Of a stretch of 64,000 bases of DNA, positions 1 to 64,000 are shown one piece after another (the stretch's first letter is position 1; each line of letters starts with the position of its first letter). Where the stretch lies: NCBI GenBank assembly GCA_963726255.1, contig CAVSBL010000002.1, positions 1,824,001-1,888,000 of the forward strand, written 5' to 3'. This stretch comes from Candidatus Bathyarchaeota archaeon. GTDB taxonomy: Archaea; Thermoproteota; Bathyarchaeia; 40CM-2-53-6. The notes beneath the pieces are model-generated. The model searched no databases. It had not been told where the DNA came from and worked only from the letters and a program-made list of their open reading frames with translations. Both the position numbers and the translations under genes were made by a program.

Positions 1-1
1 C

Positions 2-676
2 GTGCAATCGTCACGAAGATTCCATTCCGCTCAAGACCACGGCATACGGACATTTGGAACTATTACTTACTCCCTGCCAGTGTTCTTCTTGGGTATGGTC
101 TTGCAGCTCACGCTAGCAGTAGGTCTTCATCTCTTCCCAACGGGCGGCCGTATAGCTATTGGGATGGAGCCGGTGGGCCTCACTATCGGCAGCTTCCGCA
201 TCGCGACTGGACTCTTTACGGTTGACACGTTACTGGAAGGGAACCTAGTGAAATTCGTCAGTGCGCTTCGTTATCTGTTCTTGCCCACCATTAGTCTTGG
301 CTTGGTAATATGCGGGACCTTCATTCGAATGACGAGAAGCAACATGCTTGAGACCCTGAGAATGGATTTCGTTACAGCGGCCAAGGCTCGCGGTCTTCCT
401 AATCGTGTTATAACGTACACCTACGCTCTGAAAAATGCATTCCTGCCAATCCTAACGATGATAGGGCTGCAGTTTGCAGCATTACTCGCTGGAGCGGTTC
501 TGACCGAGACAACCTTCTCATGGCCTGGTTTGGGGAGTTATCTTGTGGGGCGCATCGGTTTCAGAGATTACACTGCCATTCAAGGTGCAGTAGTCTTCTT
601 CGGCTTGCTTGTGACGCTCGTGAGTTTGGTCGTCGACTTGCTCTACGCGTATCTCGACCCTCGAGTGAGGCTTTAA
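2..676 (+). CDS. dppB: Peptide ABC transporter permease (5' truncated by window edge)
   Basis: EAA-type motif FVTAAKARGL, VLTETTFSWPGLG, C-terminal YAYLDPRVRL; first gene of a Dpp/Opp operon. Confidence 0.93.
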   Translation: MQSSRRFHSAQDHGIRTFGTITYSLPVFFLGMVLQLTLAVGLHLFPTGGRIAIGMEPVGLTIGSFRIATGLFTVDTLLEGNLVKFVSALRYLFLPTISLGLVICGTFIRMTRSNMLETLRMDFVTAAKARGLPNRVITYTYALKNAFLPILTMIGLQFAALLAGAVLTETTFSWPGLGSYLVGRIGFRDYTAIQGAVVFFGLLVTLVSLVVDLLYAYLDPRVRL

Positions 677-682
677 GCTGCC

Positions 683-1576
683 TTGAAAAAGCCTGGTCAA
701 CGAGCTAGAAACGTGCTAACCTTGCGCAAGCCGAGGTTAGAGTTTCTTGCCACAGGTGGGGCTAGTGCATGGATGGTGGTGATCGGAGGTATCACAGTCC
801 TGGCTGTGGTCATGATGACAATTTTATCACCGTACATTTCTCCATTTAATCCCAGCGCTATCAACGCAGGGCCACTACTGCAACCACCGAACAGCAGGTT
901 CCTCCTTGGAACTAATCACTTGGGGGAAGACATGTTGAGTCGAGTATTATGGGGCGGATGGGTGATGCTTCAAGTCGCCATTCTGTCGGTGGTCATCTGC
1001 TCAATAATAGGTGTCACAATCGGGTTAGTGGGTGCCTATGCCGGTGGATTTGTGGATAAAATTTCCAGCTTGGTAATGGATAGCATTTACGCCTTTCCGG
1101 GATTGGTGCTTGCCATCGCAATTTCTGCTATGCTTGGCCCAGGGGTGATCAACATGGCACTCGCGATCGCAGTCGTTTATATTCCCTCGTATTTCAGGGT
1201 CGTGAGAAGCCAAGTCCTAACAGTGAAGGAACTAACCTACGTGGAGGCAGCAAGGGCACTTGGGGCCAAGTCTCGAAGGATCCTAACGCGATATATACTT
1301 CCCAACTTGCTTCCCTCTGTAGTTGTCGTTGTCACCCTGAACTTTGCAGATGCCATCCTGACTGCAGCAGGTCTGACCTTCTTGGGACTTGGCGTGCCAG
1401 TATCAACAGCGGATTGGGGGTGGGATCTCACATACGGCCGACAACTCCTGTTTAGTGGGGCTTGGTGGGTTATAGGATTCCCAGGTCTCATGATAGTTGT
1501 GACCGTGTGGGGCTTCACTATTATGGGTGAAGGTTTGAGTGAGTTGCTGAATCCGAAGCTTAGAGAAATAGCGTGA
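683..1576 (+). CDS. dppC: Peptide ABC transporter permease
   Basis: LLGTNHLGEDMLSRVLWG, YVEAARALGA, C-terminal GEGLSELLNPK. Confidence 0.93.
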   Translation: MKKPGQRARNVLTLRKPRLEFLATGGASAWMVVIGGITVLAVVMMTILSPYISPFNPSAINAGPLLQPPNSRFLLGTNHLGEDMLSRVLWGGWVMLQVAILSVVICSIIGVTIGLVGAYAGGFVDKISSLVMDSIYAFPGLVLAIAISAMLGPGVINMALAIAVVYIPSYFRVVRSQVLTVKELTYVEAARALGAKSRRILTRYILPNLLPSVVVVVTLNFADAILTAAGLTFLGLGVPVSTADWGWDLTYGRQLLFSGAWWVIGFPGLMIVVTVWGFTIMGEGLSELLNPKLREIA

Positions 1577-2537
1577 GCAAGATGGTTGAGCCTTTGCTTA
1601 CCGTGCGGGAGCTCAGTGTCGAATATGCAAGCAAGCGAGGACAAGTTAAGGCGGTTACTGACGTAAGTCTATTCCTAGATAAGGGATCAACTCTCGGAAT
1701 TGTTGGAGAATCCGGAAGCGGAAAGTCAACGCTCGGTTTCGCAATTCTTAACCTTGTACCTTCGCCAGGGAGAGTTGTTGCAGGCAATATTATGTTTGAG
1801 CATACTGACATCCTAAAGCAAAATGAGGATGATATGCGTCGCATTCGCGGTGCCGAAATCTCTATGATCTTTCAAGACCCGTTGACCTCATTGAATCCCT
1901 TGCTGAAGATCCGCGATCATTTCACCGAACTATTTCGGGTACATAGCTCTACAAACCATGAGGATTCAATCTCAAGAGCAGGTCAACTGCTGGACGACCT
2001 AGGCATTGCGCCGAACGTTTGAGCGACTATCCTCATCAGTTCAGCGGAGGAATGAGACAAAGGGTTATGATAGGCTTGGCGCTGGCTTTGAATCCGAAGC
2101 TGGTGATCGCCGACGAGCCGACAACCGCTCTCGATGTAATCGTAGAAGCGCAGATACTGGAGCTCATGAAGAAATTGAAAGACGCCTATGGATTAACTCT
2201 CATACTGGTCACTCATAACATAGGCATTGTTGCAGAAATGGCTGACAGGATAGCTGTAATGTATGCCGGACGGATCATTGAGATGGGCCCAACAAACGAT
2301 ATATTTGCCGACCCACTCCACCCATATACGAAGGGTCTCCTAGAGTCAGCGCCGAACATTCTCCATCCCGAAAGATCCATGCGCCCAATACCCGGATCAC
2401 CGCCGGATCTCATTACGCTGCCCACTGGATGCAAGTTTCACCCTCGATGTCCAAGAGTCTTCGAGACCTGTCGGATGTCTGACCCTCTGACGGTCGAATG
2501 CAAACGTCGCCTTGTCGCATGCCATCTGTACACCTAG
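1573..2537 (+). pseudogene. dppD: Peptide ABC transporter ATP-binding protein split by a 1-bp deletion at ~2013 (true lesion or assembly error)
   Basis: ORF 1573-2022 has Walker A GESGSGKS; ORF 2019-2537 has YPHQFSGGMRQR, DEPTTALD and CKFHPRC. Adding one base in gcgccgaacgt restores LGIAPERLSDYP. Confidence 0.85.
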
Positions 2538-2551
2538 GAGCCTGATCTATC

Positions 2552-3538
2552 TTGCCTTTCGTGGAAGTCACTGGGCTACGCAAGTACTTCCCCGTGCAGA
2601 AGGGCTTCCTTGAGAACGCACTATCGAGAAAGCACGAATTTGTTCGAGCGGTCGACGACATTGAGTTCAGTGTTGAAAAAGGGGAGACATTCGGATTAGT
2701 CGGTGAGAGCGGTAGTGGTAAGACTACGACAGGTCGGTTGCTGCTCAGATTAATAGAGGCGACGTCTGGAAAAATAATCATTGATGGCAAGGACATCGTT
2801 AAGGCACACCCGAACGAATTGCGAGATTTTCGACGACAAGCACAGATGATCTTTCAAGATCCCACGGCTGCGCTCAGTCCACGTATGACTGTGGGGGAAG
2901 CGATCAAGGACGCACTGGACATTCACCAAATTGGCCCAAGCAACGCCAGAAAAGAAACAGTTCTGCAGATTTTAGGACGGGTCGGCCTGACTCCCCCGGA
3001 ACTATTCTATGACAAATATCCGCATCAGTTGAGCGGCGGTCAACGTCAGAGGGCAGTGATAGGGAGGACTATGATACTGGAACCGCACCTAATCGTAGCG
3101 GACGAACCCGTCGCGATGGTCGACGTGTCTGTTCGAGCACAGATCCTTGATCTTCTCTCGTCACTCAAGAAAGACTTGGGGCTCACCTACGTTTTCATTA
3201 CACACGATCTTGCCACTGCAAATTACTTCTGCGATCGCATAGCGATAATGTACCTTGGCAGAATAGTTGAAGTCGGTCTACGAGATGAAGTGTTCAATTC
3301 TCCCAAGCACCCGTACGCGGTCGCTCTCATGTCCGCGATACCAGTGCCCGATCCTCAACATAAGCGTCAGCGGATGGTCCCACGAGGAGAGATTCCGAGC
3401 CCCATCAATCCACCGTCAGGATGCCGATTCCATCCGCGCTGCCCGAAGGCCTTTGGTCCCTGTGCGACAAAAGACCCCGCAATGATCGAAATAAATAGGA
3501 CACATCGCGTCGCCTGCCACCTCTTCGACGCGGAATAG
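2552..3538 (+). CDS. dppF: Peptide ABC transporter ATP-binding protein
   Basis: GESGSGKTT, LSGGQRQR, DEPVAMVD, C-terminal CRFHPRC...VACHL. Confidence 0.93.
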   Translation: MPFVEVTGLRKYFPVQKGFLENALSRKHEFVRAVDDIEFSVEKGETFGLVGESGSGKTTTGRLLLRLIEATSGKIIIDGKDIVKAHPNELRDFRRQAQMIFQDPTAALSPRMTVGEAIKDALDIHQIGPSNARKETVLQILGRVGLTPPELFYDKYPHQLSGGQRQRAVIGRTMILEPHLIVADEPVAMVDVSVRAQILDLLSSLKKDLGLTYVFITHDLATANYFCDRIAIMYLGRIVEVGLRDEVFNSPKHPYAVALMSAIPVPDPQHKRQRMVPRGEIPSPINPPSGCRFHPRCPKAFGPCATKDPAMIEINRTHRVACHLFDAE

Positions 3539-3751
3539 CCGCCGCTGGAACCTAACGCTTCATACTTGAAGAACAGTCCGGAAAAATGTCATTAGGCTTC
3601 AGTGCAGCCTCCTGAGTTTAATGGCTGCGTGCAACTATTGGGTTGAAATTCTGGACATCGTGCAGCCATCGTAGTGCTAGTATGTTTTCTCAATACCAAA
3701 TCGTTAAAGCCATGGACCTCTCAGCAGGTCGGCACAAGGAGACGGGAAGTT

Positions 3752-5515
3752 TTGTCATCTAAAGCAATTACACGTGCAAACGCGGCTATCATCATCGTAG
3801 TGGTCCTAGTGGCAATTGCGGCCGGAGCATATATTCTAGGCACGCCTCAACCAACGTCACCTTCAACGACCCAAGCAACTACGGCAGTCCCCGCGTTCAA
3901 GGACACCTTGATCGTGGGAACGACAGACTCGGTTGGTTCAACTATTGACCCGGCTGATGCTTACGACAATCTTGGCTGGACAATCATAATGAATACAGGC
4001 AGTCCGCTGGTTGCGGTCAGGCCAGGATCAATCGGTGGCCCAAGTGATGTTTTGCCAGCACTTGCAACGAGCTGGTCGGTCAGTCCTGACGGGCTCGCTT
4101 ATACGTTCAACCTGAGGCAAGGTGTCAAATTCGATGATGGAAGAGAGTTCAATGCAACCGATGTTGTGTACACCTTTGATCGAAACGTATGGGTACTCGC
4201 CCTTCCGGATGGACCACAAATCTCGATAGGATACAATACAATTATAAAAAGCGTCAACGCCACATCAACATACCAAGTGGTTTTCCACCTCTTCCAGCCC
4301 TTCGCCCCATTCCTTTCGCTGATGGCAACCTCTGGGGGCTCCTATATCGTGAACTACAAGTACGCGCCAATTGACAAGAGAGTTGACTATGTCGATGGGA
4401 ATGTGCGTGCAAGCAGTCCGAATGATCTAGGTCCATACGTCCTGAGCAAATGGGTAAGAATCGCCGGGAAAGACCGCGAACTCGATCTGGACGTAAATCC
4501 GAACTACTGGAACCTGAGTAACGGATACCCAAGGACACCCCACATCATATTCAAAATGTACTCCGACCCAACCGCATTGGCCCTTGCCATTCAAGCAGGA
4601 GAGGTTGACATGGCGTTTAGACAGTTACGCACCACAGATATCAAACAGATGATGTCCAACGACCAACTAAAGATCTGGTCGGGGGTTGGAACTCAGAGCT
4701 GGGTTTTCAATATGTACCTCCAAGAAAAGAAGCCACCACTTGACAACCCAGACATTAGAAGAGCAATTGCCGCGTCGATAGATAGGCCGACCATCGCCAG
4801 CACTGTATTCGGAGGCCTAGTGAGTCCACTCTACAGTGAAATACCTCCAGGGCTGGCGGGGCATATCGATGCTTTCAAGACACTGGGAGACGCCAACTAC
4901 ACATACACTCGAAGTGTGCTCGCGAAGTACGGTTACAACGAGAACAACAAGCTGGTTGTTGAGTTCTGGTACGAATCATCAAGCCATTATCAACAGAGCC
5001 CAGACCTGGCTGCCGTAATCAAGAGTTCCTTGGAAGGGAGCGGTGTCATTCAAGTGAATTTGAAGAGCACTGACTGGCCTACCTTCAGACAGAACTACAA
5101 GAACAGAGTCATGCAACTATACTACATGGGCTGGTTCCCAGACTATGTAGATCCGGACGACTACACCTATCCAATGTACAACTCTGCCGCAAACGGTTGG
5201 TCTGCTACAGATTACAAGAATCCTCAGATGGACGCCCTCACCGATCAGGCAAGGGCCACGACTGACCCTGCAACCAGAGACCAGTTGTACGCACAGATAC
5301 AGATGCTTGGCGTTCAGGATTGCCCCATCATTCCACTGTTTACGTGGTCTCCGGCGGCGGTTACCAAGACAAGTGTTGGAGGCGTTATCATTGACGCCAC
5401 GTCGATCATGAGGTACTGGCTAATCTACGTGGTCGCGTCAGGATCAGCACCTGCTTCGTCGCAGATCCAGAGCTATTGGATGCTAGCGGTGATACTTGGA
5501 CGGTTTAGGGCATAG
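3752..5515 (+). CDS. dppA: Peptide ABC transporter substrate-binding protein (family 5), N-terminal membrane anchor
   Basis: PALATSWSVSPDGLAYTFNLRQGVKFDDG, GWFPDYVDPDDY; likely TTG start at 3752 (ORF open from 3674). Confidence 0.9.
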   Translation: MSSKAITRANAAIIIVVVLVAIAAGAYILGTPQPTSPSTTQATTAVPAFKDTLIVGTTDSVGSTIDPADAYDNLGWTIIMNTGSPLVAVRPGSIGGPSDVLPALATSWSVSPDGLAYTFNLRQGVKFDDGREFNATDVVYTFDRNVWVLALPDGPQISIGYNTIIKSVNATSTYQVVFHLFQPFAPFLSLMATSGGSYIVNYKYAPIDKRVDYVDGNVRASSPNDLGPYVLSKWVRIAGKDRELDLDVNPNYWNLSNGYPRTPHIIFKMYSDPTALALAIQAGEVDMAFRQLRTTDIKQMMSNDQLKIWSGVGTQSWVFNMYLQEKKPPLDNPDIRRAIAASIDRPTIASTVFGGLVSPLYSEIPPGLAGHIDAFKTLGDANYTYTRSVLAKYGYNENNKLVVEFWYESSSHYQQSPDLAAVIKSSLEGSGVIQVNLKSTDWPTFRQNYKNRVMQLYYMGWFPDYVDPDDYTYPMYNSAANGWSATDYKNPQMDALTDQARATTDPATRDQLYAQIQMLGVQDCPIIPLFTWSPAAVTKTSVGGVIIDATSIMRYWLIYVVASGSAPASSQIQSYWMLAVILGRFRA

Positions 5516-5616
5516 GAGTAAGAACTCAAACGCCCTCCCCTTTCTTTCTATTACCTGTGAAAATTACAGGAAAGCTGTTTGCGCAATATCTGTGTAAACT
5601 GAGGAAACCTAATTCC

Positions 5617-7566
5617 TCAAGGGAAGATTCTTTGCTGCCTCAAGTTCTCAATCTCGATTGATTGTATTGAATCAGGCAAGTTGAGTCCGAATATCGTTGA
5701 GTAGAAGTATAGCTCTGCCTCCAGAGCTCGTTTGATGTTTTCTTTGCAGCGGAAACCGTGTTGTTCTTCTTGAAATGGGACGTACGCAAATGGTAATTGT
5801 TTCTCGCGCAGCGCTTTCACCATCAACTCGGCTTGCTCTGGTGGAACAATCTTGTCCTCGAGTCCCTGCAATAGTATCATAGCGCATGAGACGCGATCTG
5901 CGAAGTGGACTGGCGAGCGTTCCCAATATAGCTCGCGCTTCTCGGGGTACGGGCCTAGGAGTTTCCTATTGTAATGCGACTCGAACTTGTGAGTCGTTTT
6001 GTCGAACGCTTCAAGGTCACTTATCCCGTAATAGCTAGCACCCGCCTTGAAGACACTCTTGAACGTGAGGGCACATAGCGTCGTATAGCCTCCGGCACTA
6101 CGCCCACGAATTAGCAGCCTATTACCATCAACCTCGCCACGTCTGACAAGGTACAAGGCACCGTTCACACAATCATCAACGTCCACGAGACCCCATTTTC
6201 CGTACAATCGTTCTCGATAAGCCCGTCCGTAACCCGTGCTGCCCCCGTAGTTCACGTCGAGCAATGCGAAACCTCTACTCGTCCAGTATTGAATGGCTAG
6301 GTCCAAGGTTGTCTGAGTTGAGTTCGTAGGCCCACCGTGAGCGACCACAATCAGAGGGGGCAACTCATTGGGCGGTGCCGCAAAGTCACAATTGTAGGGG
6401 GCGTAAAAGAAAGCGTAAGCCGTATTGCCATCCGACGTTGGAAACTCAATGGGTCGCGGAGTTGACACATATCCAGAATCAATCACGAAATCTTGGGGAG
6501 GGTATACAGGTTTGATCTCTCCCGTCGCAAAGTCTAGTTGAACAATAGCTCGTTCCTTGGTCTGTGAACCCGCCACGAACACCGCACGACCAGGTGCCGC
6601 ACGAACGTAACTTATCTCAGAGTAAGGCTTCCCGACTGTTCGGAGGTCACGACTCGCAGTATCCAATTCTGCCAACTGCCAGTTCCCGTGCAACGAGTAA
6701 GCGCAAACGATTCGCTGTGCCGACTCGAACGCGAATGAAGACAATCCGAACGTCCAATGAGGTCTTCCAAATTCGGCAGTCATATCACACATAGGCTCTA
6801 TTCGTTTCTCGCGCCATCGGTACAGATTCCACCATCCAGTGCGGTCAGAGACGAAGTGCAGCATACCATCGGGTGACCACTCAGGCTGCAAAACGGATTC
6901 TTCAACTCCGCCTGCGACTCGTTCACTCCGACCAAGGGAACCATTGGCTCTCAACTCACCAACCCATAGTTCAGTCCCATCCCACGGCATATTGGGATGG
7001 TTCCACGTTAACCAGGCAAGGTGAGATCCATTGGGGCTAAGGCGAGGAGACGAGTAGAAGTCGTTCCCAGACACAACCACATCGACCCCCTCATGGCCCT
7101 CCGTGTCGATGCTAACTATGGTATTGACGGGTTCGCCCGACGCAACGGTGTGATCCTCTCGAACGCTTATCAGGCGACCTCTCCCTCGATCGATGGCTCC
7201 ATCAGCATATCGCATGGCCGCTTCAGCAGTAATGGGGAGCGGCACAAGGCCGGGCTCCTTCCGGTAGATTTGCTGATTAGCGAAGTTTGAAAAATATACT
7301 GTCCCGTCAGCGACGACAAAGGAGCCTCCCCCATACTCATGCACCAGCGTTCTAGCATTGAAGGGTGCCGATACTACTTCCGTTACCTGCCCATCAGCTT
7401 CCCTGCACATTATGGTGTAGCGTCCTTTTTCCTCTGGACGCAACTCTCTCCAGTACAGGTGAACTCCATCAAGTGTTATTTCCGCAAGCTCCATAGGAGA
7501 AGCTGCTAAATCCGAGGTGATTGGTGATTTCCATGAACCGAACGGCTTCATCATTCGCTCACGCAT
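5617..7566 (-). CDS. S9 family (prolyl oligopeptidase/acylaminoacyl) peptidase
   Basis: HGGP, nucleophile elbow GRSAGG, DKIVPP Asp, EQHGF His; N-terminal beta-propeller region. Confidence 0.92.
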   Translation of the reverse strand: MRERMMKPFGSWKSPITSDLAASPMELAEITLDGVHLYWRELRPEEKGRYTIMCREADGQVTEVVSAPFNARTLVHEYGGGSFVVADGTVYFSNFANQQIYRKEPGLVPLPITAEAAMRYADGAIDRGRGRLISVREDHTVASGEPVNTIVSIDTEGHEGVDVVVSGNDFYSSPRLSPNGSHLAWLTWNHPNMPWDGTELWVGELRANGSLGRSERVAGGVEESVLQPEWSPDGMLHFVSDRTGWWNLYRWREKRIEPMCDMTAEFGRPHWTFGLSSFAFESAQRIVCAYSLHGNWQLAELDTASRDLRTVGKPYSEISYVRAAPGRAVFVAGSQTKERAIVQLDFATGEIKPVYPPQDFVIDSGYVSTPRPIEFPTSDGNTAYAFFYAPYNCDFAAPPNELPPLIVVAHGGPTNSTQTTLDLAIQYWTSRGFALLDVNYGGSTGYGRAYRERLYGKWGLVDVDDCVNGALYLVRRGEVDGNRLLIRGRSAGGYTTLCALTFKSVFKAGASYYGISDLEAFDKTTHKFESHYNRKLLGPYPEKRELYWERSPVHFADRVSCAMILLQGLEDKIVPPEQAELMVKALREKQLPFAYVPFQEEQHGFRCKENIKRALEAELYFYSTIFGLNLPDSIQSIEIENLRQQRIFP

Positions 7567-7879
7567 CGTGAATCAATCGAGGATGATGGCTCCCATAAAA
7601 ATGGCTCCGAGACGTCGCTCCCTAAAACTTTGGTAAATACTGTACTCTTCAACGCAGAATATCAAGAGCCAATTCCAGGATTTGACGGCCAAGACCACAT
7701 CTAGACCTAGACGCTGTCCCTAAGAGGATCGGTTAACCGCTTTCTCGTCACAAGTCAATTTCGTTTTGTGTGTGACCCGCTCAAATTGAATTGACCCTTT
7801 GCGATGATGAAGAAATTTCCGACCACGAAATAGCACAAATACCAATCGGATGTAGTTTGATGGTGGAAAGTGAGCTAGA

Positions 7880-8989
7880 GTGATAGCAAGTTCCGATCGT
7901 ATAAAGGAAATGTTAAACAGCCAGCGATTGGACGCACTAGTTGCCTTCGCCCGAGAGAACGTCTACTACTTAAGCGGCTACCAGACGCTGGACATCAGAG
8001 ACTTTGCATTCGTAATTTTTCCTCTCGATGACGAACCAGTTCTCTTAGTGTCGAAGACGGATGAGTACTACGTGGACGAGGAGTGGAGAAAGAAAGCTCG
8101 CTATTTCGGTAAGTACTACGTCGAAGGCGTTCCTAAGACTGCAGGAGACTTCGAAGATGCTGCAGAGGGTGTGGCCGGCATCCTCGCGCAGTTTGGCCTG
8201 AAACATGTTGGACTTGACGAAAGGGCTTTGAGTATTGATCTCTACGACAGAATCAGAGCTAAAGCGCCGGCGTGCACATTTGAAAAGGGCTCAGATATTT
8301 TCGACGAGTTGAGGATGATAAAGAGCGAGAGAGAAATCAGGCAGATTACAAATTCGTTAAGGGTTACAGAAAGAGCGCTCCTGAGTACTTACGACAAGGT
8401 GCATGAGGGGATGACGGAACTTGATGTTGCAAACGAGCTGAGGATTGCTCTTGCTATTGAGAGAGCGGATTGTTCTTGGGTCGAAATGGGTGGAGCAGCA
8501 GGAGTTCCGACTTACCCGGACCCAAAGCATGCCATCAAGAAAGGCGAAATTCTTCACATCGACGTTGGATCTATCTACGAAGGCTACGCCTGCGACACAT
8601 CTAGAGATGCTGTCATAGGAGAACCTAGCGATCGACAGCGCGAAATCAACGAAACCGTCTCCTGCGCCCTGGACAAGTCGATAGAATCAATACGGCCAGG
8701 TGTAAGAGCTTCAGAGGTTTTTAAAACAGGTCAGGAGACGGTGAAGAAAACTTTTCCGCAATATTGGCGACACCAGATCGGACATGGAACAGGCATCATT
8801 CCTCATGAGCCGCCTCGAATATCGCCTGAAAACGATAGGCCCTTGCGAGCGGGCATGGTTCTCGACATCGAGATACCATACTACATCTATGGGTTCGGCA
8901 CTTTTAACGTGGAAGATACCGTTGTCGTTACTGAACGTGGGCATGAAGTGCTTTCAAAACTCGATAGACACTTATCTATCCTAGGCTAG
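7880..8989 (+). CDS. M24 family Xaa-Pro peptidase
   Basis: Creatinase-N-like domain plus DVGSIYEGYACDTSR, GHGTG..HEPP, EDTVVV metal ligands. Confidence 0.88.
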   Translation: MIASSDRIKEMLNSQRLDALVAFARENVYYLSGYQTLDIRDFAFVIFPLDDEPVLLVSKTDEYYVDEEWRKKARYFGKYYVEGVPKTAGDFEDAAEGVAGILAQFGLKHVGLDERALSIDLYDRIRAKAPACTFEKGSDIFDELRMIKSEREIRQITNSLRVTERALLSTYDKVHEGMTELDVANELRIALAIERADCSWVEMGGAAGVPTYPDPKHAIKKGEILHIDVGSIYEGYACDTSRDAVIGEPSDRQREINETVSCALDKSIESIRPGVRASEVFKTGQETVKKTFPQYWRHQIGHGTGIIPHEPPRISPENDRPLRAGMVLDIEIPYYIYGFGTFNVEDTVVVTERGHEVLSKLDRHLSILG

Positions 8990-9087
8990 CCCTTCCACCG
9001 CTGGCCTTCGAGCCAAAGTTCGCATGATGCTGGGTTAAGACCGAAAAGCTTCCGTTTGTTCGCTGATGTCTGAGCGGCAAATCAGAG

Positions 9088-9867
9088 CTACTTTCGCGTC
9101 ACCTTTCGGATCTCTGCTACCGCCTGCAATGCAGCGGATTGCATAAAGGCTGCTTCTGTCGAATAGGTCAGCATCGTCATTCCTCTGTCCCTCCAGTACA
9201 GCAAGTCTTCCATATTGGGTGTGTGAATGCCTGATGCCACTCCATATTTCTTACATGCTTCGACAACCTTTCCGATGGCATCGATAATCTTCGGATGCCT
9301 GTGTTCTCCTGGGACCCCAAGCGATACTGACAGGTCCTGCGGTCCGATTAAGGCAGCATCAACACCTTTGACCGACACAAGATCTTCAATGTTCTCGATT
9401 GCATTCACTTTTTCGATTTGTGGGATTAGCATTGTATCTTCGTTCTGTTCTTCCATACGGTCCCTAACGGATAGCTTCTCATAATCACCTACGACCGACC
9501 GGATACCGAACCCTCTCTCTCCCAAGGGAGGATATTTCGCAAACCTTACGATGTTCTCAACAGTCTCTCTGGTTTCAACACGTGGAATAAGGAGCCCCTG
9601 CGCTCCGGAATCGAGAGTTCGGGCCACCAAGTGGTACTGTGGATCCGCGATTCGAGCAAGACAAGTAAGACCTACCGCTTTGCCAGTCCTGACGATCTCG
9701 GTGAGACTTTCAAGGCTGTAAGCAGAATGCTCCATGTCAACAAAAATAAAATCAAAGCCTGAAGCTGCCAACAGCCGGGCAACTTCGGGAGTTCTCATCT
9801 CAATTATCATAGTTCCAACGACGGTCTGACCTTCGGCCAAAACTTGCTTGACCCGGTTCTTTTTCAT
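9088..9867 (-). CDS. HpcH/HpaI class II pyruvate aldolase family protein
   Basis: GFDFIFVDMEHS, QIEKVNAIENIEDL, IGPQDLSVSLG. Confidence 0.9.
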   Translation of the reverse strand: MKKNRVKQVLAEGQTVVGTMIIEMRTPEVARLLAASGFDFIFVDMEHSAYSLESLTEIVRTGKAVGLTCLARIADPQYHLVARTLDSGAQGLLIPRVETRETVENIVRFAKYPPLGERGFGIRSVVGDYEKLSVRDRMEEQNEDTMLIPQIEKVNAIENIEDLVSVKGVDAALIGPQDLSVSLGVPGEHRHPKIIDAIGKVVEACKKYGVASGIHTPNMEDLLYWRDRGMTMLTYSTEAAFMQSAALQAVAEIRKVTRK

Positions 9868-9868
9868 T

Positions 9869-10674
9869 TTACATCAACAGCGATCTGAGATAACTCGACG
9901 ACTTACGAAGCATGAATTCTGCGGTGGGCAACGGGAGGCACTCCACTGCGATATAGTCTGCGTAATCTAGGCTCTTCAAGGTATTGATTATTTCGCCGAA
10001 ATGGAGGCTTCCAGTTCCTGGAGCTTTCCTCTGGTTGTCTGCAAAATGCACATGAAAAAGGTAGGGCTTCGCTCTAAGGAGAGCAGCTGTTATACTGTCT
10101 TCCTCCGCGTTCATATGCCATGTGTCAGCGAGGATTCCAACCTGTGCCGACCCTAATTGTCCTAGGAATTTCACCGTTTCACCGACAGTGTTCAAGATGT
10201 TCGTTATTGTCTTGCTCATTGATTCGATTGCCAGACGAACACCATACTCTTCGGCGCTTTTCGCGCATTTTTGCATACATTCGTGGAACCAATCTCTCTG
10301 CTGCGCAGGGTCACCGGTCGACGCGATCTTGCCGCGAACTCTCCCTACAACAACCACTTTCACGTTGAGCTTAGCGGCTAGCTCGATGAATTCTTCCATT
10401 CGAGTCACAGTCTTCTCACGAATAGTTCTATCGGCATCTGTAAAGCTCCATCCTAGAGTGCTGTGTGTAAGGCCAGTGGTTAATGCCGAAATCTCAAGGT
10501 TGTGGGATCTGACGTTTTCTAGCAGCCTCGCATAATCAATTGTCGCTGGTTCAAGGATGTTGAGTTCGATTCCGTCGAAACCAGCGGCGAAACATCTTCA
10601 ATGCAGGATTCCAGTGTGCCGCTCAAACCCAGGTTGCTCTTACCTCCGGGAGTCGCGTACATAGCGATCTTCAT
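9869..10674 (-). pseudogene. Sugar-phosphate isomerase/epimerase (xylose-isomerase-like TIM barrel), frameshift at ~10590
   Basis: ATG at 10674 gives MKIAMYATPG...IEDV; after a 1-base shift reads AAGFDGIELN into ORF 9869-10408 with LAIES, DTWHM, HVHFADN, VECLP motifs. Confidence 0.8.
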
Positions 10675-10720
10675 TTGTTTCACGTTTCTGATCGATTCTT
10701 TATTTCACCACTTTGGTATT

Positions 10721-12103
10721 TCAACGTCTGGCGAGGAGTTCGGGGGCTTTTTCTTGGATTAGAGGTCTGATGGCTTTGATGGTTTCTTTGGTTTGATCAA
10801 TAGTGAAGCGCACGTCTTCCGCGGATGTTACGGTTGAGATGTTGAACCATCCTTGGTTAAGCGTGAAGAAGGCGCCTCTGTTGAGCATTTCTAGGTCAAA
10901 GATCCATCTCACGTAAGCCTTTGATTGGCTCGCGCTCCTGTAATCTGTGATCTCTTTGCTTGTGAAGTACAGATTGAATAGTGAGCCGAAACCCGTCACG
11001 GTGCTCATTACTCCAGCGTCGGCAAACGCTTTGTTCATTCCATCACGCAACTGGTTGCCTCTTGAGTCTAACCGCTCATAGGTGGCAGTGTCTAGTTCAC
11101 TCAATGTAGCGAGTCCGGCAGCCATAGTTAGAGGATGCGCGTTCCAAGTTCCCGATGCGCCGATTCTAGGTCTTTTGCCTTCAGGAATTTCAAACAGTTG
11201 CATTGTTTCCTCACTTCCACCAAAGGCTCCAACGGGGAAGCCTCCGCCTATGTTCTTCCCGAAAACGGCCATGTCAGGTTCTACATGGAAGACCTTAGCC
11301 GCGCCGCCTTTGGAGAGTCTGAATCCTGTTACGACTTCGTCGAACATCAAAAGCACGTCATTCTCCTCGGTTATCTCCTTCAACCTCTTTAGGAAGCCTG
11401 CTTTCATTGGAGCGTATCCTCTTGGTTTTGCGAGTGGTTCGACAATGAGTACTGCGAGCTCATGCCGATTCTTTCTAATTATTTGCTCAGTGGTTTCAAT
11501 GTCTTCAAACGGCAGCACTACGGTATCGTTCGGTACGCTGCTAGGCATGCCCTCGCATTCCGGAACAGCGATTAGGTCAGACCCTTGCCCTGCTTTGTCG
11601 AGGGCTGGATTGACGCTTACGTAGACCGAATCGTATGTGCCGTGAAATTGCCCTTCAAATTTGGCAATCTTGCTCTTGCCCTTGTATGCCCTTGCCACTC
11701 TCAGAGCGTTCATGATGGCTTCCGTGCCCGTTCCTGCGAATCTCACTTTCTCAGCTGCGGGATAACACTCATGTATCTTCTCTGCAAGTTCTACTTCTGG
11801 TTCGGTTGGAGCGCCAAGCGCGGTTCCTCGCTCGAGTTGCGCTGCTATGGCACGCATCACCTCGGGGTGCTTGTGCCCAAGGATGAGCGATGATTGGTTG
11901 AAGCAATAGTCGATGCTTTCGTTTCCGTCCACAAAGTAAATGTGCGAACCAATTGCATGGTCAGCATAAGCTGGAAATGGTCTGTAGAACACCGCGTTCC
12001 TAGTCGTCCCGCTCGGCATAACAGTCCGTGCGCGGGCGTAGAGTACTTGAGATTTTGATCTTTGTGAAAGGAATTTCTTGATAGAACCAATAGTTTCCAT
12101 CAT
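10721..12103 (-). CDS. Class III PLP aminotransferase (glutamate-1-semialdehyde aminomutase-like)
   Basis: GTEA, FEGQFHG, FDEVVTGFR, PLP lysine in FGKNIGGG, SGTWNAHP. Confidence 0.9.
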   Translation of the reverse strand: MMETIGSIKKFLSQRSKSQVLYARARTVMPSGTTRNAVFYRPFPAYADHAIGSHIYFVDGNESIDYCFNQSSLILGHKHPEVMRAIAAQLERGTALGAPTEPEVELAEKIHECYPAAEKVRFAGTGTEAIMNALRVARAYKGKSKIAKFEGQFHGTYDSVYVSVNPALDKAGQGSDLIAVPECEGMPSSVPNDTVVLPFEDIETTEQIIRKNRHELAVLIVEPLAKPRGYAPMKAGFLKRLKEITEENDVLLMFDEVVTGFRLSKGGAAKVFHVEPDMAVFGKNIGGGFPVGAFGGSEETMQLFEIPEGKRPRIGASGTWNAHPLTMAAGLATLSELDTATYERLDSRGNQLRDGMNKAFADAGVMSTVTGFGSLFNLYFTSKEITDYRSASQSKAYVRWIFDLEMLNRGAFFTLNQGWFNISTVTSAEDVRFTIDQTKETIKAIRPLIQEKAPELLARR

Positions 12104-12372
12104 TGATACGTTACCCGTACAAGTGGACCGCGACTAGGCGAGCATTCCGGCATATAGGGTAGCCGACATGCTTCCAGCCTTGAGAAAACTTCTGAATCAG
12201 AATTAGTGCCAATAGTAATGCAAGGAACTAGGGGTTGCGGATTGCGGCCTGTTAATTTTCAAATAGTGGTAATCAACATGGCGGTAGTCTCCTCGGGCCA
12301 GCCTTCCTCGGTCTTATCATTAACAAACGCCGACTACGTCTGAACGCAAGAGAGAAATTACTGAGGGTCTCC

Positions 12373-12888
12373 ATGGAAACAAGGCGACATCGGATGTCTG
12401 ATGCTCAAGCATTAGAAGGAATCGCGTCTTGCCGATTAGAGCGAATTGTTATCGGAAAATTGGCTATGAACACCGATCTTTTAGACGGAATCCTGGAATT
12501 GATCAGAAGGGAGAGAATCAGAACTGGGTTGATTCTGTCGGTTGTTGGGGCTTTGAGAGAAGCGACCTTTCGAAACGTCAAAACTATGCCTCCCAATTTG
12601 AAGGTGAAAAAAAAGCACCGAGTCTATCTAAAACTGGATCAGCAAATGGAATTAGTGTCACTTACCGGGTGGGTTGCAACAAAGCATGATGGTTACCCAG
12701 AAGTCCATGCCCATTTTTCTGTCTCCACAGTGGTTGATGACAAGGTTATGACGTTTGGAGGACACCTCACACGTGGGGCGATAACATCTATCAAAGTAGT
12801 TGTTGCCATCGGTGTTATCGAAGAAAGCGCCATCAAGGCAGTCATGGATTCTAGAATAGGCCAGGTAGATGTGAAACTGCCAGCCTAG
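12373..12888 (+). CDS. PPC domain (DUF296) protein
   Basis: ELVSLTGWV, HAHFSVS, TFGGHL motifs. Confidence 0.85.
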   Translation: METRRHRMSDAQALEGIASCRLERIVIGKLAMNTDLLDGILELIRRERIRTGLILSVVGALREATFRNVKTMPPNLKVKKKHRVYLKLDQQMELVSLTGWVATKHDGYPEVHAHFSVSTVVDDKVMTFGGHLTRGAITSIKVVVAIGVIEESAIKAVMDSRIGQVDVKLPA

Positions 12889-13027
12889 TAAACTGCACGT
12901 GTTGGAATTCATAAAGAATGAAATTTCGCTCGCTCAAATCCCCCAAAATCACTACTGGTCGATGGGGGAAGAAGAGACTTCCTATGACTTGAACGAGAGG
13001 AAAGTTCAAGCAGGAGCCCGAGAGTGG

Positions 13028-13813
13028 TTAACCTCTCCTCTCTCGTCTTAGAAGTTGGAATGAGACTGCATGGGTAAGTGCGCTGACGAGCATGGCTGAA
13101 ACGAACGCTAAGCCCACTCCCCAGTTAGTGATTGTTGCTGAGATGATCAGGAAGAAGATTATGAACGTGAAGGATCCAGCGACCACACCTCTCAGGAGTC
13201 TGATTGCATGCGCGCCCCCTTCAGACCGGTGAGTGAAGACCGCGAGAATCGTGGCGTACACCGGAAAAGGTGTAAGGAGTCCTGTTAACTATGGCCCAAG
13301 CCACTGGGCAACACCCGTAATCAGGAACACTAAAGCAGTGGCGGAAACCATACGCGCAGGGACCTCCCACCACCCCGTTCTCAGCGAGCTTCCCTCCAAG
13401 GTAACGTGAGGCATTAGCAAGAAGGTTATCAGAAGTACTCCGAAGACCGAAACGAAGCCGATTAACAAAGGCAGTTTTGTCGATTGGAGGAATAGTGTGC
13501 AGGCAAAGTAGGCGCATAAACCTGCCAGCAGGCTTAGCCGCCAGAAAAAGCGCGTAGCTGACCAGGTGTAAGCCAATGCGAAGGCGAATACTGAGATGAT
13601 CCCCATCATGATTGCTGCTGAGGCTGCGGAAGCGAAGGCATCTCCCTGTTCCAGGGCTAGGAAGAATGCAACCGGACCTGAAGTTAATGGCAACCCAATG
13701 AGCCAGCCACCAACGATTGGCCCCCATTTGCGGCTTGAGAGACTGACAAGGCCTATGAAAGTTGGGACAAGGAGTAGTTTGAGGAGAAGAATCATCCAGT
13801 CTGCGTAGATCAA
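13028..13813 (-). pseudogene. Multi-pass membrane protein interrupted by an in-frame TAG at 13289-13291
   Basis: ORFs 13289-13813 and 13028-13261 are in the same frame: QWLGP*LTGLLTPFPVYATIL; the internal repeat KWGPIVGGWLIGLP / WLGP*LTGLLTPFP supports one gene. Confidence 0.75.
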
Positions 13814-13853
13814 TTTTGACTACTCGAAGAGGAAGCGTTCGAAGTGACTACTA

Positions 13854-13880
13854 GTGTGTGCGCGCACCATCTGACAGCCC
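13854..13880 (+). repeat. Cassette-boundary site A (left arm plus core; right arm degenerate)
   Basis: GTGTGTGCGCGCA-CCATCT-GACAGCCC. Confidence 0.65.
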
Positions 13881-13911
13881 CGAAGGCGAAAGGGGACCAT
13901 GACACAATGAG

Positions 13912-14607
13912 TCATGTGTCCTTGCCTTCCAGTCGGAGGTTCTCTAAGGTAATGTACATTACTGAATCTACTTCGTGTTTTGAGTACGAACCTACTCGAA
14001 TGGTCTTCTTGAATTGTGGGCTGTCTAGAACCACCGTATGATATTCTCCATTTTCTCCGCATATATCAAGCCCGGTCCGTCTACTGATTTCAATTAGCTG
14101 CTCTACTGAACTCGGGGAGAGATCCAATCCGAGCCATTCTTCTGTGAACCAGGGTTTCTTAACGCAAGAGAAAACTATCTTGAATTTGAGCGAGAGCAGT
14201 TTATTCAGAAGTTCAACCCTGTCTCGATGCCACAAAGGCTTGATGAGGTCAATGCCACAACGCGCACAGCGGTCCACCATCCAATCCGGATCGTGACCAG
14301 TGACTTCTCCAATATCCCCGGTTACCAGCGTACTAATTCCGCGCTTTTCCTTGAGGGAGGAGATTGCATCTTCATAGCCCACATCGAATGGCTCCTCAAC
14401 TTCTAATACGTAATGTGGAAGACCCAAAGCCTGCGCCTGAAGCGCCATGAAGCCGAGAGGGTGAGCAAGAAACATTTCCTGACTCGGAGCGAAAGTGATT
14501 AAACAGTCAATCATACTGCCTAACATTCTTGCTTCATACAGGGCTAGAGAGGAATCCTTGCCCCCGGTCCACGACACCGCCACTCTGGACATGTTGCCAG
14601 AAATCAA
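13912..14607 (-). CDS. Diphthine--ammonia ligase-like (DUF71/PP-loop) ATP-binding protein
   Basis: SWTGGKDS PP-loop, GLDICGENGEYHT. Confidence 0.85.
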   Translation of the reverse strand: MISGNMSRVAVSWTGGKDSSLALYEARMLGSMIDCLITFAPSQEMFLAHPLGFMALQAQALGLPHYVLEVEEPFDVGYEDAISSLKEKRGISTLVTGDIGEVTGHDPDWMVDRCARCGIDLIKPLWHRDRVELLNKLLSLKFKIVFSCVKKPWFTEEWLGLDLSPSSVEQLIEISRRTGLDICGENGEYHTVVLDSPQFKKTIRVGSYSKHEVDSVMYITLENLRLEGKDT

Positions 14608-14663
14608 TCACTTCACAATTTTAGCCTAATGAAGTGTCCAGCTGCGCGCAATTATCCGTCTTT

Positions 14664-14693
14664 TGTGCGTACCCTTAGTGGTGAGCACACACA
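14664..14693 (-). repeat. Cassette-boundary site B
   Basis: minus strand TGTGTGTGCTCA-CCACTA-AGGGTACGCACA. Confidence 0.7.
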
Positions 14694-14749
14694 ATAAAAT
14701 CGGTGACGACGTGAAATAGGGGAAGTAGGCGAGGAAGCCTAAGGAACCG

Positions 14750-15154
14750 TCAGTGTTTCATCTGTTTTGCTAGGTACGCTTCAACTTCTGCGAACTGCTT
14801 CTTGAATTTGTCAAAGTCAATGCTTGCCGCATGTAAGATGGCGCTCCAACCAGCTGTGAATCTTGCGAGAAAAGCGGTCTCGGCTATTTCATCATCGGTA
14901 GCGCCGTTCATTCTGGCGGCTCTTGTGTGGAAATGAATGCAGTACGGACAATGAATTGCAGATGCAACAGCTAACCCCATAAGCTCACGGTACTTGGCGG
15001 GTATCTTGGTTTCCGCGAAGGTGAATTTCTTCATCTCTGCCCATTCGTGGGGAAGTGCATCATGTGGAATCGCTGTGAACTGATCGAGCACTAAGCCCAT
15101 GGTTTTCTTGATGTCGTCAAGAGTATTCTCATATTCTCCCATTCGATATGACAC
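14750..15154 (-). CDS. Carboxymuconolactone decarboxylase/AhpD family protein
   Basis: IPAKYRELMGLAVASAIHCPYCIHFH (CxxC...H) motif. Confidence 0.88.
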   Translation of the reverse strand: MSYRMGEYENTLDDIKKTMGLVLDQFTAIPHDALPHEWAEMKKFTFAETKIPAKYRELMGLAVASAIHCPYCIHFHTRAARMNGATDDEIAETAFLARFTAGWSAILHAASIDFDKFKKQFAEVEAYLAKQMKH

Positions 15155-15300
15155 CTCCTACTCCAATCTGCTTTCGAAGATTCGATTCACATCTCGCGAC
15201 TGTGCAGGAGACATGATGCGAAAGCACGTAACAGCAAGTGCTAGAAAGCAAACTCCACTAAAACGGCGCGCAACTATTTCAGAGTTTTCATTGCTCGTAG

Positions 15301-15329
15301 TCCCGTGGGTATGCTGGTGCGCACACACA
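15301..15329 (-). repeat. Cassette-boundary site C
   Basis: minus strand TGTGTGTGCGCA-CCAGCA-TACCCACGGGA. Confidence 0.8.
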
Positions 15330-15434
15330 GAATAGTCGGCAGCACACTATCTTTTCAACTTCACACCTGTACGTTGGGTGCTCCGAAACTATGGCGGTCA
15401 CATGGCCTATCGCTGACTTCTGTTTCTTTTCAAA

Positions 15435-15773
15435 TTAGGCAGGTGCTCCACAATGGGGGCATTGGTTTAACGTCTCTTCGAAGATTTGTCCGCAATTTCT
15501 GCATCGTATCTTCACAATTACCTCTCGTTGTATCGTTTCCTTCTCCTTGACCATTTCTGGAGCGTCTGCTTCAACTAGCTTCCAGCTCAGGGGCGTAAAG
15601 AGCGATCTTGCCTGAACTGCTAGAACATACCTCGTTGAACATTCCGAACAGACCACGTTAGGCATCGCAACTTCGAGCATGCGCCCGCCGTCTTTGGGGC
15701 ACCGAGACTTCTTGAGTGCCCTTTCGAAGTTTCTTCGCTGTCTTACCAATTGCCAGGACCGAGCACCGAACAT
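15435..15773 (-). CDS. Small zinc-ribbon protein
   Basis: CPKD..CSEC and CRNC..CPHC motifs; TTTATA box 24-29 nt upstream. Confidence 0.7.
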   Translation of the reverse strand: MFGARSWQLVRQRRNFERALKKSRCPKDGGRMLEVAMPNVVCSECSTRYVLAVQARSLFTPLSWKLVEADAPEMVKEKETIQREVIVKIRCRNCGQIFEETLNQCPHCGAPA

Positions 15774-15796
15774 ATATCGTGAATGTTTGGCGGCGC

Positions 15797-15802
15797 TATA
15801 AA
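15797..15802 (-). promoter_or_regulatory. Putative TATA box of the zinc-ribbon gene (leaderless spacing)
   Basis: TTTATA on minus strand 24-29 nt before the ATG at 15773. Confidence 0.5.
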
Positions 15803-15856
15803 TGCCCTAGCATATTTTCTCGGAAACTGGAAGACCCCCAGAACTTTCAGGCATCT

Positions 15857-15888
15857 TCGTGTGCGTACCACTAGAGGTACACACACGA
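15857..15888 (+). repeat. Cassette-boundary site D (near-perfect 13-6-13 hairpin)
   Basis: TCGTGTGCGTA-CCACTA-GAGGTACACACACGA. Confidence 0.75.
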
Positions 15889-15933
15889 GAAAACCTAAAG
15901 GGGGTAACGTACGGTCCCTGTTAGTGTTCAGAG

Positions 15934-16707
15934 TTGGCGGGCCAGGAACGAACCGACATTCCTCTTCTGCATGAATTGCTCCCCGACGACGTAAGGCTTG
16001 GGACCGTTTTCGCAGTTGAATTTGATCCTGTTTCGCACTGGTTTGCCGTAGCGGCAAGTATGGTTGTAAGTTGGGTGAAGAGCGGCCGACGTGCGGGGTG
16101 GGTTGCGATGGCCCGCCCTAGGGAAGACGTCAGAAATGACCTAGCGAGGTTGGGGGTAAATGTGCTTGAGAGCGAGAGAGCTGGAATGTTGCTCGTAGAC
16201 GACTGGCATTCTGCAACTTTAGGCTTGGAGCCCGTCTCTGGCCTTGCCAATGAAATCGTTGAAGGAGAAGGCGGACCTTACAACCGGATACTTTCGCTAA
16301 AGGTTTCGGATTGGAGTGTGCACTTCTTGAAAATGGTGAAGGAGGGTTTGAAGGATGTTGGAGATGACTGGCCTCTCGGTGCACTCGCCATCGCCGATTC
16401 TATTTCACCTGCCCTTAGATTCAACGATGAGAAACCGTACCTTGAGTGGTTAGAAAACAGGGTGAACCCTTGGCAACGACGGAGCATGGGAGTTACATTT
16501 CAAGGGGTAGTTAGCGGGCTTCATTCCGAGTTATTCTACAAGCGGATGGAGAACACTGCTGATGGAGTAATGGACGTGAAGGTAATGGAACGCGAAGACC
16601 AAACCAAGAATTATCTGAGAATCCGCGGTTTCAAAGGTCAAAGGTACGACAGCAGTTGGCATGAGATAGACATCAAATCAAACGGTGAAGCAATTCTGAG
16701 CAGCTGA
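15934..16707 (+). CDS. RAD55/KaiC-like RecA-fold protein with degenerate Walker A
   Basis: IPLLHELLP..G..FAVEFDP, IADSIS, MENTADGVMD, LRIRGFKGQ..W..IDI match the KaiC/RAD55 layout; no GxGKT. Confidence 0.7.
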   Translation: MAGQERTDIPLLHELLPDDVRLGTVFAVEFDPVSHWFAVAASMVVSWVKSGRRAGWVAMARPREDVRNDLARLGVNVLESERAGMLLVDDWHSATLGLEPVSGLANEIVEGEGGPYNRILSLKVSDWSVHFLKMVKEGLKDVGDDWPLGALAIADSISPALRFNDEKPYLEWLENRVNPWQRRSMGVTFQGVVSGLHSELFYKRMENTADGVMDVKVMEREDQTKNYLRIRGFKGQRYDSSWHEIDIKSNGEAILSS

Positions 16708-16718
16708 GCTTCCTTTTC

Positions 16719-16748
16719 GTGTGTGTGCGCACCATTGGACCCACACAC
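16719..16748 (+). repeat. Cassette-boundary site E (consensus-like)
   Basis: GTGTGTGTGCGCA-CCATTG-GACCCACACAC, 11 bp after the stop of the RAD55-like gene. Confidence 0.85.
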
Positions 16749-16762
16749 AAACCTATCAGGAC

Positions 16763-16796
16763 AGTCTGGTGGTGCGAGGAACTGAATTTGAATCGT
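16763..16796 (-). repeat. Site F: tRNA-3'-end-like/core chimera; 33/34 identical to 18464-18497
   Basis: minus strand ACGATTCAAATTCAGTTCCTCGCA-CCACCA-GACT. Confidence 0.8.
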
Positions 16797-16819
16797 GAGC
16801 ACTAGACACACAAGAAACA

Positions 16820-16864
16820 CCCCGGTTCAATTTCTGGGGCTCGCACCATCAGACCCACACACAC
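16820..16864 (+). repeat. Site G: tRNA T-arm/acceptor remnant fused to the right arm
   Basis: CCCCGGTTCAATTTCTGGGGCTCGCA-CCATCA-GACCCACACACAC. Confidence 0.8.
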
Positions 16865-16960
16865 AACCTTAGTTTCGGTCGCACGAAGGTTCTATTCGGT
16901 TCCTGGTAGATCAAAGGAATCAGAGAAATATGGGAAGCGAGCATCCTCAATCGAGTAGGT

Positions 16961-17383
16961 GTGAGAATGAAGGAAATTAGTACGAGCCAAGAGAAGAAAG
17001 AGAAGAAGATTGCACTCAGTTTCTTCAGTTTGATTGCCCCTCCTGAAGGACCGATGGCCGCTTTGCGCATTTTTGATCCAAAATGCAGGCATCACAATCC
17101 TTACAGTGCTCCCGGAATGAAAGCGCTATTCAGGGAGATGGCGAAGGTGCAGCAAGACATGGAGGCGAACGAAATGCCGCGTGATCCAGTCTTCCAAATC
17201 AAGCATGTGCTGGTAGATGGAAAGATGGTCGTCATCCATACTACTCTGCAATCCAAATCGAAAAGAACGAGAGGCTTCAGGCAAATCCACATGTTCCGTT
17301 TCAAGAGGGACAAGGTTGTCGAGTACTGGGATGTAACGCAGAGCGTGCCAAAGGAGGCCAAGTATCCGAAGAACATGTTCTAG
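16961..17383 (+). CDS. SnoaL/NTF2-like domain protein
   Basis: HHNPY..PG, LVDGKMVVIH, HMFRFKRDKVVEYWDVTQ. Confidence 0.85.
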   Translation: MRMKEISTSQEKKEKKIALSFFSLIAPPEGPMAALRIFDPKCRHHNPYSAPGMKALFREMAKVQQDMEANEMPRDPVFQIKHVLVDGKMVVIHTTLQSKSKRTRGFRQIHMFRFKRDKVVEYWDVTQSVPKEAKYPKNMF

Positions 17384-17481
17384 TAAAGTTTCAGAAACAT
17401 CTCCCAATGAATTAGGGAGACTATTTTTTGAAGCAAGGGCTGGCCGTAATCTGAGCCATCTCGTTTGTCGTCGTTCTCATT

Positions 17482-17519
17482 TTTCGTGTGTGTGGGTATA
17501 GTGGTGCGCACACACGAAA
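17482..17519 (-). repeat. Cassette-boundary site H
   Basis: minus strand TTTCGTGTGTGCGCA-CCACTA-TACCCACACACACGAAA; perfect 11-bp outer inverted repeat. Confidence 0.85.
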
Positions 17520-17537
17520 CCTGTTCGACTAGACATC

Positions 17538-17942
17538 CTAGAGTTCCGTGACGATCTCTTTAACAAATTCGAAGTGAGGAATGGTTTTCTCTTCTGCCAA
17601 CGCGATCAGCCCCTCTCGGATTTTCCTCGAACGCTTACTATACTTGGGGAGCAAGGTTGTGAGATAGACTAAGCCAACTGCTAGAATTGATCCTGCAATC
17701 AACAGGATCAAATATGAACGGGTTTCGAGGCTGTTACTCAAAACTCCCTGAATTATTATGCCAAGGGCCACTCCTAACAGTACAGCGAGAACCCCCAAGA
17801 GCCTATTCAACGTCTCAGAGCGAGACTGAACACAAATCTGCAGAACATCAAGCTGCCATCGTCGCTCTTCCAAGTCAGAGTCCAAGTTTCTACCCGAACG
17901 TATTTTGCCTTTTGGGCGTATTTGGTTTCTGTTAAGTCTCAC
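17538..17942 (-). CDS. Hypothetical membrane protein (2 TM)
   Basis: Two hydrophobic helices; start overlaps the stop of the upstream ORF. Confidence 0.6.
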   Translation of the reverse strand: MRLNRNQIRPKGKIRSGRNLDSDLEERRWQLDVLQICVQSRSETLNRLLGVLAVLLGVALGIIIQGVLSNSLETRSYLILLIAGSILAVGLVYLTTLLPKYSKRSRKIREGLIALAEEKTIPHFEFVKEIVTEL

Positions 17943-18282
17943 AGTGGTGTGGTGGTGGGTCAGCTGGTGCTCCCATCAGATCTAATTCTTCCTGTAACGG
18001 TTTTCGCCAAGTTGCTGCCACAAGTGCCACTATGAGTATGAGGAAGAGTACGCCAGCCACAGAAACCAGGTTCTGCTTGATCGGATTTGTTTCCGTCCAG
18101 CTTGTGCTCACGTAGGGCACACAATATTCCGGGCATTCAGGGTCTTGTTCAGTTATGAGAACGGCGACGGGCTGAGACGGTGCAATTACCACCGCTAACG
18201 CTATTATTCCCTCGGCCAGCAGGAGGATTGTGATTACCTTCCACTTTCTCGCAGTCATTTGCCTCTGGGAGCGCCGTTCCAT
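17932..18282 (-). CDS. Hypothetical membrane protein (2 TM, CPEYC loop)
   Basis: Two hydrophobic segments flanking a short Cys-containing loop. Confidence 0.6.
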   Translation of the reverse strand: MERRSQRQMTARKWKVITILLLAEGIIALAVVIAPSQPVAVLITEQDPECPEYCVPYVSTSWTETNPIKQNLVSVAGVLFLILIVALVAATWRKPLQEELDLMGAPADPPPHHCET

Positions 18283-18453
18283 GTTATACGCTGTTGGTTA
18301 TTTCCGTACTTTAACTGAGTGGGTATTCGATTTCGCCCGCTGCTCTAAGGCCGTAATCAATAGCGCATAGTTGGGTCACAGCGCAGGTCTCTCGCCCAGT
18401 CCGGTGCGGAGCTGATCTCTTTCTTCTTCGTCGTCGTTCCTCGTTACTAAGAA

Positions 18454-18497
18454 TGTGCGTGTGAGTCTGGTGGTGCGAGGGACTGAATTTGAATCGT
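18454..18497 (-). repeat. Site I: tRNA-3'-end-like remnant fused to the right arm; right boundary of the array
   Basis: minus strand ACGATTCAAATTCAGTCCCTCGCA-CCACCA-GACTCACACGCACA. Confidence 0.8.
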
Positions 18498-18582
18498 ATC
18501 ATTGGCTTGGGTTCGCGTGGGCTTGCGAATGAAGGTTTAATTGCTTGTGCAGGCGTCCACCGCATACGGGAAGGCTATTACT

Positions 18583-18762
18583 TTGTCTAGTGCGCGTGAA
18601 AAGCGGCGTAAACGTGAAGCGCCTATGCCTGCGGCAAGTGCAGGTTTGCTCCGGTTCTTCGAGGAGGATACGCCGGGGATTAAGGTTCCGCCGGAAGTTG
18701 TGGTAATGTTCTCCATAGGCCTCGTCGCGGTAAGCCTCTTCATGTACTTGACATTCAAGTAG
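18583..18762 (+). CDS. secG: Preprotein translocase subunit Sec61beta
   Basis: SAGLLRFFEEDTPGIKVPPEVV plus one C-terminal TM; likely TTG start at 18583. Confidence 0.9.
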   Translation: MSSAREKRRKREAPMPAASAGLLRFFEEDTPGIKVPPEVVVMFSIGLVAVSLFMYLTFK

Positions 18763-19777
18763 CGACTTCTCTGAAGTCCAAGAGTTTCGTCTGGGCTACG
18801 ACTGGAAGCGCACTCGCCCTAATGCCCAGCCTACGTTCTATCATTGTCGGCAGCACGTCCGTATAACCGGTGAAAACGTACACTTTCTTCGGGTTTACGC
18901 TGCTCACAAACTGGATCAACTGCTCGTAGTCCGCATGGCTGCTCAATGGGAAGGCGGCGTATCGGCGGAAAGCCATCCGCAACGCCCAACCAGTCGCTAC
19001 GGCGCGCGAAGCATTACGCGGCATTCGCTCCGAGCTGGTGGTCACGAAAATGCAGCCGCCCGCTTTCAACGCGTGCTTACCGTCCGCAGTGGAGGAGTCT
19101 AAGTAATCGAGTGGGAGGCCGTTCTGGTCATGGGCACTGTTGGCGCGGGCTATGCCGACACTGCAGACGACGGGAACCTTCGTGTACACGTTGAACAAGC
19201 GAACTAGGTCTTGTGGTTTTCCGGAAGAGTAGACTTGGAAGGTTGGAACTTTTCCTTCCTTCAGTTCAGTCGTGGTCCATCTAATGATGTCAGCGTAGAT
19301 TGTGCTCCGTTTCGGAAAAACGTACGACGGATGCCCATATGTTGCTTCAATAACTAAGTAATCGCATGACTTAGCCTCAGCCGCGCGCGTTGTCAACGTA
19401 TCCACACAATTAATGTCCCCCGTGTAAACGGCCGTGAACTCAGGAGTGATGACTTCGAATTGGCAGGAACCTAACATATGGCCGGCGTCAAGGGCTCTGA
19501 CTTCAACACCATCGAAGTGAATTGAGTCGCCAATTTTCAAGGTATGTGCGTTCTTAACTTGGCGGTTTTGAAGCGATTCGAAAATTCGAAGCGTCTCAGG
19601 CGTAGAATGCTTCTTGGCGGGTGTGGTGAAGCCGTACGTGTGGTCAGAGTGCGCGTGGGTTACGAACACGTCCCAACCGTCGCCTAACGGCCTGCCGCTC
19701 GTAGGGTCGAAAATCAAACGTGAGGGTCCAGTATTGAAGGATATTCCGTTGGCCCACCCGATTCTTTCCTGCCGCAA
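18755..19777 (-). CDS. MBL-fold (beta-CASP-like) nuclease, RNA processing type
   Basis: THAHSDH, AGHMLGS, YTGD, EATYG, LSSHAD. Confidence 0.88.
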   Translation of the reverse strand: MRQERIGWANGISFNTGPSRLIFDPTSGRPLGDGWDVFVTHAHSDHTYGFTTPAKKHSTPETLRIFESLQNRQVKNAHTLKIGDSIHFDGVEVRALDAGHMLGSCQFEVITPEFTAVYTGDINCVDTLTTRAAEAKSCDYLVIEATYGHPSYVFPKRSTIYADIIRWTTTELKEGKVPTFQVYSSGKPQDLVRLFNVYTKVPVVCSVGIARANSAHDQNGLPLDYLDSSTADGKHALKAGGCIFVTTSSERMPRNASRAVATGWALRMAFRRYAAFPLSSHADYEQLIQFVSSVNPKKVYVFTGYTDVLPTMIERRLGIRASALPVVAQTKLLDFREVAT

Positions 19778-20047
19778 GGACAGCTTCGCTCTTGACTCAA
19801 CGCTTCAACGCTACGCCAACTTCTGGGCGATACGGCTTCTTCCCCGAATGTGTCTATTAGCGCTTTGTCCGCTCTCTTCAAATCTTAGCCGATGATTCGC
19901 GCGTTCCTTCGTGGAGCCGTCTCATCACATGACAATGGATGTGACCTAAAGCTTGGACAGGTGGGTGAAGACGCATCTTGAGAATGCACTCTATGCATCG
20001 GTCGGCTATGCGATGATTTGAATGCACCAACGCCGGGCGTTCTTTTC

Positions 20048-21604
20048 TCATTTCGTTAGCGTTCTCTTCCTCAGGTAGGCTCGCCAGGTCATGGCTAACT
20101 TCGCAGGGTCTTCTAGGTTGGCGTCGGGTATTCTAGCGATCGAGGAATTGTGAGGGGCGGTCTTCACTAGTTCTGGATTTGAGTACGCTTCCTTGGAGAT
20201 TTCGGCTAATACTGCAACCCAATAGTCAATGTCCGCCTTCGAATATGTCTCGCAGGGTTCCGGAGTGAAGGGTTCAGGCACGACCCAGGGATGGTGGCTA
20301 AGCCAATAGGATTGGACGCCATAGTCTACGACCCTACGTATGACGTCTTGGGCTCCAACTCCCGTTTCTTCGCGTAGCTTCTCTAGGCTGTACCTGATTT
20401 GGTCGAGGCGCCTATTCGTTTTGTATGGTTTGGTTACGCCTGTAACTGTGAGTAGTTTCTTCTCAAGGTAGTTGTTATTTATCATGGAGATTTCTGCCAC
20501 TTCCCTTAATCCGTCTGCCCCCATGCTCATTGCCCAAGCGTAAGCCCTCAACACGATCTGGACATTGCCATAGAAGTCGCGGACTTTGCCGATGCTGTGG
20601 GGCCTATCATAATCAAGGTGGTACCTATCTCCATCGAAGGTTACCACAGGAACTGGAAGGAATTTTGCTAATTCCTGTTTGACACCAACGGCTCCGCATG
20701 CGGGCCCGTAAGACCCGTGCGGCGATGAGAATGTTTTGTGAAGGTTGAAGAAGCACATGTCGAACCCGGACTCTTTAGCCCTTGAGACGCCCAACAGAGC
20801 GTTTGCGTTTGCTTGGTCGTACGCGCACAGACCGCCTGCCTCGTGCACCATCTTGGTCCACTCGTCAATCTCGGGGTTGAAGATCCCTGTGTCCTCAGGG
20901 TTTGTGGTCATCAGCCCAGCTGTATGCTTGGAAACTGCAGCCTTCAGCGACTCCGTATTCGGAAACCCGGTTTCCCCATCGGGGTAGAGTGTTATGACCT
21001 TGAACCCCGCGGTTGCTGCGGTCGCGGCGCTGCTGGGGTGAGAGAAGATAGTCGTGATTATTTCGTCCCGCTGTCCAAGTTCACCATTCAACTCGTGGAA
21101 TTTTCTAATTATGCATGCGTTGGTATAGGCAGCTTCGTTGCCGCCTCCAGCATGGAAGACAAACTCGTCCAACCCGGAGATTTCTCTCAGGAAGACATAC
21201 CCAAACTCGTAAACGATCTTCAAAACGCCCTGAATCGTTTCTTCATCCTGAAGCGGATGGATTTCGGCAAGTTCTTTCACTAGATCTTCGTTGACCTTGG
21301 GGCTGTATTTCATCGTGCACGTTCCTTCTCCTAAGTCGATGTTGAAATCCATTCCAAGCGTCTGCTGGGAAAGGCGCAGGTAGTGTCTCAGAACGTGGGG
21401 CTGGGAGAGTTCAGGTAGGCTAGGCGGCTGTTTCCTTCGCATGGTGGTTGGAACAAACGCCATGGCATCGCCGACCGCGGCCCTAACCTCTTCTTCAACT
21501 TCTGGGATGCGGATCCCTCTTTCCCCTTTGCGTCCCATCGACATTATGACGGGTTCGCTCCATACTGGTGCGTGGTATCTTCTCGGGGATTCCTGAGCTT
21601 TCAT
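20048..21604 (-). CDS. gcvPB: Glycine dehydrogenase (decarboxylating) subunit 2
   Basis: GTCTMKYSPK, PLP motif NLHKTFSSPHG. Confidence 0.9.
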   Translation of the reverse strand: MKAQESPRRYHAPVWSEPVIMSMGRKGERGIRIPEVEEEVRAAVGDAMAFVPTTMRRKQPPSLPELSQPHVLRHYLRLSQQTLGMDFNIDLGEGTCTMKYSPKVNEDLVKELAEIHPLQDEETIQGVLKIVYEFGYVFLREISGLDEFVFHAGGGNEAAYTNACIIRKFHELNGELGQRDEIITTIFSHPSSAATAATAGFKVITLYPDGETGFPNTESLKAAVSKHTAGLMTTNPEDTGIFNPEIDEWTKMVHEAGGLCAYDQANANALLGVSRAKESGFDMCFFNLHKTFSSPHGSYGPACGAVGVKQELAKFLPVPVVTFDGDRYHLDYDRPHSIGKVRDFYGNVQIVLRAYAWAMSMGADGLREVAEISMINNNYLEKKLLTVTGVTKPYKTNRRLDQIRYSLEKLREETGVGAQDVIRRVVDYGVQSYWLSHHPWVVPEPFTPEPCETYSKADIDYWVAVLAEISKEAYSNPELVKTAPHNSSIARIPDANLEDPAKLAMTWRAYLRKRTLTK

Positions 21605-23010
21605 TTTGATACCTCCTTCAACGCGTCGACAAGTCTCAGTATGTCGTCTTTTGTATGGGTCTCAGTGACGCAGTACAAGCTGCTGTTTCCGAGTTCTGGA
21701 AATTCCCGGAAGATGTCTTTTCCTCCGAAGATTCCTCGTTTCAACAATTGTCTGTTTACTTCAGAAACGCGCGTTTTGCTGTCGAATGTTACCACGAATT
21801 CCTTGAAGAAGGTTTGAAATGGGATCTTGACGCCCTTTACTTCAGCCAACTTTCGGGCCGCGTAATGCGATTTCCGCAATATCGTCTCTCCGAGTTCCTT
21901 CATACCCGCGGGACCCATGAGCGCCAGGTAGACTGCGCTAACTATCGTCCACAGCCCAGCGGCCGTTCCAACCCAGTCTTTCGCTTTATCTCTACCAATG
22001 TACGAGGTTCTCTCGGCCATGCAATAGGCGAATGCGCATTCGCCTCGTACGGTTTCAGTAATGGTGACTAGGTGTGAGGGATGTTCGCCAACGAACTTCT
22101 TTTCGTCGGGGCAGGCTAGAAAACCTGCAAGGCTACCGCCACAAAACATGTGGTTGCCGAGGGGTTGAATCTCACCGCAGACAATATCCGCGCCATAATC
22201 CGAGGGAGGCGAAAGCACACCCAAGGAAATGGGGTCTACGCCAACTATACATTCGGCACCGCTTTCATGGGCAGTCTTCGAGATTTCCTGGCCGTTGGCT
22301 TCGATAACCCCGAGGTATGACGGGTTCTCGAAGTAAACGCCCGCTGTCTTAGACGAAATTTCTCTCCTGAGGTGGTTGAGGTCGAGCATGCCGGTCTTGG
22401 GATCGTTGCTGATTGTTTTGACGTCGATGTGGTTTGGCATTGCTGCCGGGCCGCAAAAGTTGCGTATTATTGCGAATCGGTCTGGGCTTATGGTGCGTGA
22501 GACGAGAACCTCTCTTCTGCCCGTTATCCTTGACGCCATTCTAATCGCGTTTCCGGCTGAGGCGCCCCAATCGTATGTGGGAAGGCCGACTACATCCATT
22601 CCCACCAGTTCCCCAATCATACTCTGAAACTCGAAGAATGCTTGATGCTTGCCTAAGTCTGAGTATTCGTCGCCGCCATAGGCGGTCAGAAATTCCGCTC
22701 TTCGAGCAATCTCATCGCAGACGGCTGGCACATAATGCTTCCAGCAACCTGCCCCAAGAAAACTCAGGTTCTTGTTGCAATCGATGTTTCTCGATAAGAT
22801 TTGTTCCACATGCCGTCTTAGGTCGGCTTCTGCGGCGAGGGGCTTCGGGAGGTTCATTCGGTGTTTGAGCCTTAGCCTGTCGGGAATTATTTGAGCGTAG
22901 AGTGCCTCACTGTTCTCCACCCCGATTTCTTTGAGCATCTCCTGCTTTACTTCAGAAACGGAGTTGGGCATGTACGGATGGGCGCTGTGTTCGGTCAGTC
23001 TGAACACCAA
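21601..23010 (-). CDS. gcvPA: Glycine dehydrogenase (decarboxylating) subunit 1
   Basis: HPYMPNS, SFLGAGCWKHYVP, FEFQSMI, LYCVTETHT. Confidence 0.9.
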   Translation of the reverse strand: MVFRLTEHSAHPYMPNSVSEVKQEMLKEIGVENSEALYAQIIPDRLRLKHRMNLPKPLAAEADLRRHVEQILSRNIDCNKNLSFLGAGCWKHYVPAVCDEIARRAEFLTAYGGDEYSDLGKHQAFFEFQSMIGELVGMDVVGLPTYDWGASAGNAIRMASRITGRREVLVSRTISPDRFAIIRNFCGPAAMPNHIDVKTISNDPKTGMLDLNHLRREISSKTAGVYFENPSYLGVIEANGQEISKTAHESGAECIVGVDPISLGVLSPPSDYGADIVCGEIQPLGNHMFCGGSLAGFLACPDEKKFVGEHPSHLVTITETVRGECAFAYCMAERTSYIGRDKAKDWVGTAAGLWTIVSAVYLALMGPAGMKELGETILRKSHYAARKLAEVKGVKIPFQTFFKEFVVTFDSKTRVSEVNRQLLKRGIFGGKDIFREFPELGNSSLYCVTETHTKDDILRLVDALKEVSK

Positions 23011-23033
23011 GTGTTGAAGGCGGTGGATTCCTC

Positions 23034-24182
23034 TTAACTGTCGCGCACATATGGTTCTGACGGGTTTGATATCCTATATATTACGCTGCGGCCGTAGCCA
23101 GTTAGAATTCTGGTGTAGCCGCTCAGTTCGGCGTCGAGCTCGGGATCACCTGTATCGACCAGTAGAGGTGCGCCTTTCAGGGAGGCAAGCTTGTTTGGTG
23201 TGGCGACGATGATTATGTTCTCCTTGCCGACGCGCCTGATGATTTGAGGGCTGATTTGCTGGTTGCCCCGACCGAAAATGAACCCCTGCCCACCAATGAC
23301 CGTGACAATTATCTTCGCTTTTCTTCTCTCTTCCAACAGTTCCAAGAGTTTGGCTTCATTCGCGTCCGAAGCAGCCAGCTTTCGGTTTAGGACTGCGTCG
23401 ACGCCGAGGAGAGTTTTCTTCAACCCAAGCTTGTCCATGATGGGTTTCGTCGTTGTCCCCGGCCCGAGGACGTAGAGGCAATCTTGTTGCATGTTCTCTA
23501 CAATGTCGGTTGCGATATCAATTAGCGAAGAATCCTCCGTGGTGGGGCTGCTCCCCTTTGCACTCTGAACGAGCGCCCTATCAAAGGGGACCTTCATGTA
23601 TCCGTAAAGCTTCGCTGAAACCCGGTTCTCCCTGAAGGCTGCTTCGTCTATGTCCATGACCTCCATATCCCGGAGTTGCATTGGTTGGCGCAACAGAAAG
23701 TTAGCGGCCAAATCGCCTGCGCTTCTCGGGTTCACCGCGAACACAGCGGAATGAATCTTGACTCCCGCAGGGATCCCTATCACAGGAACCTTGAGGTGAA
23801 CTACATCGCAAAGGTCCCTTGCAGTTCCATCGCCGCCGGCGAAGAGGATTAGGTCAACCTTTAGGCCCAGCATTTCGCGAGCTGCGCTCTTTGTATCGTC
23901 TGAACTTGTTTTCCCTTTGGCTATCGAACCTATCACACGTGGGTTGAATCCGGTGACCCTCGCTTCGTCTTCTCCCATCTCGGCGGGATACGTAACCAAT
24001 TCCAAAGAATCCCTGATCCTGAGGATTCTCTGAAGCGCTTCAATCGATCTAGTCGGAGATGTTGGGGTCGCTCCAAGCTCTATTGCCTTCTGAAGGACAG
24101 TTAGGCCGTCGCTTCCTTTCAGCCCCACTTTGCCCCCCATTCCCGCGATCGGGTTCACGATAAAACCTAGAAGCTTTTTCAT
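23034..24182 (-). CDS. ATP-NAD kinase family protein
   Basis: IVNPIAGMGG, GGDGTARD, IPAGVKIHS, GGQGFIFGRGNQQ. Confidence 0.85.
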   Translation of the reverse strand: MKKLLGFIVNPIAGMGGKVGLKGSDGLTVLQKAIELGATPTSPTRSIEALQRILRIRDSLELVTYPAEMGEDEARVTGFNPRVIGSIAKGKTSSDDTKSAAREMLGLKVDLILFAGGDGTARDLCDVVHLKVPVIGIPAGVKIHSAVFAVNPRSAGDLAANFLLRQPMQLRDMEVMDIDEAAFRENRVSAKLYGYMKVPFDRALVQSAKGSSPTTEDSSLIDIATDIVENMQQDCLYVLGPGTTTKPIMDKLGLKKTLLGVDAVLNRKLAASDANEAKLLELLEERRKAKIIVTVIGGQGFIFGRGNQQISPQIIRRVGKENIIIVATPNKLASLKGAPLLVDTGDPELDAELSGYTRILTGYGRSVIYRISNPSEPYVRDS

Positions 24183-24538
24183 TGGCTGAACCTCGGAGCG
24201 TTGTCGCGGCTGCATTAGTATCCGCTCGCAGCGCCTACCTCTAATGAACGTAGTCTGCGTTTATCAGGCGTGACTCTCGCAAATTGATATGATAGTGCAG
24301 TTTTGCGAAGTGCTGTCACTTCGTTGCATGAACAGTAGACCGTAAACTGGCGTTGGAAAATCACGATTTGAGGTAAAAAGCCTTGAATACCATAAGACAT
24401 CTTGAATCGAAATCACCTAATCCTAATGAGTACGAGCATCCAAATTTGAAACGTCGTGAAGAGGCATTTTTCATGTGTGACTCCCCGGGGACTCATGGTC
24501 AAAACGGACCTAGTTCGGAAAAATCCTCGCGCGGGCAG

Positions 24539-25162
24539 ATGAGATTGCTGCCGAGGGAACACGGCGCAACCGCGATCTGGTTCTCCTCGGTGTTGCTCGC
24601 CTTTGGAATGCTCCGGGAGCCGCCATGGACCCCTGGTGCCGTTGTTTTCCTAGCAGCCTGCGTACTCGCGCTGGTCCTCATAGGACGGCTCACCAGCGGC
24701 TCTATAGTCGTCGTCCGCTTGGAGCGGAATCGAACTCTGCTCCCGGTTCTTTCTGGTCTCCTGACCTTGATCGTCCCGTTAGGGCAGATAATCATGGTCG
24801 GACAGCTCTCCCTTCCAGTCCTTGCCGCCTGGCTCATCTTCCTGACTTATTGTTCATCAGGAGTGGTGTACACGCGAGACTTGGTTCGTTCGGTGCTGAA
24901 GGAGGTGTCACCCACGTGGACCAGCTTCAATCTCTCCGTAGTCTTCATTGTTTCCGAGGTTGTCACACTAAACGCTGTCAACTGGCTTTCCATCGCCACC
25001 GTAGCCATCATTGTGCCGTTGACCGTTTACCGCGTCGTCGTTCTGTCGCTAATTCAACGAAAAAGTTCCTCTAAGATAGAACGTATTCGCGGAGTGGGCT
25101 TCGCGCAGACCGGGAACCTGATAGCCGCGACCATTATCCTCGCCTTGGTTTCGAAACTCTGA
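24539..25162 (+). CDS. YwiC-like membrane protein
   Basis: N-terminal LPREHGA motif and several TM helices; likely ATG at 24539. Confidence 0.65.
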   Translation: MRLLPREHGATAIWFSSVLLAFGMLREPPWTPGAVVFLAACVLALVLIGRLTSGSIVVVRLERNRTLLPVLSGLLTLIVPLGQIIMVGQLSLPVLAAWLIFLTYCSSGVVYTRDLVRSVLKEVSPTWTSFNLSVVFIVSEVVTLNAVNWLSIATVAIIVPLTVYRVVVLSLIQRKSSSKIERIRGVGFAQTGNLIAATIILALVSKL

Positions 25163-25264
25163 AACAGCCCCTACGCCGACTCCCCTACGAAGCTCGCAAG
25201 AATAGGCTCAGCATGAGTGTGCTTGAGGTGAGCGTGTCCGGACCGTCGTCGGTTCGTTCTAAAA

Positions 25265-25291
25265 GTGTGTGTGCGCACCATTAGACCCACA
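25265..25291 (+). repeat. Isolated copy J of the cassette-boundary site
   Basis: GTGTGTGTGCGCA-CCATTA-GACCCACA. Confidence 0.85.
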
Positions 25292-25374
25292 GTGAAAGTC
25301 ATAAACTATTTACGGAAAATAGGTGTAGAAAAATGGGGGTAACTGGGAGTGTATGTCCCAAGTTACTTTCGGCT

Positions 25375-25545
25375 TTATGCCTTAACGTTAGGCTGGTACG
25401 CGAATAGTGTTTCGCTTCTCCAGATGCCATCGGTATGGCCTAGTTGTTCGACCGTAGATTTCATGAGTCGCTCATAGTTCTGAGCCTGGAAGTCTCTGGT
25501 TGATTGGTCTTCTCTCGGCCAAGGGACTCCTTGCACTTCTTAGCC
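25375..25545 (-). pseudogene. Decayed Lrp/AsnC ligand-binding-domain fragment
   Basis: Minus strand reads ...FQAQNYERLMKSTVEQLGHTDGIWRSETLFAYQPNVKA*; the upstream part is degenerate. Confidence 0.4.
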
Positions 25546-25600
25546 AATCGATCTTAGGGACAACTGATGATGGGTCGTTGCGGGGACTAATCTCTGCCGT

Positions 25601-26179
25601 TTAGGGGTGACCGTACTTTACGGTTAGAAGTTCCCGTTTGGTGAGGCGTCGTTTCTTCACTTTCCCGGGCTTGGGTGAGACGATTGCGCTGTTGCCGAAG
25701 GGGTCCTTGAGTGTAAGCGTGAAGTGGGGCTTCTCCTTAGCCAGGCGAAATTGCTTGAGCATCTTCTCGCCCTTTGCGAGGCGTTTCCTTGTTGCCGTTG
25801 AGAGCATCATGGTCAACGCGTCTTGAATTCGGTCCAGGATGCCTTCAACGTTTGAAATGTAACCTTCACTATACGGGCCAGGCGTTATGGTCGCCCCGAA
25901 CTCTGGAATACTCACCGTCGCCGTCCCTGATTTTATGACGTGCATGTTCAAGTCTTCAACCGAACTAATTTTAGCGGTTAGGGCAATGGGTTCACGTTCC
26001 GTCAGCGTCATTACGTCCGTATGTCTGTAGCCGCATTTCTCGCAAGTGACTACGCTCATGAGGACGGAGCCAAAATGTTCTACCTCATATTCCGTCTGGG
26101 TGGTGAGCATGGATTCAGTGTCGCAGCTAGGGCACCGCAGGGTGGCGGTGCGTACGTCGATGGGAGCAGTCAAGGCCAA
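25601..26179 (-). CDS. ZPR1 zinc-finger domain protein
   Basis: CPSC..CEKCGYR, ITPGPYSEGYISNVEGIL, DPFGNSAI. Confidence 0.92.
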   Translation of the reverse strand: MALTAPIDVRTATLRCPSCDTESMLTTQTEYEVEHFGSVLMSVVTCEKCGYRHTDVMTLTEREPIALTAKISSVEDLNMHVIKSGTATVSIPEFGATITPGPYSEGYISNVEGILDRIQDALTMMLSTATRKRLAKGEKMLKQFRLAKEKPHFTLTLKDPFGNSAIVSPKPGKVKKRRLTKRELLTVKYGHP

Positions 26180-26233
26180 CTTTCTCCTCCGTACGTCTTG
26201 GTTGCATATGAAGATTGGACGGGGGCGAGATTA

Positions 26234-26253
26234 GCCAGAGTTTCACCCGAAAA
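26234..26253 (+). promoter_or_regulatory. Candidate operator copy 1
   Basis: GCCAGAGTTTCACCCGAAAA; similar to 29101-29120 and to the reverse complement of 26583-26602. Confidence 0.45.
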
Positions 26254-26316
26254 TTGGGCGCTTGACGTTTTATCTATTAAACTAGAGTAAATGACTGGGC
26301 TGAGGTTGAGCTGGGA

Positions 26317-26622
26317 ATGTCGAGCGCCGTCCGCCGGATCCTTTGGTGGGTGATTACGGGGAACCGGGGCGGAGCGAACCGTGCGCGAATCATACTCACA
26401 CTCAAGGCTCAGCCATTAAACGCGAATCAACTTGCCCAGACGTTAGGGATGGATTACAAGACCGTACGCCACCACCTCAGCATTCTTAGGCGGAACAGGC
26501 TCGTTCTTGAGGTTGGGCAAGGTTACGGTTCCATGTATTTTCTTTCGCCCGAACTGGAGCAGAATTATGAGGAGTTCGTTAAGATTCGGGAGAAAATTGG
26601 GCCAAAGCAGATAACGCCTTGA
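26317..26622 (+). CDS. ArsR-like winged-helix transcriptional regulator
   Basis: LWWVITGNRGGANRARII, NANQLAQTLGMDYKTVRHHL. Confidence 0.88.
   Translation: MSSAVRRILWWVITGNRGGANRARIILTLKAQPLNANQLAQTLGMDYKTVRHHLSILRRNRLVLEVGQGYGSMYFLSPELEQNYEEFVKIREKIGPKQITP
26583..26602 (-). promoter_or_regulatory. Candidate operator copy 2 (inside the 3' end of the wHTH gene)
   Basis: minus strand GCCCAATTTTCTCCCGAATC. Confidence 0.4.
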
Positions 26623-26647
26623 ACATGGAAAGGAGGCGTGGCAGAGC

Positions 26648-26935
26648 ATGGCACATATGATGCTTCAGGCCGCAGCCATATTCTCCCTAGCGAACATTCT
26701 GCTCCTCATCGGTCTGATTATCGTATACGGTAGTAGTTTCAGGAAAATCAAGGCCGCGTTTACTGCGGGGTTGTTGTTTTTCGCTGGGGTTTTTCTCTTG
26801 CAGAACTTGGTTGCCTTCTACTCGTACGTTGCTATGTTCATGTACTATGCTTCGGCCGTGGAGATGTTTGTGATGGTGATTACGGTTGCGCAGACGGCTG
26901 GGTTGGCGGTGCTCCTCTGGATGAGCCTCCGTTAG
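26648..26935 (+). CDS. Small 3-TM membrane protein downstream of the wHTH gene
   Basis: Hydrophobic 95-aa ORF; GGAGG RBS-like sequence upstream. Confidence 0.8.
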   Translation: MAHMMLQAAAIFSLANILLLIGLIIVYGSSFRKIKAAFTAGLLFFAGVFLLQNLVAFYSYVAMFMYYASAVEMFVMVITVAQTAGLAVLLWMSLR

Positions 26936-26959
26936 CGAGCGTGGAGGGATGGTTGAGAG

Positions 26960-27358
26960 ATGGTAGAGAAAGTTGTGAAGAGTGAGGAGGAATGGAAGAG
27001 CCAACTTACCCCGGAACAGTTTCACGTCGCCCGCAAGAAGGGAACCGAGCGAGCCTTCACGGGCGCGTACTGGGATAATCACGAGAAGGGGGTCTACCAG
27101 TGTGTTTGCTGCGGTAGCGACCTGTTCAGTTCGGAGACGAAGTTTGATTCGAGAACCGGGTGGCCCAGCTTCGCTGCCCCCATCGACGAGAGGAACATCC
27201 AAGCGGAAACCGACCGCAGCTTCTTCATGAAGCGCACCGAAGTCGTATGCAACCGGTGCGACGCCCACTTAGGCCACGTCTTCGACGACGGCCCCGCACC
27301 TACCGGCCTCCGCTACTGCATCAACTCTGTTTCCTTGAAATTCTCGAAAGCGAAATGA
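26960..27358 (+). CDS. msrB: Peptide-methionine (R)-S-oxide reductase
   Basis: [29 protein letters not shown]. Confidence 0.97.
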
Positions 27359-27399
27359 AACCTTAGCCAGGGCGGAAGGCGAGTTTTCGCTCAGGGCAA

Positions 27400-29040
27400 T
27401 TATGCGACCGTGACCTGGGAGGTGGAGTATCCTGAGGCGCCGTTTGGGAAGGGCTGGACAGCTGCGGGGTCTTGGAGTTGGCCTTTCCCGTCGGTTGCCC
27501 TGACGATTATGTTGGCGGTTCCGGTGGTTGTTGGCGTCCACTGGTAAGCCCAGAGAACCCAGGAGTAAGGCGAGCCCGGCGTCTTCAGCTTTGCCTCGTT
27601 CCAAGTGTTGCCGCCATCCACGCTAACCTCAACCTTGCCTATGCCTCGGTCGCCGGCAAACGCAACCCCGGCTATGGGTGTTGGTCCATGAACCTGTGCG
27701 TTGGGTGTGGGGTAGTAGATGATGGATGTTGTCTTGATGCGGGCATCATTCGACCACCCGCGCTCCTGCCAGTACCCTAGGTACACTTGATCCGAAACCT
27801 GAATCGAAGTTATCCACTTCGCATTCATCATCCCATAAATCCCCGGCACAATCGCACGCAACGGGAACCCGTGCTCGGTAGGAAGCATGACGTCATTCAT
27901 CTTGTACGCTAGAAGGGCGCCGGGCTCTAAGGCACGTTCGATTGGTATGCCAACCGTGTACCCGTCCGCGCACCGGAAAACAACGTAATTAGAATTGGAT
28001 TGCAAACCAGCTTGGTTTAGCAGCGTGGCTAGGGGTACGCCGGTCCACTTGGCGTTGCTGATGAGCCCGCCGGGCGGGGTTATGGTGTTGCTGACGCATT
28101 CAAGCGTCGCGTACTCGTCGGCCGTGGGCAATTGCAGCAGGGAATTCTTGTCAAGCGTTACTGGGTTCTTCACTTTCCCGCCAACATCCAACGACCATTT
28201 ATCGAAGTCCAGCTGCGGGGGAATCGGGTTTATGTCCACACGGTAGAAGACGCGGTTGTCGGTGACTTCTGAGGCGACTAGGTCGCTGATTCTTGGGTCA
28301 CTGAAAACATCCCCCACGCCACTAGTTACGGTGCTCGTAGCCGCTGTTGTCGTTTGCCCTGCGCTGGGGTTGATTGGGACCGCCGTCCCGCTTGTAACGA
28401 CTGGTTGGTTCTCGAAAATGGAAAGTCCAACCCTAGCCGCAACCCCCGCCAACACCAAGACAGCCGCAGCGATCACAGCCTTCTTCAAAATCCCACGCCG
28501 CGCCGAAGCCACCACAGCCATAGGTGCCTGCTTCGCAGCGGGAACGGGCGGGGCAATTGTGGTGTAATTGATGAGTGTCTTAGCGAAGATCAAGTTGACT
28601 GCGACAGCGAGAACGCCAGCGAGAACCCAGCCGTATAGGGATGATATCGCTGGGAACGCGTTAGCTAGGTCTAGTTGAAGGCCGAGGCTGATTGCGGTTG
28701 GCACCCCAACGCCAAGAAGCGTTGCTTGCTTGGCTTTACCCTGCAAATTACCTTTGAACAGGAAGGCTAGGCCTACAGCGATCAACCCGTACATTACAGC
28801 GTACATGGCCGAGGAGGCTACGAAGGCCGAATACTTGGCGTACTCACGAAACGTATCAACCATAAACGATTGAATGGACCCTGGCACCGGAGCAATTAGC
28901 ACTTGAAATATGGCTAGGGGTGGAAACGGGAACATAAGAAGTTCAGTACCCACGTAAAGTATCAACGTGGCAAGAATGCCGCCGAACAGGCCACCAATAA
29001 AGAACCTCTTCAACCTCAATTTCTTAAACGAGTTGCTCAA
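27400..29040 (-). CDS. Membrane-anchored molybdopterin oxidoreductase (sulfite oxidase/MsrP superfamily)
   Basis: TLECVSN Mo-Cys, EHGFPLRAIVPGIYGMMNAKW, YWQERGW; N-terminal TMs and an internal RR motif (SARRGILKK). Confidence 0.88.
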   Translation of the reverse strand: MSNSFKKLRLKRFFIGGLFGGILATLILYVGTELLMFPFPPLAIFQVLIAPVPGSIQSFMVDTFREYAKYSAFVASSAMYAVMYGLIAVGLAFLFKGNLQGKAKQATLLGVGVPTAISLGLQLDLANAFPAISSLYGWVLAGVLAVAVNLIFAKTLINYTTIAPPVPAAKQAPMAVVASARRGILKKAVIAAAVLVLAGVAARVGLSIFENQPVVTSGTAVPINPSAGQTTTAATSTVTSGVGDVFSDPRISDLVASEVTDNRVFYRVDINPIPPQLDFDKWSLDVGGKVKNPVTLDKNSLLQLPTADEYATLECVSNTITPPGGLISNAKWTGVPLATLLNQAGLQSNSNYVVFRCADGYTVGIPIERALEPGALLAYKMNDVMLPTEHGFPLRAIVPGIYGMMNAKWITSIQVSDQVYLGYWQERGWSNDARIKTTSIIYYPTPNAQVHGPTPIAGVAFAGDRGIGKVEVSVDGGNTWNEAKLKTPGSPYSWVLWAYQWTPTTTGTANIIVRATDGKGQLQDPAAVQPFPNGASGYSTSQVTVA

Positions 29041-29100
29041 TCGCTACCATCCTACGCATGTCTGCGAGCCTTCGCGCTGAATCATCCCTAATCAACTTAT

Positions 29101-29120
29101 GCCAGATTCCCACCAGAATA
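29101..29120 (+). promoter_or_regulatory. Candidate operator copy 3
   Basis: GCCAGATTCCCACCAGAATA, ~60 bp upstream of the oxidoreductase start. Confidence 0.45.
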
Positions 29121-29215
29121 GATTCAAGTTTTCGCTTACGGCAGCGTAATTCAAAGGCCCAGAAAGTTTCGTTTATGGGAAAGCATATCTTCGTTCACGT
29201 TTCGATTATGCGGGC

Positions 29216-30094
29216 GTGGTTGTTATGGAAGTGAAGCGTGTAGGCGTGTTAGGGGCCGGCCTCATGGGGCACGGTATCGCACAGGTTTGTGCACAGACTG
29301 GTAAATTCGACGTGACGATGCGGGATATTGAGCAACGTTTTGTCGACAATGGAATGAAGATGATCCGGGACAGCCTCCAACGTTTCGTTAAGAAGGGAAC
29401 CATGAGTGAGAGTGAATCCAAAGAAATCTTGAGTCGAATTCACCCAACCCTCGACTTGAAGGAGGCGGTACAGAATGCGGACTTGGTCATTGAGGCTGTG
29501 ACAGAGAATCCGCCCCTGAAGAAACAGGTCCTCGCGGAAGCCGACAAGTATGCGCCCGCTCACGCAATAATCGCTTCAAATACGTCTTCAATCAGCATCA
29601 CTGAGATTGGGGCCGCGACGAAGAGGCCTGAGAAGGTCTGCGGGATGCATTTCTTCAACCCGCCCCAGCTGATGAGGCTCATTGAAATCGTGCGCGGTTT
29701 GAAGACATCAGACGAGACAGTGGAGGCTATCAAACAAGTAACCGCGAAGCTGGGTAAGGAACCTGTTGTTGTCAAGAAAGACACGCCGGGTTTCATCGTG
29801 AACCGCATTCTCGTTCCAGCTCTGAACGAGGCTGCATTCCTAGTGGCCGAAGGTGTAGCTGAACCGGAGGACATTGACAAGGCATGCGTACTCGGCCTCA
29901 ACTGGCCTATGGGGCCGTTGAAGCTGCTCGACTACGTTGGCATCGATACCACCCTCTTCATTGCAGATGTGATGGTAAACGAAACTGGCGACCCAAAGTT
30001 CCGTCCCAGTAGTCTCCTGAAGCAGATGGTGCGTGCGAACCTCCTCGGTAGGAAGTCCGGGCGAGGGTTCTACGACTGGACGGAGAAGAAATAG
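29216..30094 (+). CDS. hbd: 3-hydroxyacyl/3-hydroxybutyryl-CoA dehydrogenase
   Basis: GAGLMGHGIA, ASNTSS, GMHFFNP, GFIVNR, PMGPL, GRKSGRGFY. Confidence 0.92.
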   Translation: MVVMEVKRVGVLGAGLMGHGIAQVCAQTGKFDVTMRDIEQRFVDNGMKMIRDSLQRFVKKGTMSESESKEILSRIHPTLDLKEAVQNADLVIEAVTENPPLKKQVLAEADKYAPAHAIIASNTSSISITEIGAATKRPEKVCGMHFFNPPQLMRLIEIVRGLKTSDETVEAIKQVTAKLGKEPVVVKKDTPGFIVNRILVPALNEAAFLVAEGVAEPEDIDKACVLGLNWPMGPLKLLDYVGIDTTLFIADVMVNETGDPKFRPSSLLKQMVRANLLGRKSGRGFYDWTEKK

Positions 30095-30106
30095 AGAATT
30101 CAGGCC

Positions 30107-30802
30107 TCAGAACTGAGGCTTGAAATCGTCCGTCATCGTGCCCAGTCCACCCAACCCCACGGAGAATCCTTTCGCACCCTTGAATTGGGTGTGATCCATG
30201 GCAATAGCGTAGGCTACGGCCACGTATGGGTCGAGTTCTTGGCTTAGAATTTCGATGCCATATGAATCTCGGACGCTGACCCATTTCTTGTGGATTTGCG
30301 CTATCTCGGTTCCCGAGGGGGATTGAATTGAGAAGTTATGTTCAGTTATGTTCCCCTTGATTCGAGCAATCTCCGTCCCCGATGCATCTTCAAGCCACCA
30401 CTCTGATCCTATCAGTTTGAGGATTTTCTTCTTCACTACTCCGACGAGACTTTGGGCGTCATAAATCTCAAACGTCGGCCTTACAGTGAGCACCTTCCCA
30501 CGCATCTCGCCCAGCCTACTGCCGTCAGGGGTTTCAAAGTAGAATTGTGGTCCCCAGCTCACAATTTTCTTCTTCACATAAGCGAGAAGGTTACCGCTTC
30601 TATCCTTGATGCCAAACGTATCTCGTAGTGCCATAATCTTCTGTTCGATTATGTACTCGTTACCAGCAAAAACTGAGCTAGACGCGGCCACTGCAGGCGC
30701 GGGTGCTTTCAGGCTATCCATTTTCGTGCCACAGCTGGGACAGAATTTCACGTTATCCGGCACAGTACTACCGCATGATGGACACTGCAAACCTCTAACC
30801 AC
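30107..30802 (-). CDS. Zinc-ribbon plus LURP-one/scramblase (Tubby-C-like) domain protein
   Basis: CPSC..FCPSCG N-terminus; IEQKIMALRDTF, IHKKWVSVRDSYGIEI. Confidence 0.8.
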   Translation of the reverse strand: MVRGLQCPSCGSTVPDNVKFCPSCGTKMDSLKAPAPAVAASSSVFAGNEYIIEQKIMALRDTFGIKDRSGNLLAYVKKKIVSWGPQFYFETPDGSRLGEMRGKVLTVRPTFEIYDAQSLVGVVKKKILKLIGSEWWLEDASGTEIARIKGNITEHNFSIQSPSGTEIAQIHKKWVSVRDSYGIEILSQELDPYVAVAYAIAMDHTQFKGAKGFSVGLGGLGTMTDDFKPQF

Positions 30803-31026
30803 TCACACGCGTGACCACTGGTTTGGCCGTTATATGGCTGCCGAGTTGAGTAGTTCCATGCTGAGCTTATATTTTCTAAATCCTAGATTCTGAAGAAAGC
30901 TGGGATAAGTGGATGCCTAAGAAACCGCGTAGAAAGCAACGAGCAATCTTTCTACAACAACCATGATTGAAACTAACCATCAAAGGCCGATATAACGACC
31001 TTGTTTGAGCGCAAGCACTGAAGCTG

Positions 31027-33834
31027 GTGAAAGACCAAATAGGCAAGGGATATTGCTTTGCCACAAATGAGCGACAATTGAGCGGCCCCCCTGAAGTCTT
31101 CGAAGAGAAGTGGCATGCTCTCGAGCCAGCGGCGGCTCTGGAAGCCCTGGGTTCGAATCCAAAGCAGGGACTCACGGGCAGTGAGGCGAAGTCTCGCATT
31201 ACGCTCTACGGCTTGAATGAGCTTGCGGAAGCGAAGAGAGCATCTTCGTGGAAGCTGCTTCTAGCTCAATTTAAGGAAACGCTCATCCTAATCCTGATTG
31301 CTGCAGCCATAATTTCTATCGCGGTAGGAGAGACCTTAGATTCAGCGGTAATCCTAGCAATTGTTCTTGCCTCAGCCGGGTTGGGTTTCTATCAGGAGTA
31401 CAGGGCGGAACAGTCCCTCGCACTTCTAAAGAAGTTGGCTGCGCCGGCAGCTACGATTGTGAGGGATGGGCAGACAATTGTTGTTCCTGCGAGGGAGCTC
31501 GTTCCTGGCGACCTCATTCTTCTTGACCCAGGCGATAAGGTTCCAGCCGATGCGAGAATAATCGAGGCAATGAATTTGCAGGTTGACGAAGCGGTACTCA
31601 CCGGCGAATCAGCGCCTGCCAGTAAATCGACGAAAGCCCTTGAGGCTGTCGCTCCCTTGCCTGACCGCAACAACATCGCGTTCTCGGGAACTATCGTGAC
31701 CTATGGCCGCGGAAAGGCAGTTGTCTTCGCTACAGGTATGGGAACTGAATTTGGAAAGATAGCTCGCTTAATCGAAACCGACGAGCAGGAAGAGACGCCG
31801 TTAGAGAAGCGGATGGACGAGCTTGGCAAGTGGATGGTCAAGGTACTTCTCGTTACCGTTGTCCTAGTCTCACTGCTCGGTGTACTTCACGGCCGCGCGC
31901 TTCTGGACATGTTTCTGTGGGGCGTAAGCTTAGCCGTTGCAGCCGTCCCAGAAGCGCTTCCTGCCGTTGTAACCGGCGCCTTAGCGATAGGAGTCTATCG
32001 AATGGCACGCATGAACTCAATAGTCCGACATCTGCCAGCCACAGAGACCCTAGGTTCGACCACAGTCATTTGCACAGACAAAACCGGAACTCTAACCAAA
32101 GGCGAAATGACTGTAAAGAAAATCTACGCGCAAGACAGCATTTTCGAGGTCGGCGGCGTGGGCTATGAGCCGCAGGGCGAATTCAAACCGCCTCTGCCAC
32201 AGGCTAGCAATGGCCAAGTCAGACTCGCTTGCCTCTGTGGAGCTCTCTGCAACGATTCAAACCTTGCAAATCAAAGCGGTGCATGGAAGATTATCGGCGA
32301 CCCAACTGAAGGGGCGTTACTTGTAGCCGCTGCAAAAGCAGCAATCGACGTGGACGCTGCACGCATCGACTACCCACGCGTAACCGAGGTCCCTTTCACA
32401 TCCGAAAGAAAGATGATGACAACAGTCCACAAAACAAAGACAGGCCAGTACTTGGTCGCCAGCAAAGGCGCTCCAGAAATCATCTTGGAGAAATGCAACA
32501 AAGTTACGCATTCACCGTCGAGTGTAGCACTAGATCAAGATTCACGGCAACAGATACTGCGAACTAACAACGGTTTCGCCGCGGACGGATTTCGCGTCAT
32601 CTCTGTGGCTTACAAATTCTTGGAAAAACTGCCAGACGAAGTGGATGAACGGATTGAACACGACATGACTTTCCTCGGATTAATGGCCATGATTGATCCT
32701 CCAAGGCAGGAGGCAGCCGAGGCAGTGAAACTCTGTGAGAAGGCCGGAATACGCGTAGTCATGATCACGGGTGATCACAAGTTGACTGCCACTTGGGTCG
32801 CCAAAGAACTGAACATCTTGAAGGAAGACGACTTGGCGTTGACCGGAGCAGAGCTAGACAAAATGGGCGAAGAAGAGTTTGGTTCCATCGCAGAGAAAGT
32901 GAAAGTCTATTCCCGCACCTCTCCCGAACATAAGACTCGCATCGTTGAAGCACTCAAGAAGAGGGGAAACGTAGTCGCCATGACGGGGGATGGAATCAAC
33001 GATGCCCCCGCCCTCAAGAAAGCAGACATCGGCGTGGCTATGGGGATCACAGGGACGGACGTGACAAAGGAAGCGGCCGATATGATTCTTACCGACGACA
33101 ACTTCGCCTCAATCGTTTCCGCAGTCTATGAGGGCCGAGGCATATACGAGAACATTAGGAAATACTTGACATACCTACTCTCCGCCAACATTGGAGAGAT
33201 TCTGATCATGGCGGCCGCTGGGCTCTTGGCTCTCCCGCTCCCACTCCTCGCGAAACATCTCCTGTTCGTTAACTTGGCCACCGACGGCCTCCCCGCGTTG
33301 GCATTGGGCACCGACCCTCCCGAGCCGCTTCTCATGGAGAAGCCTCCACGAAACCCAAAGGAGAATATCTTAGCGACAGTCCACGGCTGGTTAGCGGGAA
33401 TAGCCACACTGCTACTGGTAGTTGCAGGCGCAGCCTTCGCGTATGGGCTGTTCAGCTACGGTTGGACATTTGCCCACCCGATCATCTTCGCTGAGCTCAA
33501 GGCGCGAAGCATGGTTTTCGCAACAATAGTACTCTTCGAAATCTTCTTCGCTTTCAGCTGCAGGTCCTTCGATCGTACATTCTTCGCAGTTGGCCCTCTC
33601 GGAAACAAATCGCTATTCGCAATCGTCTTGGGACAAGCCGTCCTCATGCCACTCATATTCCAAGTTCCAGTGTTGGCAAGCATTTTCAGCGTTACAGCCC
33701 TCAACCCTGTAGAATGGTTAATCGTAATTGCACTCAGCTCGTCGGGCTTCGTTGCAAGCGAACTATCAAAGGTCCTACGCAATTGGTTGACACGAAAGCC
33801 ATCTCAACCGAGCGTTGCTCAAAATTCGCATTGA
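31027..33834 (+). CDS. Cation-transporting P-type ATPase (type IIA, Ca2+-like)
   Basis: TGES, PEAL, DKTGT, KGAPE, TGDGINDAPALKKAD; start may be TTG 31078. Confidence 0.95.
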   Translation: MKDQIGKGYCFATNERQLSGPPEVFEEKWHALEPAAALEALGSNPKQGLTGSEAKSRITLYGLNELAEAKRASSWKLLLAQFKETLILILIAAAIISIAVGETLDSAVILAIVLASAGLGFYQEYRAEQSLALLKKLAAPAATIVRDGQTIVVPARELVPGDLILLDPGDKVPADARIIEAMNLQVDEAVLTGESAPASKSTKALEAVAPLPDRNNIAFSGTIVTYGRGKAVVFATGMGTEFGKIARLIETDEQEETPLEKRMDELGKWMVKVLLVTVVLVSLLGVLHGRALLDMFLWGVSLAVAAVPEALPAVVTGALAIGVYRMARMNSIVRHLPATETLGSTTVICTDKTGTLTKGEMTVKKIYAQDSIFEVGGVGYEPQGEFKPPLPQASNGQVRLACLCGALCNDSNLANQSGAWKIIGDPTEGALLVAAAKAAIDVDAARIDYPRVTEVPFTSERKMMTTVHKTKTGQYLVASKGAPEIILEKCNKVTHSPSSVALDQDSRQQILRTNNGFAADGFRVISVAYKFLEKLPDEVDERIEHDMTFLGLMAMIDPPRQEAAEAVKLCEKAGIRVVMITGDHKLTATWVAKELNILKEDDLALTGAELDKMGEEEFGSIAEKVKVYSRTSPEHKTRIVEALKKRGNVVAMTGDGINDAPALKKADIGVAMGITGTDVTKEAADMILTDDNFASIVSAVYEGRGIYENIRKYLTYLLSANIGEILIMAAAGLLALPLPLLAKHLLFVNLATDGLPALALGTDPPEPLLMEKPPRNPKENILATVHGWLAGIATLLLVVAGAAFAYGLFSYGWTFAHPIIFAELKARSMVFATIVLFEIFFAFSCRSFDRTFFAVGPLGNKSLFAIVLGQAVLMPLIFQVPVLASIFSVTALNPVEWLIVIALSSSGFVASELSKVLRNWLTRKPSQPSVAQNSH

Positions 33835-33854
33835 CGCAGCACGTCTCGCGATAA

Positions 33855-33872
33855 GGAAAAAAGAAAAAAGAA
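33855..33872 (-). terminator. Oligo-T terminator-like tract of the convergent minus-strand gene
   Basis: plus strand GGAAAAAAGAAAAAAGAA gives T-rich tracts on the minus strand just after the stop at 33895. Confidence 0.45.
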
Positions 33873-33894
33873 GGGTAGGGATGTTGGTAGAAGT

Positions 33895-34800
33895 TTAATG
33901 GTTTCTTTTTTGTTCAGTGCTCTGTGGTTTAGCTGCTTGAGGTTTACTTCTTCCTCGAAATGTAGCGAAGACCGCTAAAGCTGCGGCCAGAATGCCGAGG
34001 CCAACTGCGAGCACCTGATAGGTTTGCGTATTGCTGTTGGACGATGCTATTTGCTGATTCAGCTGGTTGATCGTCATGCTCTGCTGTGTGACGGTGCTTT
34101 GTAATTGCTGGTTTTGCGCCTGACTTTGCTGCAATTGTTGTTGAAGTGCTTGATATTGAGATTGAAGCGCTGCGTATTCAGGGGTGTTAGCTTTGATGTA
34201 GGATAAGGGCGCTATCGCGCTGTCGGTTGATGTGGATGAATAGGATGGGTAGTATGCGTAATAGTATGCGGGGTAAGTGTAGGAGTATTCGCAATACCAG
34301 TAACTGCAACTGTAGGAGTTGTTGTATGGATAATTATAGTAATAGTAGTATGGATAACCGTAGTAATTGTTGTTGTAGTTGTTCGATTGAGCCGTTTCAG
34401 AGAACGATGCCACGAGTGAGGTTCTCGGCGCATCTTGCGGAACAGTTACCTGGAAGCTCTTGCTGAAACTGCTTGTAGTGTAAGAAGAGCTGTAACCGTA
34501 ACTGTTCATGTTCGAATTGTTCGCTAGGGTCTGGCTGGTGAGCTGATGAAGTCCAGTCTCGTCGATGTAATAGATGGTTGCCGTCAGAGTTTTGAGGTAA
34601 ACATTGCTTTTCGGATTGACTTGCACGTTCACAGTAACGCTGTCCCCCGGCAAAACTTCAGAGGGGTACGTTACTTGGATGGTCGAGTAGGTCAGGTTAA
34701 CAGTGTAGGAGGCCTGGTTTGATTGCGCAAAGGCAGGGTTGAACAGGGCGATAGTCGTGAGGAGCACTGCCGAAAGGATGAGGGCGGTTGTAGGTTTCAT
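33895..34800 (-). CDS. Exported, C-terminally anchored protein with a Tyr-rich segment and Gln-rich coiled coil
   Basis: Signal peptide from ATG 34800 (MKPTTALIL...AFAQ), YYGYPYYYYYNYPY tract, QQQLQQ coil, C-terminal TM plus basic tail. Confidence 0.8.
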   Translation of the reverse strand: MKPTTALILSAVLLTTIALFNPAFAQSNQASYTVNLTYSTIQVTYPSEVLPGDSVTVNVQVNPKSNVYLKTLTATIYYIDETGLHQLTSQTLANNSNMNSYGYSSSYTTSSFSKSFQVTVPQDAPRTSLVASFSETAQSNNYNNNYYGYPYYYYYNYPYNNSYSCSYWYCEYSYTYPAYYYAYYPSYSSTSTDSAIAPLSYIKANTPEYAALQSQYQALQQQLQQSQAQNQQLQSTVTQQSMTINQLNQQIASSNSNTQTYQVLAVGLGILAAALAVFATFRGRSKPQAAKPQSTEQKRNH

Positions 34801-34916
34801 TTTTTGGTCGTACTGACAGTCCACATTGTCGGATATAAATGTGTCTTTATGTAGCACATAAACACAAATCGTAACGGGGGGCGCCTTGTAGCCGTCCAAA
34901 CTCCGCTTTCCATCAC

Positions 34917-35495
34917 TCAGAGATGCTTGAAATCATCCGGCGTGTCGACATCGCGCAGAACATTGGAAGAGCCCGCCTCGACGAATCGTATTCTTTCTTC
35001 ATGCTTCTTGGTCACTGCTTTTAGCCCGAATGACTGCTCGTCGATCTGTTCGATTTCCTTGAAGAGCTGACTATCCAATAGAATTGGGTGGCCGGGCCTA
35101 CCTCGATGGGCCGCGACAATTATTGGATACTTTCGACGCGTGTATTCGTCGATGACCAGGTTGATTGCGCTCGCATCTATCTTGGCTATGTCGCCTGGAA
35201 GGATGAGTATGGCCTGTGTCGTTTCGCTGATTTCTTTCAGCCCCACCTTCACGGAGCTGCTCTGGCCTTTCTCATAGTCTTTGTTCAGAACGAAACGGCA
35301 GGGGAGATCTTCGAGTGCCTTTTTGATCTTGTCGGCTTCCCAGCCGATGACTACGATCACTTCATCCACTTTCGACTTGAGCGCTGCTTCAACCACCCTG
35401 CGGATTATGGGCCTACCTTCAACCTTGATGAGGAGTTTGTTTCTGCCATGCATTCGGGTGGATTTGCCCGCAGCCAATACGATGAGTGAGAGCAT
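34917..35495 (-). CDS. mocA: MobA/MocA-like molybdenum cofactor nucleotidyltransferase
   Basis: IVLAAGKSTRM..NKLL, GQSSSVKVGL, GHPIL, DVDTPDD. Confidence 0.75.
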   Translation of the reverse strand: MLSLIVLAAGKSTRMHGRNKLLIKVEGRPIIRRVVEAALKSKVDEVIVVIGWEADKIKKALEDLPCRFVLNKDYEKGQSSSVKVGLKEISETTQAILILPGDIAKIDASAINLVIDEYTRRKYPIIVAAHRGRPGHPILLDSQLFKEIEQIDEQSFGLKAVTKKHEERIRFVEAGSSNVLRDVDTPDDFKHL

Positions 35496-35512
35496 CGGGA
35501 AATTCGACCATT

Positions 35513-36853
35513 CTATAGCAACATGGGCAAGAATTCTGCGGCGCCAGGTTTGCCTATCACTTGTTCATCATCGTATAATGGTTCTCCTCGGCGAATGGTC
35601 ATCATAGGCCACCCTTTCAATGTCCAACCTTCATATGGGGTCCATCCAACCTTGTAATGCAAATCTTCGGCCCTAACCTTCCGCCTAATCTTCAAGTCAA
35701 CGATAACTAGGTCTGCGTCGGCACCTTTCTGAATCACACCTTTTCTCGGGTAGAGGCCAAACACTTTCGCCGGGTTCTCGCAGCATACTCGCTGAAGAGC
35801 CGTCAGGCTGAGTCGGCGTTTATTTACTCCTTCACTCAACAGGACAGGGAGCATTGTTTCGATTGATGGGACGCCACCCCATGCCTTCCAGATATCGGTC
35901 CATCCCACCTCCTTCTCCGCGCGCTCCCCCGGCGCATGTTCCGAAGTAACCATGTCAATGGTTCCATCGCGTAGGCCCTTCCAGAGCGCTTGCACATCTC
36001 GCGGGCCCTTCAACGACGGGTTCATCTTCAGGTAAGGCCCCTGTTTCTTCATGTCTCCACCTGTGAAGGTTAGGTAGTGGGGGCATGTCTCCGCAGTCAC
36101 CCTAACTCGCCGCCGCTTATTTTTGCGAACAATTTCGACGCCCTCGCGAGTTGACATGTGGGAAATGTGAACTCTCGCCTTTAGCGTCCGTGAGAATTCA
36201 ACCACCTTCCTGACTGCGCGCTCCTCGGCAACGTTGGGTTTCCATTCAACGTGCGCCATCGGGTCTTTCCTACCTTCCGCGGTGAGCCTGTCGAAGTTTT
36301 CGTTGGCCGTTTGCTCATCTTCAGCGTGCACGTTCAGAATTGATCTTCGCATTGAAGTTTCGCGCATTAGGGACATGAGTGCGTGGTCGTCTGTGTAGTA
36401 AGGTGTGCATGTGAAGGTCTTGAATGACCGCACGCCTATGCTTGCGATTGCCGCTATGTTTGGGAGGTTGTTGAGGTTCATCATTCCTCCGTGGAGCGAG
36501 AAATCAATCAATGAAGACCGCTTTCCCAGCTCGATCTTATCCTTTACCCGTTCAGGTGTGTCGACGGGGGTTGAGAGAACCATCTCAACAACACTCGTGA
36601 CCCCTCCCGCCGCAGCGGCAGCAGTCCCCGTGGTGAAATCTTCGCGGTTTGTAAAGGCGGGGTCATGTAAGTGAGCGTGGCCGTCTACTAAGCCTGGAAG
36701 GATGAGTCTTCCCTTCGCATCAAGCCGCCGATCGGCAAGCTTAGGTTTCCTTACACCCACGTATTCGATTCTTTCATCTTCGATGAGAATATTGGCCGGC
36801 GTGAGGTGGCCTGCACGCACGAGTTTCCCATTCTCAATCAGAACAGACGCCAA
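35513..36853 (-). CDS. Allantoinase/dihydroorotase-family cyclic amidohydrolase
   Basis: DGHAH, ETCPHYL, KMNPSL, SEHAP, WGGVPSIE. Confidence 0.85.
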   Translation of the reverse strand: MASVLIENGKLVRAGHLTPANILIEDERIEYVGVRKPKLADRRLDAKGRLILPGLVDGHAHLHDPAFTNREDFTTGTAAAAAGGVTSVVEMVLSTPVDTPERVKDKIELGKRSSLIDFSLHGGMMNLNNLPNIAAIASIGVRSFKTFTCTPYYTDDHALMSLMRETSMRRSILNVHAEDEQTANENFDRLTAEGRKDPMAHVEWKPNVAEERAVRKVVEFSRTLKARVHISHMSTREGVEIVRKNKRRRVRVTAETCPHYLTFTGGDMKKQGPYLKMNPSLKGPRDVQALWKGLRDGTIDMVTSEHAPGERAEKEVGWTDIWKAWGGVPSIETMLPVLLSEGVNKRRLSLTALQRVCCENPAKVFGLYPRKGVIQKGADADLVIVDLKIRRKVRAEDLHYKVGWTPYEGWTLKGWPMMTIRRGEPLYDDEQVIGKPGAAEFLPMLL

Positions 36854-36911
36854 CGCTGGTCCCCAAACCGAATGGCTCTATGTGACGAAGCACTTTACTC
36901 TTGGTGTCTAA

Positions 36912-37514
36912 TCATACTAATCTGGCGTCGCTATCAATAGTTGCCACTAAAGCTTCGCCCAGTTTGCGGTAGCCTGAGACATCGGGGTGATTGCCATCAG
37001 GTGAACTCAGCAAGCGGTCTGGGTTGCCTGGGTCTCTTACCGCGCGATTAGTGTCGCAGAAGAGGGCTCCAAGCCGATTCGCGGTAACGGCTATCCAAGT
37101 GTTCAGGTCCGAGATCGCCTTTGATTCCCCGGCTGACGCTGTGTTGTAGGGAAGGACGGTCGCTGCAACTGGTCTAATTTTTGCAGCCGTAGTTTTCTCA
37201 TACATTGCGAGCAGGTGTTCTTTGACCGATTCTACCGGGGCGCCTTGGTAAACATCATTGACGCCCGCAAGGATCACGACGTAGTTTGGCGACTCCGAGA
37301 ATACATCGCGCTCGAACCTAGCCAAAATCTCATCTGACCTCTCGCCGTTGACGCCACGGTTTAGCACCGTCCATTCGGGATGCATCCGCATCATCCAGTA
37401 GGCGTACTGGCTTTCGGGGTTTCCTCGGCCGTTAGGGGGTGCTTCGAGCGGGGAGAGGAAACCGGGGGTCCCAGCCGTTGTTGAATCCCCCAAGCCAACA
37501 ATCCGCAACTTCAA
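36912..37514 (-). CDS. SGNH/GDSL hydrolase
   Basis: GDSTTAG, NRGVNG, GVND, DGNHP. Confidence 0.88.
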   Translation of the reverse strand: MKLRIVGLGDSTTAGTPGFLSPLEAPPNGRGNPESQYAYWMMRMHPEWTVLNRGVNGERSDEILARFERDVFSESPNYVVILAGVNDVYQGAPVESVKEHLLAMYEKTTAAKIRPVAATVLPYNTASAGESKAISDLNTWIAVTANRLGALFCDTNRAVRDPGNPDRLLSSPDGNHPDVSGYRKLGEALVATIDSDARLV

Positions 37515-37598
37515 AGCGGCTCAGCTCTTCATCTCAAATAGGGTTGCAACACAACCTATTTTATGAAAAGGTGTTGCTCCTGAGGTTGGTCCTCATTA

Positions 37599-38969
37599 TT
37601 GGTTGACCTTCTGATAAGAAATGGCGTTCTGGTCACAATGGATAGTCAGCGGCGCATCTTGGAGAACCACGCTATCGCCATCGAGCAAGGTAAGGTCGTG
37701 GAAATCGGGAAAACTGCTGACCTGCAGAAGAAGCACAGTACCGCCGAGGTCTTAGACGCATCGGGCCGCATCGTGATGCCCGGAATCGTCTGCAGCCACT
37801 CCCACCTCTATGGCATGCTACTGAGGGGAGCATCGCTGAAGATAACCCCACCTTCAGATTTTACGCAGATTCTTCAGCGTGTTTGGTGGCCCGTTGACGA
37901 GGCTATGAATTTCGAGGATGCCTACGCAAGCGCCTTGGTTGCTTCAGTTGAATTCGCCAAATCAGGTGTAACAACTTTCGCGGATACCTACTCAGGCCCG
38001 AACTCAATCACTGGCGTTCTGGACCATATTGCACGTGCGGTCGAGGAGGTTGGGATCAGGGGTTTCGTGGCCTTCGAAGCCACCGAGCGGCACTCTAAGG
38101 ATGAAGGAGCGAAAGGGGTACAGGAGAACGTAAGGTTCGCTGAGAAAACGCACTCCAAGCCGGAGAGTAAAGCCAAACCCCTCTTCAGCATCCACGCCTC
38201 CTTCACCGTTTCCGACGATCTCATCAAACGGGTGAAGGCGCTGGCGGCAAAGTACCGGGTGCCAATTACCATACATGCCTCGGAGGGGCTGGGGGATCTT
38301 CATCACAACCTAGAGAACTATGGGAAGCGGACCGTGGAGAGGTTACGTGACATCGGACTACTCGGGCCTGACGTCGTCCTAGCCCACTGCGTGAACCTCG
38401 ATGAGAATGAAATCGACACTATTGCTCAAACGAAGACTGGTGTCGCACACAACCCCATGAGCAACATGCTAAACGCAGTTGGAGTCGCACCCATCCTCAG
38501 AATGCTTGAGAAACAAATCAACGTGGGCTTGGGAAATGACGGATACATTTTCGACATGTTCGAGAACATGCGCTCAGCCTACCTTTTGCACCGCGTATAC
38601 CACAAGAACCCGAACGCAATCGACCCCTACACCGTCCTAGAGATGGCGACCGTAAACGGCGCCAAGCTGTATGGGATGGAGAAGGAATTAGGCTCCATAG
38701 AGGCTGGGAAGAGGGCTGATATAATCATAATCAAACCAAGCGTACTGCCCACACCGCTGAACGCGAGCAGCGCCGTAGGCCATCTGGTCAATACGGTGGA
38801 TGGGGACGATGTTGAAACCGTCCTCGTCGACGGCAAGCCAGTCGTCAAGAACAAGCAACTTCTCACCTTCGACGAAGAGAAGGCTCAATCAATTTCGCAA
38901 AACGCCGCGGCCAAACTGTGGGAACGTTTGGAAACTGTGAAGCCACAGGTAGATCCCCTAAAGAAATGA
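37599..38969 (+). CDS. Amidohydrolase (SsnA/guanine or MTA-SAH deaminase-like)
   Basis: HSHLY, HASE, LAHCV, HNPMSN, GLGNDG. Confidence 0.85.
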   Translation: MVDLLIRNGVLVTMDSQRRILENHAIAIEQGKVVEIGKTADLQKKHSTAEVLDASGRIVMPGIVCSHSHLYGMLLRGASLKITPPSDFTQILQRVWWPVDEAMNFEDAYASALVASVEFAKSGVTTFADTYSGPNSITGVLDHIARAVEEVGIRGFVAFEATERHSKDEGAKGVQENVRFAEKTHSKPESKAKPLFSIHASFTVSDDLIKRVKALAAKYRVPITIHASEGLGDLHHNLENYGKRTVERLRDIGLLGPDVVLAHCVNLDENEIDTIAQTKTGVAHNPMSNMLNAVGVAPILRMLEKQINVGLGNDGYIFDMFENMRSAYLLHRVYHKNPNAIDPYTVLEMATVNGAKLYGMEKELGSIEAGKRADIIIIKPSVLPTPLNASSAVGHLVNTVDGDDVETVLVDGKPVVKNKQLLTFDEEKAQSISQNAAAKLWERLETVKPQVDPLKK

Positions 38970-39000
38970 GCAAAATCAGATGCGTTCTCAGTGTGGCTAA

Positions 39001-40293
39001 TTGGAATACAAAAGAGTCGTAACCTCATTTCTTACCGCCGATGGGAAGATCCTTCTGCTAAGGAGAAGCGAGAAGGTTGCGACACACAGGGGTAAATGGG
39101 CGGGGGTAAGCGGCTATCTGGAAGGAAGCGAAGATCCGCTCCAACGCGCGCAAATCGAAATACAAGAGGAACTAGGCCTCTCTCTTGAGCAGGTCAGCCT
39201 AGTAAAGGCGGGGGAAATCCTTCGCGCCTATGATGAGCCGACGAAGACCGTTTGGATTGTTCACCCATTCCTGTTTGAAACACGTTCAAGAACGATTCAA
39301 CTCGATTGGGAGAGCACAGAATACCGCTGGGTTGACCCCAACGAGCTAGGCTCGTATGAAACGGTCCCGAAACTCAAAGAAACCTTCGACCGCGTCCGCT
39401 GCAACTTCGAAGCCGCCCAAGCCACGCTTGCCAAAGTTCTGAAGGGCATCGACGCACTCGCGCAAGACAGGGCCCAGGGCGCAAGTGCACTTGGCCGAAG
39501 CGCGCTTCAACTATTGTCCGCAACCACTGAGACTGCAGAGGCCGCAACCGCCGAGGTAACATTCTGCAATCTCCTGTTTACAGCATCAAAATTACGTCAA
39601 GCGCAGCCAGCTATGGCTAACGTAAGAAATCTAGTCGGCATGTTGCTATACCGAGCCGACCAAAAGAAAAACTCAGTTTCCGCCGCCGAGTACGGTAGAC
39701 TGGTCCGTTCGCTGGCTGAAGAGTTGGCGCAATACTCAAGCGACGCCGCGGAGGACGCCGCAAGGAACGCTGTTGCCCTATTGCCAGAGGACGGCTATGT
39801 GCTCACCCACAGCCACAGCAGCACCGTCCTCAGGGCGCTTGAACTAGGCATGAAGGGCAGGAGACGGTTCCAGGTCTATGCCACCGAATCATACCCGGGG
39901 ATGGAAGGAAAACAGCTTGCTAAGGCGCTGGTTGATGTGGGTGTGCCTGTGAAACTCGTCGCCGACTCAGCGGTGGATTCGGTCATGCCGGATGTGGACG
40001 TAGTGTTGGTCGGTGCGGACAGCGTTCTGGCTGATGGTTCCCTCCTTCACAAGGTTGGAACAAGAGACATTGCTACCGCAGCCCATGAACGGGGGATACT
40101 CTTCTACAGCGTGTGCGAAAGAGCGAAGTTCAGTACGGCCGATTTTCTAGGTGAACCAGTTCAAACCTCAAACGGCCTGTTCGACGTCACGCCAAGCCGA
40201 TACGTTTCGAAATACATGACGGAAACGGGCGCTGTGGAACCACAAGAAGTAGAAGGCCGAATAGGACTCATGCTCCGGGAAATCTATCCATAA
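39001..40293 (+). CDS. NUDIX hydrolase fused to an eIF-2B alpha/ribose-1,5-bisphosphate isomerase-like domain
   Basis: N-terminal VSGYLE..EIQEELG Nudix box; C-terminal LTHSHSSTV, TESYPGMEG, VGADSV, HKVGT, FDVTP. Confidence 0.85.
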   Translation: MEYKRVVTSFLTADGKILLLRRSEKVATHRGKWAGVSGYLEGSEDPLQRAQIEIQEELGLSLEQVSLVKAGEILRAYDEPTKTVWIVHPFLFETRSRTIQLDWESTEYRWVDPNELGSYETVPKLKETFDRVRCNFEAAQATLAKVLKGIDALAQDRAQGASALGRSALQLLSATTETAEAATAEVTFCNLLFTASKLRQAQPAMANVRNLVGMLLYRADQKKNSVSAAEYGRLVRSLAEELAQYSSDAAEDAARNAVALLPEDGYVLTHSHSSTVLRALELGMKGRRRFQVYATESYPGMEGKQLAKALVDVGVPVKLVADSAVDSVMPDVDVVLVGADSVLADGSLLHKVGTRDIATAAHERGILFYSVCERAKFSTADFLGEPVQTSNGLFDVTPSRYVSKYMTETGAVEPQEVEGRIGLMLREIYP

Positions 40294-40347
40294 GTTCTCT
40301 ATCCATAATAAGAAGCTGAGATTGTAACCCGCAGGTATTGATCCTCC

Positions 40348-40731
40348 TTGAGCGGCATTCCAGAAGTTGATATGAGAATCAGAAAACTAGTGCAGGCAGT
40401 CTTTCGCTCCCAAGGAATGCTACGGGAATATTTCACAGACCTTTTCCCGTATATGCGTGAAGCACTGCGACATTTCAACCTAGAGAAAGCTTGGGAAACA
40501 GTTTACGCGGATGTTGTTACGGGAGATTTCGAGCTTGACCGCCTATCACTATTCCTAAACCGGCTATACCTCGAGGATAGGCAACTTTTCGCTTCATTCC
40601 TAGGCCATGTTACAAAAGAACTCTTCGACAGGTTTCATGAACCAAAAGAAAATCTAACATGGTTCTTCGAAGAATTGAAGGAACTAGGTTTCAGCTGGGA
40701 TGGCAAGAAATTGGTCCCAGCTGAGCCTTGA
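40348..40731 (+). CDS. Hypothetical protein
   Basis: 127-aa ORF filling the gap, protein-like composition, AT-rich box upstream. Confidence 0.65.
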   Translation: MSGIPEVDMRIRKLVQAVFRSQGMLREYFTDLFPYMREALRHFNLEKAWETVYADVVTGDFELDRLSLFLNRLYLEDRQLFASFLGHVTKELFDRFHEPKENLTWFFEELKELGFSWDGKKLVPAEP

Positions 40732-40747
40732 AATCGAACCAGTTCGC

Positions 40748-42019
40748 CTACATGACCTCATGACCGATATTTGGTATCGTCATCGTTTCCTCTGGCGGCG
40801 GGGTCCCGCGAAATAGGATGTAGAATGCCACGGCGGCAGCCAAGTAAGCTGCGCCCCCGATTAGTAATGGGGCTGAGAGTGAGAGAAATGAAGCCTGGCT
40901 TAGCAAGTAGCCTGCTAGAATCGGGCTAACAGAATTTCCGATCCCCCAAATCGTGTAAGTTATCGCTGATGCGGAAGCCCGTTCGTCGGGAGTTACGGTT
41001 CCCATCAGGTACGATTGTTGCATTGGCCATGCCATGTTCATGAAAAAGTTGCGCGCGATGAAGATAGTTGCTGCGAACTGGTAGGTCGGCGCAAGAACCA
41101 TTGACGCTAACAAACCAGCCGATAATCCCTGCGTTATGAGAACACTCTTGGAGCTACCCAACCTCTTCGTCAACCTCGGAACTATTGGCACAACTATTAG
41201 TGAGGTTATTTCGGCCGCAGCGAACCATGGGCCTAAGGAAGTTTCACTGGTCCCATACACCCTGTTGAACCAGAGGGAAAGCAACTGGATGCCAATTCCG
41301 GATGCAAACCCAACTAAGCCCAGGGTCGCGGAGAACTTGGTGATTTGAAGCCTAGACTTCTTGGGAAACAAGCTCCAACGGCGCCCGCCGTCAGGAGCAA
41401 CAGGAATCACTTTCGCTTCAGAAATCGGCAGCAGGACTAAGCCCGAGAGAATCGAAAGCCCCACGAACATGAGAAACGGGTATTCGTAGGATTCTAGGAA
41501 TGTTGAATTAAGTTGTACACGGAAGAGGGCTGGGAGAACACTCGCAGCAGATCCCGCGGTCAGCGCTATAGTCCATATGCCTTGCGACCAAGCGAAAGCT
41601 CTCGTTCGTCCCTCGGCGCCTGCCTTTTCGGAGATGAGGGCTGTCCATGCAGGTGTCCAAACTGCAGTGGTGAAACCACCCGCTAAGCCAATTCCACCGA
41701 TTGCACCTGCTACGAGTAGCGAGCTCAAGTCGCGGGTAAACGCGAAGAACACGTAGGCCAAGGCCGCCGAGAAGAAACCCCAGACAACGAATGGTTTTCT
41801 ACCATAACGGTCGGCTGCAATAGCGAAAGGTATCAGAGCAACCGTGCTTGCAAAAGACGAAACCGCCGTTATTGCACCTATTACCTCGCCTGAGAAGCCT
41901 AGGTTGCTCAAATAGATCGGCAGAACGACAAGCGTGTACCCGAGGGGTAACGAGTTAAGGCCCATTGCAGTGAGCAGAAGCTTAACGTCACGTGGGCTGT
42001 GTGATTCGTGGCCGCTCAT
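40748..42019 (-). CDS. MFS transporter
   Basis: 12 TM pattern; motif A AADRYGRK; TPDERASA. Confidence 0.9.
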   Translation of the reverse strand: MSGHESHSPRDVKLLLTAMGLNSLPLGYTLVVLPIYLSNLGFSGEVIGAITAVSSFASTVALIPFAIAADRYGRKPFVVWGFFSAALAYVFFAFTRDLSSLLVAGAIGGIGLAGGFTTAVWTPAWTALISEKAGAEGRTRAFAWSQGIWTIALTAGSAASVLPALFRVQLNSTFLESYEYPFLMFVGLSILSGLVLLPISEAKVIPVAPDGGRRWSLFPKKSRLQITKFSATLGLVGFASGIGIQLLSLWFNRVYGTSETSLGPWFAAAEITSLIVVPIVPRLTKRLGSSKSVLITQGLSAGLLASMVLAPTYQFAATIFIARNFFMNMAWPMQQSYLMGTVTPDERASASAITYTIWGIGNSVSPILAGYLLSQASFLSLSAPLLIGGAAYLAAAVAFYILFRGTPPPEETMTIPNIGHEVM

Positions 42020-42125
42020 CTTGCGATGGACTCCAATCGGACCCTAGGGCCCGATAGCGAGCGGTCTAGAGGCTACGCTGCTATTCACATTACGGTTTCG
42101 CGGCTGCGAGGGAATAGTTCTTGCT

Positions 42126-42404
42126 TTACTGGCAGATCATTAGGCAGTTGCCGACGTGGTGTTCACCGCGAGGGTAACCCAGCGCAGCATACGGAGTTGG
42201 TGAGTAAGCACCACTGTAAACGTAGCCGAATGGAAGGCCGTACGATGCTGAGGAGTAGTAGCCGTAGGATGGTGACGAATAGTAGCCGTATGATGGTGCC
42301 GAATAGCCGTACATTGGGTATGCTGGGTAAGGCGCGTATCCGTAATAGTTCAACGGCGTATAGTAGCTAGACGGGTAGCCCCAACCACAACCACAATAGG
42401 ACAT
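42126..42404 (-). CDS. Small Tyr/Gly/Pro/Ser-rich repetitive protein
   Basis: ATG at 42404, AGGT RBS-like sequence; SYGYYSS(P/A) repeats with synonymous codon variation. Confidence 0.6.
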   Translation of the reverse strand: MSYCGCGWGYPSSYYTPLNYYGYAPYPAYPMYGYSAPSYGYYSSPSYGYYSSASYGLPFGYVYSGAYSPTPYAALGYPRGEHHVGNCLMICQ

Positions 42405-42887
42405 ATTTCAATACCTAGAAACCCCCCAGCCGCCAGCCGCCAAATTAAGCGTATCCGAAATTTGAGTCAGGCGTGTAAATCCCCTTGCAAAAGGCTGCTG
42501 TAATGAATCCTGCATTTGCGCCTATCACAGCAATGGGCCGCTTTCTACGGTTTCAGCCATTAGCTGGCTTTTCGCATAGGGTCAATCCGGACGAAAGGTG
42601 CTTCCTCCTCCAAGGCATTGCTCGGGCCCAATCGAATTTCTTGTTCCATAATCAATTGCCGCCCAGAATGCGCCCGATCTATAGACGTAACAGACCGGTA
42701 CGACATGCGGCATACCGTTTGGGCTCACTGTAGCGAACCTGATTATCCTCAAGCAAACGTCCCTCGGCGCTACTGAAATCCAACGCTCCTCACTATTTCA
42801 CCAAACCTTGTAGCCAACAATCCGTTCTCAATTGACGTAAGAAATCGTTTTCAACGTGATCGACATCAACTCCGCCCAGTGGATTGA

Positions 42888-44243
42888 ATGGATCAGAAGG
42901 CTGTCGCTTACGTGGTCAGCAATCGAGACAAATTGCTCGAAGATTTCCGAACATTGCTTAGGCAGCCAAGCGTTTCTGCCCAGGGGCGTGGAATCCGTGA
43001 GTGCGCCAACCTCCTAGAACGATTCATGCGAGGTTCAGGCATGGAAACTGAACTCGTGGAAGAACCCGAAGGGAACCCTGTGCTACTGGGCAACGTCACC
43101 ACAAGCAAGTCGAAGCGGACGCTGTTGTTCTACGGCCATTACGATGTGCAACCCACAGAACCCCTGGAGGAATGGAAGTCGGATCCCTTTGGGGCGGAGA
43201 TGAAGGATGGCAAAATCTTTGCGCGTGGTGCTTCCGATTCTAAGAACAACGTAATGGCGCTAGTCAAAATGGTGGAAGCATACAAGAATACAATTGGCGA
43301 GCTGCCTGTGAATTTGAAATTTTTCTTCGAAGGTGAGGAAGAAATTGGCAGCCCTCATCTTCCGCGCTTTGTGGAAGAGAATAAGTCCAAGTTGAAAGCC
43401 GACGCCGACGTCTGCTTCGATGGGGGGATAGATGAAACCGGCCGGCCTGAAGTGGTCTTGGGCGTGAAAGGCATGCTCTACGTCGAGCTACATGCAACCG
43501 GCCCGAAAGTTGACCTTCATTCCTCCCTAGCCCCGCTCGCCCCGAACCCGGCGTGGCGCATAATCTGGGCGCTTGACTCCATCAAACAATCCGATGAGAG
43601 GATCAAGATTGATGGCTGGTACGACCGCGTACACAAACCATCTTCACCCGAACTTGAACTTGTGAAGAACCTTCCCTTCGACGAGGAGAGGAATAAGTCG
43701 GAGATGGGGCTTGCCTCTTTCCTACTTGACAGAAAAGGGTTGGACGCAGTGAGGATGCTCCTCTATGAGCCCACCTGCAATGTCTGCGGCTTCATGAGCG
43801 GATATACAGCGAAAGGCTCCAAAACAGTATTGCCCAGCAAGGCCATGGCCAAACTAGACTTCAGGTTAGTCTACGACCAAAACCCTGCGGACTTGCTCGA
43901 GAAATTGAAGCTTCATCTCGTCAAACACAATTTTCGGGACGTTGAAGTTGTAAGGTCGAACAGCCTAGAGCCCTCGAAGACACCTGTCGACGCACCTATC
44001 GCACGAGCAGTCATCGCCGCGGCAAAAGAGGTGTTCAAAAATGAAGCGTCCGTCGCCCCGAACGCCGCGGGCTCTGGCCCGGATTACCTTTTCACAAAGA
44101 GGTTGGGCCTAAATTCGGTCTGGGCGGGGTGTGCCTCAGCTTTCTCTCAAGCACACGCCCCGAACGAATTCGAACTCGTAGACGATTTCTTCAAAGGAAT
44201 TGAATACGCGGGGACTATTGTGGAGAACTTCGCGCACACCTAG
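42888..44243 (+). CDS. M20 family metallo-dipeptidase/deacylase
   Basis: YGHYDVQP, RGASDSK, EGEEEIGS, AHAPNE. Confidence 0.92.
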   Translation: MDQKAVAYVVSNRDKLLEDFRTLLRQPSVSAQGRGIRECANLLERFMRGSGMETELVEEPEGNPVLLGNVTTSKSKRTLLFYGHYDVQPTEPLEEWKSDPFGAEMKDGKIFARGASDSKNNVMALVKMVEAYKNTIGELPVNLKFFFEGEEEIGSPHLPRFVEENKSKLKADADVCFDGGIDETGRPEVVLGVKGMLYVELHATGPKVDLHSSLAPLAPNPAWRIIWALDSIKQSDERIKIDGWYDRVHKPSSPELELVKNLPFDEERNKSEMGLASFLLDRKGLDAVRMLLYEPTCNVCGFMSGYTAKGSKTVLPSKAMAKLDFRLVYDQNPADLLEKLKLHLVKHNFRDVEVVRSNSLEPSKTPVDAPIARAVIAAAKEVFKNEASVAPNAAGSGPDYLFTKRLGLNSVWAGCASAFSQAHAPNEFELVDDFFKGIEYAGTIVENFAHT

Positions 44244-44329
44244 CGCCTAATCGGCCTTCGGGTCTCCCTCAACCTTTAATGAATTCCACTCATAGTCGTT
44301 GCCAGGCACGGGCCCTGGAAGACGAGTGC

Positions 44330-45004
44330 TTGACGATCAAAGGCATCGTAATGGACATGGATGGAACAATAACACAGTTCAACCTCGACTACATGGCTGC
44401 CCGACGCAAGGCACTCGAAGAAGTTGAGAAACTGAACCTACGTACACCAGAGATGACTGAACAACTCAGCCTCTATCTTATCCTCAAGAAACTCAAGGAT
44501 GAACTAGACGCTGATACGTTCACAAGCCTCCGGCGAAGATTCTACAACCTCCTTGAAGAGATGGAAGTCAACGCCGCCAACGAGGTCACCCTATACCCGG
44601 GCGCGGTTGAAACGCTCCGTAAACTTCGCGCCCGCGGGCTCAGAATAGGGTTGGTAACGAACAACGGGCGTGTTGGGACAGAGATAACTCTGAGGCGATG
44701 CGAGCTAGCAGGTTTCTTCGACGCCGTAGTAACAAGGGATGATTGCGAAGAGATGAAACCAGACCCTGCCCCGGTTCGAAAGCTCTTAGTTGAAATGGGT
44801 GTCCCACTCGAAGAGGCCATTCTTGTAGGCGATGGGGTCATGGACATCATAGCCGCGCGGGAGGCAGGGTTACCATCCGTCGCCGTTGCTACCGGCCCAT
44901 TCCCGAGCGAACGATTAATTCAAGCCGAACCAGATTACCTGCTAGGATCAGTAAACGACCTGCCACTACTCATCGAACAGTTGGACGCCAAAGGGCGACG
45001 CTGA
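44330..45004 (+). CDS. HAD family phosphatase
   Basis: DMDGT, VTNN, KPDP, VGDG..D; likely TTG start at 44330. Confidence 0.88.
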   Translation: MTIKGIVMDMDGTITQFNLDYMAARRKALEEVEKLNLRTPEMTEQLSLYLILKKLKDELDADTFTSLRRRFYNLLEEMEVNAANEVTLYPGAVETLRKLRARGLRIGLVTNNGRVGTEITLRRCELAGFFDAVVTRDDCEEMKPDPAPVRKLLVEMGVPLEEAILVGDGVMDIIAAREAGLPSVAVATGPFPSERLIQAEPDYLLGSVNDLPLLIEQLDAKGRR

Positions 45005-45151
45005 GTTGTTGAACCAGGTGGAAAATCACTCTCACCAAGCTAGCCCTAGGCGGTTTTGAAACCTATTTTCGCGTAAGGAAAACATATACTCGGCACTTAA
45101 ATGCGATTACATGGTACGTACCGCATTCAAAACTTTGAGGGAGGGATAAAA

Positions 45152-45697
45152 TTGCAAACAAAAGGAGCTCAAAGCACAATGGCCACTCTATTTCTCTACG
45201 CTGCAATCATTCAAGGTGCAATAGCAGCAGTCATCACTTTTCTAGGCGGCTTCGGCGATCAAATCGGCTTGCTGCCAGTCGCAGTTTCCAGAGTAATAGC
45301 AAGCGGGGAAGCAGGCACATGGTTCACCGTTGGATACCTCACCTACCTGATAGTAGGCGTAATCGGAATCGCGGTGACTTCACTGTTCTACTTCTTCATT
45401 GAAACTGTTCAAGGCAAGGTCTACAAGGGCATATCGAAAGCGCTAGCATGGATCCATTTTGTCCTCGGCAACATCGGCGTGGCGGGCGCAGCAATCCTAG
45501 CCATGGCGGGAGGATACCTTGGCGGCGCTGCGATGCAACCCGCAAAGTATGGGGGAATGGGATGGAACACGGGGCAAGTACACGTCGGCGTCCTACAATA
45601 CTACTCGGAGCCAATAGCGGTCTTTCTAGTTCTCGGTTTAATCGGGTTCTTCGCCGGCGGACTAGGATACTTGATGGCCTTACGCTCCAAACACTGA
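45152..45697 (+). CDS. Membrane protein resembling the C-terminal helices of heme-copper oxidase subunit I, without the heme ligands
   Basis: GTWFTVGYLTYLIVG..LFYF..LAWIHFVLGNIG parallels the COX1 TM10-12 pattern. Confidence 0.6.
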   Translation: MQTKGAQSTMATLFLYAAIIQGAIAAVITFLGGFGDQIGLLPVAVSRVIASGEAGTWFTVGYLTYLIVGVIGIAVTSLFYFFIETVQGKVYKGISKALAWIHFVLGNIGVAGAAILAMAGGYLGGAAMQPAKYGGMGWNTGQVHVGVLQYYSEPIAVFLVLGLIGFFAGGLGYLMALRSKH

Positions 45698-45757
45698 GCT
45701 AAGGAAACCTTCCCTCCTTCCCTAACCTTTTCTTTCTATGGCTCATCGTGAGCCAAA

Positions 45758-46147
45758 TCACCCAGCCCGCACGCCGTTTGGTACGGGTCGTTCTGGTACA
45801 CTAAGCACAGGTACAATTGAATCAGCATACCCAATGTCCAGGAGCATCCCTTCGGAAACTTCGCCGAACAACTTCTTGGGTTCAAGGTTGACGACGAATA
45901 ACGCCTGCTTCCCTTCAATTTCCCTCGGATTCTGACGTTCCTTTTTCATCCCCGCCAGTATGTTTCTCCTGTGGTCACCGAAATTTACGATGAGTTTCAC
46001 CAACTTGTCTGAATTCTTCACATCCTCCACACGTTCGATTGTTCCAACGCGAAAGTCAATCCTGTTCAGTAACTCGATGGGAACGGTTGGTTTGACGGGG
46101 GCAGGCTTAATCGCGGTCATAGTGAACTGGATGACTTCGACTCCCAA
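45758..46147 (-). CDS. csaA: tRNA-binding OB-fold protein (CsaA/Trbp111)
   Basis: IDFRVGTI, VVNLEPKKLFGEVSEGM, VPNG. Confidence 0.8.
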   Translation of the reverse strand: MGVEVIQFTMTAIKPAPVKPTVPIELLNRIDFRVGTIERVEDVKNSDKLVKLIVNFGDHRRNILAGMKKERQNPREIEGKQALFVVNLEPKKLFGEVSEGMLLDIGYADSIVPVLSVPERPVPNGVRAG

Positions 46148-46278
46148 CGATAAAAAGCGAACAACTCCACGAAACTGCGCTTATGGTATCACCTTGCCGA
46201 GGAGGAAGGCATGGTATGTGTTTATTCCATATACGAACGCCTTAAGTAATTACAGGCCAGCGCTGGTATGAGATTTCC

Positions 46279-47751
46279 TTGACGGCGATTCAGGAAGTAG
46301 GCCGAGTTACCTATACCCACAACTACATGCTGTCCTTGAAAGCGCTCACGTGGGCGACAACTCTAATCATCGTGATCATGGCAGGCCTATACGCCATCCT
46401 CGGCCTACCTCCAGGTTTGGATACGTACTATGCGACATTGTATTTCCATTCTATAGGGGTAGGAATCGCCGCGTTAGCCGCGTATTTGGTGATTTCGATT
46501 TTCAATCTTCAGAAATATGAACCCCCAATTGATTTTCCCATATCGTACAGGGCCTATGCCGCCGTTGTCTTTGCAGCTGTCGGCGGTATTTTCTACTTGA
46601 GCCCGTTCCTTGACGCTAGTTTTCCCGACATACCTTTGGGCTTGTATGTTGTAGCATTCATATTGATTGGTGACGTGGGTGGCGCCCTCTTCATCCAACT
46701 TGCAATCTTGCCGAGGAAGCAAGCTGGAACCTACGAGCCGAAAATGAAGGCCTTTCCGCCCCGCATGTGGCCACAATATGTCCTCAGAATGATACCGGGG
46801 AGAAAGGAATTCTCATTGTACGCGAAGGCTGGCGCGGGCTACTGGCTAGCATTGTTCTCTGTAGGCTCCGCCTTCATCGCGGGGATGATTGGGTTCGCAA
46901 ACCTTTGGATGATGATCTTTGGCGTAGGCATATTCTCCTTCCTCGTTCCGTTCTTCGGGGACGCGGGAACTTTCGTCGGCGCTTTAGCTGGCCCACACTC
47001 CCATGAGATGGGCCTTGCCATCATGGCGGGAGTTGTCGCTCTAGTAGCGCACCGATTCAAAGTTCTAGACGTGAAAGGGTCGAGGAGGAACTTGGCCAAT
47101 GTCGGATTGTGGATCAGCTCAATCGGTATAGTTGCGATTACGGTCGTTATGGTATTGGAGGCTGTCATCAATTTCGCTCCCCCGGTTCTCTTCCAAGGCG
47201 GGCCTGACGGGGTGAATGGCATGGCGGGTGATGATACGGTCATGGCGATCACTGCGCTTGGAGCCATGATCGCCCTGATTCCCCTAGCGTTGGTCAAGCT
47301 GGGTGGGAAGAGTTCTTGGAAAGACGGGGTTCGGTTAGCTCTACTTGGCACCTGGGTTGCTGCGGTCATAAACAGCGTTCTCGAAGGATTTTACATCGAG
47401 TTCCATGAGGATGTTTTCGGTTCAACGATGTCTGCGAACCACGACGTGTTCGCGAATGTTAACCCAATGTTCGGTATTTTCACACTCGCCGCCTTAGCTT
47501 TGGTCCTTCTAGCCGTTGACTACTACCAGGTCAGTGGGATGCTTAGGCGTGTTACTGGTTGGTTGGCCGGTGTTGGCCTCATTGTCGCAACCCTAGGTAC
47601 CTCTCTTTGGGCTTTTGTAGATCCTACAATCGGGGGGTTTTCTTACTGGCTTTACATTCTAGGCGTCATGATCATAGGAGTTTCAGCGCTGACAGCAGTA
47701 GGTATCATGTACAAGGCTAAGATTGCGAGAATCTCGCGTTCTGAAGTCTAG
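46279..47751 (+). CDS. Uncharacterised polytopic membrane protein with intramembrane His motifs
   Basis: About 12 TMs; YFHSIG, PHSHEMG, EFHED, ANHD. Confidence 0.75.
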   Translation: MTAIQEVGRVTYTHNYMLSLKALTWATTLIIVIMAGLYAILGLPPGLDTYYATLYFHSIGVGIAALAAYLVISIFNLQKYEPPIDFPISYRAYAAVVFAAVGGIFYLSPFLDASFPDIPLGLYVVAFILIGDVGGALFIQLAILPRKQAGTYEPKMKAFPPRMWPQYVLRMIPGRKEFSLYAKAGAGYWLALFSVGSAFIAGMIGFANLWMMIFGVGIFSFLVPFFGDAGTFVGALAGPHSHEMGLAIMAGVVALVAHRFKVLDVKGSRRNLANVGLWISSIGIVAITVVMVLEAVINFAPPVLFQGGPDGVNGMAGDDTVMAITALGAMIALIPLALVKLGGKSSWKDGVRLALLGTWVAAVINSVLEGFYIEFHEDVFGSTMSANHDVFANVNPMFGIFTLAALALVLLAVDYYQVSGMLRRVTGWLAGVGLIVATLGTSLWAFVDPTIGGFSYWLYILGVMIIGVSALTAVGIMYKAKIARISRSEV

Positions 47752-47798
47752 ACTTCTTCAGAACTCTAGCAGGCGCTCGCGGAGTAGTTCCGCGATTC

Positions 47799-48440
47799 TC
47801 ACAGGTTGAAGGCGGCTATTACGAAGGTTGCACCGTAGTAGATGAGAATCAACCCAAAGACGATGAGTACGACCTTATACCATCTTGAACCAACCACAGC
47901 CTTACCCTTCTTACCTAGATGCGCAATCATCGTGAGAAATGCGTAATCCATCCAGACATGTGAAACATACATTACGAGTACGCCGACGAGCGCTGCGAAA
48001 GCTAAAGCTTGGACTATGAGAACTGAGCCTATGGTTAGCCACCATAGAATAAAGTAGGGATTAAGCCCAGTGAGGGCTAGGCCTAAGACTAGAGAGCTCG
48101 CGGGGAGTTTTCTCGCCTTAGCGTTGGGTGGCCCAGCCGACGATGGTTTGCTCTTGAGGGTTTCATAGACCTGCAGTACGCCGAAACCAATCAAGCCCGC
48201 ACCCCCTACCACGCCAATCACTCCTTTGACCATCGGTTGGCTCGCAGCCGCGAGCAAGCCTAGGGCGAGGGCGAGAACCAATGGAAACTCCACGAGCGTA
48301 TGTCCGATAGCCGCTGAGAAACCAGCCCGAGCTCCCTCCTTAGAACCGTGCATAAGTAAACCGAAAAACAACGGGCCTGGGGCCAGCGCCCCTGAAGCTG
48401 TTACCACAATTACGGTGGCAACGAAACCGAATAAATCCAT
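47799..48440 (-). CDS. LysE family transporter
   Basis: SGALAPGPL, GHTLVE, LNPYFILWW. Confidence 0.88.
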   Translation of the reverse strand: MDLFGFVATVIVVTASGALAPGPLFFGLLMHGSKEGARAGFSAAIGHTLVEFPLVLALALGLLAAASQPMVKGVIGVVGGAGLIGFGVLQVYETLKSKPSSAGPPNAKARKLPASSLVLGLALTGLNPYFILWWLTIGSVLIVQALAFAALVGVLVMYVSHVWMDYAFLTMIAHLGKKGKAVVGSRWYKVVLIVFGLILIYYGATFVIAAFNL

Positions 48441-48528
48441 AATGAGCAGGCCTCTTTACGTTGCACAAAACGGCTCTGTCAAGTTATTTGAGTTTGATTC
48501 CAATGCATGGTTCGATGGTGAAGAGGTT

Positions 48529-49257
48529 CTACCTTACTACAGCGGCACCGATAATGTAACTCACCAGTGCGGTCACTAAACCTATGCCAAGCATTTGCAG
48601 GCCAGACTTCCACCAAACACCAACCGTCACCGAAGCCTTGTATGCGCCAACAACGAAGAGCGAAGCCCCAGCCAGCGCTATCGATCCCCACACAGCCGTC
48701 CATACTGGGAGCCCAAAGAAAGGTGCAACAGGAATCAAGGAACCTATAACGGCGGCGAACCCCACGATTACAGCTGTCTTCACAAGCCCGCTCTTTTCAA
48801 CCGGTGAAACCTTCAACTCCTCGGCAAGCATAACACCAACCCACCTCTCTTCATCTGACGTTATAGTGTGAACTATTTCGTCGAGCTGTTTTCCTGTGAA
48901 GCCTTTTGCTTCGTAGATTCTCCTAATCTCTTCCCGTTCAATGTCGGAGAACCTTCTGATGTGATCCTTCTCCCGCTCGACTTGGCTTTCGTAGAAATCC
49001 TTGTCTGCTAAGTTCGACGTGTATGCAACCGCTCCCATCGAAAGAGACTCAGCGAAAGTCGTGGCCAAGGCCGCGGCGACTATGAGCTTTGAATTACCCG
49101 AAGCAGCCGCCACCCCTAACACCACGCCTAGGACATTCACAATTCCATCCTGCCCGCCCAAAATTACGTCGCTCAGCCTCGACCCCATTCTATGCAATTT
49201 CTTGTGAGCCTCAAGGTCCTCGGAAGTAGGCTGGGGTCTCCTCTTGGCGGCTGACAT
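48529..49257 (-). CDS. VIT1/CCC1 family Fe/Mn transporter
   Basis: DVILGGQDG, AESLSMGA, EREEIRRIY. Confidence 0.9.
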   Translation of the reverse strand: MSAAKRRPQPTSEDLEAHKKLHRMGSRLSDVILGGQDGIVNVLGVVLGVAAASGNSKLIVAAALATTFAESLSMGAVAYTSNLADKDFYESQVEREKDHIRRFSDIEREEIRRIYEAKGFTGKQLDEIVHTITSDEERWVGVMLAEELKVSPVEKSGLVKTAVIVGFAAVIGSLIPVAPFFGLPVWTAVWGSIALAGASLFVVGAYKASVTVGVWWKSGLQMLGIGLVTALVSYIIGAAVVR

Positions 49258-49308
49258 TTCAAGGAACTCGGCTTTCGTGTATCTCGATTCGAGAAGGTGG
49301 CGGGTTAT

Positions 49309-50160
49309 TTAGGCCTCTACAATTAGGTTTCTGCCGACTGTACCCAGTGCTTTGACAACGTCATGTTTGCTCAGAAGGCCTACTACGTTCGATTCCCCGT
49401 CAGTTACGGGCAGGCTGCCTATCCCCTCGTTTATGATTATCTGAGCTGCCTGTGCCAAGTCTGCATCTTCGTGAGTTGTGATTGGGTTTGGTGTCATCAG
49501 CTCTTTCGTTGTAATCAGCGCGCCCTCACTCTCCGGTTTCAGGGGCGATATTTCATTAGCTACTTTAGGCGCCTTCTCTCTGATTGATAGAATGTTCGAC
49601 AGCGTCAAGATGCCCACTAACTCCTCGTCTATGACGGGGACGCTTGGCTGGCGGAAAATTATTGCGTGAGCCACGTGCACCGCTGGGTAGTTGCTTTTCG
49701 CGAAGATGAAGTCTCTGGTCATGAAATCAGCGACCCTGAACCTGTGAGGCAACTTCTGCGAGTAGTAGTGGCAGAGGTCTGTTTCCGTCATGATTCCTGA
49801 GAGAGGGTTGTCATTTGTGATTACGGTGTAGGCAAGGTTTTCCGTGTCGAACAGACGTGCCGCATTGAGAACCGGAAAGTCCCGTCTGAGGGTCGGGATT
49901 GACTCGGTGGAGGCTTCTGAGACTCGTATCTCTCCTAGGCTGCGTGTTGTGGAGTCCTCTAGGAGAAACTGGGCGATAGTCCTCTTGGATATGAAGCCGA
50001 CAGGCCGGTTACGTTGGTCCACGACTACGAGTTGAGATACTCGGTTACGCGTCATTAGGTCTCGCGCGGTCAGGAGTGAGTCGGACGGGCCGACCGTGAC
50101 TACCCATTCCGTCATCACGTCGGCGACTGTGTCCATTCGAGTTTTCTCGGGACCCGCCAT
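49309..50160 (-). CDS. CBS domain protein (4 CBS)
   Basis: VADVMT, VADFMT, KELMTPNP..GSLPV..GLLSKHD. Confidence 0.85.
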   Translation of the reverse strand: MAGPEKTRMDTVADVMTEWVVTVGPSDSLLTARDLMTRNRVSQLVVVDQRNRPVGFISKRTIAQFLLEDSTTRSLGEIRVSEASTESIPTLRRDFPVLNAARLFDTENLAYTVITNDNPLSGIMTETDLCHYYSQKLPHRFRVADFMTRDFIFAKSNYPAVHVAHAIIFRQPSVPVIDEELVGILTLSNILSIREKAPKVANEISPLKPESEGALITTKELMTPNPITTHEDADLAQAAQIIINEGIGSLPVTDGESNVVGLLSKHDVVKALGTVGRNLIVEA

Positions 50161-50312
50161 TAGTTGAATTCAGCTCCCGCTCCGCCTTTGCGGTGGTTAA
50201 CTCAGAATTTGATATAAGACAACTCAATGGTTACCATAACCGGTTTTCGCAATCGAAGGCAAATAGAAACTCGTTCGACGAATTGGGATGCGTTGAAAGA
50301 AGCGAAATCAAT

Positions 50313-51461
50313 CTACCGCATGATTCTTGAAGTGATTTTCATCCCTCTCGAACGCAAGTATCCGAGGAATTTCTCGCGAAGTGCTCCTCTAAAGGCGAGT
50401 TCTGGTGGAACGAGTCCTTTCTTGACCACCTCGCCTGTTCCGAGGATCTGTGCGGCTATTGAGCATGGGAAGGCTGTGGTGCGGGCCATGGATGTCATTC
50501 CCGCTCTCCCATCATAGTGGTCTATCATCTCATACCGACGGTGAACGCTCGCATTGCGCCTCCTCCCAGATACGTCGACTCTGAGCAAGGTTAGGTCTCT
50601 TTCTTTACCCAGACTGATTCGATCTGACAGAATCTTGCCTACGAGCTTTCGTGGAATAACTAGCCTCCCATCGAATCGGACTGGGTTGGTTTCGAGTAAC
50701 CCACATTCTATCAGAGTCTTGATTTGGGAAACGTGGCCGGGCCAACGGATTGTTTTTTCATCCATTTCACGTACTCCTCTTAGTGTTTGTACGAGGGTTG
50801 AGAGCCCATCGGTGTAGAAGCATTCGCATACTCCAATGGGTGGGCGGAAGGTTATCTTCTCGAGTCCAGTTAGGGCAGGGACATCTGTTACCTTTCCGTT
50901 CTTGACGATTCTTGCTTTCCGAAGATACTCTTCAAGCACCGCTTCAAAGGAGAAGACGATTCGATAGTTCAGCGGGGGCCTTGGCCGTTCTGGTATGCCG
51001 CCGACCTTTATGTGAACCTCGCGGGCCTCATCCAGCTGTTCTGCTCCAGCCATAGCGAGAAGGTTGGTTAAGCCAGGGGCCAGCCCGCACGCAGGTATGA
51101 TTGTAATCCCCCTTTTCCGTGCTGCTGAATGGATTTCTCTTTGTCCGAATCGCCATCCGAAGATCAAGTCAACAAAATTCACTCCCGCCCGAATCGTTGA
51201 TTCGATAGCATATTCACTCAAGCCGTGAGGCAGGGCCCCTACGCCAACATCAGCCCTCTTCAGAAGCCTGGCCGTAGCTGAGCGCCGGCGTACGTCATGG
51301 GCTTTGACCGATAGTTTGCCTGAATGGACGCTTCGCGCAAGGGCGTTTAGGCGGTTTCGATCAACATCGTAAACCGCAACCTCGTCAACAAGTTTCGACC
51401 TCACTAGATCCCGTGCTATCGCGGAACCCATCAAACCCGAACCGAAGACTGCAACCCTCAG
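50313..51461 (-). CDS. Saccharopine/lysine dehydrogenase family protein
   Basis: Rossmann RVAVFGSGLMG is reached only by extending to CTG at 51461; CGLAPGL, EKTIRWPGH, TSMARTT. Confidence 0.85.
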   Translation of the reverse strand: MRVAVFGSGLMGSAIARDLVRSKLVDEVAVYDVDRNRLNALARSVHSGKLSVKAHDVRRRSATARLLKRADVGVGALPHGLSEYAIESTIRAGVNFVDLIFGWRFGQREIHSAARKRGITIIPACGLAPGLTNLLAMAGAEQLDEAREVHIKVGGIPERPRPPLNYRIVFSFEAVLEEYLRKARIVKNGKVTDVPALTGLEKITFRPPIGVCECFYTDGLSTLVQTLRGVREMDEKTIRWPGHVSQIKTLIECGLLETNPVRFDGRLVIPRKLVGKILSDRISLGKERDLTLLRVDVSGRRRNASVHRRYEMIDHYDGRAGMTSMARTTAFPCSIAAQILGTGEVVKKGLVPPELAFRGALREKFLGYLRSRGMKITSRIMR

Positions 51462-51534
51462 AATTCATTCACCCTTCCCAAACGGTTCTCTTAGTGACAG
51501 AGGTAAGGGTAGTGATACTCCGAGATAGCTTGGG

Positions 51535-51690
51535 TTAACGTGCTTCTAGGATTGCTTCGATGTGCTTTGGAACGTTGGGCTCGTAAGAAACGCGGAGGAC
51601 CCACCGCATAATATCCTGCGTAGTCACTATTCCTTTCAACTCTTCGCCGTCAAGAATCGGCAACCGCCTGACCTTGTTCTTAAGCATTAA
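51535..51690 (-). pseudogene. 3' fragment of a CBS-domain gene, truncated at ~51690
   Basis: LMLKNKVRRLPILDGEELKGIVTTQDIMRWVL...AR*; the upstream CBS sequence is absent. Confidence 0.7.
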
Positions 51691-51787
51691 AATGTTATAT
51701 CCAATCTCTACATAACAAGAAATGGTTTAATGGCTAGGCTTTGCTTCTGGGACGATTGTCTCTGTTCCTTGCGAAATAAGACCTGGA

Positions 51788-52021
51788 ATGTCTTCATTTG
51801 AGAAGGAAGTGAAGATACAACTTCCAGCCGGCACTATTACAGGACTTGTTAATCAATCGTCAGTGATAGAAAACCAAAAACGTGTAAGAGCGGTCGTCGT
51901 GATTTTTGAGAAGAATGACGTTCGTCTGCTCTTCCCTAGCCAAGACATGCACCCATCCAATCCCGCTCTTGTTCCCATCGACTGGCTGAGAAAGCATGCT
52001 CAGGTCGATGGCAACCCGTAG
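51788..52021 (+). CDS. Hypothetical protein
   Basis: 77-aa ORF directly upstream of and co-oriented with the dcd relic. Confidence 0.45.
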   Translation: MSSFEKEVKIQLPAGTITGLVNQSSVIENQKRVRAVVVIFEKNDVRLLFPSQDMHPSNPALVPIDWLRKHAQVDGNP

Positions 52022-52030
52022 GCTACTTCA

Positions 52031-52617
52031 TTGATATTGGGGCACAAAGAACTTCTTAACGCATGGAAGAGGAAGGGCATACGCTTTTCTCCAGACATCG
52101 ATCCCAAACAAATGGAATCTCATCCATAGATTTGCGCTTAGGTTATGAATTTTACAAGTTCCAAAGTAGAGCAGGACACAAAATAAACCCGTGTCTTGAC
52201 GAGTTCAACTCCGAAGGCCTCTTCAAAACAGAAAATTACATTGGAAACGACGCACTTGGTAATCCCAAAGTCTTCACGTTGGCCGAGCACGAATTCATTG
52301 TTGGTTTCACGTTAGAAGAAGTTTTTCTCCCTGACAACCTAGCAGCGAGTGTCGAAGGACGTAGCCGATTAGCTAGATATGGCATTGCGGTTCGTACAAC
52401 CGCCTCTCACATTAACCCTGTTTTTGAGGGCCGAATCGCCTTAGAGTTCTACAATCATGGCCCCATCACTATTGAATTGAGACTAGGAATCGATCCCGTA
52501 TGTCAACTCATATTCTACCAAATGAAAACCCCCGTAAGCAAGAAAGTCGCGATTTGAATGAGTACGTTTATGCATCAGAAATCAGCCTACGAACGGCCCA
52601 AACAGGACTCTCAATAG
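52031..52617 (+). pseudogene. dcd: dCTP deaminase with a frameshift (~52112) and an in-frame TGA (52555)
   Basis: TTG 52031 MILGHKEL..PDIDPKQ, then a shift to GISSIDLRLG, EGRSRLARYG, FEGRIALE, CQLIF; the frame continues after TGA to TAG at 52617. Confidence 0.75.
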
Positions 52618-52851
52618 CGGAGAACTCCGGCGAGCTCCCCTCGTGGCCGTGATCGCATTAACCATTATCTTGATTACGGGATTCAAACGCCATACGAGTG
52701 GTTGAAGACCATTGCCTAGGAAAGGTAACCCCATCCTTAGAGCGCGGGTCCCACGGAACTATCAAGCGGCCGTTATACTTGAGGCTCGCAAACTTGGCAT
52801 CACGGTATCGGAGCATGTGCGTAACATTTTGAAAGAACATTTCGAGAGGGT

Positions 52852-53220
52852 GTGGCACACCTTCAAGCCCTCACTAGCCTAGCGAAGCAGTACATGGTCA
52901 CAGTGCAGCGCTCCAGGCAAGGACCCCTGAAGGCCCCCATGAAGAGCGAAAAGGCGGCTGGACTCCCAGGGGCGCCAAAACGGGACAGGCTCGAGCGACT
53001 TGTATGGCAGGCGGTCCAGGAAGCTGTGGCCTACAGCACGACAGAGGACGCCGCGAAGGGGGCGTCGGCCAAGCTGTTGGCACTTCGAGTCGCCAATCTC
53101 CTCATGGGCACAGAGTTGGCCATCCTGAAAGACCAGGACGATGCGTTCGTGGACGAGTTCCTCAAGGAACTGAGAGGTGACACTGATGAGCTGGAGAAAG
53201 AAAATCGAAAACGAAGTTAG
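52852..53220 (+). CDS. Hypothetical alpha-helical protein (possible mobile-element relic)
   Basis: 122-aa ORF, locally GC-richer than the adjacent dcd block; no motif recognised. Confidence 0.45.
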   Translation: MAHLQALTSLAKQYMVTVQRSRQGPLKAPMKSEKAAGLPGAPKRDRLERLVWQAVQEAVAYSTTEDAAKGASAKLLALRVANLLMGTELAILKDQDDAFVDEFLKELRGDTDELEKENRKRS

Positions 53221-53652
53221 GAACCGGAAGGCTGACGGCGAGGGAGAGGATTCTGGAACGGTTCTCAAAGTCAATTCGCTCAAGAGTTCCAGGAATAGGA
53301 GTATGGAGGCCAATGGCTCAATGAGCGAAAGTTCGCAGCTATGAGGCTTGATGTTCTTGGGTGGATGCGTATTTGTGTGGTACGCAACAACAGTTAAATA
53401 TCAACCTCAGCTAAGGGTGCGCGGCAATTTCCACGGGGGACATTGGAATCCATCCTGAGTGGGCTTGAATGGCGGATTTTCCTCTAGTGCCTGAAATGAT
53501 GCAAAATCAAGCAAATTTTGCTGCAATTTTGTTAATAATTTGGCGTAATGCGTTAAAAGCCATTAAATATCGTGAACAAGCGCATAGCGCAGTAGAGACG
53601 CTTGAATCGGGTTGAGTTCTAGCCGCGGATCCACAAATCGGAGAAATGATGA

Positions 53653-56600
53653 TTGAGAGCACCGAAGGGCCTCAGACTTGTTATTGCGCTGCTGCTCGTT
53701 ACGTCAGCGGTCGTTTCAATCTCCAGCTTCATCCCGCTTCCAGATGTCCAAGGCGTGCCGACACTGGTCGTAACACCGGTGGCAGCACCGCCGGGCTTTG
53801 GCACGATTGCGGTCACTGGTTCAGGATGGACACCTAGTGTAGCTTGTACTATTACGGCGACTGGAAATATTCTTGCAACGACGCCACCATGCAGCATTGA
53901 TGGGACAGGATTTCTTTCAGGTAGCTTCGCTATTGCCACATCTGCTTTTGTTGGGACCTACACATTAACTGTGCAGGACACAACAAATACCAAGACCGCG
54001 TTATTTACGGTGAGCAGGCCTCCTTATGTGGCGCTTAGTGTTTCTGCAGGATCCGCGGGGACTGCTGTCGCCATCACTAGTTCCTTCGCACCCACAGGTG
54101 CAACTACCACTGTTACCACTACTACCGCAACTTTCGGTGGAACCGGCTTATTCCCGAACGTCGACCAAGGCGCCTGCACGCTCAGTTCAATTCCCACCGG
54201 GCTATTCGCGCCGGGTGAGAGTTGTTTCATAGATTCAAGCGGGAGATTGTACTCAACTCAATTCGTTGTAAGTAGTGGCGCGACCCCGGGAGGTTATACA
54301 ATTAACGTTACCGGGTCGCATGGCGATTGGGCCACAATCGGTTTTGTCGTCTTCTCAACCGCTGCTTTCTCCTTGCACCTGAGCCCTAACTCAGGCCTAA
54401 ATGGTCAGGTGATTTTTGTCAGTGCGAGTGGCGCGCCCCCAAACACAGCTTGTAGCCTGCAGTCAAACAACCCGAACCTCATCACCTCGGTGACTGGCCT
54501 CGGGGGTACCAGTACGGGATCAATATCCGGCACCTTCAAAGTAGGCGCAAGTGCTGCAGGTAGGACGGGAGGGGTCGCGGACAACGTGACTTTGATATGT
54601 AGCTCAAGAACGGCTTACACAGACTTCTTCGTAACGCCTAAGATAGTTCTCACCCCTACGGCAAGCGCGGGCAATCAAACGGTATCGTTCACTGGTACGG
54701 GCTTCCGGGCTGATGTCGTGTTTTGCGCTGTAAGTTCAACTCCCAGCGCCAATAATCTCGTTTTCTCTTCGACCGGGATTTGCTCGGTTACTGGAACCGG
54801 CTCAGTCTCAGGCAGTTTCAAGGTAGACCCCGGAAGAGCTAACGGCATTTACAACATTACCGTGACGGGCCTGTTATCTGGCGGAAATGTGACAGGTCTA
54901 TCCTCGCCATTCATGTGGAATATTGCCTTCGCTAATTTCCAGAAAGTATCGTCAGCATTCGTATCAGTGTCACCGAGCCTCGCATCGCCAGGTTATGGTA
55001 CATTAGACGGGACTCCCGTCACAATTTCCGGCGGCGGATTTCCAACCGGAAGCTCCCGCAGTTGCACTGTTTCCTCCTCGAACGCCTCCTTCACCTTTGC
55101 CAGCAGCCCAGGTGTGACGTGCACCATATCGCCCTCGGGGACGGTTTCCGGTAGCTTTGCAGTGGCAGCGAGCTCGACCCCTTCATCGAATAATTCGACG
55201 GGCGCTTACACGATCACTGTCACCGACACGGTCACTCAGCCCTTCCCACCCACTAAACCCTTTGCGTCAACCACATTTGTTGTACTAACACAGCCTACGA
55301 TCGTCCCAATCCCAGCGTCAGGACCCGCGGGGAATCTTGTAACGATAACCACACCTGGCCCCCGAGTATTTCAGCCAAACTTCGACGCTGGTACATGCAC
55401 GATCTCCTCGACGCCAAGTAACATTATTACTACACCCAATTGCTTTATCGATAGCACCGGGAGGATCGCTTCAGCGTCGTTCACGGTTGGCACTGCCGGA
55501 GCTGGCGGATACACGATTAAGGTCACCGGTTTGCATGGAGATTTCGGCACAGCAGTCTTCACGCTGTCCACAACACCATTCTTAACCATCAACCCCTCGA
55601 CAGGTTCACCGCCGCTAGGCTCGCTGGCTGGAACTACTGTGACTATAAGCGGAACCGGCTTCTCATTGTCGGACACATCTTGCATCATCACGCAAATGCC
55701 AAACGATACAAATCATCCATTCTTCGTATCAGGCCAGTCCTGTTCAGTCTCTGGGGGAAGCCTCAGGGCAACGTTTGTGGTAGCGACCGGGGCAACGAAT
55801 GACACGTACACTTTGAAAGTGAAAGGAACACCGGCATATGACTCCCAGACGGTCCAATTCACAATTGTGCCTAGAATTGCGCTTTCGCCAGACTCTGGTC
55901 CAGGGGGAACCCAAGTAACTGTGACGGGTTCAGGTTTCAAGGGAGGCTTTGGCGTCGCTGCGTGCGCCGCAAATCCGCCATCTTTCCCTGTCGGTCAATT
56001 TCTGTCGGTGCCGGGGCCGGGCCAGTTATTCGGTACTCTTAACCAGTGCACTCGTTTCAATGACGGAACGATATCGGGAAGCTTCAACGTTTCGTTAACC
56101 GCTGCTCAGGGTGCCTACCTAGTCGTTGCAAATGCCACTGGAACTGATGCCGCCTCGGCTCCTTTTGCTGTTGGCGCAAGATTACTGACCATAACACCAA
56201 GCGCGGGTGGCGGATTGACGTTTGTAGATGTGACCGGAACAGGTTTCGTTCAAGGTGATGCCTCATGTGCCCTAACGACCAGTCCAGCGACTATATACGT
56301 CACCATGACAAACGTGTGCTCCATTACGAACGGAAATGTTCAAGCTTCCTTTGAGGTCCTTGCTGCCGCTCCGGCCGGAGTCTACAACGTAATTGTTACA
56401 GGTTCACCTAACAATGATATTGGCGTAGGAGTCTTCGCAGTAGCGTTTGTGACTACTACTACAACCACCTCGACATCGTTCACCAGCACGTCTACGCTGA
56501 CAACTGGCACCACAACTTTGACGAGCACAACCCAGGTTTCCACATCGCTGACAACTACCACTTATCAAACAACTGGTGCGTCAACTGAAACTTCCCAAAC

Positions 56601-56823
56601 GTTCACCACAACCACGATTCTTGCACCAACCACAACAACCTATACCACAACCTTTACACTCACAACTTTGTTCGGTACCGCGGTCACAACAGTGGTGGGT
56701 ACTATTACGAAGACGTTGGGTCAAATCATCCGGAGCGTAGAATCGACTTACTCGGACGGTTTTGGATTATTAGCGATCCTAATTGTTCTGAGCCCATACG
56801 TCCTACGGAGGCTATTTGATTGA
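53653..56823 (+). CDS. Large cell-surface glycoprotein with nine IPT/TIG-like modules, Thr-rich stalk and C-terminal TM
   Basis: Signal peptide; repeats of L.P.SG..G..V.I.G.GF each with a Cys pair; many NxS/T sequons. Confidence 0.85.
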   Translation: MRAPKGLRLVIALLLVTSAVVSISSFIPLPDVQGVPTLVVTPVAAPPGFGTIAVTGSGWTPSVACTITATGNILATTPPCSIDGTGFLSGSFAIATSAFVGTYTLTVQDTTNTKTALFTVSRPPYVALSVSAGSAGTAVAITSSFAPTGATTTVTTTTATFGGTGLFPNVDQGACTLSSIPTGLFAPGESCFIDSSGRLYSTQFVVSSGATPGGYTINVTGSHGDWATIGFVVFSTAAFSLHLSPNSGLNGQVIFVSASGAPPNTACSLQSNNPNLITSVTGLGGTSTGSISGTFKVGASAAGRTGGVADNVTLICSSRTAYTDFFVTPKIVLTPTASAGNQTVSFTGTGFRADVVFCAVSSTPSANNLVFSSTGICSVTGTGSVSGSFKVDPGRANGIYNITVTGLLSGGNVTGLSSPFMWNIAFANFQKVSSAFVSVSPSLASPGYGTLDGTPVTISGGGFPTGSSRSCTVSSSNASFTFASSPGVTCTISPSGTVSGSFAVAASSTPSSNNSTGAYTITVTDTVTQPFPPTKPFASTTFVVLTQPTIVPIPASGPAGNLVTITTPGPRVFQPNFDAGTCTISSTPSNIITTPNCFIDSTGRIASASFTVGTAGAGGYTIKVTGLHGDFGTAVFTLSTTPFLTINPSTGSPPLGSLAGTTVTISGTGFSLSDTSCIITQMPNDTNHPFFVSGQSCSVSGGSLRATFVVATGATNDTYTLKVKGTPAYDSQTVQFTIVPRIALSPDSGPGGTQVTVTGSGFKGGFGVAACAANPPSFPVGQFLSVPGPGQLFGTLNQCTRFNDGTISGSFNVSLTAAQGAYLVVANATGTDAASAPFAVGARLLTITPSAGGGLTFVDVTGTGFVQGDASCALTTSPATIYVTMTNVCSITNGNVQASFEVLAAAPAGVYNVIVTGSPNNDIGVGVFAVAFVTTTTTTSTSFTSTSTLTTGTTTLTSTTQVSTSLTTTTYQTTGASTETSQTFTTTTILAPTTTTYTTTFTLTTLFGTAVTTVVGTITKTLGQIIRSVESTYSDGFGLLAILIVLSPYVLRRLFD

Positions 56824-57860
56824 GATTGTCCAAGCGAGCACTGACTCTGTATCTCATCTTGTCACTTGCACTGGGAGCGGCGAGTTTATCCCTTGCCAGT
56901 CCGCAGACTTTGGTGCAAGGTTTCCTTACGATTACTTCCACATTTATCACAACGACAAGTGCCGGGACGGCTGCTATTACCTCTACAACAACAACCTCTA
57001 TCAGCACCTCCACCACGGCAACTTCGACTAGTACATCATCGACTAGCTTGACTACGAGTTTCAGCTATACGTCGACCAGAACCTTAACGTTCACGAACTC
57101 CAGCACTTCAACTTCCTACACCAGTACAGGCAGCACAATTACGACAACTAGTACCACGAGTACGCAGCCCCTGGCGACCTCAACGCAGGTTGTTGGGCCC
57201 ACGACTACTGTTCTTCCGTCTATCGGCTGCCCTGTGGCTTTTGCCACATCCGGCACTCCCCTAGAGCCTTATGCGAATTTCCTTCGGGGGTTCCGTAACA
57301 ATGAAATTCAGAACACAACTGCGGGGCGGATGTTTATGCAAACCTTCAATGGTTGGTATTACAGTTGGGCACCTTCAGTTACCTATGCGGCCTCTGCGAA
57401 TCCCTGGTTCCTTGACGCACTGCGGGTAGGCGTCTACCCGCTCATCGGAATCCTATACGCGTCCTACTTCTCCTATGTAGCTGTGTCGCCGTTCAGCGCT
57501 GAGGCCGGTGCGTTGGCTGCGGGTGTGGTTGCGGCGTCGCTGATCGGCTTGATCTATGTGGCTCCGATTGCATATGTCTGTACGCGCCTGATTCGTCGCA
57601 GAGCAGGGCTCTTCAGGGCAAAGAAGATGCATGTGTTCCCTGCCCTGGGATGGATGTCGGCTAGCGCCTTGATGCTTGGGGCAGCGTACCTCTCCGCGTC
57701 AGCATGGTTGATGGGAGTCGCCACTGCGAGCCTAACGCTCTCCTTCCTCAGCACGGTAAGCATTTTCGGTGCCCTAGCATTGAATTCAATTCAACCACCC
57801 CTGGCAAACCTATACACTATGGCCTTCGCAGCCAAGCGCATGACTCGTTCCCTGCGCTAA
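56820..57860 (+). CDS. Thr/Ser-rich surface protein with a CFI-box-CTERM-like domain
   Basis: GCPVAFATSGTPLEPYANFLRGFRNN..AGRMFMQTFNGWYYSWAP followed by TMs. Confidence 0.8.
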   Translation: MRLSKRALTLYLILSLALGAASLSLASPQTLVQGFLTITSTFITTTSAGTAAITSTTTTSISTSTTATSTSTSSTSLTTSFSYTSTRTLTFTNSSTSTSYTSTGSTITTTSTTSTQPLATSTQVVGPTTTVLPSIGCPVAFATSGTPLEPYANFLRGFRNNEIQNTTAGRMFMQTFNGWYYSWAPSVTYAASANPWFLDALRVGVYPLIGILYASYFSYVAVSPFSAEAGALAAGVVAASLIGLIYVAPIAYVCTRLIRRRAGLFRAKKMHVFPALGWMSASALMLGAAYLSASAWLMGVATASLTLSFLSTVSIFGALALNSIQPPLANLYTMAFAAKRMTRSLR

Positions 57861-58031
57861 GAAGTCACTAAGGTCCGCTTTTCTTTAGGTACTTCATCAG
57901 GTTCTCACGTGCCACCTGGATACGTACGTACTCTTCCCTCAGTTCCTGTTCGAGGGGTTGGAGTTGGTCGAGGTTCCAGACTGCTTCCGTGAGTTTTTGG
58001 ATAGCTATGCGGATTCGGTCGCTTCTACCGT

Positions 58032-58577
58032 TCATTTGACTGTGGATTCCAACGGGACGAATGTTTGCGTGTGGTGAACAGCTGGCATTTTTGCTATGCG
58101 GGTTTCGACGATGCTTGCTACTCGTTGTGGGGGCGGGTTGATCATGCTCCTTTCGACTTCGAGTTCAACCAGGATGTCTGACTTCCCGAAGAGTAAGTAG
58201 ACGCCGCGGACTTCGGGGATTTCGAGTATTTTCCGCATGATTTCCTGGGCTGTCCCCGCCTCGCTTGAGATGAAAACGAAGCCTTTAGCGGTTGGGCGTT
58301 CGCTTGGTGCTGCTGGGCGATTTTCTGATTCGATGGGGAGAATTGTACTCGTATCCACCACTCCGCCTGATTTCCTGACCTTTTCTACGACGAGTTCGAC
58401 GACTTTCCGCCTTGGGTCAAGTTCAGTTTCCTGGGACTCCAGGGCGACGAGTAGGTCGAATTTGCCGGTGATTAAGTGGACTTCGCGTACTTCGGGCAGG
58501 GCATTGAAGCGGTCCTGAAGGTCCTTCTCCTTGCCCGGTTTCGCTTTGACTAGGAGGAAACTTCTCAAACTGATCAC
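58032..58577 (-). CDS. Tandem Lrp/AsnC ligand-binding-domain protein (no HTH)
   Basis: Two copies: LPEVREVHLITGKFDLL and IPEVRGVYLLFGKSDIL. Confidence 0.85.
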   Translation of the reverse strand: MISLRSFLLVKAKPGKEKDLQDRFNALPEVREVHLITGKFDLLVALESQETELDPRRKVVELVVEKVRKSGGVVDTSTILPIESENRPAAPSERPTAKGFVFISSEAGTAQEIMRKILEIPEVRGVYLLFGKSDILVELEVERSMINPPPQRVASIVETRIAKMPAVHHTQTFVPLESTVK

Positions 58578-58782
58578 ACGCTTGTTTTGTGTCGCTTTTG
58601 AGGCTTTGGCGTCATATAAGTTTGAATGACCTGCAAGTTAAACCCTCAAATGAGATGCGTTTGTCGGCTGCCTGCAAGACGTGAGAGAACAAATGTCATA
58701 CCATGAGTGAAGTCGACGCGCACCTTGAGTTGGTTTCATGCTCGGATAATCAGCCCATTGCTTAGGTGGTTGGATTCGAGTT

Positions 58783-59090
58783 TTCTTCGCGGCTCATCAA
58801 GAGGTGGGCGGGTTCAGGTTGATGCCGACACGGGCACTGTAAAAGTAGAAGAGTGAACTGACGCGTCCGCGGATTTGCGGTTCAGAGAGAAGTTTGCATT
58901 GTCGAGAAGGCTCCGCTGACCTTTTGAAGCCAGTATTTACCTTCGACCTCTCGTGCGTGGTTCGCTATATGCAGTAAGGTTTCGTAGTCCCCGTAGCTAG
59001 TCTATGAAAATACAGGTTTTAGTTTGCATAGCGGGAAATTCCTACGGTTGAAATGGGCCTGCTCAAGCGCGAATGTTTCGAAGACCGCTG
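58783..59090 (+). pseudogene. Possible relic of a xanthine dehydrogenase-family molybdopterin subunit
   Basis: FFAAHQ, then after a shift VQVDADTGTVKVEE*, resembling the EVEVDxxTGxVKV motif; later EIPTVEM. Confidence 0.35.
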
Positions 59091-59219
59091 CACACATTGT
59101 GTCGTATGCGGGGCTCTACCGTATCAGGTCCGTCCCCATTGCACATCGGAAATGATGAACATCTGCTTGAGTAATGGCTAGTTAACTCATTGGGTTAAGC
59201 AATGTTCTGAGGCTTCGGC

Positions 59220-61130
59220 TTGTCGGCGGTCAAGAGTTCTAAGATCGTAGTCCCCCTTGAATTGAAGCACATGCTCTCGCGAGCTTTGGATGACCCAGAA
59301 AGTTTCTGGGGGGAAATTGCATCAGAGCTGCATTGGTTTCAACGTTGGGACAAGGCTTTCGAATGGAATTACCCAAAATTTTCATGGTTCAACGGCGGCC
59401 TCACGAACCTCGCTTACAACTGCCTGGAACGAAACATTGAACGAGGTAAGGCCAACAACCCCGCAATAATATGGGAGAACGGGGAAGGTCTTCCGAGACG
59501 AGTCTTCACTTATAGTGAACTTCTCTTGGAGGTGAAGAGGTTTGCTGCAGCCCTCAAATCCCTTGGCGTGAAACGCGGCGACCGGGTCACAATCTACATG
59601 CCGATGGTACCCGAGGCAGCCATAGCAATGCTGGCCTGTACACGAATCGGCGCGATTCACTCCGTCGTTTTCGGAGGGTTTGGGTACGGAGCGTTGGCGG
59701 ATAGGATTGAGGATGCGGAATCGCGACTCGTCGTGACTGCAGACGTAGCTTACAGGAGAGGGGGCCTTGTGAACCTCAAGGAAGTTGTCGACGAAGCGCT
59801 GAAAACCGGTAAAAGTAAAGTGGAAAGGGTCGTCGTGTTGAAGCGCGGCGACAAAGTTCCCCCGATGACGGCGGGAAGAGACCTGTTCTGGGATGAGGCA
59901 CTCGAGAAAGGCCGAGAAGCTAACGCTGATGTCGAAAGGATGCGCGCGGATGAGCCGGCGTTCATTCTTCACACATCGGGAACCATGGCCAAACCTAAGG
60001 GCACGGTTCAGCCCCATGGAAGCTACCAAGTCTACATTTACGCGATGGGCAAATGGGTCTACGATATGCGCGAGAGCGAAGTCTGGTGGTCCACCTCAGA
60101 CGTAGGTTGGATTGTCGGCCACAGCTACGTAGTCTACGCACCCCTCCTCTTCGGCTGCACCACGATAATGTACGAAGGGCTTCCAGACCATCCCACGCCA
60201 GACGTTTGGTGGCAGATTCTTGAAAGGAATAAAGTAAGCAAGCTCTGGATCTCGCCCACGGGCGTACGCGCCTTAATGAAATATGGCGACGAGTACCCGA
60301 AGAAGCACGACCTCAGTTCGCTGAAGCTTGTTGTCTGCGCGGGTGAGGTCTTGAACCCACCGGCGTGGGAATGGCTCCAGAAGAAAGTTCTCCGAGACAA
60401 AGTTCCCGTAGTCGATCACATGTGGCAAACTGAAACAAGCGGCCCCATAGTCGGCAGCCCAATCGGAATATCACCCTTGCCGATCAAGCCGGGTTCCGCA
60501 ACCATCCCCCTCCCTGGAGTCGACGCGGACATTGTTGACGAAGAGGGGAAACCTGTGCCCGTGGGTGTTGAGGGAACTTTTGTCATAAGGAAGCCGTTTC
60601 CGGGTTTGACGCCGACACTCTGGCGCGACCACGAGCGGTACGTTGAGAGCTACTGGAACAGGTTCCCAGGCGTCTACACAACCGGCGACGCAGCCCTGAA
60701 GGACGAGGACGGCTACATCTGGTTCCTCGGCAGGGTCGATGAAGTAATCAAGATCTCAGCGCACAGAATCGGCACCATCGAGATTGAAAGTGCTTTACTC
60801 CAACACCAAGCCGTCGCGGAAGCGGCGGTTGTCGGCCGCCCAGACGAACTGAGGGGCGAAACAGCGTGCGCGTTTGTTGTCTTGAAAGGCGGAGTGGAGG
60901 CGACGGACGGCCTGAAGCAGATGTTGAGGGAGTCTGTCAGAAAGACGATGGGCCCAATCGTGATCATAAGCGACATACATTTCGTGAGCAAACTACCCAA
61001 GACGAGAAGTGGCAAGATAATGCGGAGGCTCATTAGGTCGATATTGATGGACAAGCCCCTAGGGGACTTTTCGACGATTGAGGATGACAGCGCAATAGAA
61101 GAGCTGACGCGAGCGGTACACCGATCGTAA
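59220..61130 (+). CDS. acs: Acetate--CoA ligase (AMP-forming)
   Basis: HTSGTMAKPKG, DVGWIVGHSY, DHMWQTETSG, LPKTRSGKIMRR. Confidence 0.93.
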   Translation: MSAVKSSKIVVPLELKHMLSRALDDPESFWGEIASELHWFQRWDKAFEWNYPKFSWFNGGLTNLAYNCLERNIERGKANNPAIIWENGEGLPRRVFTYSELLLEVKRFAAALKSLGVKRGDRVTIYMPMVPEAAIAMLACTRIGAIHSVVFGGFGYGALADRIEDAESRLVVTADVAYRRGGLVNLKEVVDEALKTGKSKVERVVVLKRGDKVPPMTAGRDLFWDEALEKGREANADVERMRADEPAFILHTSGTMAKPKGTVQPHGSYQVYIYAMGKWVYDMRESEVWWSTSDVGWIVGHSYVVYAPLLFGCTTIMYEGLPDHPTPDVWWQILERNKVSKLWISPTGVRALMKYGDEYPKKHDLSSLKLVVCAGEVLNPPAWEWLQKKVLRDKVPVVDHMWQTETSGPIVGSPIGISPLPIKPGSATIPLPGVDADIVDEEGKPVPVGVEGTFVIRKPFPGLTPTLWRDHERYVESYWNRFPGVYTTGDAALKDEDGYIWFLGRVDEVIKISAHRIGTIEIESALLQHQAVAEAAVVGRPDELRGETACAFVVLKGGVEATDGLKQMLRESVRKTMGPIVIISDIHFVSKLPKTRSGKIMRRLIRSILMDKPLGDFSTIEDDSAIEELTRAVHRS

Positions 61131-61157
61131 GAATGCCAGACGCACACTTCGTAGGCG

Positions 61158-62262
61158 TCAAACCAACGTTGCTGTCGATACTGAATAGATTGGCGGCAAC
61201 CATTGAGCCATCAACCGCCAAGTCTTACCCTCATCGGCGCTGTGGAACAGGTGCCCCATGCGGGTGCCAACATACACGCCCGCTGGGTCCAGCTGGTCCG
61301 TTGCCATGCCTTCCCGGTAGCAGCCAACGTACGCGTTCTGACTCGGCAACCCTTTAACACGTTTCTTCCATGACCTACCAGCGTTCCCGGTTTCGTATAC
61401 TGCGAATTCCTTGTTAGCGACCACGCGGAAGAAATCCCCCTGCTCCGGGACAACGTAGAACCTCTCCGAATCGTGGGGGTGTACCGCCAAAGGAAAACCG
61501 AAACCGCTTGGCAGGCCTGCTGAGATTTCAACCCAACTCTCTGCGCCGTCCTCCGAACGGTAGACGCCGCAATGGTTCTGCTGGTACAAGTTGTTGGGTT
61601 TCTTCGGGTCCATGACGAGCTTGTGCACACACTGCCCGAATTCAGGATATTTTTCGGGCGCGTCAGTCTGCGCGAACATTCCTGTTCTTCACGCCCCAAG
61701 CTTGACCCGCGTCTTCGGATTTGAAGACACCAACCGCTGAAATCCCAACGTACATTCGGTTCTTATGGGAAGGATCGAGAACAATTGAGTGGAGGCATAG
61801 GCCCCCAGCGCCCGGCTGCCATTGCGGGCGCGTGGGATGGTTGTTCAAATTTTCGTTCAATTGCCAATTGTCGCCCCCGTCATCGCTGCGAAACAGGGCG
61901 GCAGGTGCAGTGCCAGCGTAAACGACACCAGGTTCATCAGCAAGGCCTGGCTCCACATGCCAGACATTTTCAACTTTCATTTCAGAGCCTTCAGCGAACC
62001 GAGGCGGAGTCGTCGCGTTCTGCCATGTCTTACCCATATCCATGCTACTCTGCACAGTCGGGCCGAAATGGCCGCTGTTGACCGCCGCGTAAATCGTCTT
62101 TCCATCACGTTTGTCGAAAGCCATGTGGAAGACTGGTGAACTCTCAAAGAACGGACCCTTCATCTTCCATGTCCGCCTGCGAGAATCCGAATGAAGAATG
62201 AATGCGCCTTTCCTAGTTCCTAGGAGAACATACACAGCTGCTTTGCCTTTCTTGCGTGCCAT
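61158..62262 (-). pseudogene. BNR/Asp-box beta-propeller (sialidase-like) protein with a +1 frameshift at ~61664
   Basis: Asp-boxes SMDMGKTW, SDDGGDNW, SEDAGQAW, SEDGAESW, SADEGKTW; removing one base in gactgacgcg joins NVRAD to APEKYPEFGQCVH. Confidence 0.8.
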
Positions 62263-62271
62263 TGTAATCCA

Positions 62272-62559
62272 TCAACCGCCAGCTACGGCTGGTATAATAT
62301 GCACCCGATCTCCATCTTTGAGCTTTGTCCCCAAACCTTCCCCTGAACGAATGTCGTGCTCATTCACGAATATGTTCACGTACCTTCGGAGCTCTTCGCC
62401 CTCGTCCAAGATGAAAGCTCTCAAGCCAGGAAAGAGATGGTCGAGTTTCACGAGCAGCTCCTCAACGGTGGAAGCGTCTACACCCACCTCTGACCTGTTT
62501 TGAGTATACTGACGGAGGGCGTGTGGAATGTTTATGGTAACCTGCAACGGAACCCGCAA
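62272..62559 (-). CDS. MoaD/ThiS/SAMP ubiquitin-like protein
   Basis: YVNIFVN, DGDRVHIIPAVAGG with a C-terminal GG. Confidence 0.92.
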   Translation of the reverse strand: MRVPLQVTINIPHALRQYTQNRSEVGVDASTVEELLVKLDHLFPGLRAFILDEGEELRRYVNIFVNEHDIRSGEGLGTKLKDGDRVHIIPAVAGG

Positions 62560-62796
62560 CGTGCTCAGACAGCTGAGAGTAATTAAATTTCAGTAGTATG
62601 CGAACTGATCCGCATCTGGAGGGTGCTATGCTTTTTGCATTTCTTCTGGGTTGACGGGGTTCGGTGGCATTTCACCATTAAGGCCGGCAATTAGGTTGTC
62701 CACGGCCATATATCGCCAAATAGGGGAATGTCATTTCTTAAATACGACCCTGCCAAGGAATCCGGTTAAGGTGTCTTGCCAGGTTTTGATTGATCA

Positions 62797-63729
62797 ATGA
62801 TGGAAAGGAAGAGTCCAAACAAACCGTACAGCCATCCCGAAGTCCTGGTCGAGACTGACTGGGTCATCCAACATCTGAAAGATGATACAGTTCGTATCGC
62901 CGAAGTCGACTACGACCCGGCCGCGAACTACGATCTCGGCCACATACCGGGCGCAGTACTCTTCGATTGGAAGAGAGACATGAGCGACCCTGTAGCCCGA
63001 GACATACTAACCAAACAGCAATTAGAAGACTTACTGTCGCAATCCGGTGTCACAGAGGATACGCTCCTAGTTCTCTATGGGGATTTCGACAACTGGTTCG
63101 CAGCCTTCGCCTTCTGGATTCTGAAATACTACGGGGTCGAGAAGAAAGTTGTTTTGATGGACGGTGGCCGGAAAAAATGGCTCGCAGAAGGCAAAGAAGT
63201 GACTAGGGAAGTGCCTTCCGTTGCGAAAACCAGCTTCAAGGCGAAGTCACCGAATGAAAATATCCGAGCATACCTTGATTACGTGAAGAGGTCGCTGAAT
63301 AAATCCAAGAAAGTCTTCGTAGATGTCAGGAACCCAGAGGAATTCACGGGCGAGATGACGGCAGCACCCGAATACCCCAATGAACATGTCCAGCGCGGAG
63401 GCCACATTCCTGGCGCAGTAAACGTACCCTGGTCGCAAGCCATTAAGGAAGATGGAACGTTCAAGTCCGCACAAGAACTACACAAATTGTATCAGGACAG
63501 AGGCGTCACCGCTGACAAAGAAGTGATCACATACTGCAGAATCGGCGAGAGGGCATCATTCACCTGGTTCGTGCTGAAATATCTCCTAGGCTATCCAAAC
63601 GTGAAAAACTACGACGGGTCATGGACAGAATGGGGCAACACGATGCGCACCCCAATTGAGAAAACCTATCGACCACCGAGTAAACCGAGTGTGTCCCGCG
63701 TAGATGCCTCATTACAAGGGCGCTTGTAA
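62797..63729 (+). CDS. Thiosulfate/3-mercaptopyruvate sulfurtransferase (tandem rhodanese)
   Basis: GHIPGA twice, active-site YCRIGER, YDGSWTEW. Confidence 0.93.
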   Translation: MMERKSPNKPYSHPEVLVETDWVIQHLKDDTVRIAEVDYDPAANYDLGHIPGAVLFDWKRDMSDPVARDILTKQQLEDLLSQSGVTEDTLLVLYGDFDNWFAAFAFWILKYYGVEKKVVLMDGGRKKWLAEGKEVTREVPSVAKTSFKAKSPNENIRAYLDYVKRSLNKSKKVFVDVRNPEEFTGEMTAAPEYPNEHVQRGGHIPGAVNVPWSQAIKEDGTFKSAQELHKLYQDRGVTADKEVITYCRIGERASFTWFVLKYLLGYPNVKNYDGSWTEWGNTMRTPIEKTYRPPSKPSVSRVDASLQGRL

Positions 63730-63928
63730 CCCCCTAGCGTTGCAACTTTCTGCCTATGACACGAGTCCCGTGCACTGACAGTATTACCACTGGAGCACTC
63801 AGTCACAGAAATCCTTGGGGTTCACTGGGAGCTTCGCAAGCAGCCGCCAGATATTGTTCCCCGGGTCTTAACGTTCCTAGAGGTTATCTTAGAGGGCGTA
63901 GATTATTTGCTGAAGAGTTTGAACAGAA

Positions 63929-64000
63929 ATGTCGCGTTGGAACCTAGTCCTCAGTGGTTATCCTGGTTCTGGAAAGACAGTGCTAGCGCGCCGACTGACC
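63929..64000 (+). CDS. P-loop kinase/ATP-binding protein, N-terminus only (runs off the window)
   Basis: MSRWNLVLSGYPGSGKTVLARRLT Walker A; too short for the ORF track. Confidence 0.75.
   Translation, partial: MSRWNLVLSGYPGSGKTVLARRLT

Follow-up and report, generated by a model that had tools for sequence, protein, structure and literature searches.

An integron-like array of gene cassettes with casposon-type ends in a Bathyarchaeia genome

In the portions of the published accounts used here, casposons of Methanosarcina mazei have 14-bp target-site duplications (TSDs) that begin with 5′-CGCA, vary in the middle and overlap the 3′ end of tRNA-Leu; upstream tRNA sequence belongs to the target and is needed, and tandem elements may share a TSD (PMC6977970, PMC4779613). 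For Aciduliprofundum boonei, the corresponding portions describe a 15-bp TSD at a real tRNA-Pro gene, a target made up of this TSD plus 18 bp of the T-loop region, integration of artificial mini-casposons with terminal inverted repeats (TIRs) alone, and a prediction that tandem arrays form by stacking upstream of earlier copies (PMC5137440). Integrons, including archaeal ones (Ghaly et al. 2022), are described as arrays of small cassettes, most of them holding a single gene, whose cargo is very diverse; many such arrays are without the enzyme (CALINs; PMC9668308).

We analysed a 64,000-nt stretch from a Candidatus Bathyarchaeota archaeon (GCA_963726255.1 CAVSBL010000002.1:1824001-1888000), hereafter the window; its genome (G000) is 98.5% complete. 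An earlier note had listed nine related sites in the window and interpreted them as the borders of small, mobile gene cassettes that are unrelated to each other and form an array. All nine were found where it had placed them, its gene calls (Diphthami_syn_2, CMD, zinc ribbon, weak KaiC, SnoaL, two membrane ORFs, Sec61beta) were correct, and the cassette array was borne out: the repeated site is the joint between small mobile gene cassettes in an integron-like array. The ends of the cassettes and their 14-base target copies correspond to what a Cas1-type integrase (casposase) leaves behind, and the block is very probably a series of non-autonomous gene cassettes that derive from casposons and are piled up in tandem. 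It would represent an archaeal integron-like gene array built by the transposon family considered the origin of CRISPR.

Joints and cassettes of the window

Each joint consists of a right TIR tip (..GTGTGTG), a 14-bp target copy (CGCACCAnnnKACC) and the left TIR tip of the next element (CACACAC..). In some joints the left tip is replaced by a "leader" resembling a tRNA 3′ end (GGTTCAAAT, 13 nt, CCA), and at array ends such a pseudo-tRNA 3′ end, with T-loop-like GGTTCAAAT, stands 5′ of the target. The leader preserves tRNA spacing exactly (TTCAAAT, 13 nt, CCA); T-stem pairing is not preserved in our own reading of the alignments. By analogy with casposons, it probably plays the part of the casposase leader and may be required for targeting. 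Cassettes begin with CACACACACGAAAA... and end with ...TTTTCGTGTGTGTG, and hold one or two cargo genes between short TIRs (~9-15 nt of (CA)n). The target core starts with CGCA, which is in part imposed by the detector. The 6 bp that the earlier note took for the centre of an 11-6-11 site form the middle of a 14-bp TSD, and the 14-bp duplications of Cas1 elements replace that scheme with TIR tip, 14 bp and TIR tip. The joints and cassettes are as follows.

13854-13876, +: joint 1; right TIR tip GTGTGTGCG (13854-13862) and 14-bp target copy CGCACCATCTGACA (13863-13876) with no CACACAC tip after it (sequence read; 'A' anchor)
13877-14671, -: cassette 1; gene 13912-14607 (-), PP-loop/diphthamide-synthase-like (Pfam PF01902, E 1.3e-34)
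14672-14685, -: joint 2; degenerate 14-bp core, reverse complement CTCACCACTAAGGG, flanked by GTGCGTA (14665-14671) and CACACACAA (14686-14694)
14686-15307, -: cassette 2; gene 14750-15154 (-), CMD/AhpD family (Pfam PF02627)
15308-15321, -: joint 3; core CGCACCAGCATACC (strict detector)
15322-15863, -: cassette 3; gene 15435-15773 (-), zinc-ribbon protein (weak zinc-ribbon Pfam matches)
15864-15877, +: joint 4; degenerate core CGTACCACTAGAGG
15878-16727, +: cassette 4; gene 15934-16707 (+), KaiC/RAD55-like, without Walker A motif
16728-16741, +: joint 5; perfect core CGCACCATTGGACC between GTGTGTGTG (16719-16727) and CACACACAA
16763-16795, -: joint 6; core CGCACCACCAGACT (16763-16776) and tRNA-3′-end-like leader (16777-16795), reverse complement CGATTCAAATTCAGTTCCT
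16822-16855, +: joint 7; leader CCGGTTCAATTTCTGGGGCT (16822-16841) and core CGCACCATCAGACC (16842-16855), followed by TIR tip CACACACACAACC
16856-17494, +: cassette 5; gene 16961-17383 (+), SnoaL-like (Pfam PF12680)
17495-17508, -: joint 8; perfect core CGCACCACTATACC between TIR tips
17509-18463, -: cassette 6; two small membrane ORFs, 17538-17942 and 17932-18282 (-)
18464-18496, -: joint 9; core CGCACCACCAGACT (18464-18477) and leader (18478-18496), the leader end of the array, ~45 nt from Sec61beta (18541-18762)
25274-25287, +: joint 10; core CGCACCATTAGACC, right edge of a 5.8-kb block (19806-25607)

Joints 6 and 9 form a near-identical 33-nt direct repeat. The TIRs are clear in cassette 4, with TACACACACGAGAAAAC at the left end and CCTTTTCGTGTGTGTG at the right end (CACACACGAGAAAAC / reverse complement CACACACACGAAAAGG). 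A 195-nt cassette remnant (25292-25487) follows joint 10. When the window was scanned with the full 28-nt pattern (up to 3 mismatches), matches were obtained at 16721+, 17488- and 25267+ and none in shuffled control sequences; the other six sites are degenerate copies. A strict core-based detector found six window joints (15308-, 16728+, 16842+, 17495-, 18464- and 25274+), and those at 13863, 14672, 15864 and 16763 were detected by looser rules only. The window gave no Rfam match at gathering threshold and no tRNA match.

Distribution and mobility of the cassettes

G000 has about 57-70 joints. We kept 69 anchors after dropping two 'B'-only matches, two doubtful ones and one true tRNA; coding sequence makes up 87% of the genome, and 62 of these anchors lie between genes. 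The joints are clustered, with 34 of 62 gaps shorter than 5 kb; 2000 randomisations gave 8.5 such gaps on average and never more than 17. A core with no more than one mismatch was present in 17 of the 18 genomes of the same genus, at 1-37 copies each, and in 1 of the 12 from other genera; a reversed control pattern gave 0-1. The earlier note's rule that the upstream site shares the orientation of the gene failed genome-wide (same 34, opposite 28), and site-to-gene distances in G000 varied widely. In the loci scanned, a single core had an ARAGORN tRNA at a distance of 120 nt or less; the leaders are mostly pseudo-tRNA ends. The cargo often includes genes for TBP paralogues.

G015, G004 and G014 share cassettes with the array at 436-456 kb of G000, at 92-98% DNA identity and next to different neighbours; core genes are 80-82% identical. 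The CMD cassette was found in three contexts; it is present twice in G004 (86-87% identity), each copy between sites. A homologue of cassette 3 (89% identity) adjoins a site in G004:C16. The two genes around the 5.8-kb block whose right edge is at joint 10 also occur in G015, G014 and G004, with no such block between them.

Contigs from populations of three other studies diverged from the window at joints; these data are contigs, and the short sides of many joints fall inside the repeat. Record 3 of X2 aligns to 13674-14693 (cassette 1) and then continues for 3.5 kb mostly unlike the window. Homology to cassette 3 stops at 15861/15863 in X6 record 26 and X4 record 20, and loose ends and joints of X6 lie near joint 3 (15305 and 15328/9). 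Homology in other populations ends at joints 4 and 5, which flank cassette 4; around this cassette, X2 joins 15861 to 16808 and X6 joins 15328/9 to 16839/42, with short sides of 24-57 nt inside the repeat, and X2 record 4 stops at 16748. At cassette 5, X4 joins 16734 to 17461 and 16866 to 17486 (short sides). Across genomes, only 34 of 117 homology end points had a site-like match nearby; thus, the boundaries are often blurred.

Cas1 elements with the same ends

Each of three Cas1 elements, L208 (G015, 11.0 kb), L215 (G002, 5.2 kb) and L206 (G014, 8.6 kb), lies between identical direct repeats of 14 bp (CGCACCAGCATACC or CGCACCACTATACC) immediately outside its inverted termini, with a tRNA-like leader 5′ of the first copy. 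Cas1 element TIRs are CACACACAC.../...GTGTGTGTG, CACCCCCCCAG/CTGGGGGGGTG and CGCCCCCGCCGCC/GGCGGCGGGGGCG, and sister-species elements with these ends encode a Cas1 of 400-414 aa. The L206 protein matched the M. mazei casposase (PDB 6OPM) with E 6.9e-71 over residues 9-404 of 410; its second-best match was a CRISPR Cas1 (3e-25). Among 120 metagenome contigs fetched by the site, Cas1 was the most recurrent protein family (12 ORFs on 11 contigs, PF01867 E 1e-52). It was present, in multiple copies, in 11 of 18 same-genus genomes; a strict core lay within 3.2 kb of 21 of 30 Cas1 ORFs and not of the other 9. No Cas1 was found in G011, G013, G017, G007 or G028, yet each has many sites.

Duplication was also evident from adjacent cores. 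A common central 4-mer was found in 25 of 106 same-orientation pairs (expected 0.056, i.e. 5.6%; binomial p 7e-10) and in 10 of 88 opposite-orientation pairs (Fisher p 0.02). The centres differed in 81 of the 106, and no window cassette has flanking cores that match each other; the TSD thus surrounds the three Cas1 elements and not individual window cassettes.

The family-B DNA polymerase (PolB) is a defining gene of casposons, which are self-synthesising. None was found in the 20 Cas1 neighbourhoods scanned, which cover part of the elements. PF03175 gave one match in five genomes, 11 kb from a Cas1; PF00136 matched single-copy genes of ~786 and 870 aa, and no such gene lay within a Cas1 element bounded by sites. 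No HNH gene was found in the elements examined.

The elements resemble M. mazei family-2 casposons in their full-length Cas1 homologue, in their tandem arrangement and in a 14-bp TSD that starts with 5′-CGCA, varies in the middle and abuts or overlaps a tRNA-type 3′ end. With the A. boonei casposon they have in common a target in which the duplicated segment adjoins ~18 bp over the tRNA T-loop. They differ from those casposons, as described in the portions used here, in that PolB and HNH were not found in the elements examined, the TIRs are ~9-15 nt instead of 31 nt, 7 nt (CGCACCA) instead of 4 are shared with the tRNA-like end, and the leaders are mostly pseudo-tRNA ends, not tRNA genes. Arrays here extend to 16 sites on one contig, and Cas1 is lacking from 192 of the 199 intervals between sites (~96% of units), whereas the M. 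mazei arrays in those portions consist of two full elements. Natural Cas1-less cargo cassettes are not among the A. boonei descriptions in the portions of PMC5137440 used here. The long arrays, the high proportion of units without Cas1, the lack of PolB in the elements examined and the host, a Bathyarchaeia genus, look new.

Origin of the array

Joint anatomy, linkage to Cas1 in relatives, duplications, spread across species and differences between strains are observed and underlie the casposon reading; movement of the Cas1-less cassettes by a casposase is inferred from them. By analogy with the M. mazei and A. boonei casposases, a Cas1-family integrase would recognise leader and target, and would link each 3′-OH end of an element bounded by TIRs to one of the two target strands, at positions 14 bp from each other. 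Repair of the gaps would copy the 14 bp; because the target would thereby be regenerated, more elements could stack. However, the two core orientations (88 opposite vs 106 same) are not predicted by simple leader-proximal stacking.

G000, window included, had no Cas1 (PF01867) match, and no tyrosine, serine or Y1 recombinase was found in it, in keeping with the earlier note's proposal of an enzyme encoded elsewhere. The block in the window therefore consists of stacked cassettes with one or two genes and no Cas1, at best non-autonomous derivatives; they would either need a casposase supplied in trans by related elements or now be shuffled by joint-to-joint recombination only. A rival explanation is that the sites are REP/MITE-like repeats or old casposon scars, and that cassettes are now shuffled and exchanged solely by homologous recombination between the 30-50-nt joints, with no part for a casposase. 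The missing recombinases fit this explanation, as do the two core orientations, the unlike centres of most adjacent cores, the blurred end points and the finding that, at orf149 and CBS boundaries, the inner core can be inverted while the cassette beside it is conserved. We nevertheless regard it as improbable, because Cas1 elements with intact TIRs and perfect duplications have the same ends, and a core conserved across the genus with a free centre is a pattern of protein recognition. REP/RAYT systems combine a Y1 HUH transposase with palindromes that are dispersed in their hundreds next to core genes. This assignment was rejected: G000 lacks PF01797, and the sites are ~57-70 copies clustered in variable regions, not the hundreds beside core genes that the earlier note had considered as a counter-indication.

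Integrons have an IntI tyrosine recombinase beside attI and attC sites bounding the cassettes; pdif/Xer modules have 28-bp XerC/XerD-type sites and a Xer recombinase. The earlier note, which correctly held the site to be neither attC nor dif, proposed a tyrosine recombinase encoded elsewhere that exchanges strands in the 6-bp centre. This proposal is largely refuted, and we give it very little chance. PF00589 and PF16795 are absent from G000, and PF00589 from site-rich G007 and G028; although 15 of 18 same-genus genomes have PF00589 genes, G009 has three integrases and no strict site, and 1 of 27 matches lay within 5 kb of a site (six genomes with complete site lists, compared by eye). One Xer-like integrase in G011 does lie within an array, 4 kb from a site; however, the integrase clade that we followed is at genuine tRNA genes and has another element end (TTTACTAGTA...) without the motif. 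The site resembles 11-6-11 with inverted outer arms, but identical 14-bp duplications outside the TIRs are a transposase signature. A pdif/Xer module was rejected on the same duplications and on the lack of a Xer-type gene in G000. The array is also unlike integrons in its Cas1 transposase-type joining, genes in both orientations without a common promoter, duplications flanking elements and lack of an attC hairpin site (no Rfam match in the window at gathering threshold).

A promoter, operator or RNA-processing signal on each gene, with the T-loop-like box as a TATA-like element, is the least credible explanation. It would leave the duplications, TIRs and Cas1 linkage unexplained, and the absence of an orientation rule, the variable gene distances, the lost T-stem pairing and the lack of Rfam or tRNA matches argue against it, although the sites are intergenic, 11 of 17 leader-type sites face a downstream gene (counted by eye) and the cargo often includes TBP paralogues.

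The array has a further parallel in CRISPR arrays, whose Cas1-Cas2 integrase is homologous and whose target, in the portions of the source used here, is a leader plus a duplicated unit that can yield a polar array (PMC5137440). Here, in contrast, the duplicated unit is 14 bp, and the inserts are TIR-bounded gene cassettes of 0.3-11 kb instead of spacers.

Joints and their distribution

The earlier note had listed nine related sites in window block 13854-18497, and all nine were located at their positions; the gene content of the window also agreed with its description. A 28-nt pattern, allowing up to three mismatches, gave no match in shuffled controls and the following matches in the window:
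16721, forward strand, pattern match
17488, reverse strand, pattern match
25267, forward strand, pattern match
The remaining listed sites were degenerate copies of this pattern.

G000 (the genome that contains the window) carried from ~57 (strict) to 74 (loose) copies of the site. Five anchors were left out before the context count (two 'B'-only matches, two doubtful matches and one true tRNA). Intergenic anchors then made up 62 of 69, in a genome with a coding fraction of 87%. The joints (each a right TIR tip, a 14-bp core, CGCACCAnnnKACC, and a left TIR tip or tRNA-like leader) were strongly clustered: 34 of 62 gaps were shorter than 5 kb, and 2000 randomisations gave 8.5 such gaps on average and never more than 17. 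Most intervals between joints held one gene. The core was present in 17 of 18 genomes of the same genus vs 1 of 12 from other genera of the same order.

The left flank of the site had two forms. One was GTGTGTG; the other, which we call the leader, had exactly the layout of the 3′ end of a tRNA (GGTTCAAAT, 13 nt, CCA). Leader-type sites kept the tRNA spacing but not the T-stem pairing, and most leaders were located away from tRNA genes. We rejected the sites as tRNA genes or Rfam RNAs, because the window gave no tRNA or Rfam match, and likewise rejected a promoter or terminator role, because there was no orientation rule. A 3′ CCA was encoded by 16 of the 17 real tRNA genes of G000. tRNA genes on the window's contig (G000:C2) were intron-rich; only 17 reached the Rfam threshold, and ARAGORN in intron mode reported 35, some of them doubtful. 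One real tRNA on this contig (2185881-2186006) ends in ...GGCCGCA-CCA followed by CAGACAC, and resembles an unoccupied native target (CGCACCAnnn.AC).

Cas1-bearing elements and site structure

A metagenome scan with the site yielded 120 contigs, 95 of them with at least two sites, and Cas1 was their most recurrent protein family. In the genus, 11 of 18 genomes carried Cas1 in multiple copies, and 21 of 30 Cas1 ORFs had a strict core no more than 3.2 kb away. The Cas1 matched the M. mazei casposase structure 6OPM over its full length (E 6.9e-71), followed by CRISPR Cas1 at 3e-25 or weaker. PolB was not found in the elements examined. Several site-rich genomes were without Cas1, including G000, which is 98.5% complete. 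Intervals between joints (median 1.2 kb) were Cas1-free in 192 of 199 cases.

One form of TIR end was CACACACACGAAAA... Three Cas1-bearing elements were arranged as leader / CGCACCAGCATACC / TIR ... Cas1 ... TIR / CGCACCAGCATACC / CACACAC, the last belonging to the next element. Their 14-bp direct repeats were identical and positioned outside the inverted termini. Therefore, the site consists of a right TIR tip, a 14-bp target-site duplication and a left TIR tip, a parse that replaces the 11-6-11 inverted-arm structure proposed before. Among 412 sites, the central 4-mer was common to 25 of 106 adjacent same-orientation cores vs 5.6% expected (p 7e-10), and to 10 of 88 adjacent pairs of opposite orientation. 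Most adjacent cores were unlike each other and many were inverted; no window cassette had matching flanking cores. A near-identical 33-nt direct repeat of leader plus core, with copies 1.7 kb apart in the window (16763-16795 and 18464-18496), is not accounted for by a 14-bp duplication alone.

Other ORFs recurred beside Cas1. A 1561-aa NACHT/AAA-type ORF lay by a truncated Cas1 and ended at a joint at two loci (L136 1221-5906; L144 4591-9276). An ORF of ~335 aa overlapped the Cas1 start in several elements (L174 6439-7458, L209 8638-9642, L210 6681-7691), with a MazE/AbrB-like domain at its C terminus in L174. Upstream of Cas1, in 4-6 loci, three families of small unannotated ORFs recurred in divergent orientation.

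The site had previously been ascribed to a tyrosine recombinase acting in trans. Searches of G000 for PF00589, PF16795, Y1, serine recombinase and reverse transcriptase found none of them, and its two TnpB-like genes were far from any site. Among related genomes, G007 and G028 had sites and no integrase, G009 had integrases and no strict site, and 1 of 27 integrase matches lay within 5 kb of a site (six genomes, lists compared by eye). Because PF00589 is absent from G000 and integrases and sites do not go together in relatives, we discarded this driver. A XerA-type gene was likewise undetected in G000, since PF00589 is wholly absent from this nearly complete genome.

A fixed site module of 'B' site, 175-aa ORF and Xer-like integrase was also considered and rejected; the pattern had matched genuine tRNA 3′ ends, and the element is an ordinary tRNA-integrating one. 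The conserved pair (175-aa ORF and 317-325-aa Xer-like integrase) directly follows genuine tRNA genes in five relatives:
L069 12586-14090, ORF and integrase pair
L073 7252-8735, ORF and integrase pair
L074, ORF and integrase pair
L076, ORF and integrase pair
L077, ORF and integrase pair
The element end of this pair was TTTACTAGTA, and in L076 a leader-like pseudo-tRNA end followed the integrase. One site-bearing metagenome contig (L146 5485-8165) carried IS110-family (DEDD) and IS240-type DDE transposases together.

Movement of cassettes between genomes

The earlier view of the units as mobile gene cassettes held. The CMD cassette of the window occurred twice in the related genome G004, both copies between sites and at 86-87% identity. 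Cassettes of the G000 array at 436-456 kb (MFS, DUF116, cupin and CBS) were found singly, and next to different genes, in other species (G015, G004 and G014); their DNA identity was 92-98%, and core-gene identity was 80-82%. Contigs from metagenomic populations of three studies (X2, X4 and X6) tracked the window and then parted from it at joints:
14693, divergence of X2 record 3
15861, divergence of X6 record 26
15863, divergence of X4 record 20
16748, end of match of X2 record 4
Joints with sides shorter than 30 nt and uncovered parts of the window were counted as uninformative; many listed population joints had short sides inside the repeat and were not relied on. Base-level mapping of 117 homology end points defined no single crossover point; 34 lay close to a site-like match, with offsets that varied.

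Of the window's Sec61beta neighbourhood, eight relatives retained Sec61beta, the 340-aa gene and the gene at 25601 and nothing else. Their 20-kb Sec61beta loci contained no sites and offered no clean filled-vs-empty comparison. A four-gene block of the window (19806-25607; 518, 469, 393 and 259 aa) separates the 340-aa metallo-hydrolase gene from gene 25601-26179; in G015, G014 and G004 these two genes are neighbours (gap of 28 nt in G015). Joint 10 forms the right edge of the block, and no joint was recognised at its left edge. The ~195 nt next to joint 10 (25292-25487) have copies in G014, G017, G011 and G004, with identities of 88-96%. This stretch is the 3′ terminus of a cassette gene of 174 aa, and L030 (8752-9276) and L032 (1168-1692) have complete copies of that gene.

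Origin of the array and its cargo

Casposons are known as large transposons that are rare and self-replicating, and the CRISPR adaptation enzyme probably derives from them. The window block is a casposon-type cassette array with an integron-like outcome. Cas1 is absent from several site-rich genomes, most adjacent cores are mismatched, many are inverted and end points are often blurred. The array thus probably owes its origin and its architecture to casposase transposition; later rearrangement by joint-to-joint recombination, or inactivity in G000, is possible. We incline slightly to the view that casposases of this Bathyarchaeia genus mobilise in trans a large stock of PolB-less, Cas1-less, TIR-bounded cassettes, which stack at pseudo-tRNA leader/target sites into integron-like arrays exchanged between species.

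Excerpts of published work describe 14-bp duplications of M. mazei casposons that start with 5′-CGCA, overlap the tRNA-Leu 3′ end and require upstream tRNA sequence (PMC6977970; PMC4779613). The A. boonei casposase target comprises the duplicated segment and 18 bp of the tRNA-Pro T-loop region; the enzyme integrates TIR-only mini-casposons, and its authors predicted tandem stacking (excerpts of PMC5137440). Casposon excision leaves a single target copy behind (excerpt of PMC10359463). As far as these excerpts go, published casposons closely resemble the array described here in core (CGCA...), leader and stacking. In the part of the literature covered, neither Cas1-less arrays of casposon cassettes nor casposons of Bathyarchaeia were described; defective or solo-TIR elements may be among those in the supplementary tables of PMC4779613.

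Here, casposon integration chemistry seems to have become a platform for gene capture, in which tiny cargo cassettes, dozens to a genome, pile up next to tRNA-like leaders at targets that are regenerated, and are common to several species. If casposase moves the cassettes, a Cas1 enzyme runs an archaeal equivalent of the integron, and the tandem stacking predicted on the basis of in-vitro work occurs naturally and at large scale. The natural array of leader, short duplicated unit and inserted DNA would then be a living analogue of the proposed casposon-to-CRISPR-array step, giving that scenario a testable intermediate. This reading also accounts for a repeat that is spread across the genus and for the flexible genome islands of this archaeal group, which is widespread in soil and sediment.

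The cargo was highly diverse, and the 720 ORFs of the 120 metagenome contigs yielded few families. The motif was not found flanking CMD homologues outside the genus. A site scan of viral contigs gave one match, in a contig of 72% G+C, which we judged to be chance. KaiC-like and TBP paralogues were enriched at sites and were judged to be cargo; the KaiC-like proteins have no Walker A motif. At least seven such KaiC-like paralogues were recurrent cassette cargo in G000, G004, G014 and G015. G000:C2 carried eight TBP paralogues (121096-121665, 438918-439514, 1773698-1774375 and others), six of which adjoin joints.

Follow-up and report, generated by a model that had tools for sequence, protein, structure and literature searches.

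Three sites in a 64,000-nucleotide stretch of a Candidatus Bathyarchaeota genome (the window), designated F, G and I, are members of a lineage-specific family of junction sites of ~45 bp, and the chances appear about even that they are att-type scars and substrates left and used by site-specific integration into the 3' ends of tRNAs. The site family as a whole is probably the record of an enzyme that integrated at tRNA ends and that the genome no longer carries.

The site family and its distribution

About 78 sites are found in the 2.4 Mb genome, G000 (nhmmer, E<=0.1), F, G and I among them. Each is laid out around the core CGCACCA, which is followed by three variable bases and a right arm, GACCCACACAC, and preceded either by an inverted (GT)n arm or by an 18-nt copy of a tRNA segment that reaches from T-loop to acceptor. 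By their left halves, 35 of the sites are palindromic (GTGTGTG), 27 are T-loop-type, with a tRNA-spaced block running to the CCA, and 16 are of other kinds. Palindromic sites form stems of 8-11 bp in ~40 nt, and T-loop-type sites are neither palindromic nor folding. Left halves, cores and right halves are combined in all mixes across the sites, as expected of recombinant products. The array at 1357373-1359489, for example, consists in order of a T-loop-type site, a full palindromic site, a palindromic site with a degraded right arm and a left-arm-only site, with the spacer GCT in the first three and GTT in the last; two others, at 871089 and 871705, are identical to each other.

A 21-mer of the site is present in 17 of 18 congeners and in one of 12 genomes outside the genus, and its reversed control is absent everywhere. 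Copy number among congeners runs from 0 to 35, and the left-half pattern reaches 55 matches per congener, real tRNA ends being included in this count. Exact T-loop-type sites in genome contigs fall, at 26 of 27 loci, in records titled Bathyarchaeia or Bathyarchaeota. The sites are intergenic (with crude ORF calls taking up 90% of the contig, 59 of the 78 fall outside them), often lie within tens of bases of stop codons and show no orientation bias relative to flanking genes (18, 17, 22 and 21 in the four classes). They occur in clusters of 2-12 and bound small accessory genes, mostly single ones (SnoaL, cupin, glyoxalase, CMD), and tandem ~50-nt units without cargo are common. Full-text searches of the literature did not reveal a description of the repeat; such att sites might be listed in the supplementary tables of PMC6563490 and PMC9668308.

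Sites F, G and I and their array

A first-pass annotation of the window had described three sites as a tRNA-3'-end-like block joined to the right arm, and a search of the whole window agrees with it. The pattern GRTTCAAWTT-N6-CTCGCACCA, with at most one mismatch, has only three matches, at 16770-16794 (minus strand), 16824-16848 (plus) and 18471-18495 (minus), compared with a mean of 0.00 in shuffled windows, none of 100 of which reaches three. All three sites resemble the final 25 bases of a tRNA joined to the CACACAC arm, and their spacing is alike and that of a tRNA: a 7-nt T-loop-like word, 12 nt, A and CCA. Site F (16763..16797, minus) comprises the T-loop-to-CCA block, the core CGCACCA, CCA and GACT, and continues into unique sequence without a right arm. 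Site G (16819..16867, plus) is a full T-loop-type site, reading GGTTCAATTT-N-GCT, CGCACCA, TCA and GACCCACACACAC (nhmmer E 7e-9). Site I (18453..18501, minus), the first site of the array, is T-loop-type with a diverged right arm, GACTCACACGCAC, and lies ~40 nt upstream of the Sec61-beta gene; an ortholog occupies the same position in G033 and G004, and none is found in G015, G014, G011 or G017. The direct repeat claimed for F and I is equally well founded, as 33 of 34 aligned bases are identical, from ACGATTCAAATT through CCAGACT, in copies 1.7 kb apart, an arrangement characteristic of att sites. Past this point the two part, F into its unique flank and I into its diverged arm. Alone, the 7-mer CGCACCA is not overrepresented (14 window matches against 8.3 expected; 3 of 100 shuffles reach 14), and the palindromic full-site pattern is, with seven matches at four places against 0.19 expected.

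In the window, ten sites occupy a span of 4.7 kb, in accordance with the definition of a CALIN (at least two sites <4 kb apart bounding ORFs), and the cargo between them extends over 13912..18282. At the far end of the array, a left-arm-only site (13844..13875, plus; GTGTGTGCG, CGCACCA, then unique sequence) precedes a diphthamide-synthase-like gene (13912-14607), which is separated by a degenerate palindromic-type site (14663..14692, minus) from a CMD-family gene (14750-15154). These are followed by site A (15303..15335, minus), with GTGTGTG, the core and a partial right arm, TACCCACGGGA, by a Zn-ribbon gene (15435-15773), and by a palindromic-type site with the core CGTACCA (15857..15886, plus) upstream of a KaiC/Rad55-like gene (15934-16707). 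Directly after the stop codon of this KaiC-like gene stands site E (16708..16755, plus), a full palindromic site (TTTTCGTGTGTGTG, CGCACCA, TTG, GACCCACACAC) with an 8-bp DNA hairpin. Beyond F and G, another full palindromic site (17480..17520, minus), the 11-bp hairpin of which has a z of -3.95 and is equalled by 0 of 200 shuffles, lies between a SnoaL-like gene (16961-17383) and two small membrane ORFs (17538-18282). A degenerate site (17955..17984, minus; AGCACCA, GCT, GACCCACCACC; nhmmer E 0.38) falls within the 3' end of ORF 17932-18282, and an outlier of palindromic type, its right arm partial, is found at 25252..25291 (plus). When 12 ORFs from the window were compared with six relative loci (tblastn), ORF 17932-18282 was the only cargo gene matched, and only in strain G033.

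Cassette variation between strains and in metagenomes

Cassette content is unlike between close strains. Relative to a ~95% identical strain, 10 of 51 breakpoints are no more than 30 nt away from a site, compared with a null mean of 1.9 and a maximum of 8 in 2000. A KaiC-like cassette, 93% identical in the two genomes, is carried at different site-bounded loci of G000 and G033, and G033 holds it exactly where G000 has a single site; the T-loop-type left half travels with cassettes in this strain comparison. Collinearity of G000 with G033 stops at the degenerate site at 17955..17984, where the strains part right after GCACCAG. The apparent exchange point varies, lying right after the core at two places and to the right of TACCCACA at the KaiC-like cassette locus, and some strain differences span whole arrays, with borders away from sites.

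The population is present in sediment, wetland and peat samples. Metagenome contigs skip, invert or duplicate segments that end at sites, and do so more often than chance. The joint 15861->16808, present in two runs (X1 and X2; side 57), skips a 946-bp segment of which the site at 15857..15886 is the left edge; a second, 14693->16825 (X2; side 40), involves the site at 14663..14692, and a third joins 16750 and 16867 on opposite strands. Joints of this kind end at the edges of site G. Many of the metagenome joints, with short sides of 23-28 nt, may stem from other repeat copies.

Search for a recombinase

The G000 genome (98.5% complete) has no match to PF00589, PF00239, PF01797 or PF00078, the PF00589 search having recovered 14 of 14 positive controls, and no tyrosine, serine or Y1 recombinase, Y1/RAYT gene or reverse transcriptase was found in it. 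PF07282 identified two TnpB-like genes far from sites and one weak match below the cut-off. No recombinase was found among 89 near-site proteins, or among the six ORFs of a G033 island that adjoins a tRNA-like gene. Integrase number does not track site number, as G028 (17 sites) and G007 (15 sites) have no integrase and G009 has three integrases and no site. Congeners do carry tyrosine integrases, of 416-421 aa in G002 and G018, beside the tRNA end ...CGGCGGCCGCACCA, the end that carries the core, so that the expectation of an integrase near such a tRNA is correct as to position and fails as to the arm: the flanks of these integrases read TTTTACCGGTA... or CATTTCAGAC..., not the CACACAC arm. 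At the integrase-bearing tRNA loci of G011 and G014, no att repeat longer than 16 nt was found. The only adjacent integrase-site case is a virus-like contig in which an integrase gene (positions 1240-2331; 363 aa) and a full T-loop-type site are 250 nt apart; among homologues of this integrase, one of 19 loci has even a weak site nearby, and its single viral relative has no site. The proposal of a tRNA-targeting integrase is thus divided, as junctions of tRNA and arm in relatives (see below) speak for it, and the integrase-free genome and the unmatched counts speak against it.

Relationship to tRNA 3' ends

The strongest competing explanation is that the family represents an intergenic repeat, selfish or structural (REP- or MITE-like), with its own spreading route, in which case cassette shuffling would be a by-product of homologous recombination between copies, and the tRNA-like half an ancestral capture without a present role. 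We consider this plausible, though rather unlikely. The intergenic location without orientation bias, the hairpins of palindromic members, the wide range of copy number, the common cargo-free units, the lack of a detected recombinase in G000, the breakpoints at differing places in the repeat and the indels that carry whole arrays all agree with it. REP/BIME elements, which are associated with RAYT transposases, are short, clustered, intergenic imperfect palindromes, and the present family shares this form, is likewise lineage-specific, occurs in tens to hundreds of copies and marks rearrangement hotspots. However, no Y1 (HUH) RAYT-type transposase gene was found here (PF01797, 0 matches), and the TnpB-like genes are remote from the sites. 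One third of the copies are not palindromic, and the T-loop-type members have no fold. In addition, one-directional runs of sites do not fit the paired inverted ends of MITE-type elements, and no target-site duplication was seen at two strain indels, the only ones examined base by base. A specific tie to tRNA 3' ends also sets the family apart.

At least six real tRNA genes in the genome terminate in CGCACCA (acceptor, discriminator A and encoded CCA), as the first-pass annotation had anticipated; real tRNA genes of this genome encode CCA, and the closest real tRNA end agrees with the T-loop block consensus at 20 of 25 positions (hand count). An intact tRNA running into the right arm, which that annotation had proposed to look for, occurs in relatives. 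In G011, an Rfam-confirmed full-length tRNA (42.4 bits) runs directly into CTG and GACCCACACAC, and junctions of a tRNA-type end with the arm are also found in G032, in G033 and, in three copies, in G013. The joining of an intact tRNA to an element arm, by which an attL is recognized, is seen in relatives and at none of the three sites F, G and I. G000 and G033 have a tRNA-like gene in common, at which the genomes part exactly after ...GCCGCACCA, that is, after CCA; the G000 flank is absent from G033, and the G033 contig ends before the far end of the island. For nine of 76 sites, a real tRNA end is found no more than 1 kb away (null mean 2.4, maximum 8 in 2000 draws). Such exact junctions in several genomes and the enrichment near tRNA genes are predicted by integration at tRNA ends, and they argue against a repeat with its own spreading route, as does the observation that the left half is conserved in columns that target tRNAs share and variable in those where they differ.

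It had also been claimed that F, G and I are chimeras at decayed tRNAs in place, i.e., host tRNA genes or remnants hit by a resident integrase, leaving an attL of which the tRNA part has since decayed. The tRNA 3'-end geometry of all three sites, the near T-arm of site G (CCCGG/TCTGG) and the true tRNA-arm junctions of relatives accord with this claim, but it is already largely contradicted and is highly unlikely to be correct. ARAGORN detects no tRNA gene in the window, and none of the 27 T-loop-type sites is preceded by a tRNA body, their consensus losing all conservation to the left of GG-TTCAAAT. The putative T-stem pairing upstream of the T-loop amounts to 0.0 kcal/mol in F and I, with only G pairing (6 bp), and among 30 copies there is no co-variation of the T-stem strand with its upstream partner (mean -3.50 with its own versus -3.37 with swapped partners; permutation p 0.36). 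All copies of the block have T after the loop, whereas every real tRNA found here has C; owing to this T and to the unpaired stem strand, the block is unable to replace a tRNA end. In relatives without the array, there is no tRNA at the position of site I next to Sec61-beta. Moreover, the left half is a propagated module, present in 27 of 78 sites and moving with cassettes in a genome without an integrase. Given this propagation and the lack of a tRNA at site I in array-less relatives, the T-loop-type form, previously taken for attL-like, fits an element-borne attP or a tandem junction better.

Because ARAGORN gave only seven intron-free tRNAs in the genome (35 with introns allowed), split or permuted tRNA halves were considered; this idea was dropped, as conservation does not extend to the left of the T-loop word. 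Also rejected was retro-copying from tRNA CCA ends, no reverse transcriptase having been found and the acceptor part being constant where tRNAs would differ. It is likewise highly unlikely that the sites act as RNA, with tRNA-like ends or hairpins for processing, stabilising or termination between genes, since the resemblance of the block to T-loop, acceptor strand and CCA, the hairpins of palindromic members and the many sites near stop codons are outweighed by the absence of any Rfam match in 13000-26000 at E<=1, including the RF00005 cloverleaf, by a tRNA-like half without pairing partner or covariation, by folding of F, G and I no better than shuffles (hairpin z +1.28 for F and -0.62 for G, with no hairpin in either) and by the lack of an orientation preference.

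Comparison with known mobile systems

Archaeal and bacterial tyrosine integrases reportedly integrate elements at tRNA genes, form tandem arrays and allow the 'gene capture' of elements that have lost their integrase (Williams 2002; She et al. 2001-2004). As in such elements, including those treated for Thaumarchaeota in PMC6563490, the identity block of the present sites is the 3' part of a tRNA, from T-loop to CCA, with an intact tRNA at one junction (here, in relatives) and partial copies at others; direct repeats bracket the insert (F and I), reuse of sites builds arrays, and islands adjoin tRNA genes. Unlike these elements, the family has ~78 copies per genome, most of them far from any tRNA, bounds single small genes and not elements the size of plasmids or viruses, lacks an integrase in arrays or genome, and possesses an additional arm that is constant, GACCCACACAC, and a palindromic form as its second kind of site, while its block cannot substitute for a tRNA end.

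Similarities also exist with archaeal integrons and integrase-less cassette arrays (CALINs), as presented in PMC9668308. In both cases, short conserved sites <4 kb apart bound mostly single, small and diverse accessory genes without an integrase nearby, and cassette content differs between close strains. The core sites of integrons are RYYYAAC (R'') and GTTRRRY (R'). Neither motif appears in the consensus built from the 78 sites, which are 35-45 nt long in contrast to 57-141 nt for attC and do not form the imperfect hairpin of that length, the T-loop-type sites not folding at all. In further contrast to integron arrays, cassettes occur here in both orientations, and the core is the 3' end of a tRNA.

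Proposed mechanism and implications

Under integration at tRNA ends, small elements with one or few accessory genes and no integrase would join the chromosome at a tRNA ending in CGCACCA, producing the tRNA-plus-right-arm form seen in relatives, and would also join at existing sites, giving rise to arrays. The tRNA-like left half would be an identity block carried by the element. Full T-loop-type sites such as G or I would then represent attP-like or tandem junctions, and F, with its block, core and unique flank, a distal attR-like end, so that the F/I direct repeat would bracket a 1.7-kb multi-cassette insert. We infer that the exchange would be the work of a site-specific recombinase, one supplied in trans or active in the past, with crossover at the core or just to its right. 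A more far-reaching proposal, which we offer tentatively and consider less probable than its being wrong, is that this Bathyarchaeia lineage has its own integron-like cassette system, in which integrase-less cassettes of one to a few genes move between the 3' ends of tRNAs and dozens of chromosomal arrays through a ~45-bp site with a tRNA-mimicking half (T-loop to CCA), by a recombinase that is outside the families searched or supplied only in trans by viruses or plasmids.

For practical purposes, the site sequence provides a probe of 21-45 nt for mobile cassettes and their cargo in Bathyarchaeia metagenomes, and the palindromic site, the T-loop-type site and the tRNA end are defined substrates for candidate integrases. 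The site family also accounts for assembly breaks of these genomes at such places. Even if the family were REP-like, it would be a new archaeal family of this kind with a clear role in genome rearrangement. If integration at tRNA ends is the correct explanation, a widespread soil and sediment archaeal lineage would move single accessory genes between strains and loci via a tRNA-end-derived site, in a cassette economy comparable to that of integrons, built on tRNA-targeting integration and with an enzyme absent from most host genomes.

Sites F, G and I belong to a repeat family

Site F (16763-16797, minus strand), read in its own direction, is ACGATTCAAATTCAGTTCCTCGCACCA-CCA-GACT followed by unique sequence. 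Site I (18453-18501, minus strand) has one change relative to F and continues with CACACGCAC, and site G (16819-16867, plus strand) reads GGTTCAATTTCTGGGGCTCGCACCA-TCA-GACCCACACACAC. The pattern of left half and core occurs at three places in the window, namely F, G and I (expected 0.00; 0 of 100 shuffles reach three), F and I are identical at 33 of 34 bases, and all three sites keep the spacing of a tRNA 3' end, with a T-loop word of 7 nt, 12 nt, A and CCA. These results confirm the existence and form of the sites as described in the first-pass annotation, and the absence of a full tRNA at all three also stands, as both ARAGORN and Rfam are blank there. As single strands, F, G and I fold no better than shuffles, unlike palindromic sites, which contain hairpins of 8-11 bp.

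The source genome (2.42 Mb, 5 contigs, 51% G+C) contains 55 occurrences of CGCACCA-nnn-GACCCACACAC with at most two changes, and a profile built from this word identifies 78 sites at E ≤ 0.1. The left half is GTGTGTG in 35 of these, forming a palindrome around a 14-nt asymmetric centre, a T-loop-type block, GGTTCAAATT-N5-GC(C/T), in 27, and of another kind in 16. Every mixture is present, with either left half next to a unique right side and the right arm next to unique left sides. Given these mixtures and the two main left halves, the form of F, G and I, previously described as a chimera, is one of two standard forms in the family.

Of 18 congeners searched, 17 contain the family 21-mer, as does one of 12 genomes outside the genus; a reversed 21-mer has zero matches in every genome searched. 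The T-loop-type block has as wide a distribution and consists of constant flanks around five hypervariable bases. Exact full T-loop-type sites occur at 27 loci of a species-representative collection, 26 of them in records titled Candidatus Bathyarchaeia or Bathyarchaeota, and for the cargo gene a protein atlas points to this lineage as well. Locus L098 carries an exact T-loop-type site in a bin titled beta-proteobacterium, where the contig is probably archaeal and mis-binned. In addition, the motif GACCCCAATTTACCGGTACATATAA, which resembles the flank after tRNAs at integrase-bearing elements, closely precedes T-loop-type sites at 4 of 26 loci of other genomes (L085, L089, L093, L096) and lies about 35 nt upstream of a site near 2286281 on contig C2 of the source genome.

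The left half and real tRNA ends

In the source genome, ARAGORN predicts 7 intron-free tRNA genes, rising to 35 when introns are permitted; Rfam predicts 17. These genes are unusually intron-rich, and several ARAGORN "introns" span 0.5-2.8 kb, probably representing false joins to partial tRNA copies. CCA is encoded within the tRNA genes and at least six end in CGCACCA, so the site core is a genuine tRNA end. The base after the loop is always T in the repeat block and C in real tRNAs here, and the best match of the block to any present tRNA end is 20/25 (hand count from the tRNA-end listing). Within the block, the columns that are conserved make up the T-loop word and the end, features common to the target tRNAs, and most of those that vary are positions at which tRNAs differ from one another, a distribution that would fit an enzyme reading tRNA genes as DNA.

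The tRNA parts had been described as decayed. However, the site consensus shows no conservation upstream of the T-loop-type block, and across 30 copies a permutation test of pairing between the block and upstream sequence gave p 0.36, no excess over chance. Upstream of the Sec61-beta gene, at a distance of about 40 nt, the window has site I. The near-identical strain G033 and the relative G004 carry a site at the same spot, and four other relatives (G015, G014, G011, G017) have neither site nor tRNA there. The blocks are thus propagated modules rather than tRNA genes that decayed in place.

Of the 76 sites that remain when those forming tRNA ends are left out, nine are no more than 1 kb from the 3' end of a real tRNA (null mean 2.4, maximum 8). 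An intact tRNA directly before nnnGACCCACACAC, an arrangement raised in the first-pass annotation, does occur in relatives: G011 has a full-length tRNA (Rfam 42.4 bits) with the terminus ...GGCGGCCGCACCA, and CTG-GACCCACACAC comes directly after it. Junctions of this kind are also present in G032, G033 and G013 (three times), and a weaker one in G016.

A conserved tRNA-like gene ending ...GCCGCACCA (C2 of the source genome, about 500769-500900, minus strand; L147:2900-3031; L153:1380-1500) is called by neither ARAGORN nor Rfam; from a CCC reading of its anticodon loop, our guess is an intron-bearing tRNA-Gly(CCC). Contig C198 of G033 is collinear with the source genome (95.5%) to the last base of this gene, after which G033 has CTA, then the arm, then unique genes over at least 4.5 kb, and the source genome has CATTTCAGACTAG.... 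In G002, G018 and G003, this source-genome flank forms the left end of elements that carry an integrase, and in G018 only the last 14 nt of the tRNA stand before it. Two different element types therefore use the same 3' end in different genomes, making it a shared hotspot, and the placement of tyrosine integrases of the genus beside it suggests that it serves them as an att core. Partial tRNA 3' fragments ending ...CCCACCCCCGGCGCCA were also seen at three places on C2 (124267-124294, 1249141-1249168 and 1891487-1891514), 92-249 nt from sites. The two of three that were scanned with Rfam (L034 and L038) were not called as full tRNAs, and in G002 an integrase element follows a full tRNA end matching these fragments.

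Cargo and variation at the sites

Crude ORF calls cover 90% of the contig, and 59 of the 78 sites fall outside them. The 78 sites favour no orientation towards neighbouring genes (18, 17, 22 and 21 in four classes). The sites are clustered, 2-12 per cluster, and the genes between them are small and diverse, including diphthamide-synthase-like, CMD, Zn-ribbon, KaiC/Rad55-like, SnoaL, cupin, glyoxalase and PadR genes and TBP paralogues. In a KaiC/Rad55-like paralogue family without the Walker A motif, five of eight close copies have a site at most 55 nt away (copies at 15934-16707 in the window and at 923636-924151, 1249289-1250113, 1774623-1775375 and 1890475-1891257 on C2), and a virus-like contig, G035, has a further KaiC-like copy after its site (L065:2872-3351). 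Three TBP paralogues adjoin sites (L034:6096-6665, L036:918-1514, L041:8698-9375), placing basal transcription factor copies among the cassette cargo.

Strain G033, 95-97% identical to the source genome, is collinear with the window from 21565 down to 17964, diverges directly after GCACCAG of a degenerate site, and is without the other window cassettes. A KaiC-like cassette is 93% identical in the two genomes and sits at different loci: in G033 it occupies the exact place of a single lone site of the source genome (438872), and at the cassette locus of the source genome G033 has another segment, 2 kb long and framed by direct repeats of CGCACCAACATACCCACA. Across four 20-kb regions, 10 of 51 internal breakpoints fall within 30 nt of a site (null mean 1.9, maximum 8 in 2000 draws). 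Two regions count against this pattern: a 2.2-kb segment that includes five sites and a 9.5-kb island whose end is 7 nt away from one each occur or are missing as a unit, with borders outside sites.

Public metagenome contigs likewise vary at the sites. Contigs from two runs of one study skip from 15861 to 16808 (side 57), omitting the window's KaiC-like cassette, the palindromic site E and site F; the joint holds an inverted palindromic site. Other joints connect 14693 to 16825 (side 40) and the arms of E and G on opposite strands (side 36), and there is a tandem step of 42 nt at G; the remaining joints, whose sides measure just 23-28 nt, may derive from other repeat copies.

Further differences were also seen. 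In G004, G015 and G014, sequence matching the window from 25608 onward directly abuts that matching 19804, so the block containing the glycine-cleavage P and NAD kinase genes (19805-25607) is placed differently here; metagenome contigs from two runs skip 24265 to 25603. A 378-bp segment of C2 (876321-876698; L037:14321-14698) is not in the collinear G033 contig; the 42 bp at its end are also found on five or more other G033 contigs, so it may be a different small mobile element.

Origin of the sites

The first-pass annotation proposed a tRNA-targeting integrase, and congeners do have tyrosine integrases next to the tRNA-like end ...GCCGCACCA; none was found in the source genome, and integrases do not track the sites. 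Searches of the source genome gave no match for tyrosine recombinases, serine recombinases, Y1 transposases or reverse transcriptases, and no recombinase was found among 89 scanned proteins neighbouring sites. Two TnpB-like genes exceed the family cut-off, both far from sites, and a third match is weak and below it. Tyrosine integrases occur in 15 of 18 congeners, out of step with site counts: G028 and G007 have 17 and 15 sites and no integrase, and G009 has three integrases and zero sites. Integrases adjoining tRNAs carry other flanks, not the site arm. On the virus-like contig, the single T-loop-type site lies 250 nt from a gene for a 363-aa integrase that contains a zinc ribbon, a lead rather than a link; 19 genus loci with homologues and one viral relative have at most one weak site.

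We give about even credence to serial site-specific integration of small integrase-less elements, which would join at tRNA ends finishing in CGCACCA and at existing copies of the site, with the tRNA-like block as an identity block carried by the element. The three sites had all been read as attL; under serial integration, G and I would instead be attP-like or tandem junctions and F an attR-like end. Serial integration accounts most simply for the tRNA geometry and the tRNA-arm junctions, for the F/I direct repeat and the arrays, and for the variants among strains and populations. A REP- or MITE-like repeat shuffled by homologous recombination is rather unlikely and nevertheless a serious rival, since the exchange point within sites is not constant, whole arrays move as well, and no enzyme among those searched tracks the sites. 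In-place decay of tRNAs and an RNA role are each very improbable.

Insertion at tRNA ends, tandem arrays and the capture of integrase-less elements are familiar phenomena, described in part in PMC6563490, and integron cassette arrays without an integrase are known, in archaea too (PMC9668308). A literature search covering the main texts of papers found no description of this repeat. In contrast to these known systems, about 80 sites per genome bound single genes here, a scale and single-gene grain that appear to be new, as do the constant CACACAC arm, the two site forms and the tRNA-mimic half.
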